DNA from: a virus
DNA: 64,000 nucleotides
Direction: 5' to 3' (one strand)
IMG/VR virus record: IMGVR_UViG_3300027687_002091
Span: 5,068-69,067 of that record
Below, piece after piece: positions 1-64,000 of this stretch (position 1 is the first letter of the stretch; each line of letters begins with the position of its first letter). The translations under genes were made by a program, and so were the position numbers. A model generated the notes under the pieces. The model was not told where the DNA came from, did no database searches, and saw nothing but the letters and a program-made list of their open reading frames with translations.

Positions 1-171
1 GACGAAAGAAGATGCACTGCTATTCTTGTTGAAGAGGGACATGCTGTAGCATACTTTGGAGGTTCAAAAGACGATGTTGATGCACAACATATGGCAAATA
101 GAACAAGATTGCTTGAAAATGGCACTATGACCCAAGCAGTTTATGACGCCGCAGTTGAAAAAATGAAATAA
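1..171 (+). CDS. 3' end of a probable thermonuclease (SNase)-family protein, partial
   Basis: Frame-1 ORF ending TAA at 169-171; LVEEGHAVAYFGGSK resembles the SNase C-terminal motif. Confidence 0.55.
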   Translation, partial: DERRCTAILVEEGHAVAYFGGSKDDVDAQHMANRTRLLENGTMTQAVYDAAVEKMK

Positions 172-173
172 TT

Positions 174-213
174 TACCAAAATAGGTTGACTTTTAGTTCT
201 AAGAGTGTATAGT
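174..213 (+). promoter_or_regulatory. sigma70-type early promoter with ACCAAAATAGG upstream element
   Basis: TTGACT 186-191, TATAGT 208-213; the same upstream motif precedes the promoter at 576. Confidence 0.7.
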
Positions 214-250
214 GTAGCTATATGTTTAAATTAGATAAACTAGAAACAAT

Positions 251-280
251 AAAAAGGGCTCTTGCGAGCTCTTTTTTCTT
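251..280 (+). terminator. Intrinsic terminator-like hairpin in a leader region
   Basis: GGGCTC-TTGC-GAGCTC followed by TTTTTTCTT. Confidence 0.6.
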
Positions 281-296
281 AACAAAGGAGACCAAT

Positions 297-557
297 ATGG
301 TAACATCAAATACAACTGGATCTAAATACTTTAAAGCTGGATCACAGAATCAACAAATCCTAGCTAACTACTGGGGAACTGGTAAAACTTTCACATTAGA
401 AGGTTTGAAAGAAAAAATGGATATTGCTAGTCCAGGTGCTAGAATTTCTGAAATCAGAGATGCAGGTTTTAACGTAAAAACTAAAACAGCAGAAACTGGT
501 TACCAAGGTAGACCAACTCTTGAGTACACAATCTCAAGAAGAAGAGTAACTGCCTAA
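297..557 (+). CDS. Small winged-HTH DNA-binding protein
   Basis: SD AAGGAG 285-290 favours ATG 297; IASPGARISEIRDAGF HTH-like motif. Confidence 0.6.
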   Translation: MVTSNTTGSKYFKAGSQNQQILANYWGTGKTFTLEGLKEKMDIASPGARISEIRDAGFNVKTKTAETGYQGRPTLEYTISRRRVTA

Positions 558-564
558 TTAAGTT

Positions 565-604
565 ACCAAAATAGGTTGACTTTTGCGCCTTGCCGTGCTA
601 TTAT
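565..604 (+). promoter_or_regulatory. sigma70-type early promoter
   Basis: TTGACT 576-581, 17 bp spacer, TG-C-TATTAT 599-604. Confidence 0.8.
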
Positions 605-638
605 ATATAAACAATAAGGCAACGAATAGGCGCAAAAT

Positions 639-1082
639 ATGACAATGAGTTTAGTACGTGGTATGACTTCGCTCAATACCAAAAAACGCAAGACTTCTAA
701 GATGACTGCCAGTAGGTTAGATAAACTACAAAAAGATCATCGTGAACACAACAAACATATGAAACGTATTCATGCACACACTAATGTCATGACGTTTGAC
801 GAGTACGTAGAATATGTAAGTGGCAACTTCAAACCTAAGACAACAACTAAAGCTAAAGAATGGAAGTACGAACTTCCTATACGTGAGACAAAAGAGTATC
901 CTAGTGTAGGTAATGGAGTTGGTGTTGGCTTAGTAAAAGAAGCACTGAGGTATACAGGAGAACGTAGGCTTGTAGGTATTGCAACTATGCACAAGAGTAA
1001 TATGGTTCCTGTGTTTGCTGACGATGACGATAAAGACGGTTCAAGACAAGCAACAGAGATTGCTCAAATGAGGCGGAACTAA
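639..1082 (+). CDS. Conserved phage hypothetical protein
   Basis: 147-aa ORF after promoter; GIATMHKSNMVPVF motif typical of T4-like phage hypotheticals. Confidence 0.7.
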   Translation: MTMSLVRGMTSLNTKKRKTSKMTASRLDKLQKDHREHNKHMKRIHAHTNVMTFDEYVEYVSGNFKPKTTTKAKEWKYELPIRETKEYPSVGNGVGVGLVKEALRYTGERRLVGIATMHKSNMVPVFADDDDKDGSRQATEIAQMRRN

Positions 1083-1138
1083 AGTGCATACTAAAGTATA
1101 TGCAAATTAACTTTAAATATTAGATGAGGCAAAATATT

Positions 1139-1711
1139 ATGAAATCAACTATTATATGGACATTAGCTGTTATGAGCATTTCGACCGCTTTCGCCCAAAC
1201 ACAAGCAAGTACTTTTATAAAGCCAGTTCAAGGCGAACTGTTTACAGAAGAAAGACAACCAGAATTATACTGTTTAGCACAAAACATTTACTTTGAAGCT
1301 AAGTCGGAACCACTAGCAGGGCAGTATGCAGTGGCTGATGTAGTTCTTAATAGAGTAAATGACATTCGTTATCCTAATACAATATGTGAAGTTGTTCAAG
1401 AAGGACCAATTAAAGAAAGTTGGAAAACAAAACAAGATACTACTCTATCTGACGATGAACGCATTTATTATCCAAGAAAGAATAGGTGTCAATTCAGCTG
1501 GTACTGTGATGGAAAAGCTGACAACGTTAGAGATAGTGATGCTTGGAGAATTGCACAAGAGGTTGCATTTAGAATTGTAGAAGAAAACCGTATGCGAGGT
1601 ATCACTGAAGGTGCCACACATTATCATGCAGACTATGTTAGTCCTAAGTGGGCAAGTAAGATTCAACTAGTCGGTAGCATATCAACACACATTTTTTATC
1701 GCTGGCAATAA
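1139..1711 (+). CDS. SleB/Hydrolase_2 cell-wall hydrolase with signal peptide
   Basis: CLAQNIYFEAKSE, CQFSWYCDG, GATHYHADYVSPKW, HIFY motifs; alternative start 1124. Confidence 0.9.
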   Translation: MKSTIIWTLAVMSISTAFAQTQASTFIKPVQGELFTEERQPELYCLAQNIYFEAKSEPLAGQYAVADVVLNRVNDIRYPNTICEVVQEGPIKESWKTKQDTTLSDDERIYYPRKNRCQFSWYCDGKADNVRDSDAWRIAQEVAFRIVEENRMRGITEGATHYHADYVSPKWASKIQLVGSISTHIFYRWQ

Positions 1712-1725
1712 AAGGAGTACACCCA

Positions 1726-2427
1726 ATGTATGCATTGGTTCCAATGACTCGGGAAGAGATCATTTCAAATCTACTTCCCCAAACTATCACTAACTTAAAA
1801 CAAGAACTACATAGTAGAATCTATCCTTGCAAACGAGACTTAGACAAAGGAAGACCTTTCCAAATTGCAAAAGAAGCATGGGAGTATGCATTAGCAGATG
1901 CTACAGAATGGAACGGTGGCCAGTGGGTAGGACACGGAAACAATCCTGAAGATGTAAGAGTTGGGGACAAGAAGTACGATGTAAAAGGACTAGGTGGCAA
2001 GTGGACTACTACTAGCGGAGAAGCTAGTGTAAAGCAAACTCTAAGTGCCTCAGCACGTATTGACGAGAGCTTCTTAGAAGAAAATAGTAGTATGTTATGG
2101 GACGGTGTTGTTAGTCCTTGGATGCAAAAAGTTAATAACGGTGGCGAATACTTTGTAACAATCTTTTGGCGTAACAAAGAAACACTGTCTATTCGACTAG
2201 TAATGTTTCGACTTGAAAAGAACAACTTTCCTGTGTATAATGCAGAAGGTTGTGAATTTAATAAGAGTAAAACACAAATGCTTATCAACAACATTGTTGA
2301 TCCTGAGCAAGCTAAATTATACATACTCCGTAGCAAGCACCGTATGGAGATGCGAATAAAAGGCAAGTACTTTAATGAACATCCTGATAGGTATTTGGAT
2401 GTCTACGATTTTGGACAAACTGGTTAA
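1726..2427 (+). CDS. Putative PD-(D/E)xK nuclease (restriction-endonuclease-like)
   Basis: AWEYALA...PEDV...YDVKG spacing fits E...PD...DxK. Confidence 0.45.
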   Translation: MYALVPMTREEIISNLLPQTITNLKQELHSRIYPCKRDLDKGRPFQIAKEAWEYALADATEWNGGQWVGHGNNPEDVRVGDKKYDVKGLGGKWTTTSGEASVKQTLSASARIDESFLEENSSMLWDGVVSPWMQKVNNGGEYFVTIFWRNKETLSIRLVMFRLEKNNFPVYNAEGCEFNKSKTQMLINNIVDPEQAKLYILRSKHRMEMRIKGKYFNEHPDRYLDVYDFGQTG

Positions 2428-2466
2428 CCAAAACAGGTTGACCTTTTGTTTAATTGGTGCTATTAT
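2427..2466 (+). promoter_or_regulatory. sigma70-type early promoter
   Basis: ACCAAAACAGG-TTGACC 2438-2443, 17 bp spacer, TATTAT 2461-2466. Confidence 0.8.
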
Positions 2467-2511
2467 ATAAAGACAATGCAAAATAAACTAACTGCACAGA
2501 AAGAGGCGAAA

Positions 2512-3030
2512 ATGAAAGGCATTTTAAAAATAGGCGTAACACTCGGACTTATCGGTATGCTTGGAGCATGTTCCGGTAGGTATGTAGAAATCGCAGAACG
2601 TGATACATATGCACAACCTAAATGGTATGCTAACTGTGTCGAATCAGGTTATGAAGGCTGGTTTTGGTGGAAAGAAGAATATGCATATGCATGTGGAGCA
2701 GGCGAAAGTATTTTCCAACAAGCGGCTGAAGAGCAGATGTATGCGATCGCAATGAATAACTTTGCGAAACGTATTAACAGTGAAGTGAATTCAGAAACTA
2801 AGTTAGAGTTCAATGACAACAATGGTTCAGAGTCTAGAAAGACTAAAACTGTAATCAGTTATGTTGTTAAGAACACAACTATCCGCGAACATATTGCAAA
2901 AGAAACTGGAACATTTAAGTATCAGAACAAGCAATTTACGTTTGTTAAACTTAGAATGAACAAGCAAATCTTTGATGCACTTGTAGCGGAGGCGAAAAAT
3001 GCAAAAGTTATCGCACAAAACAACAATTAG
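2512..3030 (+). CDS. Lipoprotein (LPP20-like)
   Basis: Lipobox LGAC after hydrophobic signal; P-x-W motif. Confidence 0.65.
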   Translation: MKGILKIGVTLGLIGMLGACSGRYVEIAERDTYAQPKWYANCVESGYEGWFWWKEEYAYACGAGESIFQQAAEEQMYAIAMNNFAKRINSEVNSETKLEFNDNNGSESRKTKTVISYVVKNTTIREHIAKETGTFKYQNKQFTFVKLRMNKQIFDALVAEAKNAKVIAQNNN

Positions 3031-3355
3031 ATCTATTGTGATAGTTGGAGCAGTGCTGGCGTTGTCGGCTTGCTCTACTAAACCTATGCCAACTATGGCA
3101 CAGTTTGAACCACAGTATTGCCATACTAAAAGTAAGCATACTTTACAAAATGGTGACACAGCAAGTAGCAGGGTCGATGTAAATTGTACAGATGATCCTA
3201 AAGATAAACATTTTCTAGCATACAGTGGTATGGCTAAAGATTGTAGAGAGCATTATTATGAAATTAATCTTAATGGAAAACGTATTAGGCAACGTGGCTT
3301 CGTTTGTCAAAAACTTAATGGTGCATGGGAAATCGTTAATCATCCTTACAACTAG
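2999..3355 (+). CDS. Lipoprotein, hypothetical
   Basis: Lipobox LSAC; CRE...CQKLNGAWEI C-terminus. Confidence 0.65.
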   Translation: MQKLSHKTTIRSIVIVGAVLALSACSTKPMPTMAQFEPQYCHTKSKHTLQNGDTASSRVDVNCTDDPKDKHFLAYSGMAKDCREHYYEINLNGKRIRQRGFVCQKLNGAWEIVNHPYN

Positions 3356-3758
3356 TATTGGATTGTTATCGGCTTGTTCAGCACAAAACACATTAACACA
3401 TACGAGTGAAAGCTCGTATGCAAGTACTCAATCTAATTACAGACCAGTAGATACTAGTGTAGGTGCTCTAATTAATTATATGTCTTGGAACATAAATCGA
3501 ATGGAGACATACGATCAACAACAGCAAGAACAGGCGGTGTTCTTTGCATTAAACAACTTACAAAACGGAGAAGTTACTCGTTGGTACAACGGTAACACAG
3601 GAGCCAAAGGTGCTGTCAAAGTGTCTATGACTTATCCACAAGGTAGTGGATACTGTCGAGTAATCATGAGCCAGATCTTTTATAACAGTAAAGAAAGAAA
3701 CTTTAAAGAAATCGCTTGTATTAATGCAGTAGATAATTCCTGGCGTTTTATCCGATAA
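3318..3758 (+). CDS. Lipoprotein, 17-kDa surface antigen (RT0821/Lpp0805)-like
   Basis: Lipobox LSAC; ALNN...WYNGNTGAKG...GYCR...AC...WR pattern; start uncertain (ORF open from 3225). Confidence 0.65.
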   Translation: MVHGKSLIILTTSIGLLSACSAQNTLTHTSESSYASTQSNYRPVDTSVGALINYMSWNINRMETYDQQQQEQAVFFALNNLQNGEVTRWYNGNTGAKGAVKVSMTYPQGSGYCRVIMSQIFYNSKERNFKEIACINAVDNSWRFIR

Positions 3759-3786
3759 ATATTATATTGAACAACAGGAATAGTAT

Positions 3787-5733
3787 ATGGCATTAGGAAT
3801 ATTAGTTTTAATTACGGCTTTGAGTATCTCGGCCGTAGCGATCTATTATAGTATCGCAGGTTTAGTCGCAATTTTTGCGGCCGCGGCATTACCAATTATG
3901 ATTATGGGTGGTGTCTTAGAAGTAGGCAAATTAGTTACAGCAGTTTGGCTTCACAAATATTGGAAACAAGCAACTTGGTGGTTAAAGTATTATCTAGCAA
4001 CAGCCGTAGTTGTTCTTATGTTTATTACAAGCATGGGCATCTTTGGCTTCCTTAGTAAAGCACACATCGAACAAACAAGTGCAGGCGAAGAAAGTGTAGC
4101 ACAAGTACAACAGATTGAAAATGAAGTTACTAGACTTAATGCTATTATAAAACGTGCTGACGATAAAGTAAAAGCATTAGAAACTAGCGGCACAGGCTCA
4201 GATGCTAATATACAATCACAAATAGATAAAGAACAAATTCGTATTGACGATGCATACACACGTATTCAACCTGCTATTGATGAGCAGAATGCAATCATTG
4301 CTAACGTAACATCACTATTCCAAACAGAGCTAGACAAGATTGACAAGGAATTACAAATCCTGCAAGGCTATGTAGACAACAACGAAATTAAAAAAGCACA
4401 ACAAATGATTGGTGCAAGTGCCGATGGCGTGTTTGGTAAAAAAACTGCTGAGAAGATTGGTGATTGGAAAAGTGCAAAGCAAGCAGAACGTGCCGAATGG
4501 TTAAACAAGATACAACAGTCTGCTAACTCGCCTACAGTAAAAGCCGCACGTACAGAGATACAACGATTACGTAGCAATGCTGACAAACAAATTGCAGAGT
4601 CTAATAAGTTAATTGATAGATTACGTTTACAACTTGGCAACACTGATCAAGCAGATGAAATAGATGCGGCAGTTGACGTACAACTTGCTAAGATTAAAAC
4701 TGCTGAAACAGAACTAGATACACTTGTAGAAGAAAAGTATAAACTAGAAGGCCAGTATCGTATGCTTGAGGCCGAAGTAGGTCCTATCAAGTATATTGCT
4801 GAATTTGTTTACGGCGAGACAGCAGACAACACAATGCTTGAAGAAGCAGTACGTTGGGTAATACTAATTATTATATTTGTGTTTGATCCATTAGCAGTAC
4901 TACTTCTTATTGCATCACAATATACATTTCAGTTTGCAAGAAAGAATAAAAAAGATAAAGAATGGAAAGACTACGAAAATACACGTGGTAATATGATTGC
5001 GAGGAATGAAGAGCCAAAAAAGTCTGATGCTCCTGAAGAGGAGCCTAAATATGAGGACGTTGATCAAGCAACATTAGACAAAGAGTTTGATGACGAGTTT
5101 GTTGGACTAGAAGATGACGAGCCTAAAGATGAAGAATATGAAAAACGCAAGGAACGATATGAACGAGTAATGGCTCCGCATCGTTCAAAAGATAAAGTTG
5201 ATCAAACTAAAGAATGGCAAGAGCTATACAAAGAAGATGACAAACTTAAACAAGAGTTTAATGACGAGTTTGGCGACATGGAAGAACTTACTAAGGAAGT
5301 CGATAAAGACGGTGATGGTATAGATGATAACACTGGACAACCTATAACAGGTATTGGTGCAGTTAAAGGAACGTTTGCCGGCGCAGGTAAAAAAAAAGAT
5401 ACAGAATCACCGGAAGAATCAAAAGACCTAGAGAGTTGGAATAAATGGGTTGCGGCCGCTGAAGAAGAAGTAACAAAAGAAACAATAGATAAAAGAGTCC
5501 AAGAAGTAGCAAGTCAAGAAAACGATAAAGTATGGAACGATGCAAAGCGTAAATGGAAAGAAGAAAATCCAAACCAAAATGCTAAAGATTGGAAACATGC
5601 TTACATCTCAGGACGTATACACGAACTACCCTGGGCAACACTAGTTAATAATGAACAAGAAGGTTATGTACAAAATGCAGAACAAAGTGAAAGTTCAGTT
5701 TGGAACAAATTACAAGACTCCGACAATAAGTAA
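3787..5733 (+). CDS. Membrane-anchored coiled-coil protein with peptidoglycan-binding-like motif
   Basis: 3 N-terminal TMs, long coiled coil, ADGVFGKKT motif, second TM (IIFVFDPLAV), acidic tail. Confidence 0.7.
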   Translation: MALGILVLITALSISAVAIYYSIAGLVAIFAAAALPIMIMGGVLEVGKLVTAVWLHKYWKQATWWLKYYLATAVVVLMFITSMGIFGFLSKAHIEQTSAGEESVAQVQQIENEVTRLNAIIKRADDKVKALETSGTGSDANIQSQIDKEQIRIDDAYTRIQPAIDEQNAIIANVTSLFQTELDKIDKELQILQGYVDNNEIKKAQQMIGASADGVFGKKTAEKIGDWKSAKQAERAEWLNKIQQSANSPTVKAARTEIQRLRSNADKQIAESNKLIDRLRLQLGNTDQADEIDAAVDVQLAKIKTAETELDTLVEEKYKLEGQYRMLEAEVGPIKYIAEFVYGETADNTMLEEAVRWVILIIIFVFDPLAVLLLIASQYTFQFARKNKKDKEWKDYENTRGNMIARNEEPKKSDAPEEEPKYEDVDQATLDKEFDDEFVGLEDDEPKDEEYEKRKERYERVMAPHRSKDKVDQTKEWQELYKEDDKLKQEFNDEFGDMEELTKEVDKDGDGIDDNTGQPITGIGAVKGTFAGAGKKKDTESPEESKDLESWNKWVAAAEEEVTKETIDKRVQEVASQENDKVWNDAKRKWKEENPNQNAKDWKHAYISGRIHELPWATLVNNEQEGYVQNAEQSESSVWNKLQDSDNK

Positions 5734-5738
5734 TATTA

Positions 5739-6134
5739 ATGTCTAAGCCTGTATTAAATTTAATCACTTCACCTGATAAACTATTCAACGACAATCCTAG
5801 CTTGTTGTTAGTAAACCCTAGTGATTCAGTTAAAGAAAATTTTAATCATTTTGCTCAGAGATTTGAGAATAATGTAAACTTATACTTGCATGAAAATACT
5901 GAAGATGACCTAGGTTGGTTATTAGAAGTATCTCAAGCAGTAGACTATATTGTTTTGGATATAGATAATACTAAGGTTACACCTTGGATTATTGGATATT
6001 TGTTAGGTTTTGGTAAAACTTTTTACTTGACAAGCACCCCCGAAACAGTGTATAATGTAATTAACAATAATAGAATATATGAACTACAACAATTTATGGA
6101 AGGAGTAAACTATTTTGGCGTACAACAACAGTAA
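5739..6134 (+). CDS. Hypothetical protein
   Basis: 131-aa ORF in gene-dense context. Confidence 0.6.
   Translation: MSKPVLNLITSPDKLFNDNPSLLLVNPSDSVKENFNHFAQRFENNVNLYLHENTEDDLGWLLEVSQAVDYIVLDIDNTKVTPWIIGYLLGFGKTFYLTSTPETVYNVINNNRIYELQQFMEGVNYFGVQQQ
6027..6056 (+). promoter_or_regulatory. Intragenic sigma70 promoter upstream of rpsU
   Basis: TTGACA 6027-6032, 18 bp spacer, TATAAT 6051-6056. Confidence 0.65.
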
Positions 6135-6420
6135 TAACAATTATAAAAGAGGTTCGAATAACTTTAAACCAAAACGTAACTTTGACAACAAAGAGCCTAT
6201 GTCAGCTAAAAGGGGTCTTTATGTAGAAGTACGTGGGGGCGATGTTATGAAAGCTCTTAGAATTTTTAAGAAAAAAGTTCAAGAAGAAGGTATTCTACAA
6301 GAATACAAAGAAAGACAACATTACGAAAAGCCTAGTGCTAAACGTAAAAAAGCAAAAGCGGCCGGACGTAAGCGTTGGTTAAAAACTCAAGAAAAGTTAA
6401 TAACAGAGCGACTATATTAA
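6115..6420 (+). CDS. rpsU: 30S ribosomal protein bS21 with N-terminal extension
   Basis: VEVRGGDVMKALRIFKKKV...GILQEYKERQHYEKPSAKRKK. Confidence 0.9.
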   Translation: MAYNNSNNNYKRGSNNFKPKRNFDNKEPMSAKRGLYVEVRGGDVMKALRIFKKKVQEEGILQEYKERQHYEKPSAKRKKAKAAGRKRWLKTQEKLITERLY

Positions 6421-6422
6421 AA

Positions 6423-7010
6423 ATGGCACTTACAGCTGAACAATGGTTCCCTTCGGTTATTTGGTCAGGTATGATGGACGGCGCAGACAATGCCGCCATA
6501 GAAACATTTGCACAAGACCGTAAACAAATAGACGAAGGTGTACAAGTATCAAACTACCTTGGGTGGCAAAGTGGACCTATTAGGCAAGGTGATAACGAAG
6601 AGTTTGATAAGCTAGTTGGCACAATTACAGAACAAGTTAATGGTTGTGCGGCTCAAGCAGATATACCTGAACTCCAAATTCAAAACATTTGGCTTAATGT
6701 AAATGTACCAGGATCATATAATCATTTACACAATCATGCAGGTAGTATACTAAGTGGAGTATATTATGTAAAGGCAACTCCAGAACAAGGCAACATCTTT
6801 TTTGAAAGAGGTGACAATGCTGAGTACTTCCTTCCACCTATGGAGAAGCCTAACTATTTTACAAGTACTGCAACAACGTACAAGTCTATGACAAATGCAC
6901 TTTATATTTTTCCAGGATGGTTAAAACATAGTGTACAACCTAATTTAACTAAAGAAGATAGAATTAGTATTTCGTTTAATTATGGTATTAAAACACAAGA
7001 GGTAAAGTAA
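6423..7010 (+). CDS. 2OG-Fe(II) oxygenase (TIGR02466-like)
   Basis: WLNVN, HNH...LSGVYYV, IFPGWLKHSV, RISISFN. Confidence 0.85.
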   Translation: MALTAEQWFPSVIWSGMMDGADNAAIETFAQDRKQIDEGVQVSNYLGWQSGPIRQGDNEEFDKLVGTITEQVNGCAAQADIPELQIQNIWLNVNVPGSYNHLHNHAGSILSGVYYVKATPEQGNIFFERGDNAEYFLPPMEKPNYFTSTATTYKSMTNALYIFPGWLKHSVQPNLTKEDRISISFNYGIKTQEVK

Positions 7011-8159
7011 ATGCGTATTGAAGAAGATATGAAATTAGATTACAAAGATGTTCTTATTCGTCCTAAACGTAGTACGCTAGGTTCACGTAAGGATGTAGAT
7101 CTAGAACGTGGATTTACCTTCCGTAACTACAAAGGACCACGTCCAATGCATAGACACTATCGTGGCACGCCTATTATGGCAAGTAACATGGATGGTGTTG
7201 GTACATTTGAAATGGCAGATACACTTGCTACAGGAGGTATCTTTACCTGTTTGGTTAAGACTTATAGTATTAAGGAACTTGTAGATTACTTTGACCAAGA
7301 TGACAGATCACATGATCCTGCAAGAACAGAATATGTTGCTATGAGCATTGGTATTACAGATGCCGATCATGAAAAATTCAGAATTGTATATGAACAAGTT
7401 AACGATCGATTAAAATACGTTTGTATTGATGTAGCAAACGGCTACAGTAGTCGCTTTAGAGATACAGTGGCAGAGTTTAGAAAACTTTATCCAAATATTG
7501 TAATCATTGCTGGTAACGTAGTTACTGGTGAAATGACAGAGGAATTAATACTTGCAGGAGCAGACATTGTTAAAGTTGGGATTGGTCCAGGTAGTGTTTG
7601 TACTACTCGTATACAGACTGGCGTTGGTTATCCTCAACTTAGTGCAGTTATTGAGTGTGCGGATGCGGCACATGGACTTGGTGGACATATTATCGCTGAT
7701 GGCGGCTGTACTTGTCCTGGTGATGTCGCTAAGGCTTTCGCTGGTGGAGCCGACTTTGTAATGCTTGGAGGTATGCTTGCAGGACACGATGAAGGCGGTG
7801 GTGATGTTATTACAAAGTATTACGAAACAACCGAACTTGTATACGAAATAGGTAATCACTTAGATAAGCATACAAAGAAAGTTGAAACAAAACAGTTTGT
7901 ACAGTTCTACGGCATGAGTAGTGATGCCGCTAACACAAAGCATTTTGGTGGACTTAAAGACTATCGTTCATCAGAAGGTCGTGAAGTACTTGTTCCTTAC
8001 AGAGGAGAAGTAGCGGCCACAGTGCAGGATTTACTAGGCGGATTGCGTAGTACTTGCACTTATGCAGGCGCATTAAGATTAAAGCATCTTATGCGATGCA
8101 CAACGTTTGTACGCTGTAGCCAGCAATTTAACGGTGTTTATGCGTCAAATGATAAATAA
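7011..8159 (+). CDS. guaC: GMP reductase
   Basis: [49 protein letters not shown]. Confidence 0.95.
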
Positions 8160-8162
8160 ATG

Positions 8163-8251
8163 TGTACAAAGAGAAGAGCTCAATGTACATGCAGTGCCCA
8201 TTAGGGACTGTAAAATATATAAATCTTGCTTATCATAAGGAGAAAACAATG
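8163..8251 (+). ncRNA. ROSE-like RNA thermometer in the hsp20 5' UTR
   Basis: TCTTGCTT (8224-8231) pairs with SD AAGGAGA (8237-8243) with a bulged G; upstream hairpin 8191-8211. Confidence 0.7.
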
Positions 8252-8707
8252 ACAAGACTAACAACTCTAGACCTACCACACTTCCACAGAGCTACTATTG
8301 GCTTTGATAGACTATTTAATGAACTCGAAAGAGGATTTGCAAATAGCCCAAATGGAAATGGTTATCCCCCATACAATATCGCACAAGTCAACGAAGACGA
8401 GTATATGATCTCAGTCGCAGTGGCTGGCTTTAGTATGCACAATCTTGATGTTACCAAAGATGGTGATCAATTACAGATTGTAGGGACAGCCCCTAAAGGA
8501 GATGAAGATGTCAACTACCTACACAAAGGTATTGGTGGACGCAACTTCCGCAGGGAGTTTACACTTGCTGACCATGTTAATGTTGCAGGCGCAACACTAG
8601 AACTAGGTATGCTAAATGTTCATCTAGTACGTGAAGTACCGGATGCATTAAAACCTAAGACAATTAAGATCAATGATGGTCTTACAATTGACGGCAAAAA
8701 AAAGTAA
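8249..8707 (+). CDS. ibpA: Small heat shock protein Hsp20/IbpA
   Basis: IGFDRLF, YPPYNI, AVAGF, YLHKGIGGRNFRREFTLADH. Confidence 0.95.
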   Translation: MTRLTTLDLPHFHRATIGFDRLFNELERGFANSPNGNGYPPYNIAQVNEDEYMISVAVAGFSMHNLDVTKDGDQLQIVGTAPKGDEDVNYLHKGIGGRNFRREFTLADHVNVAGATLELGMLNVHLVREVPDALKPKTIKINDGLTIDGKKK

Positions 8708-8759
8708 GTAAACAGTCTAGGGGGAGTGAAATACCTCCCCCGAATTAAGGAAAGATGAT

Positions 8760-9071
8760 ATGAGCGTAGAACTAGAAACAGAAATTAATGTAAAAGAAAA
8801 GATCAAGGAAGTGGTCCAAGATCCAGGCAAGTATAAGGTAATATTTGCCAATGACAACGAAACTCCAATGGATTTTGTTGTAAGTTTACTAGTAGATATC
8901 TTTAGACATTCTGCACAAACTGCACAAGAACTAACTATGGCAATACATGATAAAGGCTCAGCAGTTGTTGGACTGTACACATTTGAAATTGCCGAGCAAA
9001 AAGCAGTAGAATGTACTAAGATTTCAAGGGAACGTGGCTATCCGTTACAGGTAGCAATTGAAAAAGAATAG
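8760..9071 (+). CDS. clpS: Clp protease adaptor ClpS
   Basis: YKVIFANDNETPMDFVV, IHDKGSAVVGLYTFEIAE, YPL. Confidence 0.93.
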   Translation: MSVELETEINVKEKIKEVVQDPGKYKVIFANDNETPMDFVVSLLVDIFRHSAQTAQELTMAIHDKGSAVVGLYTFEIAEQKAVECTKISRERGYPLQVAIEKE

Positions 9072-9079
9072 TATAAATA
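9072..9079 (+). promoter_or_regulatory. T4-type late promoter upstream of hemO-pcyX
   Basis: TATAAATA in intergenic region. Confidence 0.65.
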
Positions 9080-9122
9080 CACTAGTAAATTGAATGATAA
9101 CTATTACACAAGGAGTAATTAA

Positions 9123-9710
9123 ATGAGTTTAGCATCACTAACAAAAGTCGCTCATCAGAACGCAGAACGTCAAGAATTCGCAAGAGAAATGATGTCAGGT
9201 AATATGAGCAACGAAAAATATAAAACGTACCTATACAACATGTGGCTAGTATACGACCTCTTAGAAGATGTTGCACTAAGCATGGGTTGTTTTGGTCCAG
9301 AAGACTTATCAATGCCAGAAGACGACCTACCATTAGATGGGTTAACACAAGCAGATGATATTTGGGCAGACTATACAGAATTAGGTGGAACAGAAGAAAA
9401 TCCACCACAAGTTGTACCTTCAGCAGAAGCATACAGAAGTCACATTGTAACAAACTGTCAACATGATAAAGACAAGTTGTTTGCACACGTTTATGTAAGG
9501 CACATGGGCGATTTAAGTGGCGGACAAATGATTAAGAACAAAGTTCCAGGATCAGGAAAAATGTATACATTCGAAGCAATGACACACTCTGTAGATGAAA
9601 TGAAAACATTAATTCGCAAGCGTACTAAAGATAGTATGTCTGATGAAGCAAACATTGCTTTTGATTTCTCAACTAAGATTTTTGAAGAACTAAACAATTT
9701 AACTTACTAA
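9123..9710 (+). CDS. hemO: Heme oxygenase (HemO/Ho1)
   Basis: TKVAHQNAE (proximal His), AHVYVRHMGDLSGGQ, EANIAF. Confidence 0.92.
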   Translation: MSLASLTKVAHQNAERQEFAREMMSGNMSNEKYKTYLYNMWLVYDLLEDVALSMGCFGPEDLSMPEDDLPLDGLTQADDIWADYTELGGTEENPPQVVPSAEAYRSHIVTNCQHDKDKLFAHVYVRHMGDLSGGQMIKNKVPGSGKMYTFEAMTHSVDEMKTLIRKRTKDSMSDEANIAFDFSTKIFEELNNLTY

Positions 9711-9731
9711 AGTAAAGTAAGGGAGAGTAAA

Positions 9732-10418
9732 GTGATCTGGGATCAACTCGTCGACTGTCAAGAAGATATCATTCAAATGTTCAATGCCCGCGGCACTGAA
9801 ATAAATGAACCAGGAATGGAACATTTTAATCAGTCCGACGGAAGTTGGATTAACAGAGTATGGGAAAACGAACATGTTCGCAGAGCTCATATTGATGTAG
9901 TCGACGCAAGAGATACTAAAGGTTTGTGGATGATGCATGTTTGCGTATTTCCACAACTTAACAATAACGCTCCAATTTACGGATTTGACGTTATTGCAGG
10001 AAAGACTAAGATGACTGGTGCTTTCCATGATTTTTCTGCTAGTTCAGGCGGAGAAGATCACCCTATGGTTGAGTGGTATCAAAGTGCAGTACAAGACTTT
10101 GTGCCAGAAAAGAAGCGTGAGTTACCTGAGTGGGCAACAAACATCTTTACTCCGAGTATGATTGCGGCAAGCAATGTAAGAGAAGAAGAGGCAGGTGTTA
10201 TTATTCAACTGGCTTTAGACAACCTTGAAACGTACTTTGATTCTGTTGGTCAGTACACTGGTGAAGGCGATAGAGATTTAACTATTGCAAGCCAAAACTA
10301 TTACTGCCATAACCAACAACAAAATCCACACACTCCAAGAGTAATGAAAAGTCTAGGACTTAACGAAGATGACGTTGATAAGTTCTGTACAGATATGCTC
10401 TTTCCAAAAATTAACTAG
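9732..10418 (+). CDS. pcyX: Ferredoxin-dependent bilin reductase, PcyX type
   Basis: RRAHIDVVD, MMHVCVFP, PIYGFDVIAG, GAFHDFS, RELPEWA, QQQNPHTPRVM; adjacent to heme oxygenase. Confidence 0.88.
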   Translation: MIWDQLVDCQEDIIQMFNARGTEINEPGMEHFNQSDGSWINRVWENEHVRRAHIDVVDARDTKGLWMMHVCVFPQLNNNAPIYGFDVIAGKTKMTGAFHDFSASSGGEDHPMVEWYQSAVQDFVPEKKRELPEWATNIFTPSMIAASNVREEEAGVIIQLALDNLETYFDSVGQYTGEGDRDLTIASQNYYCHNQQQNPHTPRVMKSLGLNEDDVDKFCTDMLFPKIN

Positions 10419-10505
10419 TCGGTTTATATCACACCATAAAATTGTAAATACTTGTAGTAGAGCGTGAGGGCGCCTTACTCCAAAGTATAAGGAGTTTTAT
10501 GTATA

Positions 10506-10988
10506 ATGATCGATCCGTTCACCGCGATCGCGGCGGCTACTACAGCATTCAATACAGTTAAAAAATTTGTACACGCAGGACAAGAATTCGAAAACTGTAT
10601 GGGCCAAATGGGAAAGTGGTACACTAGTGTATCTGACTTCCGTAAAGGCCAAGCGATGCAGAAGAATCCCCCAATATTTAAAAAACTATTAGCCGCAGGC
10701 TCTATTGAAGAAGAAGCTCTTAATCTATTAATACATGAAAAGAAGATCATGGAGATGGAGTTAGAACTTCAACAAATGTTGAACATGCGTTTTGGCTTTG
10801 GCACCTGGGACGAACTAAAAGAAATGCAACGTAAGATACGTGCTGACCGACAGAAACAAGTATATGCGGCCGCTGAGGCCCAACAAGCAGTAATTAACGG
10901 AGTAGCAATTATTGCACTATTGTTTGCAGGTTGTGCAATGCTGTTTGGTATTGTGTATTTTATAGCAAAGGCAAAAGGAATGATCTAG
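10506..10988 (+). CDS. Hypothetical protein with C-terminal TM
   Basis: MIDPFTAIAAA N-terminus common in marine phage proteins; hydrophobic C-terminus. Confidence 0.7.
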   Translation: MIDPFTAIAAATTAFNTVKKFVHAGQEFENCMGQMGKWYTSVSDFRKGQAMQKNPPIFKKLLAAGSIEEEALNLLIHEKKIMEMELELQQMLNMRFGFGTWDELKEMQRKIRADRQKQVYAAAEAQQAVINGVAIIALLFAGCAMLFGIVYFIAKAKGMI

Positions 10989-11207
10989 TTGGTTTATGTA
11001 TATGAAAACTTTAAGTATGTAAATCAAGACAACAAAGGCATACTTTACAAAGATGAACGTATACTGTTTATAGGCAACAGCTGGAGTGGTATACTACAAT
11101 TTTTAGCATTAAGCGGAAACGCACCTGAGGTAAGAGAAATGTTTAAATCACAGTTAGAACAAAGAGAAAAGCCTAAGTTCCAGTCAAATTTAGAGAACGA
11201 AAAATGA
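10989..11207 (+). CDS. Hypothetical protein
   Basis: Abuts neighbouring ORFs; TTG start. Confidence 0.5.
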   Translation: MVYVYENFKYVNQDNKGILYKDERILFIGNSWSGILQFLALSGNAPEVREMFKSQLEQREKPKFQSNLENEK

Positions 11208-11422
11208 TACATGCATTTATGTTGATGGTGCTTATAGCAGACAAGCAACAACCTAATCCTATGTACTTTAGAAGCATTGATGTTTGTCAATACTATGCTG
11301 TACGTGTAGTTAGACAATACGGCAACTATGACCACAGTTATCTAGTACCTAAAGAACATAGACTTACAGCGTATTGTAAGCCTGTAAAAGTACAAGACGG
11401 ACCAAATATATATGATCATTAA
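11204..11422 (+). CDS. Hypothetical small protein
   Basis: ATGA overlap; hydrophobic N-terminus, FRSIDVC...AYCKP. Confidence 0.6.
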   Translation: MIHAFMLMVLIADKQQPNPMYFRSIDVCQYYAVRVVRQYGNYDHSYLVPKEHRLTAYCKPVKVQDGPNIYDH

Positions 11423-11646
11423 ACTAGTTCGTATTTTTTTGCTTTAGCAATAAATGTAACTCTACCTAAGTCTAATGCTTTAGCGGCTTTAGTTTGGTTT
11501 CCATCGTGTTCTCTTAGAGCTTCACTTATACGTTCAATCTCTAGTTGAGCAACTTCATTATTTAGATTTGTTTGTAAATTAGTCTCAGGAAACGCTTCAC
11601 CTAGTGCTTCCCATAGTCCATCTTGTTCATTTTTATATGTTGTCAT
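11419..11646 (-). CDS. Stand-alone Fis-family (HTH_8) DNA-binding protein
   Basis: LEIERISEALREHDGNQTKAAKALDLGRVTF matches the bEBP/Fis C-terminal HTH. Confidence 0.85.
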   Translation of the reverse strand: MTTYKNEQDGLWEALGEAFPETNLQTNLNNEVAQLEIERISEALREHDGNQTKAAKALDLGRVTFIAKAKKYELV

Positions 11647-11694
11647 ACATATATTTATACTCCTATACTTTTGTGTTATAAACCTATTATTAAG

Positions 11695-11718
11695 TTGGTG
11701 TAAAATATTTTACACCAA
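11695..11718. promoter_or_regulatory. 24-bp perfect palindrome (candidate operator) between divergent late promoters
   Basis: TTGGTGTAAAATATTTTACACCAA; TATAAATA at 11721-11728 (+) and 11652-11659 (-). Confidence 0.75.
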
Positions 11719-11794
11719 ACTATAAATAGTAGTACTAAGTTCGAGGGGGGCAGTTTCTAAAAACAAGATAAATATTGATGTAGGAGTCTGACAA

Positions 11795-12265
11795 ATGTAC
11801 AAAAAGTTTTTATATATAACCAGTGTAGTATTAGTAGTTTTTAGTAACGCGGCGTCCGCCGAAATGATATGGAGTTTTAAATCTCCAGCCTTCCATTATG
11901 GAAATGGTTATTCTTCACACGTTTTAAGTGTTGAACAGCTACAACATAATAGAAAGCAAGATCTTAAAGACAAGGCAGAAGCAGAGGCAAAGCGACTAGA
12001 AAGAGAATTAGAAAATACTACCCTAAACAAATTTGTTAAGAACGTTGAGTCGAGAATATACGCAACGTTAAGTAAACAGATGGTAGATAGTATGTTTGCT
12101 GATTGTGGCGCAAGTTGTGCTACCAGTGGAACAGCAGAAATCGAAGGCTCAAGCATTAGCTGGGTTAAAGACACAACAACAGGAGCGATTACGCTAACTG
12201 TTATTGAAGCCGATGGAAGCACAACTACTATTGAAATACCAGGAACAGGGAATTTTAACTTTTGA
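11795..12265 (+). CDS. csgF: Curli assembly protein CsgF-like
   Basis: Signal peptide; WSFKSPAF..GNGYSSHVL N-terminus; DGSTTTIEIP C-terminus; precedes csgG. Confidence 0.8.
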   Translation: MYKKFLYITSVVLVVFSNAASAEMIWSFKSPAFHYGNGYSSHVLSVEQLQHNRKQDLKDKAEAEAKRLERELENTTLNKFVKNVESRIYATLSKQMVDSMFADCGASCATSGTAEIEGSSISWVKDTTTGAITLTVIEADGSTTTIEIPGTGNFNF

Positions 12266-13197
12266 ATCGCATAATATTTTTGATAGGCATATTGTTACTT
12301 ACTGGGTGCAGTAATACCATGCAACAGTCGCTGACTATAAAGGAAAATGCTGGACCACCACGTGTACAGCCGGCTCCGTTAGCTGACAGAATGGTTTCAG
12401 TACCTGAGCTAGATGGCAAGAGAATAACTATAGCAGTTTACAGTTTTTTAGACAAAACAGGGCAACGTAAACCAGCAGATAGTATTGCTAATCTATCGAG
12501 TGCAGTAACACAAGGATCAGAAGTGTGGGTTATAAAAGCACTAGCTGAAGTAGGCAACGAAACATGGTTCGAAGTTGTAGAACGTATAGGGATGGATAAC
12601 TTGATTAAAGAAAGACAGTTGATCCGTAACACTAGAGAAGTATACGAGAAAAACTTACCGAACGGTCCAAGAGCATTGAAACCAATGGTGTTCGCAGGAT
12701 TAATACTAGAAGGCGGCATAATTGGTTACGATAGCAACGTTGCTGTTGGTGGAGTAGGAGGCAGATATTTAGGCGTGGGTGCTCAAACAGAGTACAGGGT
12801 TGATACAGTCACAATAGTGATGAGAGTGGTGTCAGTCAGCACTGGTAAAGTGTTGTTAAGTATTGCAACAGAAAAGACTATTGCAAGTTCAAGGTCCGGA
12901 GCGGACGTTTTTAAGTTTTTAGACTTAGGAACTAAATTAATAGAATCGGAAACAGGTTACTCTGTTAACGAGCCAGTAAATTATGCTGTAAGGGCGGCTA
13001 TTGAAGCAGGTGTAGTTCAACTGGTATACGAAGGTGAAAAGAAAGGACTTTGGAAGTTTAAAGATACAACATATAAGGGCAAGACACCAAGGCCAAGACC
13101 TCTACCATTTAACGATGCTTTAGAGAAATGGCCGGAAAGTAGACTATACTGCAACAATCAAGACTTATGTTGGCCTATAAATGACACCAAAGAATAA
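12262..13197 (+). CDS. csgG: Curli secretion pore CsgG
   Basis: Lipobox LTGC; AVYSFLDKTGQRK, SSAVTQG, WFEVVER..L.KERQLIR, NEPV..AVRAAIE. Confidence 0.93.
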   Translation: MNRIIFLIGILLLTGCSNTMQQSLTIKENAGPPRVQPAPLADRMVSVPELDGKRITIAVYSFLDKTGQRKPADSIANLSSAVTQGSEVWVIKALAEVGNETWFEVVERIGMDNLIKERQLIRNTREVYEKNLPNGPRALKPMVFAGLILEGGIIGYDSNVAVGGVGGRYLGVGAQTEYRVDTVTIVMRVVSVSTGKVLLSIATEKTIASSRSGADVFKFLDLGTKLIESETGYSVNEPVNYAVRAAIEAGVVQLVYEGEKKGLWKFKDTTYKGKTPRPRPLPFNDALEKWPESRLYCNNQDLCWPINDTKE

Positions 13198-13205
13198 GGA
13201 GAGCA

Positions 13206-13943
13206 ATGAAAACAATAATAAGAGGGCTTTTATTTTTAATTTTATTAGCGTCACCAACTTGGGCAAATGATATCTACATTGAGCAAGTAGGAGACACTTT
13301 AGATTTAGATATAACACAAGACGGCCAAGACAACGTAATTGGTACTAGCAGTACCGACGTTAATTTAGCAGGAGCGAATATGACTTTTGCAATAACACAA
13401 ACAGGTAGTTTTAACCAAATTATCGCAAACATAAGAGGTGCCAGTTATACAGGCGCTTGGACATTTACAGGCGATAGTAACACAGTGGATCTAAGTTGTG
13501 ATAGCACATCAGGAACTAATTGTGAAAACATTACCATGAACATAACCGCATCAGGTAGCTCAAATGCATTTACATTTGATATAGGTGATACAGCAGATGC
13601 TGATGGATCAACCATTGGATTTACAGTTACGGGATCAAACAACGTAATTAATTCAAACGTTGACGGCAAGAGTGCTGTAATAGCAGTTACAGTTAACAAC
13701 AGTTCAAGTTTAGCAAGTGGAGGTGCATCTAATACAGCAAGCACACTTTCATCAACTGGATCAGGTAACGTAATTGACTTTGACATTGACGGAGACGGCG
13801 ATAGTTCAGGACACTCAGTAACACTAAATGTTACAGGTGGCGGAAGTAGTTACGATGTTACACAAAGTGGAATATATGATAATACGATAGACGCTGACTT
13901 CTCTGGGGACGGTCAAGACGTTGACATTATACAAAGGGACTAA
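13206..13943 (+). CDS. Curlin-like secreted beta-repeat protein 1
   Basis: Signal peptide, NDIYIEQVGD, repeated Q-x-G-x-x-N and G-x-x-N units. Confidence 0.7.
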   Translation: MKTIIRGLLFLILLASPTWANDIYIEQVGDTLDLDITQDGQDNVIGTSSTDVNLAGANMTFAITQTGSFNQIIANIRGASYTGAWTFTGDSNTVDLSCDSTSGTNCENITMNITASGSSNAFTFDIGDTADADGSTIGFTVTGSNNVINSNVDGKSAVIAVTVNNSSSLASGGASNTASTLSSTGSGNVIDFDIDGDGDSSGHSVTLNVTGGGSSYDVTQSGIYDNTIDADFSGDGQDVDIIQRD

Positions 13944-13944
13944 C

Positions 13945-15102
13945 ATGGCTCCAAACAGGCTAACATTTATATTGTTAGCAATGTTATTTTTACTCGCTAC
14001 GCTGATAGAACCAGCCTATGGTAAAAATGCGGGATCAATTAGTCAAGTAAAAGGAAGTGGTGTGTTAGAGCGTGGCGCCGATGTCGTTATAGACGGCAAA
14101 GTAGGTGCCGGCGTTCAAAGTATGGACACAGCCGTAACAGCAAACGGTACCATGCGTATTGACTTTATAGACGAAACTCGAGTTGAGCTTACTGAACAAT
14201 CAAGATTAGTTATTGACGAATTTGTATACGATCCTGCTAACGATATAGGATCGTTGTCAATGAAAGCGTCATTAGGAACAGTAAGGTACGCAAGCGGACA
14301 AATTGCTAAAAAATATAAACAAAATGTAAAGATAAGCACTCCGAGTGCTACTATTGGTGTACGTGGTACAGATTTCATAATGGTTGTTGATGAAGTTGGA
14401 GGAAGTATGATTACACTACTTCCAAGTTGTGATACAGCAGGTATGTGTTATGTGGGTGAAATAAAAGTAGAAACTGATGCTGGATTTGTTATTATGAATA
14501 AAGCATTTCAAGCAACAGCAACAACACATGGTATGCGTAAACCAACTCCTCCAGTAATACTAGATCTAAACGAAGATCAAATTAACAACTTATTACTATT
14601 GCGTAAACGAAGTCCAATTGATGAATACGCAGAAGAAGAAATACAAAGACGTAGAAAACTAGCAGATTTTTTAGGTGTAGACTTTTTAGAGTTTGATGGG
14701 CTAGACGGAGACGCTCTCAAAGACAGTATTGAAGGCATTTGGGCAACAGCACTAGACGAAACAGACTTTATGTTAGCAGATATGCTACATGATATGTTAG
14801 ACAAACTTAACGAAGCACTGGCGGCATTATTTAGAGATGAACTAGCAAGACAAAATGCTAGACTATTAACAAACGTACCAACAGTAGGATTTGATCCTAA
14901 AACACAAATTAGATTAGATATTGAAGAGCCGTTTTATGTTTGGCAACGTGAAGACTTTGGCCAAGGCGGATTTATTAGGTTAAGATTAAATAACATGCAC
15001 GATTATACACTAGACGTACAACAAGGGGAGTTCTTTCTATATGACTATAGATTGGGTAGCGAAGGCACTAATAGTATTACTATTATTCAAACCAACAACT
15101 AG
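13945..15102 (+). CDS. FecR-domain protein
   Basis: DTAVTANG, FIDETRVELTEQS.L.IDEFVYDP, TPSATIGVRGTDF. Confidence 0.85.
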   Translation: MAPNRLTFILLAMLFLLATLIEPAYGKNAGSISQVKGSGVLERGADVVIDGKVGAGVQSMDTAVTANGTMRIDFIDETRVELTEQSRLVIDEFVYDPANDIGSLSMKASLGTVRYASGQIAKKYKQNVKISTPSATIGVRGTDFIMVVDEVGGSMITLLPSCDTAGMCYVGEIKVETDAGFVIMNKAFQATATTHGMRKPTPPVILDLNEDQINNLLLLRKRSPIDEYAEEEIQRRRKLADFLGVDFLEFDGLDGDALKDSIEGIWATALDETDFMLADMLHDMLDKLNEALAALFRDELARQNARLLTNVPTVGFDPKTQIRLDIEEPFYVWQREDFGQGGFIRLRLNNMHDYTLDVQQGEFFLYDYRLGSEGTNSITIIQTNN

Positions 15103-16222
15103 TTGGGCTAATGATATTTACATCTACCAGGCTGGTGATAACATTGACTTGACTATAGTTCAAGACGGTGAAAATAATGTTATCAGTTCGGTTGCTGGTA
15201 ACACTAGGAAAGCCCCTATTAGCGGTAATAACACAAGCACAACATTTACACAAACAGGCGACAACAATGATATAGGAGTGTATATGAGTGCTGGCAATGG
15301 ACAGCAGACAATTACACAAACAGGTAATACTAACTATGCTACGTCAGACTGTCACGGCAACAACTGTTCAACAACCATTACGCAAAATGGTAACAACAAC
15401 TTAGCAAATTTAGAGTTTGGTAACGGCGGCGATAGCGACCAAACTGGTACAATTACACAAGACGGCAACTACAATGCGGCTGGTATAGAAGCAAATGGTG
15501 ATGACAATACTTTTGTTGTAGATCAAGACGGAGACAACAATGCTGTTGGAGGGATTACCGGTGCACCGATTACTGGTGATAATAATATACTATCAATAAC
15601 ACAAGATGGCGACTACATGACTTTTGAAGGAAATCTTACAGGTAGTAATAATAGTTTAACATCATTTCAAGGCGGAAGCGCCGACAGTAGTTTTATACGT
15701 GCTAGTACAGTTGGCAGTAACAACACAGGCAACCTACGCCAAGGTAAGAAGATGGACGGAACAGTTGACAACAACGACAGTGGTAACTTTGAACAGTACG
15801 TAACCGTCAACGGCGATAGCAATACTATTAATACTTCACAAGTAAACAGTGGTGGAACAAGTTCAGATCATCACATGGCACATATCATAACAGGTGACGG
15901 CAACACACTAAGCCACTTGCAATATGCAGATAAGAAAAAACAAGGCTTCATTGAAATAACAGGCGATGACAATACAGTTACACTTGAACAAAGAAATAGT
16001 TCAAATCACTTTGCAGACATTAATGTAACAGGAGATGATCATACAGTAACTGGTGTACAACGTGGCGGCGCCTATGCACATAACTTCTCTGTTGATCTAA
16101 CTAACTCTGGTGGTGCATACAATTTGTCAACTACACAAAACTCAAACACAGCACAAACTTATAGTCTAACTGGCAGTTGTGTCACAGTAGGCGGATGTGC
16201 AGTTAGTGTTGTTCAATACTAA
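15041..16222 (+). CDS. Curlin-like secreted beta-repeat protein 2
   Basis: WANDIYIYQAGD shared with protein 1; many TQTGDNN/TQNGNNN/TQDGNYN repeats at about 22-aa period. Confidence 0.75.
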   Translation: MTIDWVAKALIVLLLFKPTTSWANDIYIYQAGDNIDLTIVQDGENNVISSVAGNTRKAPISGNNTSTTFTQTGDNNDIGVYMSAGNGQQTITQTGNTNYATSDCHGNNCSTTITQNGNNNLANLEFGNGGDSDQTGTITQDGNYNAAGIEANGDDNTFVVDQDGDNNAVGGITGAPITGDNNILSITQDGDYMTFEGNLTGSNNSLTSFQGGSADSSFIRASTVGSNNTGNLRQGKKMDGTVDNNDSGNFEQYVTVNGDSNTINTSQVNSGGTSSDHHMAHIITGDGNTLSHLQYADKKKQGFIEITGDDNTVTLEQRNSSNHFADINVTGDDHTVTGVQRGGAYAHNFSVDLTNSGGAYNLSTTQNSNTAQTYSLTGSCVTVGGCAVSVVQY

Positions 16223-16234
16223 CATAAATACAGT

Positions 16235-18286
16235 ATGACGAAGTATATCACACATTGGGCCGTGGTTTTTATTACGGCTTTTATCATGATAGGTTTACAC
16301 TACGGTGATGGTTCCCTGGTGCAAACAGCTCGCCTTAAGCAATTCGACTTACTTCAGCAAACTGATAAGGCAACATTATCCCAAGATGTTGGCATCGTAA
16401 CCATTGACGAAGCCGCCATTGAAAAGTACGGTCAGTGGCCTTGGAAGCGTGATATAATTGCAGATATAATCTGGAAACTTCGCGAAGCAGGTGCTGGTAT
16501 CATCGTAATCCCTGTTATCATGTCAGAAACAGATAGATTAGGTGGTGATATTGAATTAGCCAAAGCACTTGCGGGTAACGGTGTTGTAATAGCACAAGTA
16601 GGAAGTACCCAAGCCAATCGTAATGCGGTCCCAAGAGGCATTGCGAAAATTGGCGAGCCTGTGCCATATATGTTTGAATGGCCAGGTATGTTAGGACCAA
16701 TCCAATTGCTAGGAGATAATGCCGACGGTGTGGGCGTGTTGAACACGAATCCAGAAATCGACGGTGTAGTAAGACGAGTACCTCTCCTGATGCGTGTCGG
16801 CGAAGATACGTATCCCGCTTTAGCAATTGAAGTTATTCGTGTTGCAACAGGAAACCCTAGTTACCAAGTTAAGGAAGCTGGCGGTGGAATTGAAGCAGTA
16901 CGAGTTCCTGGTTACCCAATTATAAAAACAGATCCTAATGCACAGATATGGTTACGTTGGAATAAAGAATTCGAAACTATTAGTGCGGCTTCAGATGATT
17001 ATAGATTATTTGAAGGTAAGACTGTTATTATAGGAGTAACCGCAGAAGGCATAGGTGGTTTAATCGCTAGTCCGACTGGACCACAACACAACTATATACC
17101 AGCCGCAGTAACACTTCAAACTGTGATAGATGGCGATCAAATCGAGCGTCCCTATTGGGCATTCTTAGCAGAGCTTATCACAACCGGACTACTAGGCATA
17201 GCTTTAGTGTGCGTTGGAAGGTTTGCCCCTTACTGGTTAGCTGGAGGATTATTAGTTGTGTTTGTGGGAGGACTCACTTATGGCGTACACTATGCATGGG
17301 TAAACTATTTGTACTTGTTAGATGGTACAATGCCTATGGTAACAATATTTGTAGTAGGCTTACATGCAATTTTTAATAGATTTGTAAGTGAGTATACACA
17401 GAAACAAGCAATTAAGAAACAGTTTGGGGGCTATGCTAGTCCTACTGTAGTTAAACTGTTACAAGAGAATCCAGCACTTATCAAAGACGGTCAGAAGAAA
17501 GAAGTCTCAATTGTATTCTCAGACTTGCGTGGCTTTACTCCTTTGGGCGAAAGCTTCGGTGATGACGTTAAAGGATTGACTAAGATTATGAATGGGTATA
17601 TGGACAGCATTACGCAACCTGTACTCGACAGTGACGGAATGATTATTAAATACATTGGGGACGCAAGTATGCACATACACAATGCACCCATAGACGATGT
17701 AAATCACGCTAAGACAGCAGTACAGTGCGGCTTAGACATGCTTAAAGCAGTGGAGAAGTTCAATGACGAAGTTATTAAACCAGAAGGAAGACCACCAGTT
17801 GGAATGGGGGCAGGAATCAATACCGGCCTTGGCTATATTGGAGAAATGGGTAGCACCGCAAGACATTCGTACGATGTACTCGGGGACGCCGTTAGTACAG
17901 CCGCAAGAATTGAAAGCAAGTGTAAAGAATACGGTTGCGTCCTCTTAGTAGGAGGAGCTACAGTTGAACAATGTAAAGATGACTTTATGTTCCTTAAAGT
18001 AGACGACTTAGCTGTTAAAGGTAAAACAGTTGGTGTTGCTATATACACAGTATTAGATGATGTTAAGAAGCATTACGAAGCAAGCAAACGCAGACACGAT
18101 GGAATGCATACACTATATCAGCAACAGAAGTTTAGTGAAGCAATTAAAGAGTGCGATAAGTTAAAGCCGCAGTTTGAAGGCAAACTAGAAGGCTATTACG
18201 ACATGTGGATTGAACGCTGTGAGTATATGCTAACACAAGACTTGCCTAAGGATTGGAATGGCGTGTTTATTGCGACTTCGAAGTAG
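16235..18286 (+). CDS. CHASE2-domain class III adenylate/guanylate cyclase
   Basis: IDEAAIEKYGQWPWKR, DGVVRRVPL, 3 TMs, FSDLRGFT, KYIGDA, YDVLGDAVSTAARIE. Confidence 0.93.
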   Translation: MTKYITHWAVVFITAFIMIGLHYGDGSLVQTARLKQFDLLQQTDKATLSQDVGIVTIDEAAIEKYGQWPWKRDIIADIIWKLREAGAGIIVIPVIMSETDRLGGDIELAKALAGNGVVIAQVGSTQANRNAVPRGIAKIGEPVPYMFEWPGMLGPIQLLGDNADGVGVLNTNPEIDGVVRRVPLLMRVGEDTYPALAIEVIRVATGNPSYQVKEAGGGIEAVRVPGYPIIKTDPNAQIWLRWNKEFETISAASDDYRLFEGKTVIIGVTAEGIGGLIASPTGPQHNYIPAAVTLQTVIDGDQIERPYWAFLAELITTGLLGIALVCVGRFAPYWLAGGLLVVFVGGLTYGVHYAWVNYLYLLDGTMPMVTIFVVGLHAIFNRFVSEYTQKQAIKKQFGGYASPTVVKLLQENPALIKDGQKKEVSIVFSDLRGFTPLGESFGDDVKGLTKIMNGYMDSITQPVLDSDGMIIKYIGDASMHIHNAPIDDVNHAKTAVQCGLDMLKAVEKFNDEVIKPEGRPPVGMGAGINTGLGYIGEMGSTARHSYDVLGDAVSTAARIESKCKEYGCVLLVGGATVEQCKDDFMFLKVDDLAVKGKTVGVAIYTVLDDVKKHYEASKRRHDGMHTLYQQQKFSEAIKECDKLKPQFEGKLEGYYDMWIERCEYMLTQDLPKDWNGVFIATSK

Positions 18287-18551
18287 CTTTAGCTTTTAGG
18301 TATTCTTCAATCTTATCACACACATTTTCATGATCATACATAGCTTCAGCGGTATACTGTTTACCGCAAGCTAGACATTCGTATATATCATCTGCTTTGA
18401 TTATACGTGCTTCGCCAGCAGGCTGAAAACTATCCGTGTTCATACCTTGAAGCTGACTTTGGAACATCTCTACAGTCTTTGCAGTTGCATTTAAAACAGA
18501 CGTCATTTGCACACTCTTCGCAGTCTTCGTCTCTATGGCACTTATGTCCAC
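18267..18551 (-). CDS. Hypothetical protein with CxxC...HxxxC zinc-finger-like motif
   Basis: YECLACGK...HENVC; follows the minus-strand cluster. Confidence 0.5.
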   Translation of the reverse strand: MDISAIETKTAKSVQMTSVLNATAKTVEMFQSQLQGMNTDSFQPAGEARIIKADDIYECLACGKQYTAEAMYDHENVCDKIEEYLKAKATSKSQ

Positions 18552-18575
18552 ATGTACTACATTGGCTGTCGTCGA

Positions 18576-18905
18576 TCAATCTTTTTTACCCGTACTATTA
18601 AAAGGGTTGTTAGTTGTGTCTGAATACTTTGCAACTATATCTTCTAGTTCAGCTCTACGTGCTTTATCTAATTTAGCTTCGTTTTCTAATACCATGCTTA
18701 ACTTTGTGTTTAAGCGAATGATATCATTGTCTAACATGCGTACACGATCAACTAGTTTAATTAGTGTACCCATAGTAGCACCTATAACAGGATCAATAGT
18801 TTCAGTTACCCACTTCCATATAAAGTATATAAAATACCCCATACCTAATGCGGCAACTACTGGAAATCCTAGGTCTTTAATTGTGTTAGTTAAGTCTGCT
18901 TCCAT
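18576..18905 (-). CDS. YvrJ/holin-like small membrane protein
   Basis: IKDLGFPVVAALGMG TM plus coiled coil; paralog of 19126-19404. Confidence 0.65.
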   Translation of the reverse strand: MEADLTNTIKDLGFPVVAALGMGYFIYFIWKWVTETIDPVIGATMGTLIKLVDRVRMLDNDIIRLNTKLSMVLENEAKLDKARRAELEDIVAKYSDTTNNPFNSTGKKD

Positions 18906-18908
18906 ATA

Positions 18909-19166
18909 CTAAGCTAGTTCCTCTTTCTTTGATCCGTGTTTAATTACCATTTCTGATAGTTCATCTGACTTAACTAGCCAACCATCTTCATTAACAATAA
19001 ACACATCGCCGGGCTTATATAATCCTGCGTCCATTACTTCAGTTGGAGTGTCACCTTCGACTTTAAAGCCTTTACCTGGTAAGCTATTAATTGTATAATC
19101 TACCCACATCATTTTAGTCTCTCCTTTAATCGCGTCTTGCATCGTCCTTGCCTTCGTTAGCGGCAA
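18909..19166 (-). CDS. Hypothetical protein
   Basis: ORF between paralogous membrane genes; true start probably MMWVDY. Confidence 0.6.
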   Translation of the reverse strand: MPLTKARTMQDAIKGETKMMWVDYTINSLPGKGFKVEGDTPTEVMDAGLYKPGDVFIVNEDGWLVKSDELSEMVIKHGSKKEELA

Positions 19167-19404
19167 TTCTGTCTACGTTTGGTTTAATATGTAGTGCGTG
19201 GCTCATTAATGCATCAATCTTAACTAAGTCGTTGTTCATAGTTTGAACACGATTGTCAAGAGATCCAATAATATTTTTGAGTGTAGTTACTGAATCAGTA
19301 ACTCCAGCTAGTATAAATTTTAGTGTTAGGAAAACAAAGGCCCCTGCACCCAGTGCTCCGGCTATTGGAAACCCCAAATCTTTTGCTAATGTTAAAAAAT
19401 CCAT
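19126..19404 (-). CDS. YvrJ/holin-like small membrane protein
   Basis: AKDLGFPIAGALGAG TM plus LDNRVQTMNND. Confidence 0.65.
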   Translation of the reverse strand: MDFLTLAKDLGFPIAGALGAGAFVFLTLKFILAGVTDSVTTLKNIIGSLDNRVQTMNNDLVKIDALMSHALHIKPNVDRIAANEGKDDARRD

Positions 19405-19528
19405 ATTTACTTTGCCCTCTATACTTCGTTGACCCTACTATTATTTAGCCGGTTTAGTAGTGCAACAAACACACATTTTATAAATATTTGTATAGTATAT
19501 CATACTATTAACTCAGGAGATAATTAAT

Positions 19529-20068
19529 ATGATTGAAGGTTTTAGATTACCTAAAGTGACATTTAAAACAAGAATCCGTGACGAAGAAGAAGTCAACGGT
19601 GACAATCCATATCGTTGGCAGGACACTACTACCGACGATTACTTTAAAGGTAAACGTGTAGTATTGTTTAGCTTGCCAGGTGCGTTTACGCCTACTTGCA
19701 GTGAATATCAGCTACCGGGCTTTGAAGAAAACTACGATAAAATTCGTAATTTTGATATTGACGAAGTATACTGTATGAGCGTTAATGATGCATTTGTAAT
19801 GAATGCCTGGTCAAAGTCTATGGATATTCAAAACGTAAAATGCATTCCAGATGGAAGCGGTAACATGACCCGTTTCTTAGGCATGCTTATTGGTAAGAAC
19901 CATTTAGGATTTGGTCTACGTAGCTGGCGCTTTATGTGTGTTATTAATGACGGCGTAGTAGAGCAGTGGTGGCAAGAGCCAGGTATTAACAATGACGGGT
20001 TAGATGAAGATCCGTATGAGCAGTCAACACCGTTGAATTGTATCGAGTACCTAAAAGGCAATATATAA
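19529..20068 (+). CDS. Peroxiredoxin (Prx5 type)
   Basis: FSLPGAFTPTCS, SVNDAFVMNAW, GFGLRSWR; TATAAATA at 19479-19486. Confidence 0.95.
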   Translation: MIEGFRLPKVTFKTRIRDEEEVNGDNPYRWQDTTTDDYFKGKRVVLFSLPGAFTPTCSEYQLPGFEENYDKIRNFDIDEVYCMSVNDAFVMNAWSKSMDIQNVKCIPDGSGNMTRFLGMLIGKNHLGFGLRSWRFMCVINDGVVEQWWQEPGINNDGLDEDPYEQSTPLNCIEYLKGNI

Positions 20069-20089
20069 TGAGCAGACAACGGTGTGACG

Positions 20090-20263
20090 ATGATTAAAAG
20101 TATATGGAAATATTGGTGCAAGGCTATGGGTAGTAGTGCATACAATGACAATAAGAAAGATGACCATATACATTTGATTATTAGAACGCCGTGGTTTGTA
20201 TTACATATAGTGACTTGTCTAATGATAATCGCAGGTAATGGCAGAGTGCTAGGATGGTGGTAA
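20090..20263 (+). CDS. Small phage membrane protein (not in ORF track)
   Basis: MIKSIWKYWCKAMGS...IRTPWFVLHIVTCLMIIAGN; fills a gap. Confidence 0.6.
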   Translation: MIKSIWKYWCKAMGSSAYNDNKKDDHIHLIIRTPWFVLHIVTCLMIIAGNGRVLGWW

Positions 20264-20269
20264 AAACTT

Positions 20270-20455
20270 ATGACTGACGAACAACACAAACAAGCATACC
20301 GATTGTTTTGGTTAACAAAAGGACACTTTAACACAACTGAAGAAACTATTCTTGCATCAGCAAAAGGATACTTTAATAGACTTTGGACTAATAATGAAAG
20401 AGCTGTTTATGCCGAAGAAGGCTTTGAAGAAGCATACGAGAATCGACATAATTGA
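20270..20455 (+). CDS. Hypothetical protein
   Basis: 61-aa ORF in tandem array. Confidence 0.6.
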   Translation: MTDEQHKQAYRLFWLTKGHFNTTEETILASAKGYFNRLWTNNERAVYAEEGFEEAYENRHN

Positions 20456-20745
20456 TGAGATTTTTTCTAACTCAATGTGAATACAAATGGTCACATGCAC
20501 ACAAGAGAATGGAAACCTTATGGGTGCGTCGAGAGTTAGGAGATGAACTTTCAAAGTACATTGTAAAACAAGGCTATAAGTTAGTATTAATAAGATCAAA
20601 ATCACAATCGTTACCTGAGGATTTATATTGTAGATGTGACATCTATGTTGATATTCCAAATAACAAAGAATCAACATTGTTTGCACTTAAATATAGTAAA
20701 GCACTACCATTAAAAAGAGGAAAGTATGATAACGAATATTGGTAA
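20452..20745 (+). CDS. Hypothetical protein
   Basis: Overlapping tandem ORF. Confidence 0.6.
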   Translation: MMRFFLTQCEYKWSHAHKRMETLWVRRELGDELSKYIVKQGYKLVLIRSKSQSLPEDLYCRCDIYVDIPNNKESTLFALKYSKALPLKRGKYDNEYW

Positions 20746-21199
20746 AGAAGTAGTAGAAAGTATTATAAAGGACGATCCTGTTAGACCGCATTTGACAACC
20801 GATTTTAGAACTAGTTCTAATAGAGAAGTCTATGCACTATACGAAGACAAGTATGCAGAACAGCATTTTCCCTCTGATGATATCAAAGCAATTATATGTG
20901 TAGCATACACAAATGAAGTTCCTAAAAATGAATACGAACTTGAGCTGTTTAGTCAGGCCGCATGCCAAGACGGTCAACAAGGACATATTGCAGTATTTTA
21001 TACCGTTTGGAGCTACGCAAAGGGAGCAGGCCGACAAGTAGTATTTGATGTTGCAAAACACCTTGTTGAAAGTGAAAGAGCTAAAAAATTCGTAACTTTA
21101 AGCCCATTAACTACAATGGCAGAACGTTTTCACTTACGAAACGGCGCCGAACTAATTTCAAAACACGATTCTTGTCAGAATTTTGAGTATACTTTATAA
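20726..21199 (+). CDS. GNAT-fold protein resembling the malonyl-CoA decarboxylase catalytic core
   Basis: AVFYTVWS...GAG...FVTLSP motifs. Confidence 0.5.
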   Translation: MITNIGKEVVESIIKDDPVRPHLTTDFRTSSNREVYALYEDKYAEQHFPSDDIKAIICVAYTNEVPKNEYELELFSQAACQDGQQGHIAVFYTVWSYAKGAGRQVVFDVAKHLVESERAKKFVTLSPLTTMAERFHLRNGAELISKHDSCQNFEYTL

Positions 21200-21237
21200 C
21201 CAAAACACTTGACTAATCGTACAAAATTGTGTATAAT
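21199..21237 (+). promoter_or_regulatory. sigma70-type early promoter
   Basis: ACCAAAACAC-TTGACT 21209-21214, 17 bp spacer, TATAAT 21232-21237. Confidence 0.8.
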
Positions 21238-21255
21238 TGTATGTATTAGTTAGGA

Positions 21256-21696
21256 GTGATTATGTTTTTAGAAGTTATCGGCGGTTCAAAATCTCAAAAG
21301 AAACATACCCAAGGCATGGTTGAATTCTGTGCTAATAAACTAATGCCACGTTTATATAATTTGGATATTACTGTCCGTTTGTGTAAGCCTAAAGGTGCAT
21401 TAGGTTATTGTTTAGAATTAGAAGATAAAAGAACCTTTGAATTAGAAATTGATCAAACACAACCGTTACGTCAGTTACTTGAAACTGTAGCACACGAAAT
21501 GGTACATGTTAAACAATATGCAAGACGTGAGTTGCACCCAAGCAAAGAGGCTTGGTTAGGCAAAACTGTTAATCCTAAAAAAGTAAGTTATTGGGATTTG
21601 CCCTGGGAAATTGAAGCACATGGGCGAGAAGTAGGGTTATTTGTAAGGTATTGTGAGGAAAATAAGTTAGGAAAGTATAAATGGACAAATCTGTAA
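21256..21696 (+). CDS. Zinc metallopeptidase (HExxH)
   Basis: AHEMVHVKQY...PWEIEAH. Confidence 0.8.
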   Translation: MIMFLEVIGGSKSQKKHTQGMVEFCANKLMPRLYNLDITVRLCKPKGALGYCLELEDKRTFELEIDQTQPLRQLLETVAHEMVHVKQYARRELHPSKEAWLGKTVNPKKVSYWDLPWEIEAHGREVGLFVRYCEENKLGKYKWTNL

Positions 21697-21717
21697 TAAA
21701 TAGGTATATAATAAATT

Positions 21718-22281
21718 ATGCCTAAATACGATAGTTGGAACAGCTCAGATGCAGTAGATAGATCGTTACTTGATAACGACATACACTATCTAAGCGGAGA
21801 GATTACTAACGAAAATATAGGTGAAGCCATTAAATGGATTATTAGTGCTAACCTAATAAAAAAACCTAAACGAACACTTGAACTTTATGTTAATACTACA
21901 GGCGGGGATCTATACGAGATGTTTGCCCTTATTGATGTTATGAAGAATAGTTACCACAACATAAGCACAGTAGGTATTGGTGCTGTTATGAGTGCAGGGT
22001 TTATGATCTTTGCAAGTGGCACAAAAGGATATCGTTGGATTGGTAAGAACGCCGGCATCATGAATCATCAACACAGTGATAACATGGACGCTAAGATGCA
22101 TGATATGAAAGCACAGATGAAAGAAAACAAAAACTGTGAAATGAGATGTATGCAAATACTACGTGAAGCAACAGGTATGACTGTACCAGAAGTTAATACT
22201 AAATTTATTAAGAACCCTTCCGATCAATACTACACAGCCAAACAATTGGTTGATTTAGGTATAGCAGACGACATTTTATAG
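21718..22281 (+). CDS. Divergent ClpP-family protease
   Basis: LYVNTTGGD, GAVMSAG (Ser), MNHQ (His), LVDLGIADDI. Confidence 0.85.
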   Translation: MPKYDSWNSSDAVDRSLLDNDIHYLSGEITNENIGEAIKWIISANLIKKPKRTLELYVNTTGGDLYEMFALIDVMKNSYHNISTVGIGAVMSAGFMIFASGTKGYRWIGKNAGIMNHQHSDNMDAKMHDMKAQMKENKNCEMRCMQILREATGMTVPEVNTKFIKNPSDQYYTAKQLVDLGIADDIL

Positions 22282-22282
22282 G

Positions 22283-22311
22283 TTGACAACTCAAACTTAA
22301 GGTGCTATAAT
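22283..22311 (+). promoter_or_regulatory. sigma70 consensus promoter
   Basis: TTGACA-17-TATAAT with extended -10 TG. Confidence 0.85.
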
Positions 22312-22342
22312 ACTTGTAACAATTAAATAATAGGCACACACA

Positions 22343-23074
22343 ATGATTAGCGATGTTAAAATTAAAAACGGATATCTAAGTAAGGATTCACTTGCATTGA
22401 AAACAGTTCCTACACAAGAAGCACTTGCTATGGCCGTTGCGGCACAACGTATTAACGGTGCTTATATAAAAGACACTAGACGCTTTTCGGAACCTGATAA
22501 CAAAACACAGTTTAGCAACAAAGAAATTGTAAAGTTTGCTTTTGAACAACGTCCAGGTATGCTACCTATGGACTTTATACGCCCTACTCCAACAGCAGAC
22601 GACTATGCTGAAGTAGCAGAAATACATAAGTGGATGAAGCGTTACGTATTACTTGGACTAGGTGAACTTGATGATTTTAAAAAAGACATGATCCAATCTG
22701 TATCACAAGACACTGTGATAAAAAACAACTTAGGTCGTGTCGCTTTTATTCCAGAATTTGTAAAACGTGATCAACATGAGAGCGGACTTAAAAAAGAAAT
22801 TCGTATAGAGTATAGAAACTCACAATACTTAGGTAAAGAAAAAGATGTAGTTGAAGGTGTTGTTAAGATCCTTGACAAGCGTTTCAGTACACAATGGGAT
22901 AGCTATAACTACACAGCAGTTATGGACGGTGACTTAGTAAGTTTTATGAACAAGTTTGAATACAACGTAGGCGACATGAAACGTATTAAAGCAAAGGTAA
23001 AGATACAAACACAAAATAAATTGTTTAGTGCAAACGAAACTAGACTTAACTACGTTAAACTTTATAAGGTATAA
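22343..23074 (+). CDS. Conserved phage protein, possible C-terminal OB-fold
   Basis: 243 aa; ETRLNYVK C-terminus. Confidence 0.65.
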   Translation: MISDVKIKNGYLSKDSLALKTVPTQEALAMAVAAQRINGAYIKDTRRFSEPDNKTQFSNKEIVKFAFEQRPGMLPMDFIRPTPTADDYAEVAEIHKWMKRYVLLGLGELDDFKKDMIQSVSQDTVIKNNLGRVAFIPEFVKRDQHESGLKKEIRIEYRNSQYLGKEKDVVEGVVKILDKRFSTQWDSYNYTAVMDGDLVSFMNKFEYNVGDMKRIKAKVKIQTQNKLFSANETRLNYVKLYKV

Positions 23075-23076
23075 AC

Positions 23077-23298
23077 ATGGAAGTATTTGACGACAAGTGT
23101 ACAATAACATGTACAAACAATGATAAAGTTGCAGAAGCAGAAATTGATAACTTTAGAGAAAAAGAGTCAATGAATGTGTTTATGGCAACTAACAAAATAC
23201 ATATGAAATATAATGGAAGGGTCTACGTAGGTAATGCATTTGGTTTTGAATTTACTACGCCAGGACCTAGATCATATAAAGTAAAGGAAGGAAGATAA
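23077..23298 (+). CDS. Hypothetical protein
   Basis: Tandem ORF. Confidence 0.65.
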   Translation: MEVFDDKCTITCTNNDKVAEAEIDNFREKESMNVFMATNKIHMKYNGRVYVGNAFGFEFTTPGPRSYKVKEGR

Positions 23299-23501
23299 TG
23301 AGCAAGCAACCAGATGGACCATTTGTAAGTGCGTTTGAAAACGATACCACAGGTGTAGTGAAACAAGAACTTATTACATATCGTGTTAAAGATGGTATGT
23401 TACGTAAGGAAGTAACAACAAGACAATTTTCATCAGGCGGTGACTACCATGATAGTCAAAGTATTTCTCCGCTAGTAAGACAGGAGAAAATGGATGCCTA
23501 A
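23298..23501 (+). CDS. Hypothetical protein
   Basis: TAATG overlap, SD present. Confidence 0.65.
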
Positions 23502-24084
23502 TCTAGTACCAGTAGTTATTGAAAAGGAATCAAGAGGCGAACGTAGTTACGACATTTATAGTAGACTACTAAAGGATAGAATTATTATGCTTGATACTGA
23601 TGTTAATTCAGTTTCATGTAGTTTAGTTGTATCACAGTTATTATTCTTAGAATCACAATCACCAGGTAAGCCTATTAGTTTTTATATTAATAGCCCGGGT
23701 GGTGTTATTAGTGACGGACTAAGTGTTTATGATACAATGCAATTTATTAAGTCACCTGTACATACTATTGTAATGGGACAAGCATGTTCAATGGGTTCGT
23801 TCTTAGCACAAGCAGGCGAAGCAGGACATCGAATGATGTTGCCACATGCAAGACACATGATACATCAGCCAAGTGGCGGTGCTCGTGGTATGGCAAGTGA
23901 TATTGAAATTTCGTACAACGAAATTATGCATTATAAAAAAATGTTAACTGAACTTTATGTTAAGCATAACAGTAAAGGTAAAACGTTTGATGACTTTACT
24001 AAAGACATGGATAGAGATACTTTTATGTCTGCACAAGAAGCTCTTGATTATGGGCTAATTGATAAAATTGTAGAAAAAGTATAA
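23494..24084 (+). CDS. clpP: ATP-dependent Clp protease proteolytic subunit
   Basis: [47 protein letters not shown]. Confidence 0.97.
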
Positions 24085-24162
24085 TGTTAGGACTATTTTT
24101 TATAGGTATTCCATTTACTATTTTAGTAATGTATATTTTAATTAAAGTTAGGGAGCATGATA

Positions 24163-24327
24163 ATGGCTGAACCATTAGACGTTTCAAAGAAACATTTTTA
24201 TATTAGTCTTGTTAAAAGTGCAACACGTATTGCAGGATGTATAGTTGCTCTAGCTACAGGTAGTTGGGAGTGGTTAGCCGTAGGCTTACTTGTTGCTGAA
24301 ATATTAGGTATAGCAGAGGAGTTGTAA
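24163..24327 (+). CDS. Small membrane protein (not in ORF track)
   Basis: MAEPLDVSKKHFYISLVKS...AEILGIAEEL. Confidence 0.6.
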   Translation: MAEPLDVSKKHFYISLVKSATRIAGCIVALATGSWEWLAVGLLVAEILGIAEEL

Positions 24328-24437
24328 ATGAAACTAAGTGAATTTAGAAAAAGGTTTGGCGAAGGAACCGATTTTGATTTAGACTATGGTAAATTAGTTA
24401 TCATAGCATTATGTCTTTATATTGCGGTGCAAGTATC

Positions 24438-24974
24438 ATGAAAAATGGACTACCCAAAGAACAGTGGTTGGTCAATTTTTTAAATAAACACGATCTTACA
24501 CGTGGAGCCGAACTAGGTGTACAAAAAGGTTATAACTTTAAGTATCTAGTTGAGAACAAACCTAACCTTGTATTACATGGTGTAGATATTTGGTCTGAAA
24601 AACATGTAAGATGGGATGAAACACCAAGTGAAGACCTACAGTTTCAACCTGACAGTGTAAACAGTGAGTTTTTAAATGACTTGCAAGAGTGGGCTAAAGA
24701 CTACAAAGGTCGAGCGTTCTTTCATAGACACTTTACAACGTATGCACACAGATTTTTTAATGAAGGCGAACTTGATTTTATTTTTATTGATGCCGGACAC
24801 GAATACCAAGATGTAAAAGCAGACATTCAATGTTGGTATCCTAAAATTAAAAAAGGCGGATATATGCTTGGGCATGATATTAATCAAGTACAAGTACGTA
24901 AAGCTGTTAGAGAACAATTTGCCGACACATGGAAACAAGCAAAGGAGCAGAAGATATGGTGGAAACAACTGTAA
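24438..24974 (+). CDS. Class I SAM methyltransferase (Methyltransf_24-like)
   Basis: GAELGVQKG, LDFIFIDAGHEYQDV, KKGGYMLGHD. Confidence 0.85.
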   Translation: MKNGLPKEQWLVNFLNKHDLTRGAELGVQKGYNFKYLVENKPNLVLHGVDIWSEKHVRWDETPSEDLQFQPDSVNSEFLNDLQEWAKDYKGRAFFHRHFTTYAHRFFNEGELDFIFIDAGHEYQDVKADIQCWYPKIKKGGYMLGHDINQVQVRKAVREQFADTWKQAKEQKIWWKQL

Positions 24975-25249
24975 CAAAAACAGTAGCAGAATTAAAAGGT
25001 ATTCCTACTCAAGAAATATTATTAGAGCAACTTCGAAAAGAAACATTAGTAGTTACTTTTAATAAACTTGATGGTGACGAACGTATTATGACTTGTACAA
25101 AGTCGTTTGATGTAATACCAGAAGAACATAAACCTAAAACAGATAAAGCACCTAAAGAAGGTAATGTAACTGTTTGGGATATAAATGCAAAAGGTTGGAG
25201 AAGTTTTAAATATGACAGAATTACTAAAGTCGAAGACGTTCAAGTATGA
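24956..25249 (+). CDS. WYL_2/SH3-barrel phage protein
   Basis: VTFNKLDGDERIMTCT...VWDINAKGWRSFK. Confidence 0.75.
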   Translation: MVETTVTKTVAELKGIPTQEILLEQLRKETLVVTFNKLDGDERIMTCTKSFDVIPEEHKPKTDKAPKEGNVTVWDINAKGWRSFKYDRITKVEDVQV

Positions 25250-25547
25250 AGACGTATTTGAAGACATTCCAGGTGACCCTGATAACGTTAATGTAAACTT
25301 TCCTCCTGATGTATTAGAACAAGCAGGATGGAGTGTTGGTGACACTATTGAAGTTACAGCAAGTAATGGCATTCTTAACTTTAAGAAATCAGGAACTCAA
25401 AAAGATTTCTCAGGAAATCTTGTTCGAATAAATATCTTGCAATCGGAAATTGAATATGCAAAGAGTCAACTGCAAGAACATGACACTGGACATATTCATA
25501 CTGCAATTAGTTGGTTAGAACACAGAATAGAAGAGTTAAACAAATAG
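25212..25547 (+). CDS. AbrB/MazE-like DNA-binding domain fused to a helical domain
   Basis: FPPDVLEQAGWSVGDTIEV motif. Confidence 0.55.
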   Translation: MTELLKSKTFKYEDVFEDIPGDPDNVNVNFPPDVLEQAGWSVGDTIEVTASNGILNFKKSGTQKDFSGNLVRINILQSEIEYAKSQLQEHDTGHIHTAISWLEHRIEELNK

Positions 25548-25636
25548 GAAGATTGCCTGAGTGGTTTAAAGGAGCGGTTTACTAAACCGTCGTAGGGGTA
25601 ACTCTACCGTGGGTTCGAATCCTACATCTTCCGCCA
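25547..25636 (+). tRNA. tRNA-Ser(ACT), class II
   Basis: Acceptor GGAAGAT/ATCTTCC, G73, CCA end, long variable arm, anticodon loop TT-ACT-AA (25581-25583). Confidence 0.85.
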
Positions 25637-25639
25637 TAC

Positions 25640-25715
25640 GCCGGCATAGCTCAGTTGGTAGAGCAATGGTTTTGTAAACCATAGGTCCCGAGTTCGAATC
25701 TTGGTGCCGGCACCA
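25640..25715 (+). tRNA. tRNA-Thr(TGT)
   Basis: Full cloverleaf, ATGGT-TTTGTAA-ACCAT, encoded CCA. Confidence 0.95.
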
Positions 25716-25730
25716 ATTAATAAATACAGT

Positions 25731-26012
25731 ATGGAAGATCGTACAAAAGAAGAAATAGTAAAAAACATAGATCATGTTATAAATCAATATGTACAGCCAG
25801 CAGTTGAACAACACGGTGGCTATATCAAACTAGAAGATTTTGACATGGAGTCAGGTAGAGTTTCAGTTTTACTCCAAGGTAGTTGTAGTGGTTGTGCTAG
25901 TAGTAGTATAACACTAAAACTAGGTGTAGAAAATATGCTTAAACACTATGTACCCGAAGTAAATTCCGTTGAAGGTATGGATGATCCAAATTTTAATAAT
26001 CCCTACTACTAA
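25731..26012 (+). CDS. NifU/NfuA C-terminal-domain Fe-S carrier
   Basis: VQPAVEQHGG, LQGSCSGCASSSITLKLGVE. Confidence 0.9.
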   Translation: MEDRTKEEIVKNIDHVINQYVQPAVEQHGGYIKLEDFDMESGRVSVLLQGSCSGCASSSITLKLGVENMLKHYVPEVNSVEGMDDPNFNNPYY

Positions 26013-26037
26013 CTAATATCTTAGAAAGGTAATATAA

Positions 26038-26277
26038 ATGGGAAGAATCTTCATTGAAGAAGCAATGGATGCTACTGGCATCAATAGAACTAACTTAGTT
26101 GGAGTATGTACTCATCTAATTAGATCAAAGCAAGCAAGCAGTCAAGCAGATGCATTAAGAAGGCTCGAAGCAGGCGAGTTTAATAAAGAAGATTTAGAAG
26201 AAGAGATGATTACTTATTATCAAGTTGAGAAACCTAAGTCAGTTATCGTTGAAGAAGATGACGGGTATCACGACTAA
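26038..26277 (+). CDS. Hypothetical protein
   Basis: 79-aa ORF with SD. Confidence 0.6.
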   Translation: MGRIFIEEAMDATGINRTNLVGVCTHLIRSKQASSQADALRRLEAGEFNKEDLEEEMITYYQVEKPKSVIVEEDDGYHD

Positions 26278-26292
26278 TACCTAACAATATGG

Positions 26293-26321
26293 TTGACAAG
26301 TGAGAAGTTTTGTAGTATAAT
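26293..26321 (+). promoter_or_regulatory. sigma70 consensus promoter
   Basis: TTGACA-17-TATAAT. Confidence 0.85.
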
Positions 26322-26352
26322 AGTTACTCACTACATAACTAAGGCACATACT

Positions 26353-26706
26353 ATGAATATTTTACATAACTTTTTAATTCCAGAAGCAGAGCATCGTAAT
26401 AAGTTTTGGGCAAAGCAACCTATAGACGATCCGCAAACTATAAACGGATTTAATGGTACATTTGCATTTAGCGAACACAGTCGAATTCCACAAGGGATTG
26501 TAGAGTTCTTGTTAGAACACTTTCATAAGAAATGTTTTAAGACTGCAAACAGTTGGAAGAAAGATCATATCGAAGCAGTCGAACTAGATGAAATAAACGA
26601 ACTGATGAACGAGATATGGGACGGACCAGGTAGCATGACTAAACTAGCACACCTAACAAACGAGATGCGTATCGCACGTTTATGGGACAATGATGACGAA
26701 GAATAA
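26353..26706 (+). CDS. Hypothetical protein
   Basis: First ATG downstream of promoter. Confidence 0.6.
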   Translation: MNILHNFLIPEAEHRNKFWAKQPIDDPQTINGFNGTFAFSEHSRIPQGIVEFLLEHFHKKCFKTANSWKKDHIEAVELDEINELMNEIWDGPGSMTKLAHLTNEMRIARLWDNDDEE

Positions 26707-26731
26707 TCCAAAAACTATTTTAGGAGTTATT

Positions 26732-26932
26732 ATGCAATACCTTAAAGAAGTAACATCTTGGGACACTCCTGTTCAAAATCATACATATATTGTTGACGAT
26801 AACAACTGGTGTGTAGGTTATATTAAGAACGGTACTACTGAAGAAATAATCTTTTCAAGGCCTATGAAGCAATGGTCTAAAAGCTATCGCAAGTTTGAAA
26901 AGGTGGTCATACATGATGACCAGAGAAGTTAG
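26732..26932 (+). CDS. Hypothetical protein
   Basis: SD AGGAG; LKEVTSW...NHTY...GYIK motif. Confidence 0.6.
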   Translation: MQYLKEVTSWDTPVQNHTYIVDDNNWCVGYIKNGTTEEIIFSRPMKQWSKSYRKFEKVVIHDDQRS

Positions 26933-26971
26933 TACGAATAAATAAGTGTAATATAACTCGAGACTACAATC

Positions 26972-27343
26972 ATGGCATATTCAGATAAGGTGATGGACCA
27001 TTACGAAAATCCTCGTAATGTTGGCAAGTGGGATTCTGGTGAAGAAGGCATTGGAACAGGGATGGTAGGAGCACCAGCATGTGGCGATGTTATGCGATTA
27101 CAAATTAAAGTAAAAGATAACATAATTACTGATGCTAAGTTTAAAACATACGGATGTGGTAGTGCTATTGCAAGCAGTAGCCTACTTACTGAATGGGTTA
27201 AAGGAATGACATTAGAAGGCGCAGGCGAAATAAAGAACACAGACCTTGCAACCGAACTTGCTCTACCTCCTGTGAAGATACACTGTTCAGTACTAGCAGA
27301 AGATGCTATCAAAGCCGCTATTGCAGATTATAAATCTAGGTGA
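26972..27343 (+). CDS. iscU: Fe-S scaffold IscU
   Basis: [50 protein letters not shown]. Confidence 0.97.
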
Positions 27344-27666
27344 TAACAATTACTGAGGTTGGTGCAAAACGTGTAACTGGCTTTTTAGAAAATCGAGGTA
27401 AAGGTCTAGGACTTAGAGTTAAGATAAGAACTACTGGGTGCTCGGGATATGCGTATGTGTTAGAGTTTGTTGACGATGTTAATGACGATGACACTGTGTT
27501 TAATTCTAATGGTATAAAGATTATCGTTGATAACAAGTCGCTAGTAATGATAGATGGGACTCATCTAGATTATGTCAAAGAAGGACTTAACGAAGGGTTT
27601 CAGTTTAAAAATCCTTGGGAAGACGCAACTTGCGGCTGTGGCGAATCTTTTACTCTTAAGAAGTAA
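27340..27666 (+). CDS. iscA: A-type Fe-S carrier IscA
   Basis: TTGCSG, CGCGESF; follows iscU. Confidence 0.93.
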
Positions 27667-27685
27667 ATATTGACTAAATATTATT

Positions 27686-27730
27686 ACGTTCAGGCAACAA
27701 GCCCGGGAGTAGCATAAGCGAAGGAACGCC
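27686..27730 (+). ncRNA. Glutamine (glnA-class) riboswitch aptamer
   Basis: P1 CGTTC/GAACG, P2 GGC/GCC, CGGGAGTA, P3 GC/GC with AGTA/GAA E-loop, GAAGGAACGC; TAAATA at 27675-27680. Confidence 0.75.
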
Positions 27731-27756
27731 CTTAACCCTTTAACGAGGAGAGTGTA

Positions 27757-27873
27757 ATGGATAATTATACGCTTTGGTGCTTTCTACGAATCATTAAACA
27801 GCGCCACATAAAAAAGATTAACTTTTTATTAAATAAAAGGTTGACATCGATAAATAAATGTAGTATAGTATAA
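27757..27873 (+). CDS. 38-aa basic peptide downstream of the riboswitch
   Basis: SD GAGGAG; MDNYTLWCFLRIIKQRHIKKINFLLNKRLTSINKCSIV. Confidence 0.55.
   Translation: MDNYTLWCFLRIIKQRHIKKINFLLNKRLTSINKCSIV
27841..27869 (+). promoter_or_regulatory. sigma70 promoter of the leader-tRNA unit
   Basis: TTGACA 27841-27846, 17 bp spacer, TATAGT 27864-27869. Confidence 0.8.
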
Positions 27874-27906
27874 ACATACTAAAAAGTAATACAAGGAATT
27901 TAAAAC

Positions 27907-27966
27907 ATGTTCAAGTCTAACACAACAAATATTAATCGTTGGCCACCAACTGGGGGTATGTCTTGA
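27907..27966 (+). CDS. Putative attenuator leader peptide MFKSNTTNINRWPPTGGMS
   Basis: SD AAGGA 27893-27897; TGG CCA CCA at 27940-27948; overlaps antiterminator arm. Confidence 0.7.
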   Translation: MFKSNTTNINRWPPTGGMS

Positions 27967-27994
27967 CGTGACTTTTTAAAAAGTTATTTTAGAT

Positions 27995-28033
27995 AAGCCC
28001 CTAGCAGTTAATTCAGTTAGGGGCTTTTTTTTT
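27995..28033 (+). terminator. Intrinsic terminator (attenuator) upstream of tRNA-Trp
   Basis: GCCCCTAGC/GTTAGGGGC stem plus 9 T. Confidence 0.9.
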
Positions 28034-28042
28034 GAAGTTTAT

Positions 28043-28117
28043 AGGGGTGTAGTGTTAATGGTAGCACGTGGGATTCCAAATCCTAAAGTTGCGGTTCGAA
28101 TCCGTACACCCTTGCCA
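28043..28117 (+). tRNA. tRNA-Trp(CCA)
   Basis: AGGGGTG/CACCCTT acceptor, TT-CCA-AA loop, G73, CCA end. Confidence 0.93.
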
Positions 28118-28121
28118 ATTA

Positions 28122-28198
28122 CGGAGTATAGGCTAGTCTGGTAAGTCGCTTGCTTTGGGAGCAAGAAATCCGAGGTTCAAATCCTCGTACTCCGACCA
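28122..28198 (+). tRNA. tRNA-Pro(TGG)
   Basis: CGGAGTA/TACTCCG acceptor, TT-TGG-GA loop, CCA end. Confidence 0.95.
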
Positions 28199-28205
28199 AT
28201 TTTTT

Positions 28206-28245
28206 ACCAAAAGTGGTTGACATTTGTATATACTGATGCTATTAT
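28206..28245 (+). promoter_or_regulatory. sigma70-type early promoter
   Basis: ACCAAAAGTGG-TTGACA 28217-28222, 17 bp spacer, TATTAT 28240-28245. Confidence 0.8.
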
Positions 28246-28275
28246 AGTAACATAATTAAATATTGAGAGGCACAC

Positions 28276-29604
28276 ATGCGTACACAACCACAGGCAATTA
28301 TCGAACGTTTAGAAGCAGACAACAGTCGTCTTGCTAAAGAAGCAATAATACTAGAAGCAATGGAAGAAGGACTAGACGAGTTCTTTGAAGGTGTTAAGAT
28401 GGCACTTGATCCATTAGTTACATTTGGTGTTAAACAAGTTCCTGAGAAAGCAGAAAACGAAGTATTGTCAGCACAAGGTTTAAGTTGGGAAAACTTTAAA
28501 GAGCTTGCAGACAAACTAATTGCAAGAGAGCTAACAGGACATGCGGCACGTGATGCAATTATCCTACAAATGAATATAGCAACAGCAGAACAATGGAATG
28601 GGTTTTACAGACGTATTTTAATTAAAGACCTACGTTGTGGTTGTAGTGAAAAGACTGTAAACAAAATTGCTAAGAAATTTCCACAGTATACGATTCCAAC
28701 ATTTACTTGTGCATTAGCACATGACTCAGCTAACCATGAAAAGAAAATGGTAGGTGTAAAGCAAATTGAAGTTAAACTAGATGGTGTACGTGTACTAGCA
28801 ATATGCCGTTCAGGCAAAGTAGAATTGTTTAGTCGTAACGGAAAACAGTTTCATAACTTTCCACACATTATTGCAGAGATTGAATCAGTACTTGCAGTAA
28901 AGCCTGCACCATATGATTGTGTACTAGACGGCGAAGTAATGAGCAAAGACTTTCAAGACCTTATGAAGCAAGTACATCGTAAAGATGGTAAAGCCGCAAC
29001 TGATAGTGTGCTACACTTGTTTGACTTTATTCCATTAGAAGACTTCCTTAAAGGTAGTTGGGATAAAAAGCAAACAGACCGTAGTAACTACGTTAAGTAT
29101 TGGGTACTAGAGAACGAAGACCTCTTAAAGCACGTACAAGCGTGTGAATGGGAAGATGTTGACCTTAGTACTACAGAAGGTAACAAACGCTTTGTAGAGC
29201 TTAATAAGACGGCTGTAGACGGTGGCTACGAAGGCGTAATGATTAAAGACGTTGATGCACCCTACGAATGCAAACGTACACATGCTTGGTTAAAGGCAAA
29301 ACCGTTTATCGAAATTACATTAACCGTCGTTGACGTTGAAGAAGGCACAGGACGTAACGAAGGAAGACTAGGTGCTGTAATAGTAGAAGGAGAAGACGAT
29401 GGATACAATTATCGCCTTAACTGTGGGAGTGGTTTCACTGACGCTCAACGTGATGAGTACTGGACTGAACGTGCTAGTCTCATTGGTCAGCTAATTGAAA
29501 TAAGAGCAGATGCTCGAACACAATCACAAGACAGTGAAACATACAGTTTACGCTTTCCACGATTCAAAACATTCCGTGGATTTCAAGCTGGTGAGAAGAT
29601 ATAA
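28276..29604 (+). CDS. lig: ATP-dependent DNA ligase
   Basis: EVKLDGVR, VLDGE, EGVMIK, WLKAK, CGSGF, SLRFPRF. Confidence 0.96.
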   Translation: MRTQPQAIIERLEADNSRLAKEAIILEAMEEGLDEFFEGVKMALDPLVTFGVKQVPEKAENEVLSAQGLSWENFKELADKLIARELTGHAARDAIILQMNIATAEQWNGFYRRILIKDLRCGCSEKTVNKIAKKFPQYTIPTFTCALAHDSANHEKKMVGVKQIEVKLDGVRVLAICRSGKVELFSRNGKQFHNFPHIIAEIESVLAVKPAPYDCVLDGEVMSKDFQDLMKQVHRKDGKAATDSVLHLFDFIPLEDFLKGSWDKKQTDRSNYVKYWVLENEDLLKHVQACEWEDVDLSTTEGNKRFVELNKTAVDGGYEGVMIKDVDAPYECKRTHAWLKAKPFIEITLTVVDVEEGTGRNEGRLGAVIVEGEDDGYNYRLNCGSGFTDAQRDEYWTERASLIGQLIEIRADARTQSQDSETYSLRFPRFKTFRGFQAGEKI

Positions 29605-29614
29605 AGAGGAGAGC

Positions 29615-30319
29615 ATGAATAATATTGAATTTATTTGTGGGGACAAAAGTGTCTTAACAAATTTTCCTATTGTACCAGCTAAGGACTGTTTACCTGATTG
29701 GTACAGTGGACTTAAAGCAAATAACAATAACGGTGTTCCGACTATTGCAGGCTGTTGGCCTGTGAGAGATATGGTCACTGCAGGTTATATTATACCAAAT
29801 GTATTTGAGCAAGAGATTATTGCACAAACCAATCAGTCAACAGGAGAAGAAGAACTTGAAAGAGTGTTTCCGGTTGAACGTATTGGAGAATTTATGGAAT
29901 TGCAAAACAAGTTTACTTCTCCATCAGCATTTCATCAACATCAACAATGTCCTGTACACATACAAGGCAAAAAGAAATCTTATATTAAAGTATCTGTACC
30001 TTGGACGATTAGAACTCCTCCGGGTTATAGTTGTTTGTTTGTACAACCGTTTTGGCACTTTGACCAAGAGTTTGTAATAATGCCTGCAATTATTGATACT
30101 GATGAATTTGATTTAAACAACCTTAACTTTCCTTGTTACCTAACTGATCCTGTAAAATTATTAAAGCCAGGCGAACCGTTGGTGCAAGTAATACCTTTTA
30201 AAAGAGAAAGTTGGAAGCATACACTTAGCTATGAGGCTCCGACAACGAGAAGTAAAATGAATTTATTTCTACACAATATGTACAAAAGAGCATTTCATCA
30301 AAAGAAAAATTTCCAATAA
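29615..30319 (+). CDS. Conserved phage hypothetical protein (DUF6065-like)
   Basis: SD GAGGAG; PWTIRTPPGYSCLF, IIDTD, GEPLVQVIPFKRE. Confidence 0.65.
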   Translation: MNNIEFICGDKSVLTNFPIVPAKDCLPDWYSGLKANNNNGVPTIAGCWPVRDMVTAGYIIPNVFEQEIIAQTNQSTGEEELERVFPVERIGEFMELQNKFTSPSAFHQHQQCPVHIQGKKKSYIKVSVPWTIRTPPGYSCLFVQPFWHFDQEFVIMPAIIDTDEFDLNNLNFPCYLTDPVKLLKPGEPLVQVIPFKRESWKHTLSYEAPTTRSKMNLFLHNMYKRAFHQKKNFQ

Positions 30320-30322
30320 TGC

Positions 30323-30351
30323 TTGACTTTATTACAAGTTGGCTATATACT
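30323..30351 (+). promoter_or_regulatory. sigma70-type promoter
   Basis: TTGACT-17-TATACT. Confidence 0.7.
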
Positions 30352-30377
30352 GTTTATACACATTAGAGGAGTGACAC

Positions 30378-31685
30378 ATGGCTAGAGTAAATAAAATCAC
30401 AGGTAGAGCAACAAAAAAGAAGGCTCCTCGTGGTGCACCACGTTTAAAACGTGGTAATAAACTTACTGAACCTAGTTGGGAAGGTTGGGAAGAATGGACT
30501 GGTGAACAATACCATAGAGCTAACCAACATGCCCGTGCATGGTATTATGAAAATTATAAACCAGTAGATTTATATCCAGCTGTAGAGGCTTGGATGACAC
30601 AGAATGGTTATACTAAAGAACAAGTACAGCAAGTAAAAGCCGCACCAACACATGCACTAAGCATCACTGGTGGAATTACTGCTAAACTACTAATGAACGG
30701 CATGCCTGATTATAATAAAAAGCATGACGAGTTTTGGCAGAGCCTAGCAGGCACAATGGGTACAATGGCTCCTGCAACAGATTTTCTTAAAAAACGTGTT
30801 AATGAAGCAATAGATCAAGGTGCTTATATAGTTACGCAGAAGAAACAAGATGAAGCAGAAAAAGCAAAAGTACATCAACCTACAATACAAGAACGTATTC
30901 GTGAACAAGTTAACTTACAATCAGAAGCAATAGAAGAATGGCTAGATGGGTGGATAACAGACCCAAAGTCATTTGACCCTAAAGGGTTTAACTTTAGCCA
31001 GCACTTCCAAAATCATAGTGTGACACAAGCTCATGCACGTAAGATTGCTAGTTACTACGACGGTGAAATAAAAGAGTATACAGAACTGTTAAATTTGCCT
31101 AGTAAAGCAAAGATTGCTAAGATGGACGAACATGCACAAGACATGTTAGAACAACTTAAAGAAGCATATGCACATCTTAGTAAAGATGATGTAAAGAAAA
31201 TACTCGAAGCACTAAACAATATACAAATGTCTTGCCAACTAGTAGTTGATACAAGTAAAGCAACACGTAAGACTAGAAAACGTAAGCCTAAGAGTGCTGA
31301 CAAGCTAGTTGAAAAGCTAAAGTTTTTGAAAGTAGATAATAAGAATAGTCTTGCAAGTATTAATCCTATAGATATCATATATGCTAACGAACTTTGGGTG
31401 TTTAATATTAAGACACGGAAGATTGGTAAGTATGTTGCTAAGAACATAGATCCACAAGGTATGCAACGTGAAGGTAGTGGACTTAGTGTCAAAGGTACAA
31501 CTATTATAGGATTTAACGAAGTAGAAAGTGTACAAAAGACACTACGTAAGCCTGATGAAAAACTTAAAGAGTTTAAAGATGCAGGCAAAGTTAAATTACG
31601 TACATTTATAGAAGACATCAATGCTGTAGACATTAAACTTAATGGTAGGATTAATACGGATACTATACTTCTCAAGGTAAGTTGA
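30378..31685 (+). CDS. Conserved large-phage hypothetical protein
   Basis: 435 aa; LWVFNIKTRK, SVKGTTI, KTLRKP, NGRIN motifs. Confidence 0.75.
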   Translation: MARVNKITGRATKKKAPRGAPRLKRGNKLTEPSWEGWEEWTGEQYHRANQHARAWYYENYKPVDLYPAVEAWMTQNGYTKEQVQQVKAAPTHALSITGGITAKLLMNGMPDYNKKHDEFWQSLAGTMGTMAPATDFLKKRVNEAIDQGAYIVTQKKQDEAEKAKVHQPTIQERIREQVNLQSEAIEEWLDGWITDPKSFDPKGFNFSQHFQNHSVTQAHARKIASYYDGEIKEYTELLNLPSKAKIAKMDEHAQDMLEQLKEAYAHLSKDDVKKILEALNNIQMSCQLVVDTSKATRKTRKRKPKSADKLVEKLKFLKVDNKNSLASINPIDIIYANELWVFNIKTRKIGKYVAKNIDPQGMQREGSGLSVKGTTIIGFNEVESVQKTLRKPDEKLKEFKDAGKVKLRTFIEDINAVDIKLNGRINTDTILLKVS

Positions 31686-31696
31686 TAAATACTTGT

Positions 31697-32764
31697 ATGA
31701 GCCAGATAGATAATATAAGACAAGGTCTCGCACGTCTAGCAACGACTGTAGAGACTATAGCAAACACACAAGCCGCAGAAATGCCAGCCGCAACTGTAAA
31801 CAGTATTAGCGGAAACGCAATTCATGGAGGCAAAATCACATTACTTAAAAGTACAGGAATCAACGACAAAGCAACTAGAACTAGTTTGCTTGTAGAAGAT
31901 GATATGATTACTGTAGGTAATATGGATGTAGATAACCTAATTGGTGATATTGATGTAAGTGGTGCATTAACTGTACATGGTACTCTTACTGCTGGTAAAT
32001 TACATGTTGAAGAAATGAGTTCAACACAAAAGGTTACACAAAATATCGACTTTACTGCTCAAGGCGGAACCATTGACATGATGGGTATGCAATGGAGACA
32101 AGAAGGCGAAGCAACTAAGCAAATCGTATGGCGTGGAGATAGGTTCTACATCAGTAATACAATTGATTTGCATAGAAATGCTGTAATTGAAATAGATAAC
32201 ATTCCTGTACTAAGTGCAGATAAACTAGGTGTTACTGTAAAGCACAGTGAACTAGAACATGTAGGTACACTAAACAATTTACGTGTATCAGGCAACATAA
32301 ACATTGATGACTTTGTTACATACGATGGTGGAACAATGCGTTTTGCTATTGGTGCTGAAGCACCTAATGCACAGTTTAGTGTAGCAAGTAACGAAGCAGA
32401 GTTTGTAGTTGATCCTGAGTTTGATCACGTTAGAGTAGGTGCATATACTACAAGTAAAATGAGTTTGATTACTGACAACAAAGAACGTATTGTTATTAAA
32501 GAACAAGGCGGAGTTGAAGTCAAAGGCACGTTAGGTATTAAGGTACAATACCCAGGTGATGATGTAGATCTACAAGTAGCAGGTGCTATTAGGTTTGCAG
32601 ATAAACGACTAGCAGTAGGCAACGAAATGCCTATTACAGGAAACAATAACCAAGGTGATATTGTATACGATACTAAACCAGTAGCAGGTGGTTACATGGG
32701 TTGGGTATGTATAGAAGGCGGTGCACCTGGTATATGGAAACAATTCGGGAAGATAGAAGCATGA
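31697..32764 (+). CDS. Putative virion structural (fibre-associated) protein
   Basis: Late promoter; SELEHVGTL repeat; GDIVYD..P..GGYMGWVC..GG.PG.W C-terminus. Confidence 0.6.
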   Translation: MSQIDNIRQGLARLATTVETIANTQAAEMPAATVNSISGNAIHGGKITLLKSTGINDKATRTSLLVEDDMITVGNMDVDNLIGDIDVSGALTVHGTLTAGKLHVEEMSSTQKVTQNIDFTAQGGTIDMMGMQWRQEGEATKQIVWRGDRFYISNTIDLHRNAVIEIDNIPVLSADKLGVTVKHSELEHVGTLNNLRVSGNINIDDFVTYDGGTMRFAIGAEAPNAQFSVASNEAEFVVDPEFDHVRVGAYTTSKMSLITDNKERIVIKEQGGVEVKGTLGIKVQYPGDDVDLQVAGAIRFADKRLAVGNEMPITGNNNQGDIVYDTKPVAGGYMGWVCIEGGAPGIWKQFGKIEA

Positions 32765-33180
32765 CAGCATTAGTAAACATAAGTGCAGATAACGTTCTTG
32801 CAATTAGAGAAGGACTTAACGGTCTAGGTAATGCACTTCTATCAATCAATGCCATAGCAGGAGATGATACGTCATCTAGACTTATTATCGATGGCGGCGG
32901 CACACTTAAAGTACAAGGCACTTCGAACACAGTGTTTGAAGGTAATGTAGGTATTGGTGTTTCATCAGTAACAATTGGCGTATCTCTAGAAACTAGCGGA
33001 CCCGTTAAGTTTCAAAGTAAGAAGATGGAAGTTGGTAACGGTATTCCAACTATTGGTCTTTATAATCAAGGTGACATTGTATGGCATGATGCACCTAGTC
33101 CAGGCGGCAATTTAGGTTGGATTTGTGTTAGAACTGGCACTCCAGGTGAGTGGCGTTCGTTTGGTGCAATTTCAGGTTAA
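32761..33180 (+). CDS. Putative virion structural protein, paralog of the upstream C-terminus
   Basis: GNVGIG; QGDIVW...GWICVRTGTPGEW. Confidence 0.6.
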   Translation: MTALVNISADNVLAIREGLNGLGNALLSINAIAGDDTSSRLIIDGGGTLKVQGTSNTVFEGNVGIGVSSVTIGVSLETSGPVKFQSKKMEVGNGIPTIGLYNQGDIVWHDAPSPGGNLGWICVRTGTPGEWRSFGAISG

Positions 33181-33223
33181 GTAACGATTTAATCTCTAAC
33201 AATAAGATAGTAAATACTTTGTG

Positions 33224-33241
33224 GTGTAACTTGTTTTACAC
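33224..33241. promoter_or_regulatory. Second GTGTAA-N6-TTACAC site, just downstream of a late promoter
   Basis: GTGTAACTTGTTTTACAC; TAAATA 33211-33216. Confidence 0.55.
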
Positions 33242-33270
33242 TTCGAATAGCAACGATAGAGGCAAAATAA

Positions 33271-33600
33271 ATGGACAACAAAAAACAAAAAATAGAAGAC
33301 AAAATAGAACAACAAGTTGAGCGTTGGGATCTCTTTGCGAGAATTATCCCTACAGTATTCTTAGTGGTATGCTCAATATTAATCTTTACAGGCATAGTAG
33401 ACTTTCAACAGGCATTTTGGGCGGGTCTTGGACTGTTTGCTGTAACAGCAGTAACGTGGTGGTTCTGGACTATATACACTATAAAACACTTAGTTAGAAC
33501 ACTTCATAGGGCATCCAAAAACTTAGCCGAGGTCCGTCGAGAGTTTAGAGACGTATCAAAGGATCTAGAGGATCTAAGGAACAATAATGATGAAGCATAA
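33271..33600 (+). CDS. Two-TM membrane protein with coiled coil
   Basis: Two hydrophobic segments followed by a heptad-like tail. Confidence 0.65.
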   Translation: MDNKKQKIEDKIEQQVERWDLFARIIPTVFLVVCSILIFTGIVDFQQAFWAGLGLFAVTAVTWWFWTIYTIKHLVRTLHRASKNLAEVRREFRDVSKDLEDLRNNNDEA

Positions 33601-34066
33601 AAAATTTATAATAATAAAAGCGGCCACTAGTATAATCAGTGGAATAAGTATGGTTACACTTATTGTACTAGGTATAACATATTTAGGATTTACTAATGCA
33701 TTTGTATTTAATAATGCAGGCATTGCAGTAACAAACAATCCAGTAAACGGTGGGCAGATTGACTTTATTCTAGAGGGCAGTCGAAAACATGAATGTACAC
33801 TAACAGGAGTATACTCAGATGCATATGATAACGCTACTGGTGAAAAATTTGAATTAGACTTTGCTAGAAAAATATACATAAGATCAAATGATTATCTTGG
33901 CTCAGACACAGGCATAGTAGATCATCAATGGGCAATGCCTGTACCAGATGACATGCCACCGGGTGTATATGAAGTAAAGCTATACAGTGAGTTTGATTGC
34001 GTATACTTACTTTTCAAACAACACAAAAGCCAAATGTTTGATAACATCTCACTCATCATAGAGTAA
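33587..34066 (+). CDS. Single-TM exported protein
   Basis: N-terminal TM, beta-rich domain with 2 Cys. Confidence 0.65.
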   Translation: MMKHKKFIIIKAATSIISGISMVTLIVLGITYLGFTNAFVFNNAGIAVTNNPVNGGQIDFILEGSRKHECTLTGVYSDAYDNATGEKFELDFARKIYIRSNDYLGSDTGIVDHQWAMPVPDDMPPGVYEVKLYSEFDCVYLLFKQHKSQMFDNISLIIE

Positions 34067-34074
34067 ATACTTAC

Positions 34075-34629
34075 ATGCTAGTAATTGGAAACGGCTCTAG
34101 CCGTAAAGACATTCCTATTGATAAGATATATCAAGAGAAGATAGGCTGTAATGCTATCTTTAGAGATCACTACGTACAGCGTTTAGTATGCTGTGATAAG
34201 CGTATGGTTAAACAAGCAATCCCGCATCACAAAAGTATATACACTAGACAGCGTTGGAATAAAGAACTAGGTGTACTAGCATTGCCCGATCTAATCGAAG
34301 AAGGTACGCAAAGAATAGACGAACCTTTTCATTGGGGTAGTGGCCCGTATGCAGTATTACTGGGTGCAACACTAGACAATAAAGTAAACCTAATAGGATT
34401 TGACTTATATAGTACAAATAACAAAGTCAATAATATATACAAAGGCACAGAAGGCTATAGTAGTGTTGACTCACATGCAGTTGATCACAGTTATTGGGTA
34501 CATCAAATAGCTAAAGTATTTGAATGGTTTCCAAAAACATCATTTAGAATATATAATACTCCCGATTGGCAACTACCAAAAGAGTGGAAATTGGCTAATA
34601 TTTCACTTGACATCCAGACAAACTTATAG
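34075..34629 (+). CDS. Glycosyltransferase/DUF115-like Rossmann protein
   Basis: VIGNGSSR, IGCNA, SGP.A, LIGFD. Confidence 0.55.
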   Translation: MLVIGNGSSRKDIPIDKIYQEKIGCNAIFRDHYVQRLVCCDKRMVKQAIPHHKSIYTRQRWNKELGVLALPDLIEEGTQRIDEPFHWGSGPYAVLLGATLDNKVNLIGFDLYSTNNKVNNIYKGTEGYSSVDSHAVDHSYWVHQIAKVFEWFPKTSFRIYNTPDWQLPKEWKLANISLDIQTNL

Positions 34630-34635
34630 TATAAT
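34607..34635 (+). promoter_or_regulatory. sigma70 consensus promoter for queD
   Basis: TTGACA-17-TATAAT. Confidence 0.85.
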
Positions 34636-34711
34636 AAGTACATAACACAACAGAGGACTTACTACGTCGACCCTCTTTAAATACTCCGCCGTTTAATATA
34701 GGAGAATACAT

Positions 34712-35161
34712 ATGAGTAATTATTATAGTACAAAAACATACGGACACAACATCGGACTATCAGCGGTGTTCCGTCAACCTAACGCAGAGCATTCACACTG
34801 TCATCTATTACACGGATACAGTTTACAATTTAAATTTACATTTGGTTGCAAAGAACTAGATGAAAAGAACTGGGCAGTTGACTTTGGTAACTTAAAACAA
34901 CTAAAAGCCTGGTTGGAAGATAGCTTTGATCATAAGACATGTGTAGACTTTAACGATCCACACAAGCAAGACTTCTATGATCTACAAGACAAAGGATTAT
35001 GTGAGGTAAGAGAGTTTGACGGTGTAGGCGCAGAGAAGTTTGCAGAACATGCTTGGAACTTCGCAGATATGCTTGTACGTGGAATAACAGACAACCGTTG
35101 TTATTGTGTACGTGCAGAGTGTGCAGAACACGGTGCTAACTCGGCAATATACGAGGCCTAA
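34712..35161 (+). CDS. queD: 6-carboxytetrahydropterin synthase QueD / PTPS family
   Basis: HCHLLHGY, VDFG.LK, FDH, GAEKFAE, EHGANSA. Confidence 0.85.
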   Translation: MSNYYSTKTYGHNIGLSAVFRQPNAEHSHCHLLHGYSLQFKFTFGCKELDEKNWAVDFGNLKQLKAWLEDSFDHKTCVDFNDPHKQDFYDLQDKGLCEVREFDGVGAEKFAEHAWNFADMLVRGITDNRCYCVRAECAEHGANSAIYEA

Positions 35162-35164
35162 CAA

Positions 35165-36064
35165 TTGGCTAAGATTGATAAAAGTCAATATACTAAAGCA
35201 CAATGGAATATTGTTCGTGCGGCAAGGCGTAAAGAAAAAGATGAACGCAGAGCTGAAAAAGCACGATCTAAGAATCCCTCGGTTGAGGCCGTAATACCTC
35301 CGCAAGAGCCAACGGTTAGCTCTTCCATCGAAGTACATAATCAAAATCAAGATATTAAAAATTATGTAGTTTGTTTGAAACATGGCAGTAAGTACTCATC
35401 AGAGTATGTCAATAAACTTCATAACATGTGCAAAAGGCATCTAACAGTGCCCTTTGAATTTGTTTGCTTTACAGACGACTTGCGTGGAATTGATGCTAAC
35501 ATCAAGACCATAACACTAAAGGAGATTGGTGTGTCTGGTTGGTGGTATAAGCCTATGTTCTTTGACAAGAATTTTCCTCTTGATGGTACTTTACTGTACA
35601 TGGATCTAGACATTGTTATTAATGCAAACATTGATAACTTGTTTACATATCAACCTGATAAATTTTGTATCATTCGTGACTTTAATCGTTCACTACGTCA
35701 TGATTGGAACAGAATGAATAGTAGTATTTTTAGATTAAAATCAAGCTCAATGGGTTATGTGTTTGACAACTTTATGGAAAGTCATGAAATGAACATACGT
35801 AGATTCCATGGAGACCAAGATTGGATTTATGACCAAGTAGGTCCTAACAGACAAGAATGGGTGTTTTGGCCAGACGAATGGATTTTAAGTTACAAGTGGG
35901 AGATGAGAGATAGAAACGACTTAGTTAAACTACATAATCAACCACGCAACTTTAAAGAAAAGAAAGTACCCAAAGTATTACCAAAGACATGTGTAGCAGT
36001 ATTTCACGGTGAACCTCATCCACACCAGTGCGAAGATGACTGGGTTAAGGAGAATTGGAAATGA
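35165..36064 (+). CDS. GT-A glycosyltransferase
   Basis: VCLKHGSKY, FVCFTD, GWWYK, YMDLD, NSS, GDQDWI, VFHGEPHP. Confidence 0.8.
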   Translation: MAKIDKSQYTKAQWNIVRAARRKEKDERRAEKARSKNPSVEAVIPPQEPTVSSSIEVHNQNQDIKNYVVCLKHGSKYSSEYVNKLHNMCKRHLTVPFEFVCFTDDLRGIDANIKTITLKEIGVSGWWYKPMFFDKNFPLDGTLLYMDLDIVINANIDNLFTYQPDKFCIIRDFNRSLRHDWNRMNSSIFRLKSSSMGYVFDNFMESHEMNIRRFHGDQDWIYDQVGPNRQEWVFWPDEWILSYKWEMRDRNDLVKLHNQPRNFKEKKVPKVLPKTCVAVFHGEPHPHQCEDDWVKENWK

Positions 36065-36753
36065 TGTTTGTATTTGACGTAGACGGAACACTTACACCAA
36101 GTCGTAAAGAAATGAACAATGTCTTTAAATGGTGGTTTCAAGAAAATATTCAGAACTACTGTTTTGTAACAGGTAGTGATAGAGATAAAACAATTGAGCA
36201 AGTTGGCCTAGATATGTTTGTTGGTGCAAAATATAGTTTTAACTGTAACGGCAACGATGTAAATTTTTACGGAGCACAAATACATACTAATGATTGGACA
36301 TTGCCTGTAACAGCAAGAAACTGGTTAGATGAAAAACTAGAACAAAGCGAATTTGTTTTACGTACAGGTAATCATATTGAAGAACGGCCTGGTATGGTTA
36401 ACTTTAGTATTGTAGGACGTAACGCTACAATGGGTGAACGCAAACTATATGTTGAATATGATACAAAACTTAATGAGCGTAATACTATAACAGAAATGTT
36501 TAATGAAGCTTTTCCAGAACTAGATGCAAAAGCAGGAGGAGAAACTGGTATTGATATTGGTCCTAAAGGATCAGACAAAAGCCAAGTAATTAAATTTATT
36601 GATGATGAAGAACTTGTGTTCTTTGGAGATCGTATGGATCCTTTAGGCAATGATTATCCGTTATCCAAAATAATACTTGACAACAGCTTAGGAAAGTGTT
36701 ATAATGTAAAGGACTACAACGAAACTTGGGAATTATTAAAACAATATGTATAA
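36055..36753 (+). CDS. HAD-IIB phosphomannomutase (eukaryotic PMM-like)
   Basis: FDVDGTLT, VTGSD, RTGNHIEER.GMVNFS, FFGDR...GNDY. Confidence 0.85.
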   Translation: MEMMFVFDVDGTLTPSRKEMNNVFKWWFQENIQNYCFVTGSDRDKTIEQVGLDMFVGAKYSFNCNGNDVNFYGAQIHTNDWTLPVTARNWLDEKLEQSEFVLRTGNHIEERPGMVNFSIVGRNATMGERKLYVEYDTKLNERNTITEMFNEAFPELDAKAGGETGIDIGPKGSDKSQVIKFIDDEELVFFGDRMDPLGNDYPLSKIILDNSLGKCYNVKDYNETWELLKQYV

Positions 36754-37819
36754 ACGTATAGGCTTTGCATGTAAATACATGCACCCAGATCAGACACAGA
36801 AAAAGAAACTACTTGAAGAAATTCAACGACCGCTAAATACTCGTAGCACAACAGTACAGTGGCTCAATAGGCAGACACGTGAAGTTGCTGAAGAACGGTT
36901 GTGGGATATTATGGTTCACAATATACAATCGTATATGAACCTTATTACCTATGTAGGAGGATTGCCAAATGATCTTCGTATGGTTAGATTGGGTAGCGAT
37001 TGTCTTCCTGTTTATACCCAGCATGAGTGGAGTTATTATTGGCGTAAGCCTGATGTGGTTGCGTACTGCGAGAAAAACTTTGCCAACGTCGGCAAACAAG
37101 CAAGGGCCCTCGATGTCCGACTATCGATGCACCCAGGCCAATTTACTGTACTTGCGAGCGACAACCCCGAAATTGTAGAGAGGAGCATAGAAGAATTTGA
37201 ATATCACACCGATGTCATCCGCTGGATGGGCTATGGCCGCACATTCCAAGACTTCAAGTGCAACGTCCATATATCAGGCAGGCAAGGTCCAGCCGGTATT
37301 AAACATGCCGTCAACAACAGACTTTCTCCGGAGGCGAGAAATTGCATTACGATCGAAAACGACGAAAACAAGTGGGGCATCGAACACAGTCTCGAGCTTG
37401 TCGACACATGTGCATTGGTGCTCGACATACACCATCACTGGTGCCGCGAAGGTGAGTATATACTGCCCACCGACGATAGATTTGCTCGCGTAATAGATTC
37501 GTGGCGTGGTGTGCGTCCTGCAATACATTATTCATACAGTCGCACAGAACACTTACCTGCAGAGTTTGCACACAATACAATGCCAGATATGCCTGCACTA
37601 TTAGAAGCAGGATACAAGAAAGCAAAATTACGAGCCCATAGTGATTACTATCCTAATAACACAGTTAACGATTGGGCGTTACAGTTTTTAGACTACGCAG
37701 ATATTATGTGTGAGAGCAAGATGAAAAATTTAGCAAGCATTAAATTGCTAGGTCAATACAATAAATATGTAACAACGGAGGCTTATGCCGAAAATGAGAA
37801 AGTTCCTTTTTTGGAATGA
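36746..37819 (+). CDS. uvsE: UV damage endonuclease UvsE
   Basis: RIGFAC, RLSMHPGQF.VL, IENDE, LDIHHH, HYS, AHSD, MCESK. Confidence 0.93.
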   Translation: MYKRIGFACKYMHPDQTQKKKLLEEIQRPLNTRSTTVQWLNRQTREVAEERLWDIMVHNIQSYMNLITYVGGLPNDLRMVRLGSDCLPVYTQHEWSYYWRKPDVVAYCEKNFANVGKQARALDVRLSMHPGQFTVLASDNPEIVERSIEEFEYHTDVIRWMGYGRTFQDFKCNVHISGRQGPAGIKHAVNNRLSPEARNCITIENDENKWGIEHSLELVDTCALVLDIHHHWCREGEYILPTDDRFARVIDSWRGVRPAIHYSYSRTEHLPAEFAHNTMPDMPALLEAGYKKAKLRAHSDYYPNNTVNDWALQFLDYADIMCESKMKNLASIKLLGQYNKYVTTEAYAENEKVPFLE

Positions 37820-38039
37820 AAAAGGTGATGAAAAAGAAACAGAACAATTGAGTCTAACAAGAGCAGTAAAATCTGTACAGGGCGATTTTAAAGACCAGTT
37901 TATTGGTGTTGAATACATTAGTAAAAAAGGTAAAGAAATGATAGACACAGTAAAGCTACCATGGGGTAGAAAAATAAGACAAGCGATTCAAACTGAACAA
38001 AAAAGAGCCGCTTTAAAGGCTAAACAGGCCTTACGTTAA
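37785..38039 (+). CDS. Hypothetical basic protein
   Basis: SD GGAGG; 84 aa. Confidence 0.6.
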   Translation: MPKMRKFLFWNEKGDEKETEQLSLTRAVKSVQGDFKDQFIGVEYISKKGKEMIDTVKLPWGRKIRQAIQTEQKRAALKAKQALR

Positions 38040-38053
38040 TAAAGGAAAATAAA

Positions 38054-38221
38054 ATGATTAAATTATGGATTAAACAAAGACTTGAGGAGCGTACATCAAT
38101 AGATGGTGCGGCTCTTATTGCATTAGGACTAGTAGTTCTTATTGCAGGACCATTTGCAAAACTAGCGGCATATGCGGCTATTGCATACGGTGCATGGACG
38201 ATTTGGAAAAAAGAAGACTAA
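38054..38221 (+). CDS. Small two-TM membrane protein, holin-like (not in ORF track)
   Basis: SD AAGGA; ERTSIDGAALIALG...YGAWTIWKKED. Confidence 0.6.
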   Translation: MIKLWIKQRLEERTSIDGAALIALGLVVLIAGPFAKLAAYAAIAYGAWTIWKKED

Positions 38222-38505
38222 ATCTCGTCAATCCTTATATTAGATCCTGCAGGTAAGTTTAATATCTTACGCTGTTCAACACCTTTACGTTGAGCAAAAC
38301 GCTTAGGATCGCAGTTAGGGCAAACGTGGACATAGAAGTTATCTAAACGCTTCGGGTCTACTTTGCCCTTTTCTCTCTTAAAGTCTTCTTTGCATTCGTC
38401 ACATTGAAATATTGCATAACTACATGTACGTTTGTATGTGTGAGATTTTCCTGTTTTACTCTTACGAACATAAAAACGTATTTCTTTTTCAATTCTTTTG
38501 AACAT
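38218..38505 (-). CDS. Zinc-ribbon protein
   Basis: CDEC...CPNC; minus-strand TAAATA 5 nt upstream. Confidence 0.7.
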   Translation of the reverse strand: MFKRIEKEIRFYVRKSKTGKSHTYKRTCSYAIFQCDECKEDFKREKGKVDPKRLDNFYVHVCPNCDPKRFAQRKGVEQRKILNLPAGSNIRIDEI

Positions 38506-38566
38506 ATATGTATTTATTTACATTCGGATTATAAAGCATTGTATAAATACAATAGGAGAAGGTAAC

Positions 38567-38890
38567 ATGGACGCAGTATTTTTAACAGATTCAGCCAAAG
38601 AAAAGATGACAAGATTACTTAAAGAAAATGACAAACCAGCAATTAAGCTACAAATACAAGGTGGTGGATGTGCAGGATTTAAGTATGATTGGATAATGGC
38701 AGACGGCTTAGAAGATGGCGATGAAGTTATCGACTTACCAAACGGCAAGTTTATTATAGACCGTACTAGCATTATGTACTTACTAGGATCTACTATAGAC
38801 TACAAAAAAGAACTATTCGGTTCATACTTTGATATTAGAAACCCTGCAAGCACAAGTAGCTGTGGTTGCGGTGAAAGCGTAGGATTTTAA
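38567..38890 (+). CDS. Second A-type Fe-S carrier (IscA/ErpA/HesB family)
   Basis: GGGCAGFKY, NP..TSSCGCGES; TATAAATA 38542-38549. Confidence 0.92.
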   Translation: MDAVFLTDSAKEKMTRLLKENDKPAIKLQIQGGGCAGFKYDWIMADGLEDGDEVIDLPNGKFIIDRTSIMYLLGSTIDYKKELFGSYFDIRNPASTSSCGCGESVGF

Positions 38891-38893
38891 AAG

Positions 38894-41800
38894 ATGGCAA
38901 AAAATGATATTTATTTAGGTGTAGAAGGTAACGACGGTACAGGTGATAGTATACGTGAAGCGTTCCGTAAAGCAAACGAGAACTTCACAGAACTATACGC
39001 TGTATTTGGACAAGGTGGAACAATTAGTTTTACCGCACTTAACGATACACCAACAGGAATTACACCCGGTGGCGTATTAATTGGTAATACAACAGGTACT
39101 GAACTCCTTGCAAAAACGCTTTCAGCAGGAACAGGTATTAGTATTGATAATACAAGTACAAGTAATATTACTATTACAAACACAGGTGCTAATATTAACG
39201 CTGATACAAGTCCAATATTTGGTGGACCTGTAAGTGGTAACGAAGTTTATGCTATTGGTAAAATTGCTACATCACCACAAGCTATAGCTGAATTTAACAC
39301 TACACATGGTAGTGCGATTACAGTTAACGACATTGTAACAGATAAAAAGTTTCAAGATCAATACTATGCGCCAAACACAACGTTTGAACCAACAAAGCCT
39401 GTATATGCTAGAACAGAGCCTGCTAACGCAAGCGAATATACAAAAACTATTGCAGAATACAGAGCTGGTAATGTTGTAATTAGTAATCATGGGTTTGACT
39501 GGAGTATTAACGGAACTAAATGGCAGTACTCAACAACAGGTTCCGCACCAAACGGATTAACAACCAGTACAGATTATTTTGTAAGATGGGTTAACGAAGA
39601 TCAATTAAGTTTACATGCTACTAAAGCTGAAGCACAAAACAATAACGATACTACCCGTGTTAAAATTAATATTGCACTTGGCACACAAACATCAGTTTCA
39701 GGTACAGACATTGTTAAAGATACAGCATATGATGATGCCTACTATGGTTTCTACAAAACAGATGAAGCACTTCCAAGAAGTGCGGCAGTAAGACGCCAAG
39801 GCGATGACATGACAGGTGCTTTATACTTGCATGATCATCCAGGTGACTTATCAGGTATTGACACAGGCGATATAAAAGATAAACAAGCCGCAACAAAATT
39901 ATATGTGGACAACAATAGTTACAGTTCAACAGAAGATATCTTTGTAACTAAACAAGGTGACGACACACAAGCACGTACTCCTGTAGGACTTGAAGGACGC
40001 GGATTAGGTTATGCATACGGAAGTCTAAAAGCGGCTTTGCAAAAAGCTGAAGAAGTTATTGAAAGTGCTCCGATTGAGCCAGGTGCTTATAGACAAACTA
40101 TCACATACGATAACGGTAAGGGTATTGCTCTTGTAACAGGAGTAGGACCAACAACACAAAATACTGCGGCATATCATGCACAAACTTACCTAAGAGAAAA
40201 CAAAAGATTTATTCAAAAAGCAGTTGTTGATTATGTAAATGATACATTTCCAACTCTTGCATATACTCCAACAAGTGTACAGAATCCAAATGCTGAAGCA
40301 ATTCTAGTACAAAATAAAAAGTTTATTCAAGAAGAAGTTACATACTGGATTAACCATAATGTAGGAACAGCTGGCGGTTCAGGTATATGGAACAACTTTG
40401 ATTACAGCAGTGCAAAATGTAAACGTGATGTAGGGTACATTGTTGATGCATGGATTAACGACTTGTCAAGAGGCGGCAACATTGAAACACGTAGAATGGC
40501 TTCAAGTTATCTTGCTGGTCAGCAAAATGCTGTTGGACCTTCTGGTACAGGATTAGGTACTGCGGATCAAATAGCACAAACAAATTTGGCAATTGAATTT
40601 GCAAGAGACCTTGTTGTAAACAATGTATTATCTAACTCAGCATATACATCAAAGCAAGGAACATTTGTTGTTGATGATCAAAACTTAACAGCAAACGCTT
40701 TCCAATTTTATATTGGACGTAGCAGTTATGCACAGTCATATGTTAACGGTGGTACAGTTACTAAATCAGACAATACAGTATTAGCAGTAAGCACATTTGC
40801 TTATAGCGAATCTACAGGTATTGCAACTCTTACAACTACAACAAACCACGGACTATCAGCAACTAACGTTGTTACAATAGCAGGTATTAATGTTACTTGT
40901 ACATTTGAAGGATCTACAGTAGCAAAAGTTTATCCAGAAAGTTTACCTCAGGTTATTACAACACTTGCAGTTGAAACAGGTACAGGTGTTAACGATGTTG
41001 CAAATAGAGCAAGCACATTAACAAGTGTAATTACAAATGTTATAACTAACGGACTTAATTCATTAGTGGCACCAGAGAAACCTGCTATAGTTGACAACAC
41101 ATGCGAAAGAGATGTTGGACTTATTATTGATGGAATGCTTATAGACATTGGTAATGGTACAAACAGCAACTACAACGCTATACAAGCGGCTACACGCTAT
41201 TTTAGTACAAGTTCAGGCGCTAGAGCACGTATTAGTCAAGGACAAGAAACTAGAGCGGCTATGACAAAAGCAAAAGCTATTGTTAATAGTGTTGTACAAA
41301 ATGTTGACTTATTAACCCAAAGTAAAAGATTTGCTGTTGAATCAGATAACTTAACAACAAATACATTCCAAGTAGCAGTGGGAACAAATCCATATGCTCA
41401 CACATATATAAGTGGCGGTACTGTTGCATTTGGTGGTGTTACATATAATATTAACGGATTCAACTATAATCATACAACAGGTAAAGGTATCATTACAACT
41501 ACTACTGCACACGGATTAGGTGCAGGTGATGTTGTTGTACTTGATGCTATTACGTTTGAATGTACATTTGGCATGAAAGTTTATCCATCAGATTACACAA
41601 CTTTAATTCCACAATGGTTTAATGCAAATATTAACGATGTTAGTACACAAATTAAAGATGCGTTAAATGCCAAGTTTGATATTATACTTGATATATTAGA
41701 AAACGGCTTTAGTGCTAGAAACAACTACACACTAGTTGAAGGTAGTACATTCTCAATTGAATTTGGTAACGGAACAGGCAACGATAGTACTGACCAAGGT

Positions 41801-44800
41801 ATTAACACTAACGTTGATATTCTTCCAGGTAAGATTATTGTTGGTAAGACATCAGGTGCAAGAGGACGTATTGTAAAATACACAAGTGGCGTAGACTTAG
41901 GTGGTGTAGCATACGATAAAGCAGAAGTTGTATTAGTTGAGCCAAGAGATTTTAGAATTGGTGAAGAATTAGAATACGGTAACGGAACTAAAGAAAAACA
42001 AATTACAGTACATGTTGAAACAGGCATTTACTACGAAGACTATCCGTTAAAAGTTCCTGCTAACGTTTCAGTTAAAGGTTCAGACTTTAGACGTTGTCAA
42101 ATTAGACCAGCTCCAAGAATATCACAATCACCTTGGGCTAACACTTATTTCTACAGAGACAAGTTACTAGATAATCTAAAAATTACAGACGTAACAGGTG
42201 CAGACTTAGCAACTGCACAAGCTATTACAATTACAGGTTCTAACCAAACAGGCGGTATAATTACAGTAACACCTGCAAACAACATTGCTCCAATTGCATG
42301 GGACGGTGCTTGGTTCTATACAGACAATGGCGCAGTAGGCTTAATTAGTAATGCTGATGGTGGAAGTGACTTTGACGTTACACTTACTACAGATATACTA
42401 CCAAACTTATCCGGAATTGCAAGCGGTGCATGGCATGTTAAACAAACTGTAAATTATGGTTATCATTATCTAACAGATCCAAGTAACGCGACAAGTACAC
42501 CTAAAACAAACGATCAAATGGATGTATTCTTAATGAATGATGCAACTAGACTTGCAAACATGTCATTCCAAGGACACGGCGGATTTGCTCAAGTACTTGA
42601 CCCAGCAGGACAAGTTCTAGTCAAATCACCATACACCCAAGTTTGTGGATCGTTCTCAAGAAGTACAAACAAGCAAGGCTTTAAAGGTGGTATGTACATT
42701 GATGGATTTGCTGGTAACTTAGAAACTAAGATTACAAGTAAAGACGACAACTATACACTTAATGTACAATCAGACGCAGGAACAGGTTTACGAATTAGAA
42801 AACCACAAACACCTGCTCCGTTCTTTATTAACGGTGTACGTTACCAAGTTGATGCTGTTTCAGAATACGATGGCGGAACAGGTACAGCAAAACTATTAAT
42901 TAATAAACTTTCAAATGAAGGTAACGGCTATACTGATACTACGTTCCCACAACAAATTTATGTTCAAACTGCTGGTAACAGAAGTATGTTGGCAAACGAC
43001 TATACTCAAGTTAACGACTTAGGTTATGGATTATTTTGTAACAACGCGGCACTATCAGAGCAAGTATCGACATTTACTTATTACAACCATACAGCGTTCT
43101 TTAGTAACAACGGTTCAGAGATTAGAGCACTTAACTGTTCTAACGCAAACGGTAACTTTGGTTTAGTTGCGGCAGGATCAGATCCAAACGAAACTGTTGA
43201 TGATATTACAACACTAAGAAATATGCAACAACCTGCCAAAGTATTTAACGATGGTAGTAACACATATGGCTTTGGTACATTTGCAAACGCGGCAGGTTCA
43301 TTTAGTATATTTGTATACGACTGTGATTACATGCCATATCCAAACAGTTTAATTGACATATACACAGCAACAGGTGTAACTACATACGAAGTCACAGCAA
43401 CAAGTGTTGTTGCAGTACCAGTAAGTAACATTGGTGGGTATACTGGTGCTACAGGTCCAACTGGACGTAAAGGTGCTAATTTACCTATTTACAGATTAAG
43501 TGTATCAGGTGCTACTGGATTAGAAAATGCTATTACAGGCGCACATAATCCTACACCAAACAGTGATGCATCAGCTGTCGCAGTAGTTAGAATGAACAAG
43601 AACCACTTGTTAGATGACTTAAATGGTGTTACAGCAACAAGACCGTCAACAGCGATTGTGTTTGCTGAAAATCCAAATCAAGTTTACAGAAGTATTAGTT
43701 TTAACAACCAAGATGCAGACGGAACAGCATTAGCGGCAGATAGATTCCAAGTTGTTATGGACTCAGCGTTTAGTCACTTAAACTTAACACTTAGAAATAC
43801 AGAAGCGGCATTGACTACATATGCTGGTACAGGTACTACAATGGGTGCGACAGCAGGTGACGTTGTACTTGCTATTGATACATTAACATCAACACAACAA
43901 GCTCGTATTAATAATAACGATATGCTCTTTACACATGCTGGTAAATCACATGTTGTTGCAAACTATACAGAAAGAACAGGATACGCTACTGTCGAACTTA
44001 ATGAACTAGCGGCTTCAAACATTAACAGTAGTAATGCGTTATACACTGGTTCAGGTATTGCGGCAGACATGAGATTTAGTCCTGCGGCGACAAGAACAAT
44101 TCCATTATCATTACAAGATAACGAAGCTGGTACTGTTACAGTTGGTATTTCAACTCTAAGAGCTAACGGACACGACTTTGATAAAATTGGTACAGGTGGA
44201 TTTAACACTACTAACTATCCAAGTATTATCTACGGTAATCCAACTATTAGTGCTAACCAAGATGCAGAAGTTAGCGAACGTGGTAAAGGTAGAGTGTTCT
44301 TTGCAAGTACAGACCAAGATGGATTCTTTAGAGTTGGTAAATTCTTTAGTGTAGACCAAGGAACAGGTACAGTTACATTTAGTGCAAGTATTGCTATTAG
44401 TAACTTAGACGGATTAGGATTTAGACAAGGTGTTAGAATTACAGAATTTAGTAATGATGATACAATGGCTGACGGTGATCCGGCGGCAGTTCCAACAGAA
44501 TTTGCAACTGAGAAGTTTATTGAGAAACGACTACACTTTGATAGAGATGGCGTCATACTTAGTACAGGTACTATTGGTCCAGGAGCTATTGCTAGAGATG
44601 GTACTACACCATTAACAGGAAACATTAATGCTGGTAGTAACAAGATTTATAACCACAGTGATCCAACTCAACCACAAGACGTAACTACAAAGTCTTATGT
44701 AGATGCCAGAACACCATTTGATACAGAAGCAATTGGTACTGATATTGGTAACAGAGTAAACAATGATATCTTAATGTTCCACGGAGGACTTTACGATAAT

Positions 44801-46096
44801 CATACTGTTACAGGTGATGTTGTGTTTACAAGTAATGGAAGTAATGTTGCAACAACAGCAATTAGTTCCGAAGTAATTGTAAATGGTGATATAAGTCCTA
44901 CAGCAGGAATTATACAAAGCAAACTTGCAATGACTGCGGCAACTACAAGAGTTAACGCAACAGGCATAGCACAAGTAGACTTAGGACTGTCAGCATTTGA
45001 TGCTGATGACTTTACAGTAACAGATGGCTGGGTAACACTAAAAGCAAGTAGTGTTGACTTTGCTGACTTGCCAGACATTGCACAAAATACAATCTTTGGT
45101 AGAACAGCAACAGGTAGTGGTGATGCAAGTGCAGTAACTTTTGCAGATATTGTTAGCACTGGTGGATCATTTACTACAACAGGTGTTGCTGATAGAATTA
45201 TTAAAACAGGCGCAGATGGAAGTGTTGATGCACAGAAATTTAAACTTGATAACTACGATGTTTTAGATCAAACTAACTTAACAATGACAATGAAGACACC
45301 AGGCGGTGCTACAGTGTTCAATACAGTTGGTACAATTCCAAGTAACACAACTACTACGTTGCCAGGTACATTGCAAATAGGTACTACAAGTGCTACAGCA
45401 TCGTTCTTCCAACAGAACAGTAGTTATGGTGATCCAGATGATGCTACACTAAACAAACCAAGAGTAGCAAGTGACTGGATGTACACTTCATTTATTGAAG
45501 CACCAGGTGAAAAGAGTACTTCAAGTACAGGTATTGGTATTGGTGCAGGTACAGGATTTAGTAGTGCAGGTGAAGTTGCAATCGTAGCAAATAACAACGT
45601 TGCGGCAGTAGTGTTTAAGCAAGCGGCTATGACACCATCAAGTAACGCTGGATACGACATTGGTACAAGTGCATTAAAGTTTGGAACATTCCACGGAACT
45701 GCAACAGCGGCACAATATGCTGACTTGGCAGAGAACTACTTAGCTGATGCTATGTACGAGCCAGGCACTGTATTAGTATTTGGTGGTGAACAAGAATTAA
45801 CAACTACAATGTCCAAAGGCGATAGAAAGATTGCTGGTGTTGTTTCAGAGAATCCAGCACACTTAATGAATAGCGAATTAGTAGGTGACTACGTTACAGC
45901 ATTAGCATTACAAGGTAGAACAACTTGTAAAGTAATTGGCGCTGTTGGCAAAGGTGACATGATTGTATCAAGTGCAATTTCAGGATACGGTATGGTACAG
46001 GACGATCCACTAGTAGGAACTGTTATTGGTAAAGCAGTTGGAACTAAAGACGGAGATGAACCAGGGTTCGTTGAAGTTGTGGTAGGGAGAGTATAA
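38894..46096 (+). CDS. Giant tail fibre/structural protein (2400 aa) with phycobiliprotein-like domains
   Basis: NDGTGDSIREAF N-terminus (T4 gp9/10-like), ATKLYVD fibre motifs, YADLAENY...IGKA C-terminal domain. Confidence 0.8.
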   Translation: MAKNDIYLGVEGNDGTGDSIREAFRKANENFTELYAVFGQGGTISFTALNDTPTGITPGGVLIGNTTGTELLAKTLSAGTGISIDNTSTSNITITNTGANINADTSPIFGGPVSGNEVYAIGKIATSPQAIAEFNTTHGSAITVNDIVTDKKFQDQYYAPNTTFEPTKPVYARTEPANASEYTKTIAEYRAGNVVISNHGFDWSINGTKWQYSTTGSAPNGLTTSTDYFVRWVNEDQLSLHATKAEAQNNNDTTRVKINIALGTQTSVSGTDIVKDTAYDDAYYGFYKTDEALPRSAAVRRQGDDMTGALYLHDHPGDLSGIDTGDIKDKQAATKLYVDNNSYSSTEDIFVTKQGDDTQARTPVGLEGRGLGYAYGSLKAALQKAEEVIESAPIEPGAYRQTITYDNGKGIALVTGVGPTTQNTAAYHAQTYLRENKRFIQKAVVDYVNDTFPTLAYTPTSVQNPNAEAILVQNKKFIQEEVTYWINHNVGTAGGSGIWNNFDYSSAKCKRDVGYIVDAWINDLSRGGNIETRRMASSYLAGQQNAVGPSGTGLGTADQIAQTNLAIEFARDLVVNNVLSNSAYTSKQGTFVVDDQNLTANAFQFYIGRSSYAQSYVNGGTVTKSDNTVLAVSTFAYSESTGIATLTTTTNHGLSATNVVTIAGINVTCTFEGSTVAKVYPESLPQVITTLAVETGTGVNDVANRASTLTSVITNVITNGLNSLVAPEKPAIVDNTCERDVGLIIDGMLIDIGNGTNSNYNAIQAATRYFSTSSGARARISQGQETRAAMTKAKAIVNSVVQNVDLLTQSKRFAVESDNLTTNTFQVAVGTNPYAHTYISGGTVAFGGVTYNINGFNYNHTTGKGIITTTTAHGLGAGDVVVLDAITFECTFGMKVYPSDYTTLIPQWFNANINDVSTQIKDALNAKFDIILDILENGFSARNNYTLVEGSTFSIEFGNGTGNDSTDQGINTNVDILPGKIIVGKTSGARGRIVKYTSGVDLGGVAYDKAEVVLVEPRDFRIGEELEYGNGTKEKQITVHVETGIYYEDYPLKVPANVSVKGSDFRRCQIRPAPRISQSPWANTYFYRDKLLDNLKITDVTGADLATAQAITITGSNQTGGIITVTPANNIAPIAWDGAWFYTDNGAVGLISNADGGSDFDVTLTTDILPNLSGIASGAWHVKQTVNYGYHYLTDPSNATSTPKTNDQMDVFLMNDATRLANMSFQGHGGFAQVLDPAGQVLVKSPYTQVCGSFSRSTNKQGFKGGMYIDGFAGNLETKITSKDDNYTLNVQSDAGTGLRIRKPQTPAPFFINGVRYQVDAVSEYDGGTGTAKLLINKLSNEGNGYTDTTFPQQIYVQTAGNRSMLANDYTQVNDLGYGLFCNNAALSEQVSTFTYYNHTAFFSNNGSEIRALNCSNANGNFGLVAAGSDPNETVDDITTLRNMQQPAKVFNDGSNTYGFGTFANAAGSFSIFVYDCDYMPYPNSLIDIYTATGVTTYEVTATSVVAVPVSNIGGYTGATGPTGRKGANLPIYRLSVSGATGLENAITGAHNPTPNSDASAVAVVRMNKNHLLDDLNGVTATRPSTAIVFAENPNQVYRSISFNNQDADGTALAADRFQVVMDSAFSHLNLTLRNTEAALTTYAGTGTTMGATAGDVVLAIDTLTSTQQARINNNDMLFTHAGKSHVVANYTERTGYATVELNELAASNINSSNALYTGSGIAADMRFSPAATRTIPLSLQDNEAGTVTVGISTLRANGHDFDKIGTGGFNTTNYPSIIYGNPTISANQDAEVSERGKGRVFFASTDQDGFFRVGKFFSVDQGTGTVTFSASIAISNLDGLGFRQGVRITEFSNDDTMADGDPAAVPTEFATEKFIEKRLHFDRDGVILSTGTIGPGAIARDGTTPLTGNINAGSNKIYNHSDPTQPQDVTTKSYVDARTPFDTEAIGTDIGNRVNNDILMFHGGLYDNHTVTGDVVFTSNGSNVATTAISSEVIVNGDISPTAGIIQSKLAMTAATTRVNATGIAQVDLGLSAFDADDFTVTDGWVTLKASSVDFADLPDIAQNTIFGRTATGSGDASAVTFADIVSTGGSFTTTGVADRIIKTGADGSVDAQKFKLDNYDVLDQTNLTMTMKTPGGATVFNTVGTIPSNTTTTLPGTLQIGTTSATASFFQQNSSYGDPDDATLNKPRVASDWMYTSFIEAPGEKSTSSTGIGIGAGTGFSSAGEVAIVANNNVAAVVFKQAAMTPSSNAGYDIGTSALKFGTFHGTATAAQYADLAENYLADAMYEPGTVLVFGGEQELTTTMSKGDRKIAGVVSENPAHLMNSELVGDYVTALALQGRTTCKVIGAVGKGDMIVSSAISGYGMVQDDPLVGTVIGKAVGTKDGDEPGFVEVVVGRV

Positions 46097-46374
46097 TGGC
46101 TATTCAAACAATTAACATTGGAACTAGTGCAAACAAAGGAGATGGTGATCCTTTAAGAACAGCATTTACAAAAATTAATGCAAACTTTGCAGAACTAGCT
46201 GAAACAAACAGTACAAGAGATATTCAAGGATCGGTGTTTGGTGATGATAGTACTTTACTAGTTGATGGAGTAAACAGTACAATACCTGGGTATGTAAGTT
46301 TAGTAACACTAAAACAAACAGTAGCGGCAAGTACTGACTTTGCTGACTTCAAAACTAGAATAGCGGCATTATAA
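46096..46374 (+). CDS. Short baseplate/fibre protein
   Basis: INIGTSANKGDGDPLRTAFTKINANF. Confidence 0.75.
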   Translation: MAIQTINIGTSANKGDGDPLRTAFTKINANFAELAETNSTRDIQGSVFGDDSTLLVDGVNSTIPGYVSLVTLKQTVAASTDFADFKTRIAAL

Positions 46375-46384
46375 GGAAAAGAAT

Positions 46385-48304
46385 ATGGCAAATAGAATAC
46401 CACTCATAGTTGATAGAGATGATAGCAACAAACTAAAAGAATTACCAATAGGTGATAATTTAGATTTAACAGGTTCGGGTATTACTGGAGCAGGAACTAT
46501 TTCTGCAACAGGACTTACACTTGCAGGTGTTAACTATAATCCTTTTAGTGGAAGTTGGAATGACTTAGCAGACAAACCAACAGTAGCCGCAACAACAACA
46601 GACTTACCAGAAGGTACTAATCAATATTTTACAAACGAAAGAGTTGATGACAGAGTAAATGCTATCCTTAGAGAAGGTAGCGGAGTTGATATCACATACG
46701 ATGACTTAAACGGAACTATTACTATTGCCGCAACAGGTGGCGGTGGTGGTGCAGGAGGCAGTGGCATTGTTACTGACTTAACCGGACTAGCATCAAGTAA
46801 CGTACTTAAATGGAATACCACAGCAGGACAAGATAATAACGGAGCATGGGTTAACAGTTTTATTAATTACAGCGAAATTGTTGGCACTCCAAGTTTATCC
46901 GCAGTAGCAATAAGTGGAAGTTATAATAATTTATCTAATAAGCCAGACTTAGTAAACGACATTAGTGATTTATCAGATGTAGATACGCAAGGTACACCCC
47001 CTACACCGGGACAGGTATTAAAATGGGACGGACTTAGATGGGCACCAGCTAATGATGCTACATCAGGTGGCGGAGGACTAAATGCTGACACACTTGATGG
47101 CTTTGATAGTCCTTACTTCTTAGACTATGCAAACTTGACAAACAAACCTAGTTTGTTTGATGGTAACTTTAGTTCTTTAGTAGGCAATCCGACTACACTT
47201 GCAGGATATGGCATTACTGATTCTATTAGTGCAAACCAAAGTTATACACAAAACGGCAGTGTAACATTTAACAGTGATACAGGAATCGTAGTTGGTACAA
47301 ACAATAATCTTAAAATACGTGTAGATAGTGCTGTAATTATTGAAAGTACAGTAGACGCACAAGATTTAGATATTAAAGTAAAACCAATTACTGGTGTTGA
47401 AACAGCAATTAAAATTGATACTGGAACAAAACGTGTTGGTATCTTTACTGGCACACCAACACATAAACTTACAGTAGCAGGTGATGTTAGTGCTACTTCG
47501 TTTATTGGTAGTGGTACAAGTTTAACAGGCATTACATTAAGCCAAATATTAGCAGGCGGATCAGAAGTAAGTGATAGTGTAAGTTTTGGAAATGTAACAC
47601 CTTACGCTACTGCAACATATAACTTAGGTGCAAGTAATAATGTTTATTCTAATGCATATGCAACTAACTACCATGGAGGTGGTGCAAATATTACAGGAGT
47701 ACAATACTCAAATGTTACAGGCACACCTACACTAGCAACAGTAGCAACTACAGGTGCATACGGTGACTTAACAGGAGCACCAACAACAGTAAGTTCATTT
47801 ACAAATGACTCAGGCTACTTGGCAAACTTGTCAACAACTAGTATTACTACATTATCAGATGTAAGTATTAACAGTCCGCAAGCAAACCAAATTATAAAAT
47901 ACGTTGGCGGCATTTGGACAAATGCAACAGGCGGCGAATCAGTTGGTAACTTTACATTTAGTACAAGTGTAATTGACACAGACGATTCAAGTAGTATTAC
48001 AATTACTCCAGCAGTAACAATAAGCAGTGACCTTACAGTACAAAACGACATGACTGTAGCAGGTTCATTACAAGCAGAAACATTTGAAGGTACAGGTACA
48101 GGTACTCCGCAGATTACTAGTGCAGGCTCAATTGAGCTTGTTGCTGAAGATGCTGTTAAGGTAACACAGAGTCCATTTAGATTAGCATCGTTTACAACTA
48201 CTGAGCGTAACGCTCTTACAGCAGTAAACGGGGATACCATATATAACACAACTACAAACAAGTTCCAAGGTTATGCGAACGGTGGTTGGGTTGACTTACA
48301 TTAA
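46385..48304 (+). CDS. Tail fibre protein
   Basis: SGSYNNLSNKP-type repeats, DLSDVD..GQVLKWDG, PTTLAGYGITD. Confidence 0.8.
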   Translation: MANRIPLIVDRDDSNKLKELPIGDNLDLTGSGITGAGTISATGLTLAGVNYNPFSGSWNDLADKPTVAATTTDLPEGTNQYFTNERVDDRVNAILREGSGVDITYDDLNGTITIAATGGGGGAGGSGIVTDLTGLASSNVLKWNTTAGQDNNGAWVNSFINYSEIVGTPSLSAVAISGSYNNLSNKPDLVNDISDLSDVDTQGTPPTPGQVLKWDGLRWAPANDATSGGGGLNADTLDGFDSPYFLDYANLTNKPSLFDGNFSSLVGNPTTLAGYGITDSISANQSYTQNGSVTFNSDTGIVVGTNNNLKIRVDSAVIIESTVDAQDLDIKVKPITGVETAIKIDTGTKRVGIFTGTPTHKLTVAGDVSATSFIGSGTSLTGITLSQILAGGSEVSDSVSFGNVTPYATATYNLGASNNVYSNAYATNYHGGGANITGVQYSNVTGTPTLATVATTGAYGDLTGAPTTVSSFTNDSGYLANLSTTSITTLSDVSINSPQANQIIKYVGGIWTNATGGESVGNFTFSTSVIDTDDSSSITITPAVTISSDLTVQNDMTVAGSLQAETFEGTGTGTPQITSAGSIELVAEDAVKVTQSPFRLASFTTTERNALTAVNGDTIYNTTTNKFQGYANGGWVDLH

Positions 48305-48316
48305 AGGATTTAACTG

Positions 48317-50824
48317 ATGAGTGAAAAAGAGTATATCGTAACTCTTAAAGAAGGTGTCGACTATGATGCATTTAATCGAGAGATGATTGCAGAAACAGGC
48401 GCCGGAGATATTCCAGGACGTACTGTTACTATAGCAGACGCAAGACTAGGTTCACAAAGAAATACACATTATATGTTGACTACTGACGAAGTAGATACTC
48501 TTAAAAACGACAGTAGAGTTTTAGATGTAGATCTTCCACCTGATCAAAATCCAAATATTGAAATTGGTATTCAATCAGTACAGACAGCAAATTTTAATAA
48601 GTCAAGTGCCGATAGCGGAGATTATCGAGACTGGGGTAAAATTAGACACAGTTTCTTTGAACAACAATATGCAAGTAACTCAACAAACACTAACCGTACG
48701 TTTGCAATGGACGGACAAGGTGTTGATGTTGTTATACAAGATAGTGGGCTAGAATGTGGTCACCCTGAATTTTACATGGACGATACAGCAGAGTATGTTA
48801 GTACAACACTCGATGCTAACAGCACAAATGGTGCAGTGTTTGATAGAGAAGTCACAGTTCACGGATTAAAACTTGTTCCGGCAGGTGCAGTAGGCGGACA
48901 GTCAGCAGTGCCAGATGACTTTAGTAAAAAAGTTGCACAAGTTGTAAAACTATTAATTGATCCTACAGGCACACATATTAATCTTACACAACAAAAAAAT
49001 CTAATAGCAACACTAAAAGGTGATGCTGGTACATTCCATGCAGGTATGCCAACTGCACAAAGAATTGGTAACAGTGCAGGTTCAAGTTATTCACCTAACT
49101 GGCTAACTGATGCGGGCATTCCAAGTTATGCAGGATACCAAACATTTTTAGACTCACATGTGGCTAACGATATGGTATGGTATAATAATGCAAGCGGGCC
49201 TTCACCAACTACACAAGATAGTGAAATTGAAGAAGTTATGGAACACTTGTTTCATACAATACATTTATTTGGATTGCCAGGCGCAACTCCAGGTAGTGCA
49301 ACAGGATTAAATTGGCTTGCTACAAATGCTGTTGGAGATAGTTGGAAAACAACTGAACTACATCTTGCAATGAAAGAAGCAATTGATGCAGGTAAGTTTG
49401 ATCCAACCGACTATGCATCTAGCTGGGACACAAATGCTGATTATGCAGAACTTGCATACAAAGAATATATGTACTTGCTTAACTGGGGCATGTGGGACAT
49501 GAGTGAATTTTGGGATGGTGAAACTTTATCTCCTGAATGGACAGACGACATGCGTACACCGGCTGGTATTAGAACAAATAATCCACAAGGTTATCAACTT
49601 TTCAAAAAATACTTTATGCCTGTATTAAGCAAGCCAAGTTTTACAACATTGAAAAGTATCTTCAAAGGAAACGATCAAGGTAACGAAAACTATCTAGCAT
49701 GGTCCGGTGCAAATAGAGTACATGAAATTAATTGGGCAGACGAAAGCGGAATAAGTTTTACACAGAGTGCAAATCATTATAGAGACTGGGACGGACACGG
49801 AACACATTGTGGTGGAACAGCAGTAGGTAAGAACTTTGGTTGGGCTACAAAAGCAAGAATATTTAGTGTTAAAGTAAGTGGACTAGAAGGCACAGGTGAT
49901 GCTGGTACTGGTATTAGTATTTCAAACGTGTATGATTGTATTAAACAATGGCACATCAACAAAGAAGCAGATCCAATTACAGGAGTAAAACGTCCTACTA
50001 TTGTAAACGCAAGTTGGGGATATAGCAGTAGCATTGGTAATAGCTTTAATAACATTACAACTATTGTGTACAGAGGTACAACTTATAATAGCGGTAATGA
50101 TGGTAGCTTTGGTGGAACAACTCATATGAGAGATACCTATGGTTTTTATCCATACTATGCAAGTGGCTATTATAGATTTCCTGTAAGAGTATCTAGTGTA
50201 GATACAGACGTAAACGAATGTATTGCGGCAGGTGTACACATTTGCATTGCGGCAGGTAACAACAGTTTTAAAGCAGATCTAAGCACTGGCTTAGATTATA
50301 ATAATATAGTATTTTCAAGTGGTGGAGCAAATGGAAACTACCATAGAGGTAGTTCACCTTTTAGTGATAATGCATTTATGGTAGGGTGTATGGACAGCAC
50401 ACCAGAAGATGAATCAGGTAATGTAGAAAAGAAAACAGGGTTTAGTACAACAGGTCCAGCAGTAAATATATTTGCGGCTGGTGAGAATATTGTTAGTGCA
50501 ACTAGTACAACAAACAAATTTGGAGCGCCAAGTTATTTTGATAATGCTAACTTTAGGCAAACTAATATTAGCGGAACAAGTATGGCAAGTCCACAAGTAT
50601 GCGGAGTAGGAGCATTGTACTTACAAGCAAGTCCAGAACTTACACCTGCACAACTACAAAATAAAATGAACAATGCTTCAAAAGCAATTTTGAAAGACGA
50701 AAATAATCTTACTAACTACGGTGATACTACAGATATATGTGGTGCTGAAAATAGAATGTTGTTTAACAAATATAATCAACAAAAGCCATTTACCAGTAAC
50801 ATTGTAGCAATGAAGAAGCGATAA
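48317..50824 (+). CDS. Subtilisin-like S8 serine protease with large insertion
   Basis: VVIQDSG (Asp), HGTHCGG (His), AAGN, GTSMASP (Ser); EYIVTLK prodomain. Confidence 0.88.
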   Translation: MSEKEYIVTLKEGVDYDAFNREMIAETGAGDIPGRTVTIADARLGSQRNTHYMLTTDEVDTLKNDSRVLDVDLPPDQNPNIEIGIQSVQTANFNKSSADSGDYRDWGKIRHSFFEQQYASNSTNTNRTFAMDGQGVDVVIQDSGLECGHPEFYMDDTAEYVSTTLDANSTNGAVFDREVTVHGLKLVPAGAVGGQSAVPDDFSKKVAQVVKLLIDPTGTHINLTQQKNLIATLKGDAGTFHAGMPTAQRIGNSAGSSYSPNWLTDAGIPSYAGYQTFLDSHVANDMVWYNNASGPSPTTQDSEIEEVMEHLFHTIHLFGLPGATPGSATGLNWLATNAVGDSWKTTELHLAMKEAIDAGKFDPTDYASSWDTNADYAELAYKEYMYLLNWGMWDMSEFWDGETLSPEWTDDMRTPAGIRTNNPQGYQLFKKYFMPVLSKPSFTTLKSIFKGNDQGNENYLAWSGANRVHEINWADESGISFTQSANHYRDWDGHGTHCGGTAVGKNFGWATKARIFSVKVSGLEGTGDAGTGISISNVYDCIKQWHINKEADPITGVKRPTIVNASWGYSSSIGNSFNNITTIVYRGTTYNSGNDGSFGGTTHMRDTYGFYPYYASGYYRFPVRVSSVDTDVNECIAAGVHICIAAGNNSFKADLSTGLDYNNIVFSSGGANGNYHRGSSPFSDNAFMVGCMDSTPEDESGNVEKKTGFSTTGPAVNIFAAGENIVSATSTTNKFGAPSYFDNANFRQTNISGTSMASPQVCGVGALYLQASPELTPAQLQNKMNNASKAILKDENNLTNYGDTTDICGAENRMLFNKYNQQKPFTSNIVAMKKR

Positions 50825-50844
50825 ATATAGTATAGGAGACTTAC

Positions 50845-51534
50845 ATGGCAATACAAACTATCAACATCGGAACTATTGCAAACGACGGTACAGGTGATGA
50901 TCTACGTGAAGCGTTTGTAAAAGTAAATAGTAACTTTACAGAACTTAACGCTAGAAGTACAGAATCAACAACTGTTGCTAACTTAGGCAGTGCTGGTGAA
51001 GGAGTGTTTGGACAAATAAGTGGTACCGAACTACAATTTAAAAAGATTGTAGCTGGAACAGCAATTTCACTTGCCGCTGATGCTAACGCTATTACAATTA
51101 ATAGTACATCAACAGGTCTTCCTAGCGTACAAATTTTTGCAGACAACAACAATATTACACTAGATTCTAACGGTAATGCACTAACACTTGCAGGTGGTGG
51201 AACTACTACAACAAATTTAAGCGGAACTACACTTACTATTTCAAGTGTGACTTCTGTACAAACTGATACAGATCCTAAACTTACAGCAACGCTAAACGCA
51301 CAAACAAACAATATTACTAATGTTGGTAATATGACTGGTAACGTACATGGTCTTGATATAAGAACATTTGATGGAGTACAGCAATATCTAACATTAGACA
51401 TGGGCGAAGCTGTTCCTACATTATTCACTAGCACATTAGAATATCTAGCACACAACTTAGTTGTTGACTTTGACGATGGTAATGCAACGTTTACAGCATC
51501 AACAGCAGTTCTCGCAGATATGGGAACGCTATAG
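50845..51534 (+). CDS. Baseplate/fibre protein
   Basis: ANDGTGDDLREAFVKVNSNF N-terminus. Confidence 0.75.
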   Translation: MAIQTINIGTIANDGTGDDLREAFVKVNSNFTELNARSTESTTVANLGSAGEGVFGQISGTELQFKKIVAGTAISLAADANAITINSTSTGLPSVQIFADNNNITLDSNGNALTLAGGGTTTTNLSGTTLTISSVTSVQTDTDPKLTATLNAQTNNITNVGNMTGNVHGLDIRTFDGVQQYLTLDMGEAVPTLFTSTLEYLAHNLVVDFDDGNATFTASTAVLADMGTL

Positions 51535-51543
51535 GAGTTTTAA

Positions 51544-54501
51544 ATGGCGCAATTATGGACTGTTACCCCTGGGTACAACTTAGGTACATACCAAGAAAGT
51601 ATTACACAAACTATTGCTTTACCAGTCGTAACTGGTTGTACACTTTCTCTTATTAGCGGAAAGTTACCTGGTGGATTACGGATTAGTGGTAATAGTTTAT
51701 TAGGAACTCCGTTTGAAGTTAACAGATTAAAAACATTTAAATTTGTTATACGTGCTGTTAAAAATAATCTTAAAGAAGATATAACATTACAATTAAAAAT
51801 TAACGGTGCTGATGCACCAACCTGGATAACTTCAGAAGGACCGTTACCTGTTGGTCCTAACAATAGATTTTATATTTTAGATAGTAGTCCAGTAGATTTT
51901 CAACTACAAGTTATCGACCCTGACTTACCAGCAGGCGATACTATTGAATATTTCATTGGAGACAATGATGGAGAATTACCTCCAGGTATCGAACTAGGAA
52001 GAACAACTGGTAAACTCACTGGTGTTGTCGAACCAATACTTGCATTAGAAAAAAGAGCTAGTGCTGGTTTCTTTGATAGTAATGTGTATGGTACATTTCC
52101 TTTTGATTTTGGTGTTAAGAGTGCTAACGGTTTTGAAAGTTATTATTATGATACAACATTTTATGATTATGCAGTTCCAACACAAAGTCCTAAAAAATTA
52201 AACAGGTATTATGAATTTGAAGTAAGTGCTAGTGATGGGGTTGTAATTGCAAAACGTAAGTTCCAAATATATCTTGTAGGAGATGATTTCTTAAGAACAG
52301 ACAATACAATCATGCAACTTGCTACTGGTTTGTTTACAGTAGACAACACATATCTAAGAGCACCTGTTTGGTTAACACCAAGTGACTTAGGTTATCGTCG
52401 TGCTAATAATTATGTAACATTATTCCTTGATGTATATGATCCTACAAGTAATCAAGGTATAATTAGTTTTACAGTTAAAAGCTCAAACGCAGACGGATCT
52501 ACAAGTGCATTACCTCCAGGAATGACGATTGATAGTACAACCGGAGAAATTGCAGGACGTATTCCTTATCAGCCAGCAGTTACTACAGAATATAAGTTTA
52601 CAGTAGAAGCACTAAGACAAATTGGGTCTACAACAAATACAACTACACAATCATTTGCAAACAACATAGGTGTTGGGCAAACTTGGAGTGGTGATGATAA
52701 TGTAGCATTTACAGACCTTGCTGATAGTTTGTTTAACGGATTAGGAGCAACAGGTTGGATTGTATTTAATGATGTTCCTGTAACTGAAGCTGACGCAGGT
52801 GATAACAAAAGTTATAAAGCTATTGATATTATAGATAAATCTGTTTGGACTATAGAGAACGGAAGAGTAACATCTACATCAACAGACAAGTCTATAACTA
52901 AAATTGAAGTAGGTAGTGTAGACTTACTAAGAGGAAAATTTTTAGGAACTATTGCAAACATAGGTTATAAAACATATGACGCATTTGGAGCAACTGTTGC
53001 AAATAAAGTTGTTACAATGTCGTTTTATAGTTTTGACAAAAGAACATCATCACTAATAAATCCAACAGTAGCAAAAGACAAAGAGTTTACAGTTAAACTA
53101 TTAGGCGAAGTTGAAAGTGCTATTACATGGAATACTGTTGCCGCACTAGGAAATCTTAGAGCTAACTTTGTTAGCACATTAACTGTTAGTGCTACAAGTA
53201 GTGTTCCTAATGCTGTTGTACTTTACACATTAGATTCAGGTAGACTTCCGCCAGGACTTTCTCTTGCTATTGACGGACAGTTACAAGGAAAAATTAAACA
53301 GTTTGGTGAGCCTAGTAAGCCTGGACTTACTACTATAGATAAAGCTACAACAACAACAACATTTGATGGTGCAACAACAACTATTGATAGAAAATATGTA
53401 TTCACTGTAAAAGCACAAGACCAGTTCCAGTTTAGTGCAACAACAAGACAGTTTACTATTACAACAACTGATCCAGATGATACTCTTTATAGTAGTGTGT
53501 CAATGGTGCCTTTACTAAAGCAGACACAAAGAAATATATTTAGAAACTTTATATCTGATCCTACTGTCTTTACCCCAGGAAGCATTTATAGACCAAACGA
53601 CGAAACATTTGGATTGCAACCACAAATTAAAATGTTAGCATATGCTGGTATTGAAACTAAAGCTATAGCAGAATTTGTTGCGGCAGTATCAAAGAATCAT
53701 AAAAGAAAACAATATAAACTAGGAAGTGTTAAGAAAGCAATAGCAAAAACTCCTGGCAGTAACAGTACAGTTTATGAAGTAATTTATTTAGATGTTATTG
53801 ATCCTGCAGAGCCTGATGTTGGTAAAGGTAAAACAAATACTAGTTTTAATATTCAAACAAAAAACGAAGTTACAGTAGATAGTATACAATATTCTGTAAC
53901 AGATGATAATACTGGCGTAGGCACAGGTGAAGGATTTTTTGACTTAGGACTACGTGGCGGAGAAGGACTTAGTCCAGCTTCAACAGGAACACTATCTATT
54001 TTTACTAGACTAGGACCTGTGTCATTTGCTTCAGGTGGTAGTATTACAGTTGAGCTCCAAGATGGTAGTGTTATTAGTAGTCAAAGTATTGACGATAGTA
54101 TTAGTTCAGATTCATTAAGATTACGTCCTTTAACAAATACAATTAAAATTGATAGTGATGCTATAAAGATTAGTGATAGTAACGATCAAAGAAAGTATAT
54201 TAGTAACATCACTAATATGAGAGACAGAATTAGAGCAGTAGGAAGTAACCTTAGAGAGTTTTATCCGTTGTGGATGCGTACTGCACAAACAGCAGGACAA
54301 GCAGAATTAGGCTTTAAACTAGCAATACCACTATGTTACTGTAAACCAGGTGAAGCAGATAGTGTAATACTTAACATTAATAATAGTAATTTTAACTTTA
54401 AACAACTAGATATTGAAATTGAAAGATACAACATCGACAGTACAGACGGTAATAGTAACGAGCAATATGTTCCGTTCGCAAACTACCAGTTCAATGTATA
54501 A
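51544..54501 (+). CDS. Ig-like (He_PIG) repeat structural protein, probable baseplate wedge
   Basis: Repeated G.LPPG....G.L.G units; IPLCYCKPG C-terminus. Confidence 0.75.
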   Translation: MAQLWTVTPGYNLGTYQESITQTIALPVVTGCTLSLISGKLPGGLRISGNSLLGTPFEVNRLKTFKFVIRAVKNNLKEDITLQLKINGADAPTWITSEGPLPVGPNNRFYILDSSPVDFQLQVIDPDLPAGDTIEYFIGDNDGELPPGIELGRTTGKLTGVVEPILALEKRASAGFFDSNVYGTFPFDFGVKSANGFESYYYDTTFYDYAVPTQSPKKLNRYYEFEVSASDGVVIAKRKFQIYLVGDDFLRTDNTIMQLATGLFTVDNTYLRAPVWLTPSDLGYRRANNYVTLFLDVYDPTSNQGIISFTVKSSNADGSTSALPPGMTIDSTTGEIAGRIPYQPAVTTEYKFTVEALRQIGSTTNTTTQSFANNIGVGQTWSGDDNVAFTDLADSLFNGLGATGWIVFNDVPVTEADAGDNKSYKAIDIIDKSVWTIENGRVTSTSTDKSITKIEVGSVDLLRGKFLGTIANIGYKTYDAFGATVANKVVTMSFYSFDKRTSSLINPTVAKDKEFTVKLLGEVESAITWNTVAALGNLRANFVSTLTVSATSSVPNAVVLYTLDSGRLPPGLSLAIDGQLQGKIKQFGEPSKPGLTTIDKATTTTTFDGATTTIDRKYVFTVKAQDQFQFSATTRQFTITTTDPDDTLYSSVSMVPLLKQTQRNIFRNFISDPTVFTPGSIYRPNDETFGLQPQIKMLAYAGIETKAIAEFVAAVSKNHKRKQYKLGSVKKAIAKTPGSNSTVYEVIYLDVIDPAEPDVGKGKTNTSFNIQTKNEVTVDSIQYSVTDDNTGVGTGEGFFDLGLRGGEGLSPASTGTLSIFTRLGPVSFASGGSITVELQDGSVISSQSIDDSISSDSLRLRPLTNTIKIDSDAIKISDSNDQRKYISNITNMRDRIRAVGSNLREFYPLWMRTAQTAGQAELGFKLAIPLCYCKPGEADSVILNINNSNFNFKQLDIEIERYNIDSTDGNSNEQYVPFANYQFNV

Positions 54502-54534
54502 TGCTGATAAATAATAGCAACGAGAGGATAAACT

Positions 54535-55140
54535 ATGGCAAGTAATATTAGTAACACAGGAATTAACAGTGATTTTCCTATAGCGGGACAAGATAATGAC
54601 TCGCAAGGATTTCGTGATAATTTCACAACAATTAAGGCAAACTTTGTAGCGGCGAAAGCAGAGATTGAAGCAATACAAACTAACGGTGCAGTAAAGAATG
54701 CAGATAACAATTTCTTAGGAAACAGTATTATTAATGCTGATTTAAAGAATACAACAGAAACTGCATATGTTGCTGGAGCAACTATTAATACTAGTCAAAA
54801 TATTAACCTTGACAACGGTGCTTATCAAGAGTTTACAGTTGGTGCAGATATTACACTTACATTTGCTAACTGGTCAAGTACACTAGCAAGAACAGGTAGA
54901 ATCCGTTTACATATTAAAAGTGATCAAGCGGCAGGTAGTGCTACTAATAGAACTATTACATTTGCAAGTAATGCAGGTGGTGGAACTGTTAAAACAAATA
55001 CTAACTGGCCAACAGGTGATCTTACAGCAGTAATTGGCGCTCCAGGTGCCGCTGAATCATCTAAGTACTATGCATTTGAATTTACTAGTTATGATAGTGG
55101 TGCAACTGTATGGGCAGAATACTTAGGAATTTATCAGTAA
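54535..55140 (+). CDS. Structural protein
   Basis: FPIAGQDNDSQGFRDNF; late promoter at 54507. Confidence 0.7.
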   Translation: MASNISNTGINSDFPIAGQDNDSQGFRDNFTTIKANFVAAKAEIEAIQTNGAVKNADNNFLGNSIINADLKNTTETAYVAGATINTSQNINLDNGAYQEFTVGADITLTFANWSSTLARTGRIRLHIKSDQAAGSATNRTITFASNAGGGTVKTNTNWPTGDLTAVIGAPGAAESSKYYAFEFTSYDSGATVWAEYLGIYQ

Positions 55141-55380
55141 ATGCATCCTTTTGCCGAAGATACTAAAGATATGACAGTATCTCAACTATATGATAAAGTT
55201 GCAGAATTAACTGGAAAGTATTTTGCAACTCAAAATCCTCAACTTCAAGAACAAATATCAACGTTTATTGAATACTATAAGCAAGAAGCTACCGTAAAAG
55301 AAGCCAAAAACCGACTTCAAGACAAAGAAAACCAACAAAATGGCAATTTAGATCTTGACAAACTGATTAATATCAGTTAA
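55141..55380 (+). CDS. Hypothetical protein
   Basis: Abuts upstream stop. Confidence 0.65.
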   Translation: MHPFAEDTKDMTVSQLYDKVAELTGKYFATQNPQLQEQISTFIEYYKQEATVKEAKNRLQDKENQQNGNLDLDKLINIS

Positions 55381-55389
55381 AATACATAT

Positions 55390-55920
55390 ATGCTAATGAA
55401 AACAGACACTCTAGGAATACCACGATTTACGAATAAGGATCTAGTCGATATGATCTATACTGGTCATGCGGATAAAGTTCATGTGGTATTATGCGATACT
55501 TCAGACGATGTAGACAAGTTTAATACAGCAATGGAAGAACAAGGTATGAATCCATTGCAAAAATATATTCCACTAGATGTAGACGAAAAGACTTTTGACG
55601 GTGCGTTACAGTCAGAATGGTTTATGCCTGATGAATATAAAGAACTTAATGTATACAAGTATGTATTAGGTAAAGCACATACACCTTGTCCAGAAGACGT
55701 ACAAAAGCGTATATGGGACGAAATGGAAGCATTTAAACAGCGTGACTTACATAACCTACTACGCTACATGATCTACTTAGTAGACTTTATGCGTGAGAAT
55801 AATATTGTATGGGGTGTTGGTAGAGGTAGTTCAGTAGCAAGTTATGTTCTATATTTAATCGGTGTACATAAGATAGATTCAATCCAGTTTGACCTGGATT
55901 GGAGAGAGTTCTTGAGATAA
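55390..55920 (+). CDS. DNA polymerase III alpha (DnaE) fragment
   Basis: WGVGRGSSVASYVLYLIGV motif; only 176 aa; promoter TTGACA 55355 / TAAAAT 55378. Confidence 0.8.
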   Translation: MLMKTDTLGIPRFTNKDLVDMIYTGHADKVHVVLCDTSDDVDKFNTAMEEQGMNPLQKYIPLDVDEKTFDGALQSEWFMPDEYKELNVYKYVLGKAHTPCPEDVQKRIWDEMEAFKQRDLHNLLRYMIYLVDFMRENNIVWGVGRGSSVASYVLYLIGVHKIDSIQFDLDWREFLR

Positions 55921-55945
55921 GTACATATATAACCAGGAGACTAAA

Positions 55946-56338
55946 ATGGCAGTAAAACAAACAGGTCGAAAACAATACAAATCAATGCAGGGTAAACCTG
56001 TTGATATGGATTTGCTTAGACAAAGAAACGAACTAACACCAGCAGTTGGTAATGCTCGTGTTAATGCAAGAGGCGATGAACTAGGTGCCGGCGGAAAGAT
56101 TATTAAGAAGCGTGAAGACGTCTTACGTGACTTCTACGAAGATAATGTTGCTCCTACACAGTTTGAAGCATCAGAAAAAGCACCAGTAGTAGAGCCAACA
56201 GTTGAAGCAACAGAAGTTGAAACACCTAAGGCACGATCTACTAAAGCAAAAACAGGCCAAACAAAAGCAGAAGCAAAAGAAGAAGCTGATGATTGGGTTG
56301 AAGATGCTGACGGTAACTTTGTACAAAGAGGTGATTAA
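55946..56338 (+). CDS. Conserved phage hypothetical protein
   Basis: AVGNARVNARGDELG.GG. Confidence 0.7.
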   Translation: MAVKQTGRKQYKSMQGKPVDMDLLRQRNELTPAVGNARVNARGDELGAGGKIIKKREDVLRDFYEDNVAPTQFEASEKAPVVEPTVEATEVETPKARSTKAKTGQTKAEAKEEADDWVEDADGNFVQRGD

Positions 56339-56802
56339 TGTCACTTGATATGAAAGCAATGGCGCAAGGTAAAAGAGGCGTTCAAGGAAAGATTGAGGCA
56401 GAAAGTATTCGCCCAATCCGGAACAGAGTATTAGTTCACAACATGTACTTCGGCGAACAAAAAACTGCAAGCGGTTTAATTCTTCGAAGTGACGATGGTG
56501 AGACTAGAGGCATTTATCCTCGTTGGGGACAAGTATATGCTAAAGGACCAGAAAACAAAGATCCTTACGAAATAGGTCATTGGATTTTAGTTGAGCACGG
56601 ACGTTGGACTAGAGGACTTAATATCCATATTAATGGTGACGAAGAACCAACTACTATTAGAATGGTCGAAGCCGAAAGTATCATGGGGTGGAATGAAGTA
56701 AAGCCGCAAGATAGTATTAGCATTGGTGAAGAATATAGTTTAACTGGTGACACTGCTAAACCTGAAGACTTTGCAAACGCCCACGGGCAAATGAATCAAT
56801 AG
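56338..56802 (+). CDS. GroES-like co-chaperonin
   Basis: IRPIRNRVLV, EQKTASGLIL, G.VYAKGP. Confidence 0.75.
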   Translation: MSLDMKAMAQGKRGVQGKIEAESIRPIRNRVLVHNMYFGEQKTASGLILRSDDGETRGIYPRWGQVYAKGPENKDPYEIGHWILVEHGRWTRGLNIHINGDEEPTTIRMVEAESIMGWNEVKPQDSISIGEEYSLTGDTAKPEDFANAHGQMNQ

Positions 56803-56816
56803 AGAAAGTAAATAAA

Positions 56817-57227
56817 TTGAAGAACGTAGACTTAAACAAGTATAAAGATTTCGTACGGGAAGTAACTAGTGAGCAATCTAACAACACAGATGCTCTTACT
56901 ACAACTTTAAAAGAATTAGAAACTAACAGTGGTGTTAACATGGCACTACTACTAACAGGCTCGATTGGAATGGCGAGTGAAGGAGGCGAATTTGCTGAAA
57001 TTGTTAAAAAATGTATTTTCCAAGGTAAACCTTTGGATGCAGACACAATCTTTCATGCTAAACGAGAACTTGGCGATATTGCTTGGTATTGGGTCAATAG
57101 TTGTCGGGCATTGGGTCTCGACCCTAATGACGTACTAGAAGAAAACGTAAACAAACTAAAGTCACGATATCCAGGTGGCGAGTTTGATGTACACTACTCA
57201 GAGAATAGAAAAGAAGGCGACCTATAA
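56817..57227 (+). CDS. MazG-like NTP pyrophosphohydrolase
   Basis: SEGGEFAEIVKK, ELGDIAWY, NVNKLKSRYP. Confidence 0.88.
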   Translation: MKNVDLNKYKDFVREVTSEQSNNTDALTTTLKELETNSGVNMALLLTGSIGMASEGGEFAEIVKKCIFQGKPLDADTIFHAKRELGDIAWYWVNSCRALGLDPNDVLEENVNKLKSRYPGGEFDVHYSENRKEGDL

Positions 57228-57228
57228 C

Positions 57229-57804
57229 TTGTTACCAATATTAACTGACGTAGACGGTGTTCTCCTTAAATGGGAACCTGCATTTAGTAGCTGGATGGCT
57301 TCTAAAGGCTATACTGTAAAAACTCCTAACGTGTATAAGCAATCAACAAGATACGGTTTAGAACAAGATCTAGCAGATGACCTTGTAGAAAGATTTAACG
57401 AAAGTGCTTGGATGGGTTATCTTAAACCTATGGACGGTTCAGTTGAATATGTTGATCGTTTAGGCAGACGAGGTTTTACGTTTGAATGCCTTACTAGTCA
57501 AAGCGAAGATAAGTGTGCAGGTGATATTCGCAGATACAATCTAGAACAAGTGTTTGGCGATGAAGTAATTACAGACTGTACTTGTATTGCTACAGGTGCT
57601 GACAAAGATGAACACTTAAAGAAATGGGAACCTGGTCATTGGTGGATTGAAGATAAGCCTGCTAACTGTATTGCAGGACTCAAAGCAGGACACAAACCAA
57701 TTCTAATTACACATCATTATAATAAAGATTTTGAGCATGAAGGTGTGCATAGAGCCAATACATGGGAAGATATATATAATATCATTATTAAGGTTGACAA
57801 TTAA
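57229..57804 (+). CDS. HAD 5'(3')-deoxyribonucleotidase-like protein (T4 gp30.2-like)
   Basis: TDVDGVLLKW, LTS, WIEDK; start uncertain (ORF open from 57175). Confidence 0.8.
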   Translation: MLPILTDVDGVLLKWEPAFSSWMASKGYTVKTPNVYKQSTRYGLEQDLADDLVERFNESAWMGYLKPMDGSVEYVDRLGRRGFTFECLTSQSEDKCAGDIRRYNLEQVFGDEVITDCTCIATGADKDEHLKKWEPGHWWIEDKPANCIAGLKAGHKPILITHHYNKDFEHEGVHRANTWEDIYNIIIKVDN

Positions 57805-57864
57805 ATAAAAGAATATATACTATTACAAAACAAGTCATATAGATGTAACATATAGGAGGACACG

Positions 57865-58923
57865 ATGACAATTAAAATAACAGCTGAAATCTCAGCAGAA
57901 CAATTTCAAGACAGTTTTAATTTTACAGAAGCAAGTGGATTATATAACAATCCTAAGTTTAGACTTGTAGTAAATAAGTTTGGCAGATGCTATTGGCTAC
58001 TTGCACACGATAACCTACAAGGGCCTCGATTCAGCGGAAACAATGTATATTATCAAGGCAACAACTCAAGACTAATCCGTACAATATATCCTAATGCAAA
58101 ACGTATAATAGATGTTGGTGCTAACGTAGGCAACAATACTATTGCGTATGGCGAGTGGGCTGAAGTAGTAGAAAGTTTTGAACCTACTCCAACTACTCTT
58201 AAAATGCTACGTGCAAATATTGCTATTGCACAACAACAAAAACTAAAAGGTGTGTATTGGAAAGGTACAGATCAAGAAGGCGATATGTATCGAGATGAAG
58301 ATGCAAAATCAGGTTGGTATATATACAAAGGTATACATCAAAGCATGGATGTTACTGCACAAATAAACATACATGAAGTTGCGGCAACTAATCGTAACGA
58401 AGGTACTATTGATATTTTAGATCACACAGATCACGGTGGACATAATCATGTTGTATTAGACAGTGACAATATTAAACTACGTGATAGTCAAAATCTAGTA
58501 CCTGTACCTGCACGTACAATAGATAGTTACAATTTTGAAGACGTTGATTGTATCAAGATTGATGTTGAAGGCAGTGAACTATTAGTTATGCAAGGCGCAA
58601 AAGATACAATCGAACGTTGCCGTCCTAGTGTACAAGTTGAAATAGTTCCTAAGCAGTGTAAAATGTTTGGTTATGAACCACAGGATTTATACGACTTCTT
58701 TGCAGAACTTGATTATGTATGTGTAAGTGCAGTTCGTAGACCTATGAACAAAGAACAAAGAGATTTGCATTGGGGTATGAACATTGGCATGAAACATCGT
58801 CAAATTAAGAAGTATATGGATAGACTGTTTGTACCACGTGAGGTACATGACGCAACCGATTATAAAGCAATGGCACAAGCAAACATAGATTCAAATGCGG
58901 CCAACTTGTTTGATTTTGGTTAA
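57865..58923 (+). CDS. FkbM-family methyltransferase
   Basis: IDVGANVG, SFEP, IKIDVEGSE.LVMQGA; promoter TTGACA at 57794. Confidence 0.88.
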   Translation: MTIKITAEISAEQFQDSFNFTEASGLYNNPKFRLVVNKFGRCYWLLAHDNLQGPRFSGNNVYYQGNNSRLIRTIYPNAKRIIDVGANVGNNTIAYGEWAEVVESFEPTPTTLKMLRANIAIAQQQKLKGVYWKGTDQEGDMYRDEDAKSGWYIYKGIHQSMDVTAQINIHEVAATNRNEGTIDILDHTDHGGHNHVVLDSDNIKLRDSQNLVPVPARTIDSYNFEDVDCIKIDVEGSELLVMQGAKDTIERCRPSVQVEIVPKQCKMFGYEPQDLYDFFAELDYVCVSAVRRPMNKEQRDLHWGMNIGMKHRQIKKYMDRLFVPREVHDATDYKAMAQANIDSNAANLFDFG

Positions 58924-58931
58924 ATTACTAC

Positions 58932-58960
58932 TTGACTTTACTCTATTATGATAGTATTAT
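58932..58960 (+). promoter_or_regulatory. sigma70-type promoter
   Basis: TTGACT-17-TATTAT. Confidence 0.75.
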
Positions 58961-59040
58961 AGTAGAGTAAAGTAAAAAACTAGTCTACGTGATTAGTATA
59001 AAACAACAACTAAAGCTCTACGTGAGCAAGGAGAAAAACA

Positions 59041-60432
59041 ATGGCGACACCATTTCAAAACAAACATGCCTTCGATCCACGAGGATTTGGTAACTATCTT
59101 TTTAATGTAACAGAAGTTGACCCTGCTAACCCAGGTGATGCTAAACCTATTGGTTCTTTTACTAAAAAAGGACTAGCACGCCTAATGGCAAAATACAATT
59201 TACAAACTGAAATTAACCTTGATAAAGACAAAGAGACACTACCTAATATTGTAGATGCAGTTCTTAATCATTACAAAGAAACAGGAATTCTAAAAGGAAT
59301 CTTACTTCCTTTTATTACAGAAAAATCTTTGTTGCAAGAGCCAGATGAATTACTGTATGATATTAATAAAGTTTGGCTTAACTATGGCCCTAATGGTAAG
59401 GGTGGGCAACGTAATCCTAAACCAAAGCACATTCTTGAAATGATTCGTAAGTGGCAAATTAATTTGCTTACTGTTGGTATGGCTCGTAGAAATGTTAACG
59501 GAGAAGTATTTGTTAACGAAGGACAACAACGTTCAATTGCGGCCTCTATCTTAGGTAAAACAAAAATGTGTTATCAATGTATTATTTCAGATGATGACTC
59601 ATGGGATCCTATTGCATACAAAGGTGAAAATAGTGGTAAGTTATCACAATCAAATGTTGAGACTTTTGAATCAGATGCAATCATTATAAGTAATCAGCTT
59701 GAAAAATCTAAACAAGGTCCACATGCAGAATTAGGATTTGATGCAGTTCAAGAGATTACAAAATTACATCCTGAAGCAGATGAGTTTATTCATTACAAAA
59801 TGAAACGTATTTTGAATTGGAATAGAAACTATCCTATCGAAATGGTCAATTCAGATGCACCTAGTAAAGAACGTTTTTCTACAGGACATTGTAGTAATTA
59901 CAACCAGATGTTTGATATATTTGAAACACCTGAATATACAATGAACGATGACAGAGTTGTAAAATCAGCACTTAACTTTTATCAACAAGTTTGGAGTAAA
60001 CGTGCATTAATTACAGGTGACTTGATTTTATTTTTAGAATTCTTTTATTTTAATCAAGACTGGTTTTATAAAATGAGTAACGAAGATCAAGAATACTTTC
60101 TTATTAGAATGAAAAATGCAATTCAACCTGTGTGGGTAGATAATGATACTGCAAAAGCAGGTGCTGGCAATAAGGCTGTTTGGAATATTGTTCAAGATGC
60201 AAGAAAGGATAATTATCCTAACAAAACAATTGACGAACAACAAAAGAATGGTATATATTACAAATATGCAAGTCCGCGTGTAGCACAATGTATGTGGATC
60301 GGAACTGCTCTTTATTCATTACTGAAAGCAAGAATGGTCAATGAATATAATGATGCTGATAAACTAGTTCAGCCATTTACTACAACTGACGACGGTACTG
60401 TAATTACCTACGATAAGTTGAGTGTAGCTTAA
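59041..60432 (+). CDS. ParB/Srx-like (DGQHR-type) domain protein
   Basis: GQR...VFVNEGQQRSIAA motif. Confidence 0.5.
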   Translation: MATPFQNKHAFDPRGFGNYLFNVTEVDPANPGDAKPIGSFTKKGLARLMAKYNLQTEINLDKDKETLPNIVDAVLNHYKETGILKGILLPFITEKSLLQEPDELLYDINKVWLNYGPNGKGGQRNPKPKHILEMIRKWQINLLTVGMARRNVNGEVFVNEGQQRSIAASILGKTKMCYQCIISDDDSWDPIAYKGENSGKLSQSNVETFESDAIIISNQLEKSKQGPHAELGFDAVQEITKLHPEADEFIHYKMKRILNWNRNYPIEMVNSDAPSKERFSTGHCSNYNQMFDIFETPEYTMNDDRVVKSALNFYQQVWSKRALITGDLILFLEFFYFNQDWFYKMSNEDQEYFLIRMKNAIQPVWVDNDTAKAGAGNKAVWNIVQDARKDNYPNKTIDEQQKNGIYYKYASPRVAQCMWIGTALYSLLKARMVNEYNDADKLVQPFTTTDDGTVITYDKLSVA

Positions 60433-60953
60433 TGCAATATACTGATCAAATAAATCAAATGATCCTCGGTAGAAAAATTACCGAGGATCAAACTTGTAGA
60501 AAGACTTGGAAAAGTCTTAAGGCTTACAAAGATACACACAGTTTCAATGATGTTCGGTTTGATTATGCATATAGGTTAGCAAAATCTTGGCCAGGTGGAA
60601 CTGTAGAGGATTATGTGCAAAACAAAATGCCTCTACATACAGAAAGTAATAATGCAAAATATTATTTAGATTATGGCAAAGGAAAAAATAAATTGTCTAA
60701 TATACATAGAGATATGTTTATTAAAAATCCTGAATTAGCATATGAATACAAAATGTATCATTGTCCAGAAAATGATCACTGTCCAATACCAAAATCAAAG
60801 GGTGGAAAGTGCGAATACAAAAATTTAGAATGTGTTCCAAAGTATGCAAATGTAAGTTCACAAGATGTCGATCTAAATGATATAATTGAATCATATGAAC
60901 TAGCATTGAACATATACAAAGATATTGCCAAAAGAACTGCCAATGATAACTGA
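60432..60953 (+). CDS. HNH-motif nuclease-like protein
   Basis: NDHCPIPKSKGG...NLECVPKYAN. Confidence 0.55.
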   Translation: MQYTDQINQMILGRKITEDQTCRKTWKSLKAYKDTHSFNDVRFDYAYRLAKSWPGGTVEDYVQNKMPLHTESNNAKYYLDYGKGKNKLSNIHRDMFIKNPELAYEYKMYHCPENDHCPIPKSKGGKCEYKNLECVPKYANVSSQDVDLNDIIESYELALNIYKDIAKRTANDN

Positions 60954-61368
60954 TGATAAACTACTAGGTCATGCTAGGGCTATACTAAAGCCAAACATGC
61001 GACACAAATGGGAGAACGGAAAAGTGCCAAAGAAAGAAACAGATAATATATTAGATATGATAAGGAGTAAACAAACCTATCTATCAAATATTCCACCAGT
61101 AGAAGAAACATTAATCCAAAAGACCCTAACGCAGAAACAGTGGACAAGATTTGCCAAAGCCTTTATAAATGAAGTAGGTGGTTCTAAAGTTGACGATACT
61201 ACCGGTCTCACACACGATGAGTTTTTGGATTGGATCGGACACGACCTACAAATATTCGAAGAATATGACTGGACCCCAAAGAAAGTTGATAATGACAAAT
61301 TACGTGCTTTTATTAATAGTCTAGACTATCCAAAAAACAAATTTGAAAAGTTGTTCAAAATAACTTGA
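60943..61368 (+). CDS. Hypothetical protein
   Basis: Overlapping tandem ORF. Confidence 0.6.
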   Translation: MITDDKLLGHARAILKPNMRHKWENGKVPKKETDNILDMIRSKQTYLSNIPPVEETLIQKTLTQKQWTRFAKAFINEVGGSKVDDTTGLTHDEFLDWIGHDLQIFEEYDWTPKKVDNDKLRAFINSLDYPKNKFEKLFKIT

Positions 61369-61393
61369 CATTTGATATGAAAAATGTTACAAT
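61365..61393 (+). promoter_or_regulatory. sigma70-type promoter
   Basis: TTGACA-17-TACAAT. Confidence 0.75.
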
Positions 61394-61413
61394 AAAACAA
61401 TGAGGAGTACAAT

Positions 61414-61578
61414 ATGAAATTTCCAAGACCACAATCTAGTAGTATTGGTACTACAGGCCTATCTGGTGTAACATTAATGGCACTGCATTTAAGCGGTACT
61501 ATTACTGGATGGGGTTGGCCTATACTATATATAATTCTCATTGTAAGTGCAATTGGACAAGAAAATAGGAAAGGGTAA
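61414..61578 (+). CDS. Small membrane protein (not in ORF track)
   Basis: SD GAGGAG; LMALHLSGTITGWGWPILYIILIV. Confidence 0.6.
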   Translation: MKFPRPQSSSIGTTGLSGVTLMALHLSGTITGWGWPILYIILIVSAIGQENRKG

Positions 61579-61579
61579 T

Positions 61580-61705
61580 ATGGCAAAAAGAAATAAATTA
61601 GAGAGAAAACTAGATGAGTACAATCATACAATGGAACTTGTAAGAACCATTGTGCCGGTTGCTGTTTTAGTTTTACAAGTAATTATTTTAGTAAAGTTGG
61701 TTTAA
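61580..61705 (+). CDS. Small membrane protein (not in ORF track)
   Basis: 41 aa, YNHTMELVRT followed by a TM. Confidence 0.5.
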   Translation: MAKRNKLERKLDEYNHTMELVRTIVPVAVLVLQVIILVKLV

Positions 61706-62245
61706 ATGGCAATACACGGAATGATTGACTTAGAGACATTAGGTGTTGAGCCTGATAGTGTTATAATCACTTTAGGTGCAGTTAAGTTTGATCCGTATAG
61801 TGATGCCGAACCTAATCACGGTTTATACCTACGTTGTGATGTAGAAGAACAATCAGAAAAATACAGTCGTAGTATTGATGACAACACCTTAGCATGGTGG
61901 AGCAGGCAAAAGCAAGAAATCCAAGATGAAGCCTTTGGTGATCATGAACGTGTAAATATGGATAGCCTAACTAAACAACTTAACAAATGGTGTGTTGGAG
62001 TTGACTTTCTATGGTGCCAAGGACCTTTATTTGACTATGCAATACTACAAAACTTATACAAAACTGTTGGCAAGCCTTGCCCGTGGAACTTTTGGCAAAT
62101 TAGAGATAGTCGAACTGTATTTGGAATGATGCAAACTGATCCACGTAAAGCAATACAAGAAGAACTACACAATGCTCTAGCAGATTGTTATTACCAAGCA
62201 AAATGCTTACAGCAAACATACAAACACTTTGGAGTTACTAAATGA
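61706..62245 (+). CDS. DEDDh 3'-5' exonuclease (DexA/RNase AS-like)
   Basis: MIDLETLG, FD, RDSRT, HNALADC. Confidence 0.88.
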   Translation: MAIHGMIDLETLGVEPDSVIITLGAVKFDPYSDAEPNHGLYLRCDVEEQSEKYSRSIDDNTLAWWSRQKQEIQDEAFGDHERVNMDSLTKQLNKWCVGVDFLWCQGPLFDYAILQNLYKTVGKPCPWNFWQIRDSRTVFGMMQTDPRKAIQEELHNALADCYYQAKCLQQTYKHFGVTK

Positions 62246-63156
62246 AAGAATTATGGGTAGAAAAATATCGTCCTAGTACAGTTGACGGATATGTATTTAG
62301 AGATAATGCACAACGTCAGCAAGTTAACCAATGGATTACAGATGGTACTATTCCGCATTTGTTGTTTAGTGGTAATGCAGGTATTGGTAAGACAACACTA
62401 GCAAAGATTCTTCTTAATCAACTAGAAATAAACGACCTTGATGTACTAGAGATTAATGCTAGTAGAACAAACTCAGTAGAAGATGTACGTGACAAGGTTG
62501 TAAACTTTGTACAAATGATTCCATTTGGTGACTTTAAGGTTGTGCTACTTGATGAGGCTGATTACTTGAGTCCAAACGCACAAGCGGCGTTGCGTGGTGT
62601 TATGGAAGAGTATCATACTACTGCACGTTTTATTCTTACTTGTAATTACCCAAACAGAATTATTCCTGCACTACACAGCAGGTGTCAAGGCTTTCATATT
62701 GAACGTATTGACCAAACAGAATTTACTGCACGAGTTGCAGAAATTGTTCTTACAGAAGGTGTTACTCCAGACTTGGATATCTTAGACACTTATGTAAAAG
62801 CAACGTATCCTGATTTGCGTAAATGTATTAACATGGTGCAAATGAATTGTGTTGACGGTAACTTAGTGCCGCCAGCTAAAGCAGACTCAGGTGATGCTGA
62901 CTATAAGATTGAGATGGTCGAATTATTTAAAGCAGGCAAGATTGGACAAGCACGTAAACTTGTTTGTAGTCAAGCTCGACCAGAAGAGATTGAAGATATA
63001 TACAAATGGCTGTATGACAACATTGATTTATTTGGTGACGAAGAAAAGCAAGAAAATGCTATCCTAATCATTAAACAAGGACTTGTAGATCATACGTTAG
63101 TTTCCGATCCGGAGATTAATTTAGCCGCAACCTTAATTAGATTGGCAAGATTATAA
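62242..63156 (+). CDS. Clamp loader subunit (RFC small / T4 gp44-like)
   Basis: LWVEKYRP, GNAGIGKTT, INAS, LDEAD, SRC. Confidence 0.93.
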   Translation: MKELWVEKYRPSTVDGYVFRDNAQRQQVNQWITDGTIPHLLFSGNAGIGKTTLAKILLNQLEINDLDVLEINASRTNSVEDVRDKVVNFVQMIPFGDFKVVLLDEADYLSPNAQAALRGVMEEYHTTARFILTCNYPNRIIPALHSRCQGFHIERIDQTEFTARVAEIVLTEGVTPDLDILDTYVKATYPDLRKCINMVQMNCVDGNLVPPAKADSGDADYKIEMVELFKAGKIGQARKLVCSQARPEEIEDIYKWLYDNIDLFGDEEKQENAILIIKQGLVDHTLVSDPEINLAATLIRLARL

Positions 63157-63597
63157 ATGAAGATTTTAATATTTGGATTACCCGGTAGTGGAAAAACTAC
63201 ACTAGCAAAACCCTTTGCAGACTTAATTGGAGCAGTACACATTAATGCAGATGCAGTACGTACTCAGTACGAAGGCCCTGATGTAACTAAATGGGACTTT
63301 AGTCCAGAAGGCCGTATGCAACAAGCACAGCGTATGCGTCATTTAGCTGATGGAGTAGTCATGGCTGGCAAAATTGCTGTTGCTGACTTTGTTTGCCCCA
63401 CAGCAGAAGCACGTACACAGTTTGCACCAAACTATACTGTTTGGATGGATACTATCAAAGAAGGAAGATTTGAAGATACTAATAAGATGTTTAAAGCACC
63501 TACACACTTTGACTACCATGTAAGAGAATGGTTTACTGATACGCATCAACAACTATCAGAAGTAGTTCTAAACTACATGGAGAAACAAAATGTTTGA
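63157..63597 (+). CDS. Adenylylsulfate kinase-like P-loop kinase
   Basis: GLPGSGKTT, NADAVR, DFS.EGR, DFVCP. Confidence 0.75.
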   Translation: MKILIFGLPGSGKTTLAKPFADLIGAVHINADAVRTQYEGPDVTKWDFSPEGRMQQAQRMRHLADGVVMAGKIAVADFVCPTAEARTQFAPNYTVWMDTIKEGRFEDTNKMFKAPTHFDYHVREWFTDTHQQLSEVVLNYMEKQNV

Positions 63598-64000
63598 TTC
63601 ACAAAAACCTACAACACAAATGCTAGGAAGATGGCAACCTTGGCATGATGGACATACAGAGTTATTCAAACGTGCATTAGCAGAAACAGGACAAGTATGT
63701 ATTCAAGTACGTGATGTATTTGGTATAGTAGGCGACGATGCCGGTGCTGGAAGAACTGTAGCACAAACAGATAATCCTTTTACACATACAGATGTAATGG
63801 ACGGTATTATTGCTGGCTTAGACAAATCCGGCTATACTTACAATAAAGAATATACTATTATGAAAGTACCTAATATTGTAGATATTAGTTATGGTAGAGG
63901 TGTAGGTTACACTTTTACAGAACATGACTTAGGAAAAGAGATACATAATATTAGTGCTACAAAGATACGTGCAGAAATGCGAGATAAAGGAGAACTATGA
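63590..64000 (+). CDS. Cytidylyltransferase-like nucleotidyltransferase
   Basis: GRWQPWHDGH, NPF, YGRGVGY, ISATKIR. Confidence 0.8.
   Translation: MFDSQKPTTQMLGRWQPWHDGHTELFKRALAETGQVCIQVRDVFGIVGDDAGAGRTVAQTDNPFTHTDVMDGIIAGLDKSGYTYNKEYTIMKVPNIVDISYGRGVGYTFTEHDLGKEIHNISATKIRAEMRDKGEL

What the first reader, a model, noticed from the sequence alone, without database searches (positions are those of the whole stretch)
27841..28198. Leader-peptide attenuator gating phage tRNA-Trp and tRNA-Pro with their own codons
Seen, in order: a sigma70 promoter; SD plus a 19-codon ORF MFKSNTTNINRWPPTGGMS with TGG-CCA-CCA at 27940-27948; a strong intrinsic terminator (27995-28033); tRNA-Trp(CCA); tRNA-Pro(TGG). 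These two tRNAs decode TGG and CCA. Leader bases CTGGGGGTATGTCT (27950-27963) can pair at 13 of 14 positions (3 G-U) with AGATAAGCCCCTAG (27991-28004), the 5' arm of the terminator. An inner GTGACTTT/AAAGTTAT stem extends this mutually exclusive antiterminator. Established: this is the architecture of trp/his ribosome-mediated attenuators. Inference: a ribosome stalled at W-P-P leaves the arm free and the tRNAs are transcribed, whereas one reaching the stop masks it and transcription terminates. The phage would then make replacement tRNAs on demand, e.g. when host tRNA is depleted or cut by anticodon-nuclease defence. RxPP is also a known stalling motif, so the signal could instead be EF-P status or general ribosome pausing. 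I do not know of a described attenuator whose output is tRNA genes.
Basis: partly seen in the sequence, partly recalled or inferred. Interest (0 to 1): 0.92.

Follow-up and report, generated by a model that had tools for sequence, protein, structure and literature searches.

The report
Trp-codon attenuator gating phage tRNA genes
An uncultured marine phage puts a tiny translated test gene with one never-changing tryptophan codon and a switchable transcription stop in front of its own tRNA-Trp and tRNA-Pro genes, so it probably makes them mainly when ribosomes read that codon slowly.

Summary
It is not chance. I collected 53 distinct related leaders from viral contigs. All 53 have an SD, a 15-24-codon uORF with an in-frame TGG, an intrinsic terminator, and tRNA-Trp as the first gene behind it.

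The RNA has the four-segment layout of the trp attenuator:
- A 5' fold ties the start codon, codons 2-4 and the CC.CC of the Pro codons to an invariant block, GGGGUAUGUCUUGACGUG.
- That block can instead pair with the 5' arm of the terminator.
- The terminated fold shows compensatory changes.
- The antiterminator pairs but does not covary, because one strand never varies.

In folds with a ribosome mask, the antiterminator forms with TGG in the A site in 53/53 leaders and with the stop codon there in 3/53.

Leader codons for Cys, AUA, UCR, Tyr and Gln follow the tRNA genes downstream. Pro codons do not. They are present whether or not tRNA-Pro follows, and a stall at the second Pro codon masks the switch.

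Verdict: the attenuator reading is supported for Trp and doubtful for Pro. Six literature searches found no description. This scan's earlier notes report the same family on other genomes. Nothing here is experimental.

The parts
27841..27869 (+). sigma-70-type promoter TTGACA-17-TATAGT of the leader
   Evidence: 11 of 12 matches. GGTTGAC plus a -10 box lies ahead of every full-length leader printed.
27893..27898 (+). Shine-Dalgarno AAGGAA
   Evidence: A4 and G6 of the alignment are at least 90% conserved.
27907..27966 (+). leader ORF, 19 codons, MFKSNTTNINRWPPTGGMS, stop TGA
   Evidence: A uORF of 15-24 codons is present in 53/53 relatives. ATG-to-TGG distance is 27, 30, 33 or 36 nt, always in frame.
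27906..27917 (+). 5' strand of helix P1 (CAUG plus codons 2-4), which pairs with 27960-27970
   Evidence: GTG-start leaders carry the compensating change (A-U 50, G-C 2).
27937..27942 (+). proposed control codons: CGT (TGT, Cys, in most relatives) and TGG (Trp)
   Evidence: TGG is invariant (T50, G51). W12 is the last codon at which a stalled ribosome leaves the antiterminator free. The Cys codon is lost only where no tRNA-Cys follows.
27943..27948 (+). segment 1: CCACCA (the Pro-Pro codons), which pairs with GGGG 27953-27956
   Evidence: Helix 3 (98.1% of cells paired; only C-to-U changes). Folds.
27952..27974 (+). segment 2: the almost invariant block GGGGGTATGTCTTGACGTGACTT, the hub of both alternative folds
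   Evidence: Invariant and nearly invariant columns. Its reading frame differs in 6/53 leaders, so it is kept as RNA, not as codons.
27968..27987 (+). small hairpin GUGACUUU/AAAGUUAU inside the antiterminator
   Evidence: Helix 2 (89.6% paired). Six relatives have a different hairpin built on UUGACGU/ACGUCAA.
27991..28005 (+). segment 3: 5' arm of the terminator, alternative partner of segment 2
27996..28033 (+). intrinsic terminator (10-bp stem, 10-nt loop, nine T)
   Evidence: -16.8 kcal/mol. Helix 4 (97.3% paired; C-G 24 against U-A 23 at one pair; CCUC/GAGG in L106).
28043..28117 (+). tRNA-Trp (CCA), first regulated gene
   Evidence: It is the first gene behind the leader in 53/53.
28122..28198 (+). 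tRNA-Pro (UGG), second regulated gene
   Evidence: Present behind 20 of 47 distinct leader/array combinations.
28217..28245 (+). next promoter (TTGACA-17-TATTAT) for the DNA ligase gene; marks the end of the unit

Best explanation
This is a ribosome-mediated (leader-peptide) transcription attenuator of the trp-operon type. Its regulated genes are the phage's own tRNA genes.

Proposed mechanism (inferred):
1. Host RNA polymerase starts at the sigma-70-type promoter and transcribes a 19-codon leader ORF.
2. If the ribosome runs quickly to the stop codon, it sits on the invariant block GGGGGUAUGUCUUGAC. After release, that block is tied up by the 5' fold (start codon, codons 2-4 and CCACC).
3. 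The terminator hairpin then forms, and transcription ends 10 nt before tRNA-Trp.
4. If the ribosome waits with TGG (or an earlier codon) in its A site, the block is free. It pairs with the 5' arm of the terminator, and polymerase reads on into tRNA-Trp and tRNA-Pro.

The sensed quantity is the supply of charged tRNA-Trp and, in relatives, of Cys, AUA-, UCR-, Tyr- and Gln-reading tRNAs. The Pro-Pro codons most likely serve as the C-rich RNA segment 1 rather than as a proline sensor.

Shown here: the elements, their conservation, the alternative folds, covariation of the terminated fold, and codon tracking.
Inferred: that translation speed decides between the folds, and what physiological condition triggers it.
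For: 1. Conservation. 53 distinct leaders were found (103 anchor matches gave 55 distinct stretches, 2 of them false hits inside a gene). All 53 have a uORF (48 by a strict SD pattern, 5 by a relaxed one). All have a terminator and tRNA-Trp first (52 by ARAGORN; L108 by eye, anticodon loop TTCCAAA).

2. Translation. TGG is in frame in 53/53, at 27, 30, 33 or 36 nt from the start. The invariant block is out of the majority frame in 6/53. In 2 leaders the stop lies just before the block, and in 4 it lies after it.

3. Structure.
- Terminated fold: 94.4% of 1502 cells paired, 8 pairs with changes on both sides against 3.2+-1.0 in shuffles (0/500 reach it), slid controls 35-47%.
- The full-length MFE contains the terminator in 53/53.
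- In the transcript cut before the 3' arm, the antiterminator is the MFE with the A site at W-1 in 53/53, at W in 53/53, at W+1 in 24/53, at W+2 in 8/53 and at the stop in 3/53.
- In the window, W12 is the last permissive codon.

4. No other route to the tRNAs. Only 9 nt lie between the T run and tRNA-Trp, and no promoter-like site lies there.

5. Codon tracking. In 47 distinct leader/array combinations, the variable region holds 106 cognate codons against 70.9+-4.9 in 20000 permutations (none reached 106).
- tRNA-Cys: 25/25 leaders have a Cys codon, against 15/22 without the tRNA.
- tRNA-Ser(tga): 6/7 against 5/40.
- tRNA(tat): 6/6 against 8/41.
- Phylogenetically independent pairs (same: opposite): Cys 2.5:0, Ser 2.7:0, Ile 2.7:0, Tyr 2:0, Gln 1.7:0.
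- Two unrelated tRNA-Cys lineages and two tRNA-Tyr lineages are involved.
Against: - There is no experiment. RNA-library contigs cannot show transcript ends.
- The antiterminator has no covariation. 83.8% of cells pair, the same as in shuffles (234/500 reach it), because its 5' strand is invariant.
- Without any ribosome, the cut transcript also folds into the antiterminator in 47/53 leaders. The window's 5' fold is weak (-10.5 against -19.6 kcal/mol). The 'no translation' state may therefore read through, unlike E. coli trp.
- There is only one Trp codon, where trpL has two.
- Tracking is incomplete. 15 of 22 leaders without tRNA-Cys keep Cys codons, one leader with tRNA-Ser(tga) has no UCR codon (L085), and the Gly codons in L083 and L104 are GGT, which a UCC anticodon does not read by strict wobble.
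- The thresholds used were chosen after seeing the data. Each trait alone has too few pairs for significance.
- Six of the 40 loci with tRNA-Trp from the fetch have a plain promoter and no leader, so the leader is dispensable.
Confidence: 0.68

Rival explanations
1. General translation-status or EF-P sensor. The W-P-P motif stalls ribosomes by itself, and the leader reports global elongation capacity or EF-P activity rather than the supply of particular tRNAs.
For: WPP or WCPP is present in most leaders. Proline pairs are a known stall motif (recalled). CCN codons are kept regardless of the tRNA cargo.
Against: - A stall with the second Pro codon in the A site masks GGGG. The antiterminator then forms in 8/53 relatives and never in the window, so such a stall would terminate, not induce.
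- 15 of the 53 leaders printed have WPL, WPS, WCS, WCT, WCL or WCP-other instead of PP.
- Codon tracking for Cys, AUA, UCR and Tyr needs codon-specific sensing.
- CC.CC pairs with GGGG.
Confidence: 0.1
2. Stand-alone small gene. The promoter-to-terminator unit makes a small RNA or a 19-residue peptide with its own function, as trp attenuator RNAs do in some bacteria. The tRNAs are then made only by constitutive leak through the terminator.
For: The unit is complete, with promoter, ORF and strong terminator. The N-terminal M-x-K/Q-T-N-T is fairly conserved. RNA-library contigs hold the 5' half exactly (X16 record 12, X17 record 19).
Against: - The N-terminal conservation is explained by pairing with the invariant block (helix 1).
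- The C-terminal 'GMS' is out of frame or untranslated in 6/53.
- The unit is always fused to a tRNA-Trp that has no promoter of its own.
- Codon tracking would be unexplained.
- This reading is not exclusive of attenuation.
Confidence: 0.1
3. A switch that binds tRNA or a protein directly (T-box-like, TRAP-like or PyrR-like). The leader RNA would bind tRNA-Trp or a phage or host protein, and the ORF would be incidental.
For: The 22-nt block is more conserved than anything else in the leader, as a binding site would be. There are weak sub-threshold Rfam matches: PyrR 21.9 bits and PyrG_leader 25 bits, His_leader 25.7 bits in L017.
Against: - All those matches are far below their gathering scores (54, 65 and 49). 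No T-box match appears at E up to 10.
- The start codon, SD and TGG frame are conserved.
- The block's invariance is explained by its several RNA partners.
Confidence: 0.05
4. An internal promoter (TTGACG-16-TATTTT, 27963-27990) drives the tRNAs, and the terminator only ends upstream transcription.
For: One search lists this site (9 of 12 matches). TTGAC is invariant.
Against: - A start about 7 nt after 27990 would still include the whole terminator hairpin.
- The -10 is not conserved: TATTTC with an 18-nt spacer in L003-type leaders, and absent in the L033, L088, L121 and L127 hairpin variants.
Confidence: 0.03

Closest known systems
trp operon attenuator of Escherichia coli (trpL leader peptide; Rfam Trp_leader RF00513)
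   Same: Promoter, SD, short leader ORF with a Trp control codon, and four RNA segments. Segment 1 overlaps the ORF just after the control codon. Segment 2 can pair with 1 or 3, and 3:4 is an intrinsic terminator. The stop codon is placed so that a terminating ribosome covers segment 2.
   Different: - The output is tRNA genes of a phage, not biosynthetic enzymes.
- There is one Trp codon, not two.
- There is no sequence or structure match to RF00513 (no hit at E up to 10).
- The start codon itself is part of the 5' fold.
- The antiterminator is thermodynamically favoured even without a ribosome in 47/53 leaders.
- What is sensed can be corrected by the product itself (more tRNA), so the circuit is a direct feedback loop.
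Multivalent leader-peptide attenuators (thrL for Thr and Ile; the ilvGMEDA leader for Ile, Leu and Val) - recalled, not examined here
   Same: One leader carries control codons for several amino acids. Here, relatives combine Trp with Cys, AUA, UCR, Tyr and Gln codons that match the tRNA cargo.
   Different: The codon set changes with a rapidly reshuffled tRNA cargo, and the outputs are tRNAs.
T-box riboswitches and the B. subtilis rtpA leader peptide, which senses tRNA-Trp charging (recalled)
   Same: They sense the state of a specific tRNA to control transcription or translation downstream.
   Different: T-box RNAs bind uncharged tRNA directly and have Stem I, a specifier loop and the T-box sequence. 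None of these was detected. Their outputs are synthetases, transporters or anti-TRAP, not tRNA genes.
The same leader family, and analogous cassettes, noted earlier in this scan on other phage genomes (e1-6094746, e1-5929164, e1-5729342, e1-5345692, e1-6218245; other families e1-5845400 and e1-5694632)
   Same: A Trp-led tRNA array behind a uORF plus switchable terminator, with codons that follow the cargo.
   Different: Those are unchecked AI notes on other DNA and are not independent evidence. This window is the Trp+Pro variant, with CGT instead of TGT before TGG.

Membership tests
Ribosome-mediated leader-peptide transcription attenuators (trpL/hisL/pheL/thrL class) | Short leader ORF with its own SD and start codon, kept open and in frame | tested here: met
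   53/53 relatives have a uORF of 15-24 codons. ATG-to-TGG distance is 27, 30, 33 or 36 nt. The SD is conserved.
Ribosome-mediated leader-peptide transcription attenuators (trpL/hisL/pheL/thrL class) | Control codons that correspond to the regulated product | tested here: met
   TGG is present in 53/53 leaders ahead of tRNA-Trp. Cys, AUA, UCR, Tyr and Gln codons follow the tRNA cargo. For Pro the test is negative: CCN codons are present with or without tRNA-Pro.
Ribosome-mediated leader-peptide transcription attenuators (trpL/hisL/pheL/thrL class) | Intrinsic terminator between the leader ORF and the regulated genes, with no promoter after it | tested here: met
   The terminator covaries.
Ribosome-mediated leader-peptide transcription attenuators (trpL/hisL/pheL/thrL class) | Mutually exclusive antiterminator whose 5' arm is freed by a ribosome at the control codon and covered by one at the stop codon | tested here: met
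   Thermodynamic folds with footprint masks: 53/53 with W in the A site, 3/53 at the stop; window profile. There is no covariation for the antiterminator.
Ribosome-mediated leader-peptide transcription attenuators (trpL/hisL/pheL/thrL class) | A 1:2 (anti-antiterminator) pairing that overlaps the leader ORF | tested here: met
   Helices 1-3 (89.8%, 96.2% and 98.1% paired; 5 pairs with compensatory changes in helices 1-2).
Ribosome-mediated leader-peptide transcription attenuators (trpL/hisL/pheL/thrL class) | Read-through that depends on translation of the leader and on charged tRNA | not testable with these tools
   This needs reporters or coupled transcription-translation. RNA contigs cannot show transcript ends.
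Ribosome-mediated leader-peptide transcription attenuators (trpL/hisL/pheL/thrL class) | Regulated genes are amino-acid biosynthesis or related protein genes (as in all described members known to me) | tested here: not met
   The regulated genes are tRNA-Trp and tRNA-Pro. This is the point of novelty, not a mechanistic failure.
Rfam Trp_leader (RF00513) | Covariance-model score at or above the gathering threshold | tested here: not met
   No RF00513 match at E up to 10 in 27600-28300.
T-box leader | Stem I with specifier loop, plus the T-box sequence in the antiterminator bulge (Rfam model) | tested here: not met
   No T-box match at E up to 10 in the window or at E up to 1 in L017.

The most novel reading that the evidence does not exclude
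Large marine phages carry a modular 'sense-and-replace' circuit for tRNAs. A leader peptide holds codons that are rewritten by evolution to match whatever tRNA genes lie behind it, and this gates their transcription. The phage then tops up exactly those tRNAs that the infected cell runs short of, for example after host shut-off, host tRNA decay or cleavage by anticodon-nuclease defences. In this window the sensor is the single Trp codon. The circuit would be the first attenuator whose product directly relieves the stall that induces it.
Probability: 0.5. Interest if true: 0.9.

Novelty: new variant of a known kind. Interest (0 to 1): 0.8.

Why it matters
Why phages carry tRNA genes, and when they use them, is still debated (codon compensation, replacement of degraded host tRNAs, escape from tRNA-cleaving defences; PMC10264068 and PMC11464382, seen only as search listings and abstract starts).

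A codon-matched attenuator would show that some phages measure decoding speed at particular codons and make their tRNAs on demand. It would extend a textbook mechanism, known for amino-acid operons, to RNA genes.

The idea becomes directly testable, because the promoter is sigma-70 consensus and the unit is only about 200 nt. It would also give a compact, reprogrammable sensor of tRNA availability.

Tried and rejected
- Chance: rejected because of conservation in 53 leaders.

- Internal promoter at 27963-27990: rejected. The -10 is not conserved, and the transcript would still contain the terminator.

- Known RNA families: none reaches threshold.

- A second leader type ahead of tRNA-Arg(gcg): not found. 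14 distinct upstream regions were printed. 10 show a promoter-like TTGACA/TTGACT just ahead of the tRNA, L030/L041/L045 have a promoter plus a ~95-nt non-coding structured stretch, and 4 (L034, L056, L068, L031/L044-type partly) show other contexts.

- The window's other tRNA pair (Ser, Thr at 25547-25715) follows an ORF directly and has no leader.

- Cultured relatives: none close. In the phage collection only the tRNA parts match as DNA, and the ligase is at most 35% identical. Host and phage family remain unnamed; marine origin rests on the run labels.

- Expression. Four RNA-library runs were laid.
  - Exact pieces cover 27695-27947 (X16), 27709-27902 (X17), 28070-28147 (X15), 28119-28295 (X17) and 28119-28202 (X18).
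  - No piece covers 27958-28004.
  - Contigs show neither ends nor strand, and DNA carry-over is possible. I draw nothing from the covered or uncovered parts about termination.

- Identity of the 'cat' tRNAs (Met or Ile2): not resolved. If they read AUA, 10 of 11 leaders with two or more ATA codons would have an AUA reader downstream (counted by eye).

- Kinetic (co-transcriptional) folding was not simulated.

- Set completeness. L001 (block variant UACGUC) was missed by my anchor pattern and is not among the 53. It has a Cys codon and tRNA-Cys. L012 was left out of alignment A1 because its leader equals L007's.

- Paper supplements were not consulted.
Full report
**What is in the window**

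Reading 27601-28500 together with the scans confirms each item of the finding:
- a promoter TTGACA-17-TATAGT at 27841-27869 (11 of 12 matches);
- AAGGAA at 27893-27898;
- an ORF from ATG 27907 to TGA 27964-27966 that reads MFKSNTTNINRWPPTGGMS, with TGG-CCA-CCA at 27940-27948;
- a small hairpin GUGACUUU/AAAGUUAU (27968-27987);
- a terminator with a 10-bp stem (27996-28025, -16.8 kcal/mol) and nine T up to 28033;
- tRNA-Trp(cca) at 28043-28117 and tRNA-Pro(tgg) at 28122-28198;
- the next promoter at 28217 and a DNA ligase gene at 28276-29604.

Only 9 nt separate the T run from tRNA-Trp. No promoter-like site lies there. The tRNAs can therefore be transcribed only through the terminator.

**Relatives**

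The window is a 69-kb virus record. Its words occur in seawater and marine metagenome runs. No cultured phage is close.

Two searches gave the comparison set:
- The ligase as a handle found 553 related loci in viral contigs, of which 80 were fetched.
- A 19-letter pattern from the conserved block found 70 stretches.

Anchoring on the block gave 103 matches in 55 distinct stretches. Two of these are false hits inside a gene, which leaves 53 distinct leaders including the window.

All 53 have a uORF of 15-24 codons behind an SD-like purine run, an intrinsic terminator, and a tRNA-Trp as the first gene. ARAGORN calls it in 52. In L108 the tRNA with anticodon loop TTCCAAA is visible by eye.

The genes behind tRNA-Trp differ widely: nothing, Cys, Pro, Pro-Cys, Met-Pro-Cys, Lys-Gln-Cys, Pro-Ser-Cys, Tyr, Tyr-Cys, Ile(tat), Arg, Ala and longer arrays.

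Among the 40 loci with a tRNA-Trp from the fetch, six (L002, L051, L067, L074-L076) have a plain promoter directly before tRNA-Trp and no leader. The leader is therefore an optional module.

**Is the ORF translated?**

The distance from the start codon to the conserved TGG is 27, 30, 33 or 36 nt, so TGG is in frame in 53/53 leaders across at least three length classes.

By contrast, the almost invariant block GGGGTATGTCTTGAC(G/A)TGACTT lies in a different frame in 6/53. In two leaders the stop codon (TAG) comes just before it, and in four it comes after it.

The TGG is therefore kept as a codon, and the block is kept as nucleic acid. The 'GMS' end of the peptide is a by-product of the block.

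**RNA folds**

- CAUG plus codons 2-4 (27906-27917) pairs with GUCUUGACGUG (27960-27970).
- AACA pairs with the letters just before TGG.
- The CC.CC of the two Pro codons (27943-27947) pairs with GGGG (27953-27956).

Counted on the alignment together with the terminator:
- 94.4% of 1502 cells pair.
- 8 pairs have changes on both sides, against 3.2+-1.0 in shuffles (0 of 500 reach 8).
- Slid controls pair at 35-47%.
- The two GTG-start leaders carry the compensating T-to-C change in the block.
- The terminator has C-G in 24 and U-A in 23 sequences at one pair, and CCUC/GAGG in L106.

Its three outermost pairs are particular to this window. The conserved core is GGGG:CCCC, U-G, U-A, G-Y and U-R.

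The block's invariance is explained by its several partners: the 5' fold, the small hairpin and the terminator arm.

This is the four-segment layout of the trp attenuator:
- segment 1 = CCACC, just after the control codon;
- segment 2 = the block;
- segment 3 = the 5' arm of the terminator;
- segment 4 = the 3' arm.

**Does ribosome position decide the fold?**

I folded each leader cut just before the terminator's 3' arm, with a footprint from 15 nt before to 11 nt after the first base of the A-site codon.

| Codon in the A site | Leaders in which the antiterminator is the MFE |
|---|---|
| Codon before W | 53/53 |
| W | 53/53 |
| W+1 | 24/53 |
| W+2 | 8/53 |
| Stop codon | 3/53 |

The three at the stop codon are the L041, L045 and L048 leaders, whose stop lies far downstream. 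The full-length MFE contains the terminator in 53/53.

In the window, W12 is the last permissive codon. P13 is permissive only with a shorter leading edge (+8), and P14 never is. The Trp codon thus sits exactly at the boundary where a waiting ribosome still frees the switch. A Pro-Pro stall (second Pro in the A site) would cover GGGG and favour termination.

One departure from E. coli trp: without any ribosome the cut transcript also prefers the antiterminator in 47/53 leaders. The window's 5' fold is weak (-10.5 kcal/mol) compared with the antiterminator (-19.6). Termination may therefore need a ribosome that reaches the stop codon, unless the 5' fold is a kinetic trap. I did not simulate this.

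**Do leader codons follow the tRNA cargo?**

I took the variable part of the uORF, from codon 5 to the block, in 47 distinct leader/array combinations. I counted codons cognate to the downstream tRNAs other than Trp. The total was 106, against 70.9+-4.9 in 20000 permutations of the arrays among leaders. None reached 106.

| Downstream tRNA | Leaders with a cognate codon, tRNA present | Leaders with a cognate codon, tRNA absent |
|---|---|---|
| Cys | 25/25 | 15/22 |
| Ser(tga), TCR/TCT | 6/7 | 5/40 |
| tat, ATA | 6/6 (mean 2.7 codons) | 8/41 |
| Tyr | 3/3 (mean 2.0 codons) | mean 0.45 codons |
| Gln | 2/2 | 8/45 |
| Pro | 20/20 | 26/27 |

The seven leaders without a Cys codon have R, G, Y or N next to W. 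The window, with CGT, is one of them. All seven lack tRNA-Cys.

Because leader and cargo are linked, I also used phylogenetically independent pairs. The tree was built from the promoter, block, terminator and tRNA-Trp, without the variable codons. On supported branches, the codon state went the same way as the tRNA state versus the opposite way as follows:

| Trait | Same way | Opposite way |
|---|---|---|
| Cys | 2.5 | 0 |
| Ser | 2.7 | 0 |
| Ile | 2.7 | 0 |
| Tyr | 2.0 | 0 |
| Gln | 1.7 | 0 |
| Pro | 0.5 | 0.4 |

No single trait has enough pairs for significance, and I chose the thresholds after seeing the data. The pooled direction (about 11.6 to 0) is nonetheless consistent.

Two unrelated tRNA-Cys lineages and two tRNA-Tyr lineages lie behind the leaders. 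This argues for repeated events.

Exceptions:
- 15 leaders keep Cys codons without tRNA-Cys.
- L085 has tRNA-Ser(tga) but no UCR codon.
- The Gly codons that replace Cys in L083 and L104 (both with tRNA-Gly(tcc)) are GGT, which is not a strict wobble match.

**What this means for the finding**

The attenuator reading is well supported for tRNA-Trp. The claim that the two tRNAs are gated 'with their own codons' is half right.
- The Pro codons are there in almost every leader, whatever the cargo.
- They form RNA segment 1.
- They are badly placed for a productive stall.

The idea that the phage replaces depleted or cleaved host tRNAs is plausible but untested here.

**Expression data**

Six metatranscriptome runs hold about a fifth of the words of 27300-28700. 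Four were laid.

Exact contig pieces cover 27695-27947 (X16), 27709-27902 (X17), 28070-28147 (X15, bridging Trp to Pro), 28119-28295 (X17) and 28119-28202 (X18).

These are contigs. They show neither ends nor strand, and DNA carry-over is possible. At most they say that the region is present in RNA libraries of several studies, and that something upstream reads across the leader promoter.

**Known families and novelty**

No Rfam family reaches its threshold. The best matches are PyrG_leader at 25 bits against 65, PyrR at 21.9 against 54, and His_leader at 25.7 against 49 in L017. There is no Trp_leader or T-box match.

Six full-text searches listed nothing on attenuators or leader peptides ahead of tRNA genes. 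I saw titles and abstract starts only, the library lacks most subscription journals, and paper supplements were closed.

Notes of this scan report the same leader family, and analogous cassettes in other phage groups, on other genomes. They are AI notes, not independent evidence, but they show that this window is one more member of something the scan has met before.

I class it as a new variant of a known kind: the trp-type mechanism, with tRNA genes as its output and a codon set that follows a mobile cargo.

**Confidence**
- About 0.68 that this is a translation-controlled attenuator with TGG as its key codon.
- About 0.25 that the Pro codons act as a proline-tRNA sensor.
- About 0.2 that the trigger is a host defence rather than general tRNA shortage during infection.

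Noticed in passing
window 27685-27873: A glutamine-riboswitch-like element sits just below Rfam's threshold (RF01739, 33.5 bits against 35, E 2e-5). It is followed by a 38-codon ORF (27757-27873) that overlaps the leader's promoter. RNA-library contigs run exactly across it into the uORF.
   Followed up: partly
L017:2524-2616 (also L019, L026, L027, L039, L091-L093, L104, L105, L111, L130, L144, L147): 14 of the 53 relatives carry a strongly paired insert of about 85-100 nt (ACTACACTAC...GTAGTGTAGT) between the leader terminator and tRNA-Trp. It matches no Rfam family. Its function is unknown, and it would be co-transcribed with the tRNAs.
   Followed up: partly
L030, L083, L094, L130, L140 (relatives): The tRNA that ARAGORN calls Ile(tat) is 92-94 nt long, with a long variable arm and A73. 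It is a type-II-shaped tRNA that reads AUA, so the amino acid it carries is open.
   Followed up: no
window 25547-25636: tRNA-Ser with the unusual anticodon ACT (A34), followed by tRNA-Thr(tgt). It follows an ORF directly and has no leader.
   Followed up: no
L030, L041, L045 upstream of tRNA-Arg(gcg): A promoter plus a structured non-coding stretch of about 95 nt precedes tRNA-Arg(gcg) in these three loci. In 10 other distinct contexts a promoter-like site lies directly before the tRNA.
   Followed up: no
window 23494-27666: Host-like metabolic genes lie upstream, judged from the translations: a ClpP-like protease and IscU-, IscA- and Nfu-like Fe-S cluster proteins. The names come from my reading of the sequences, not from a family search.
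   Followed up: no
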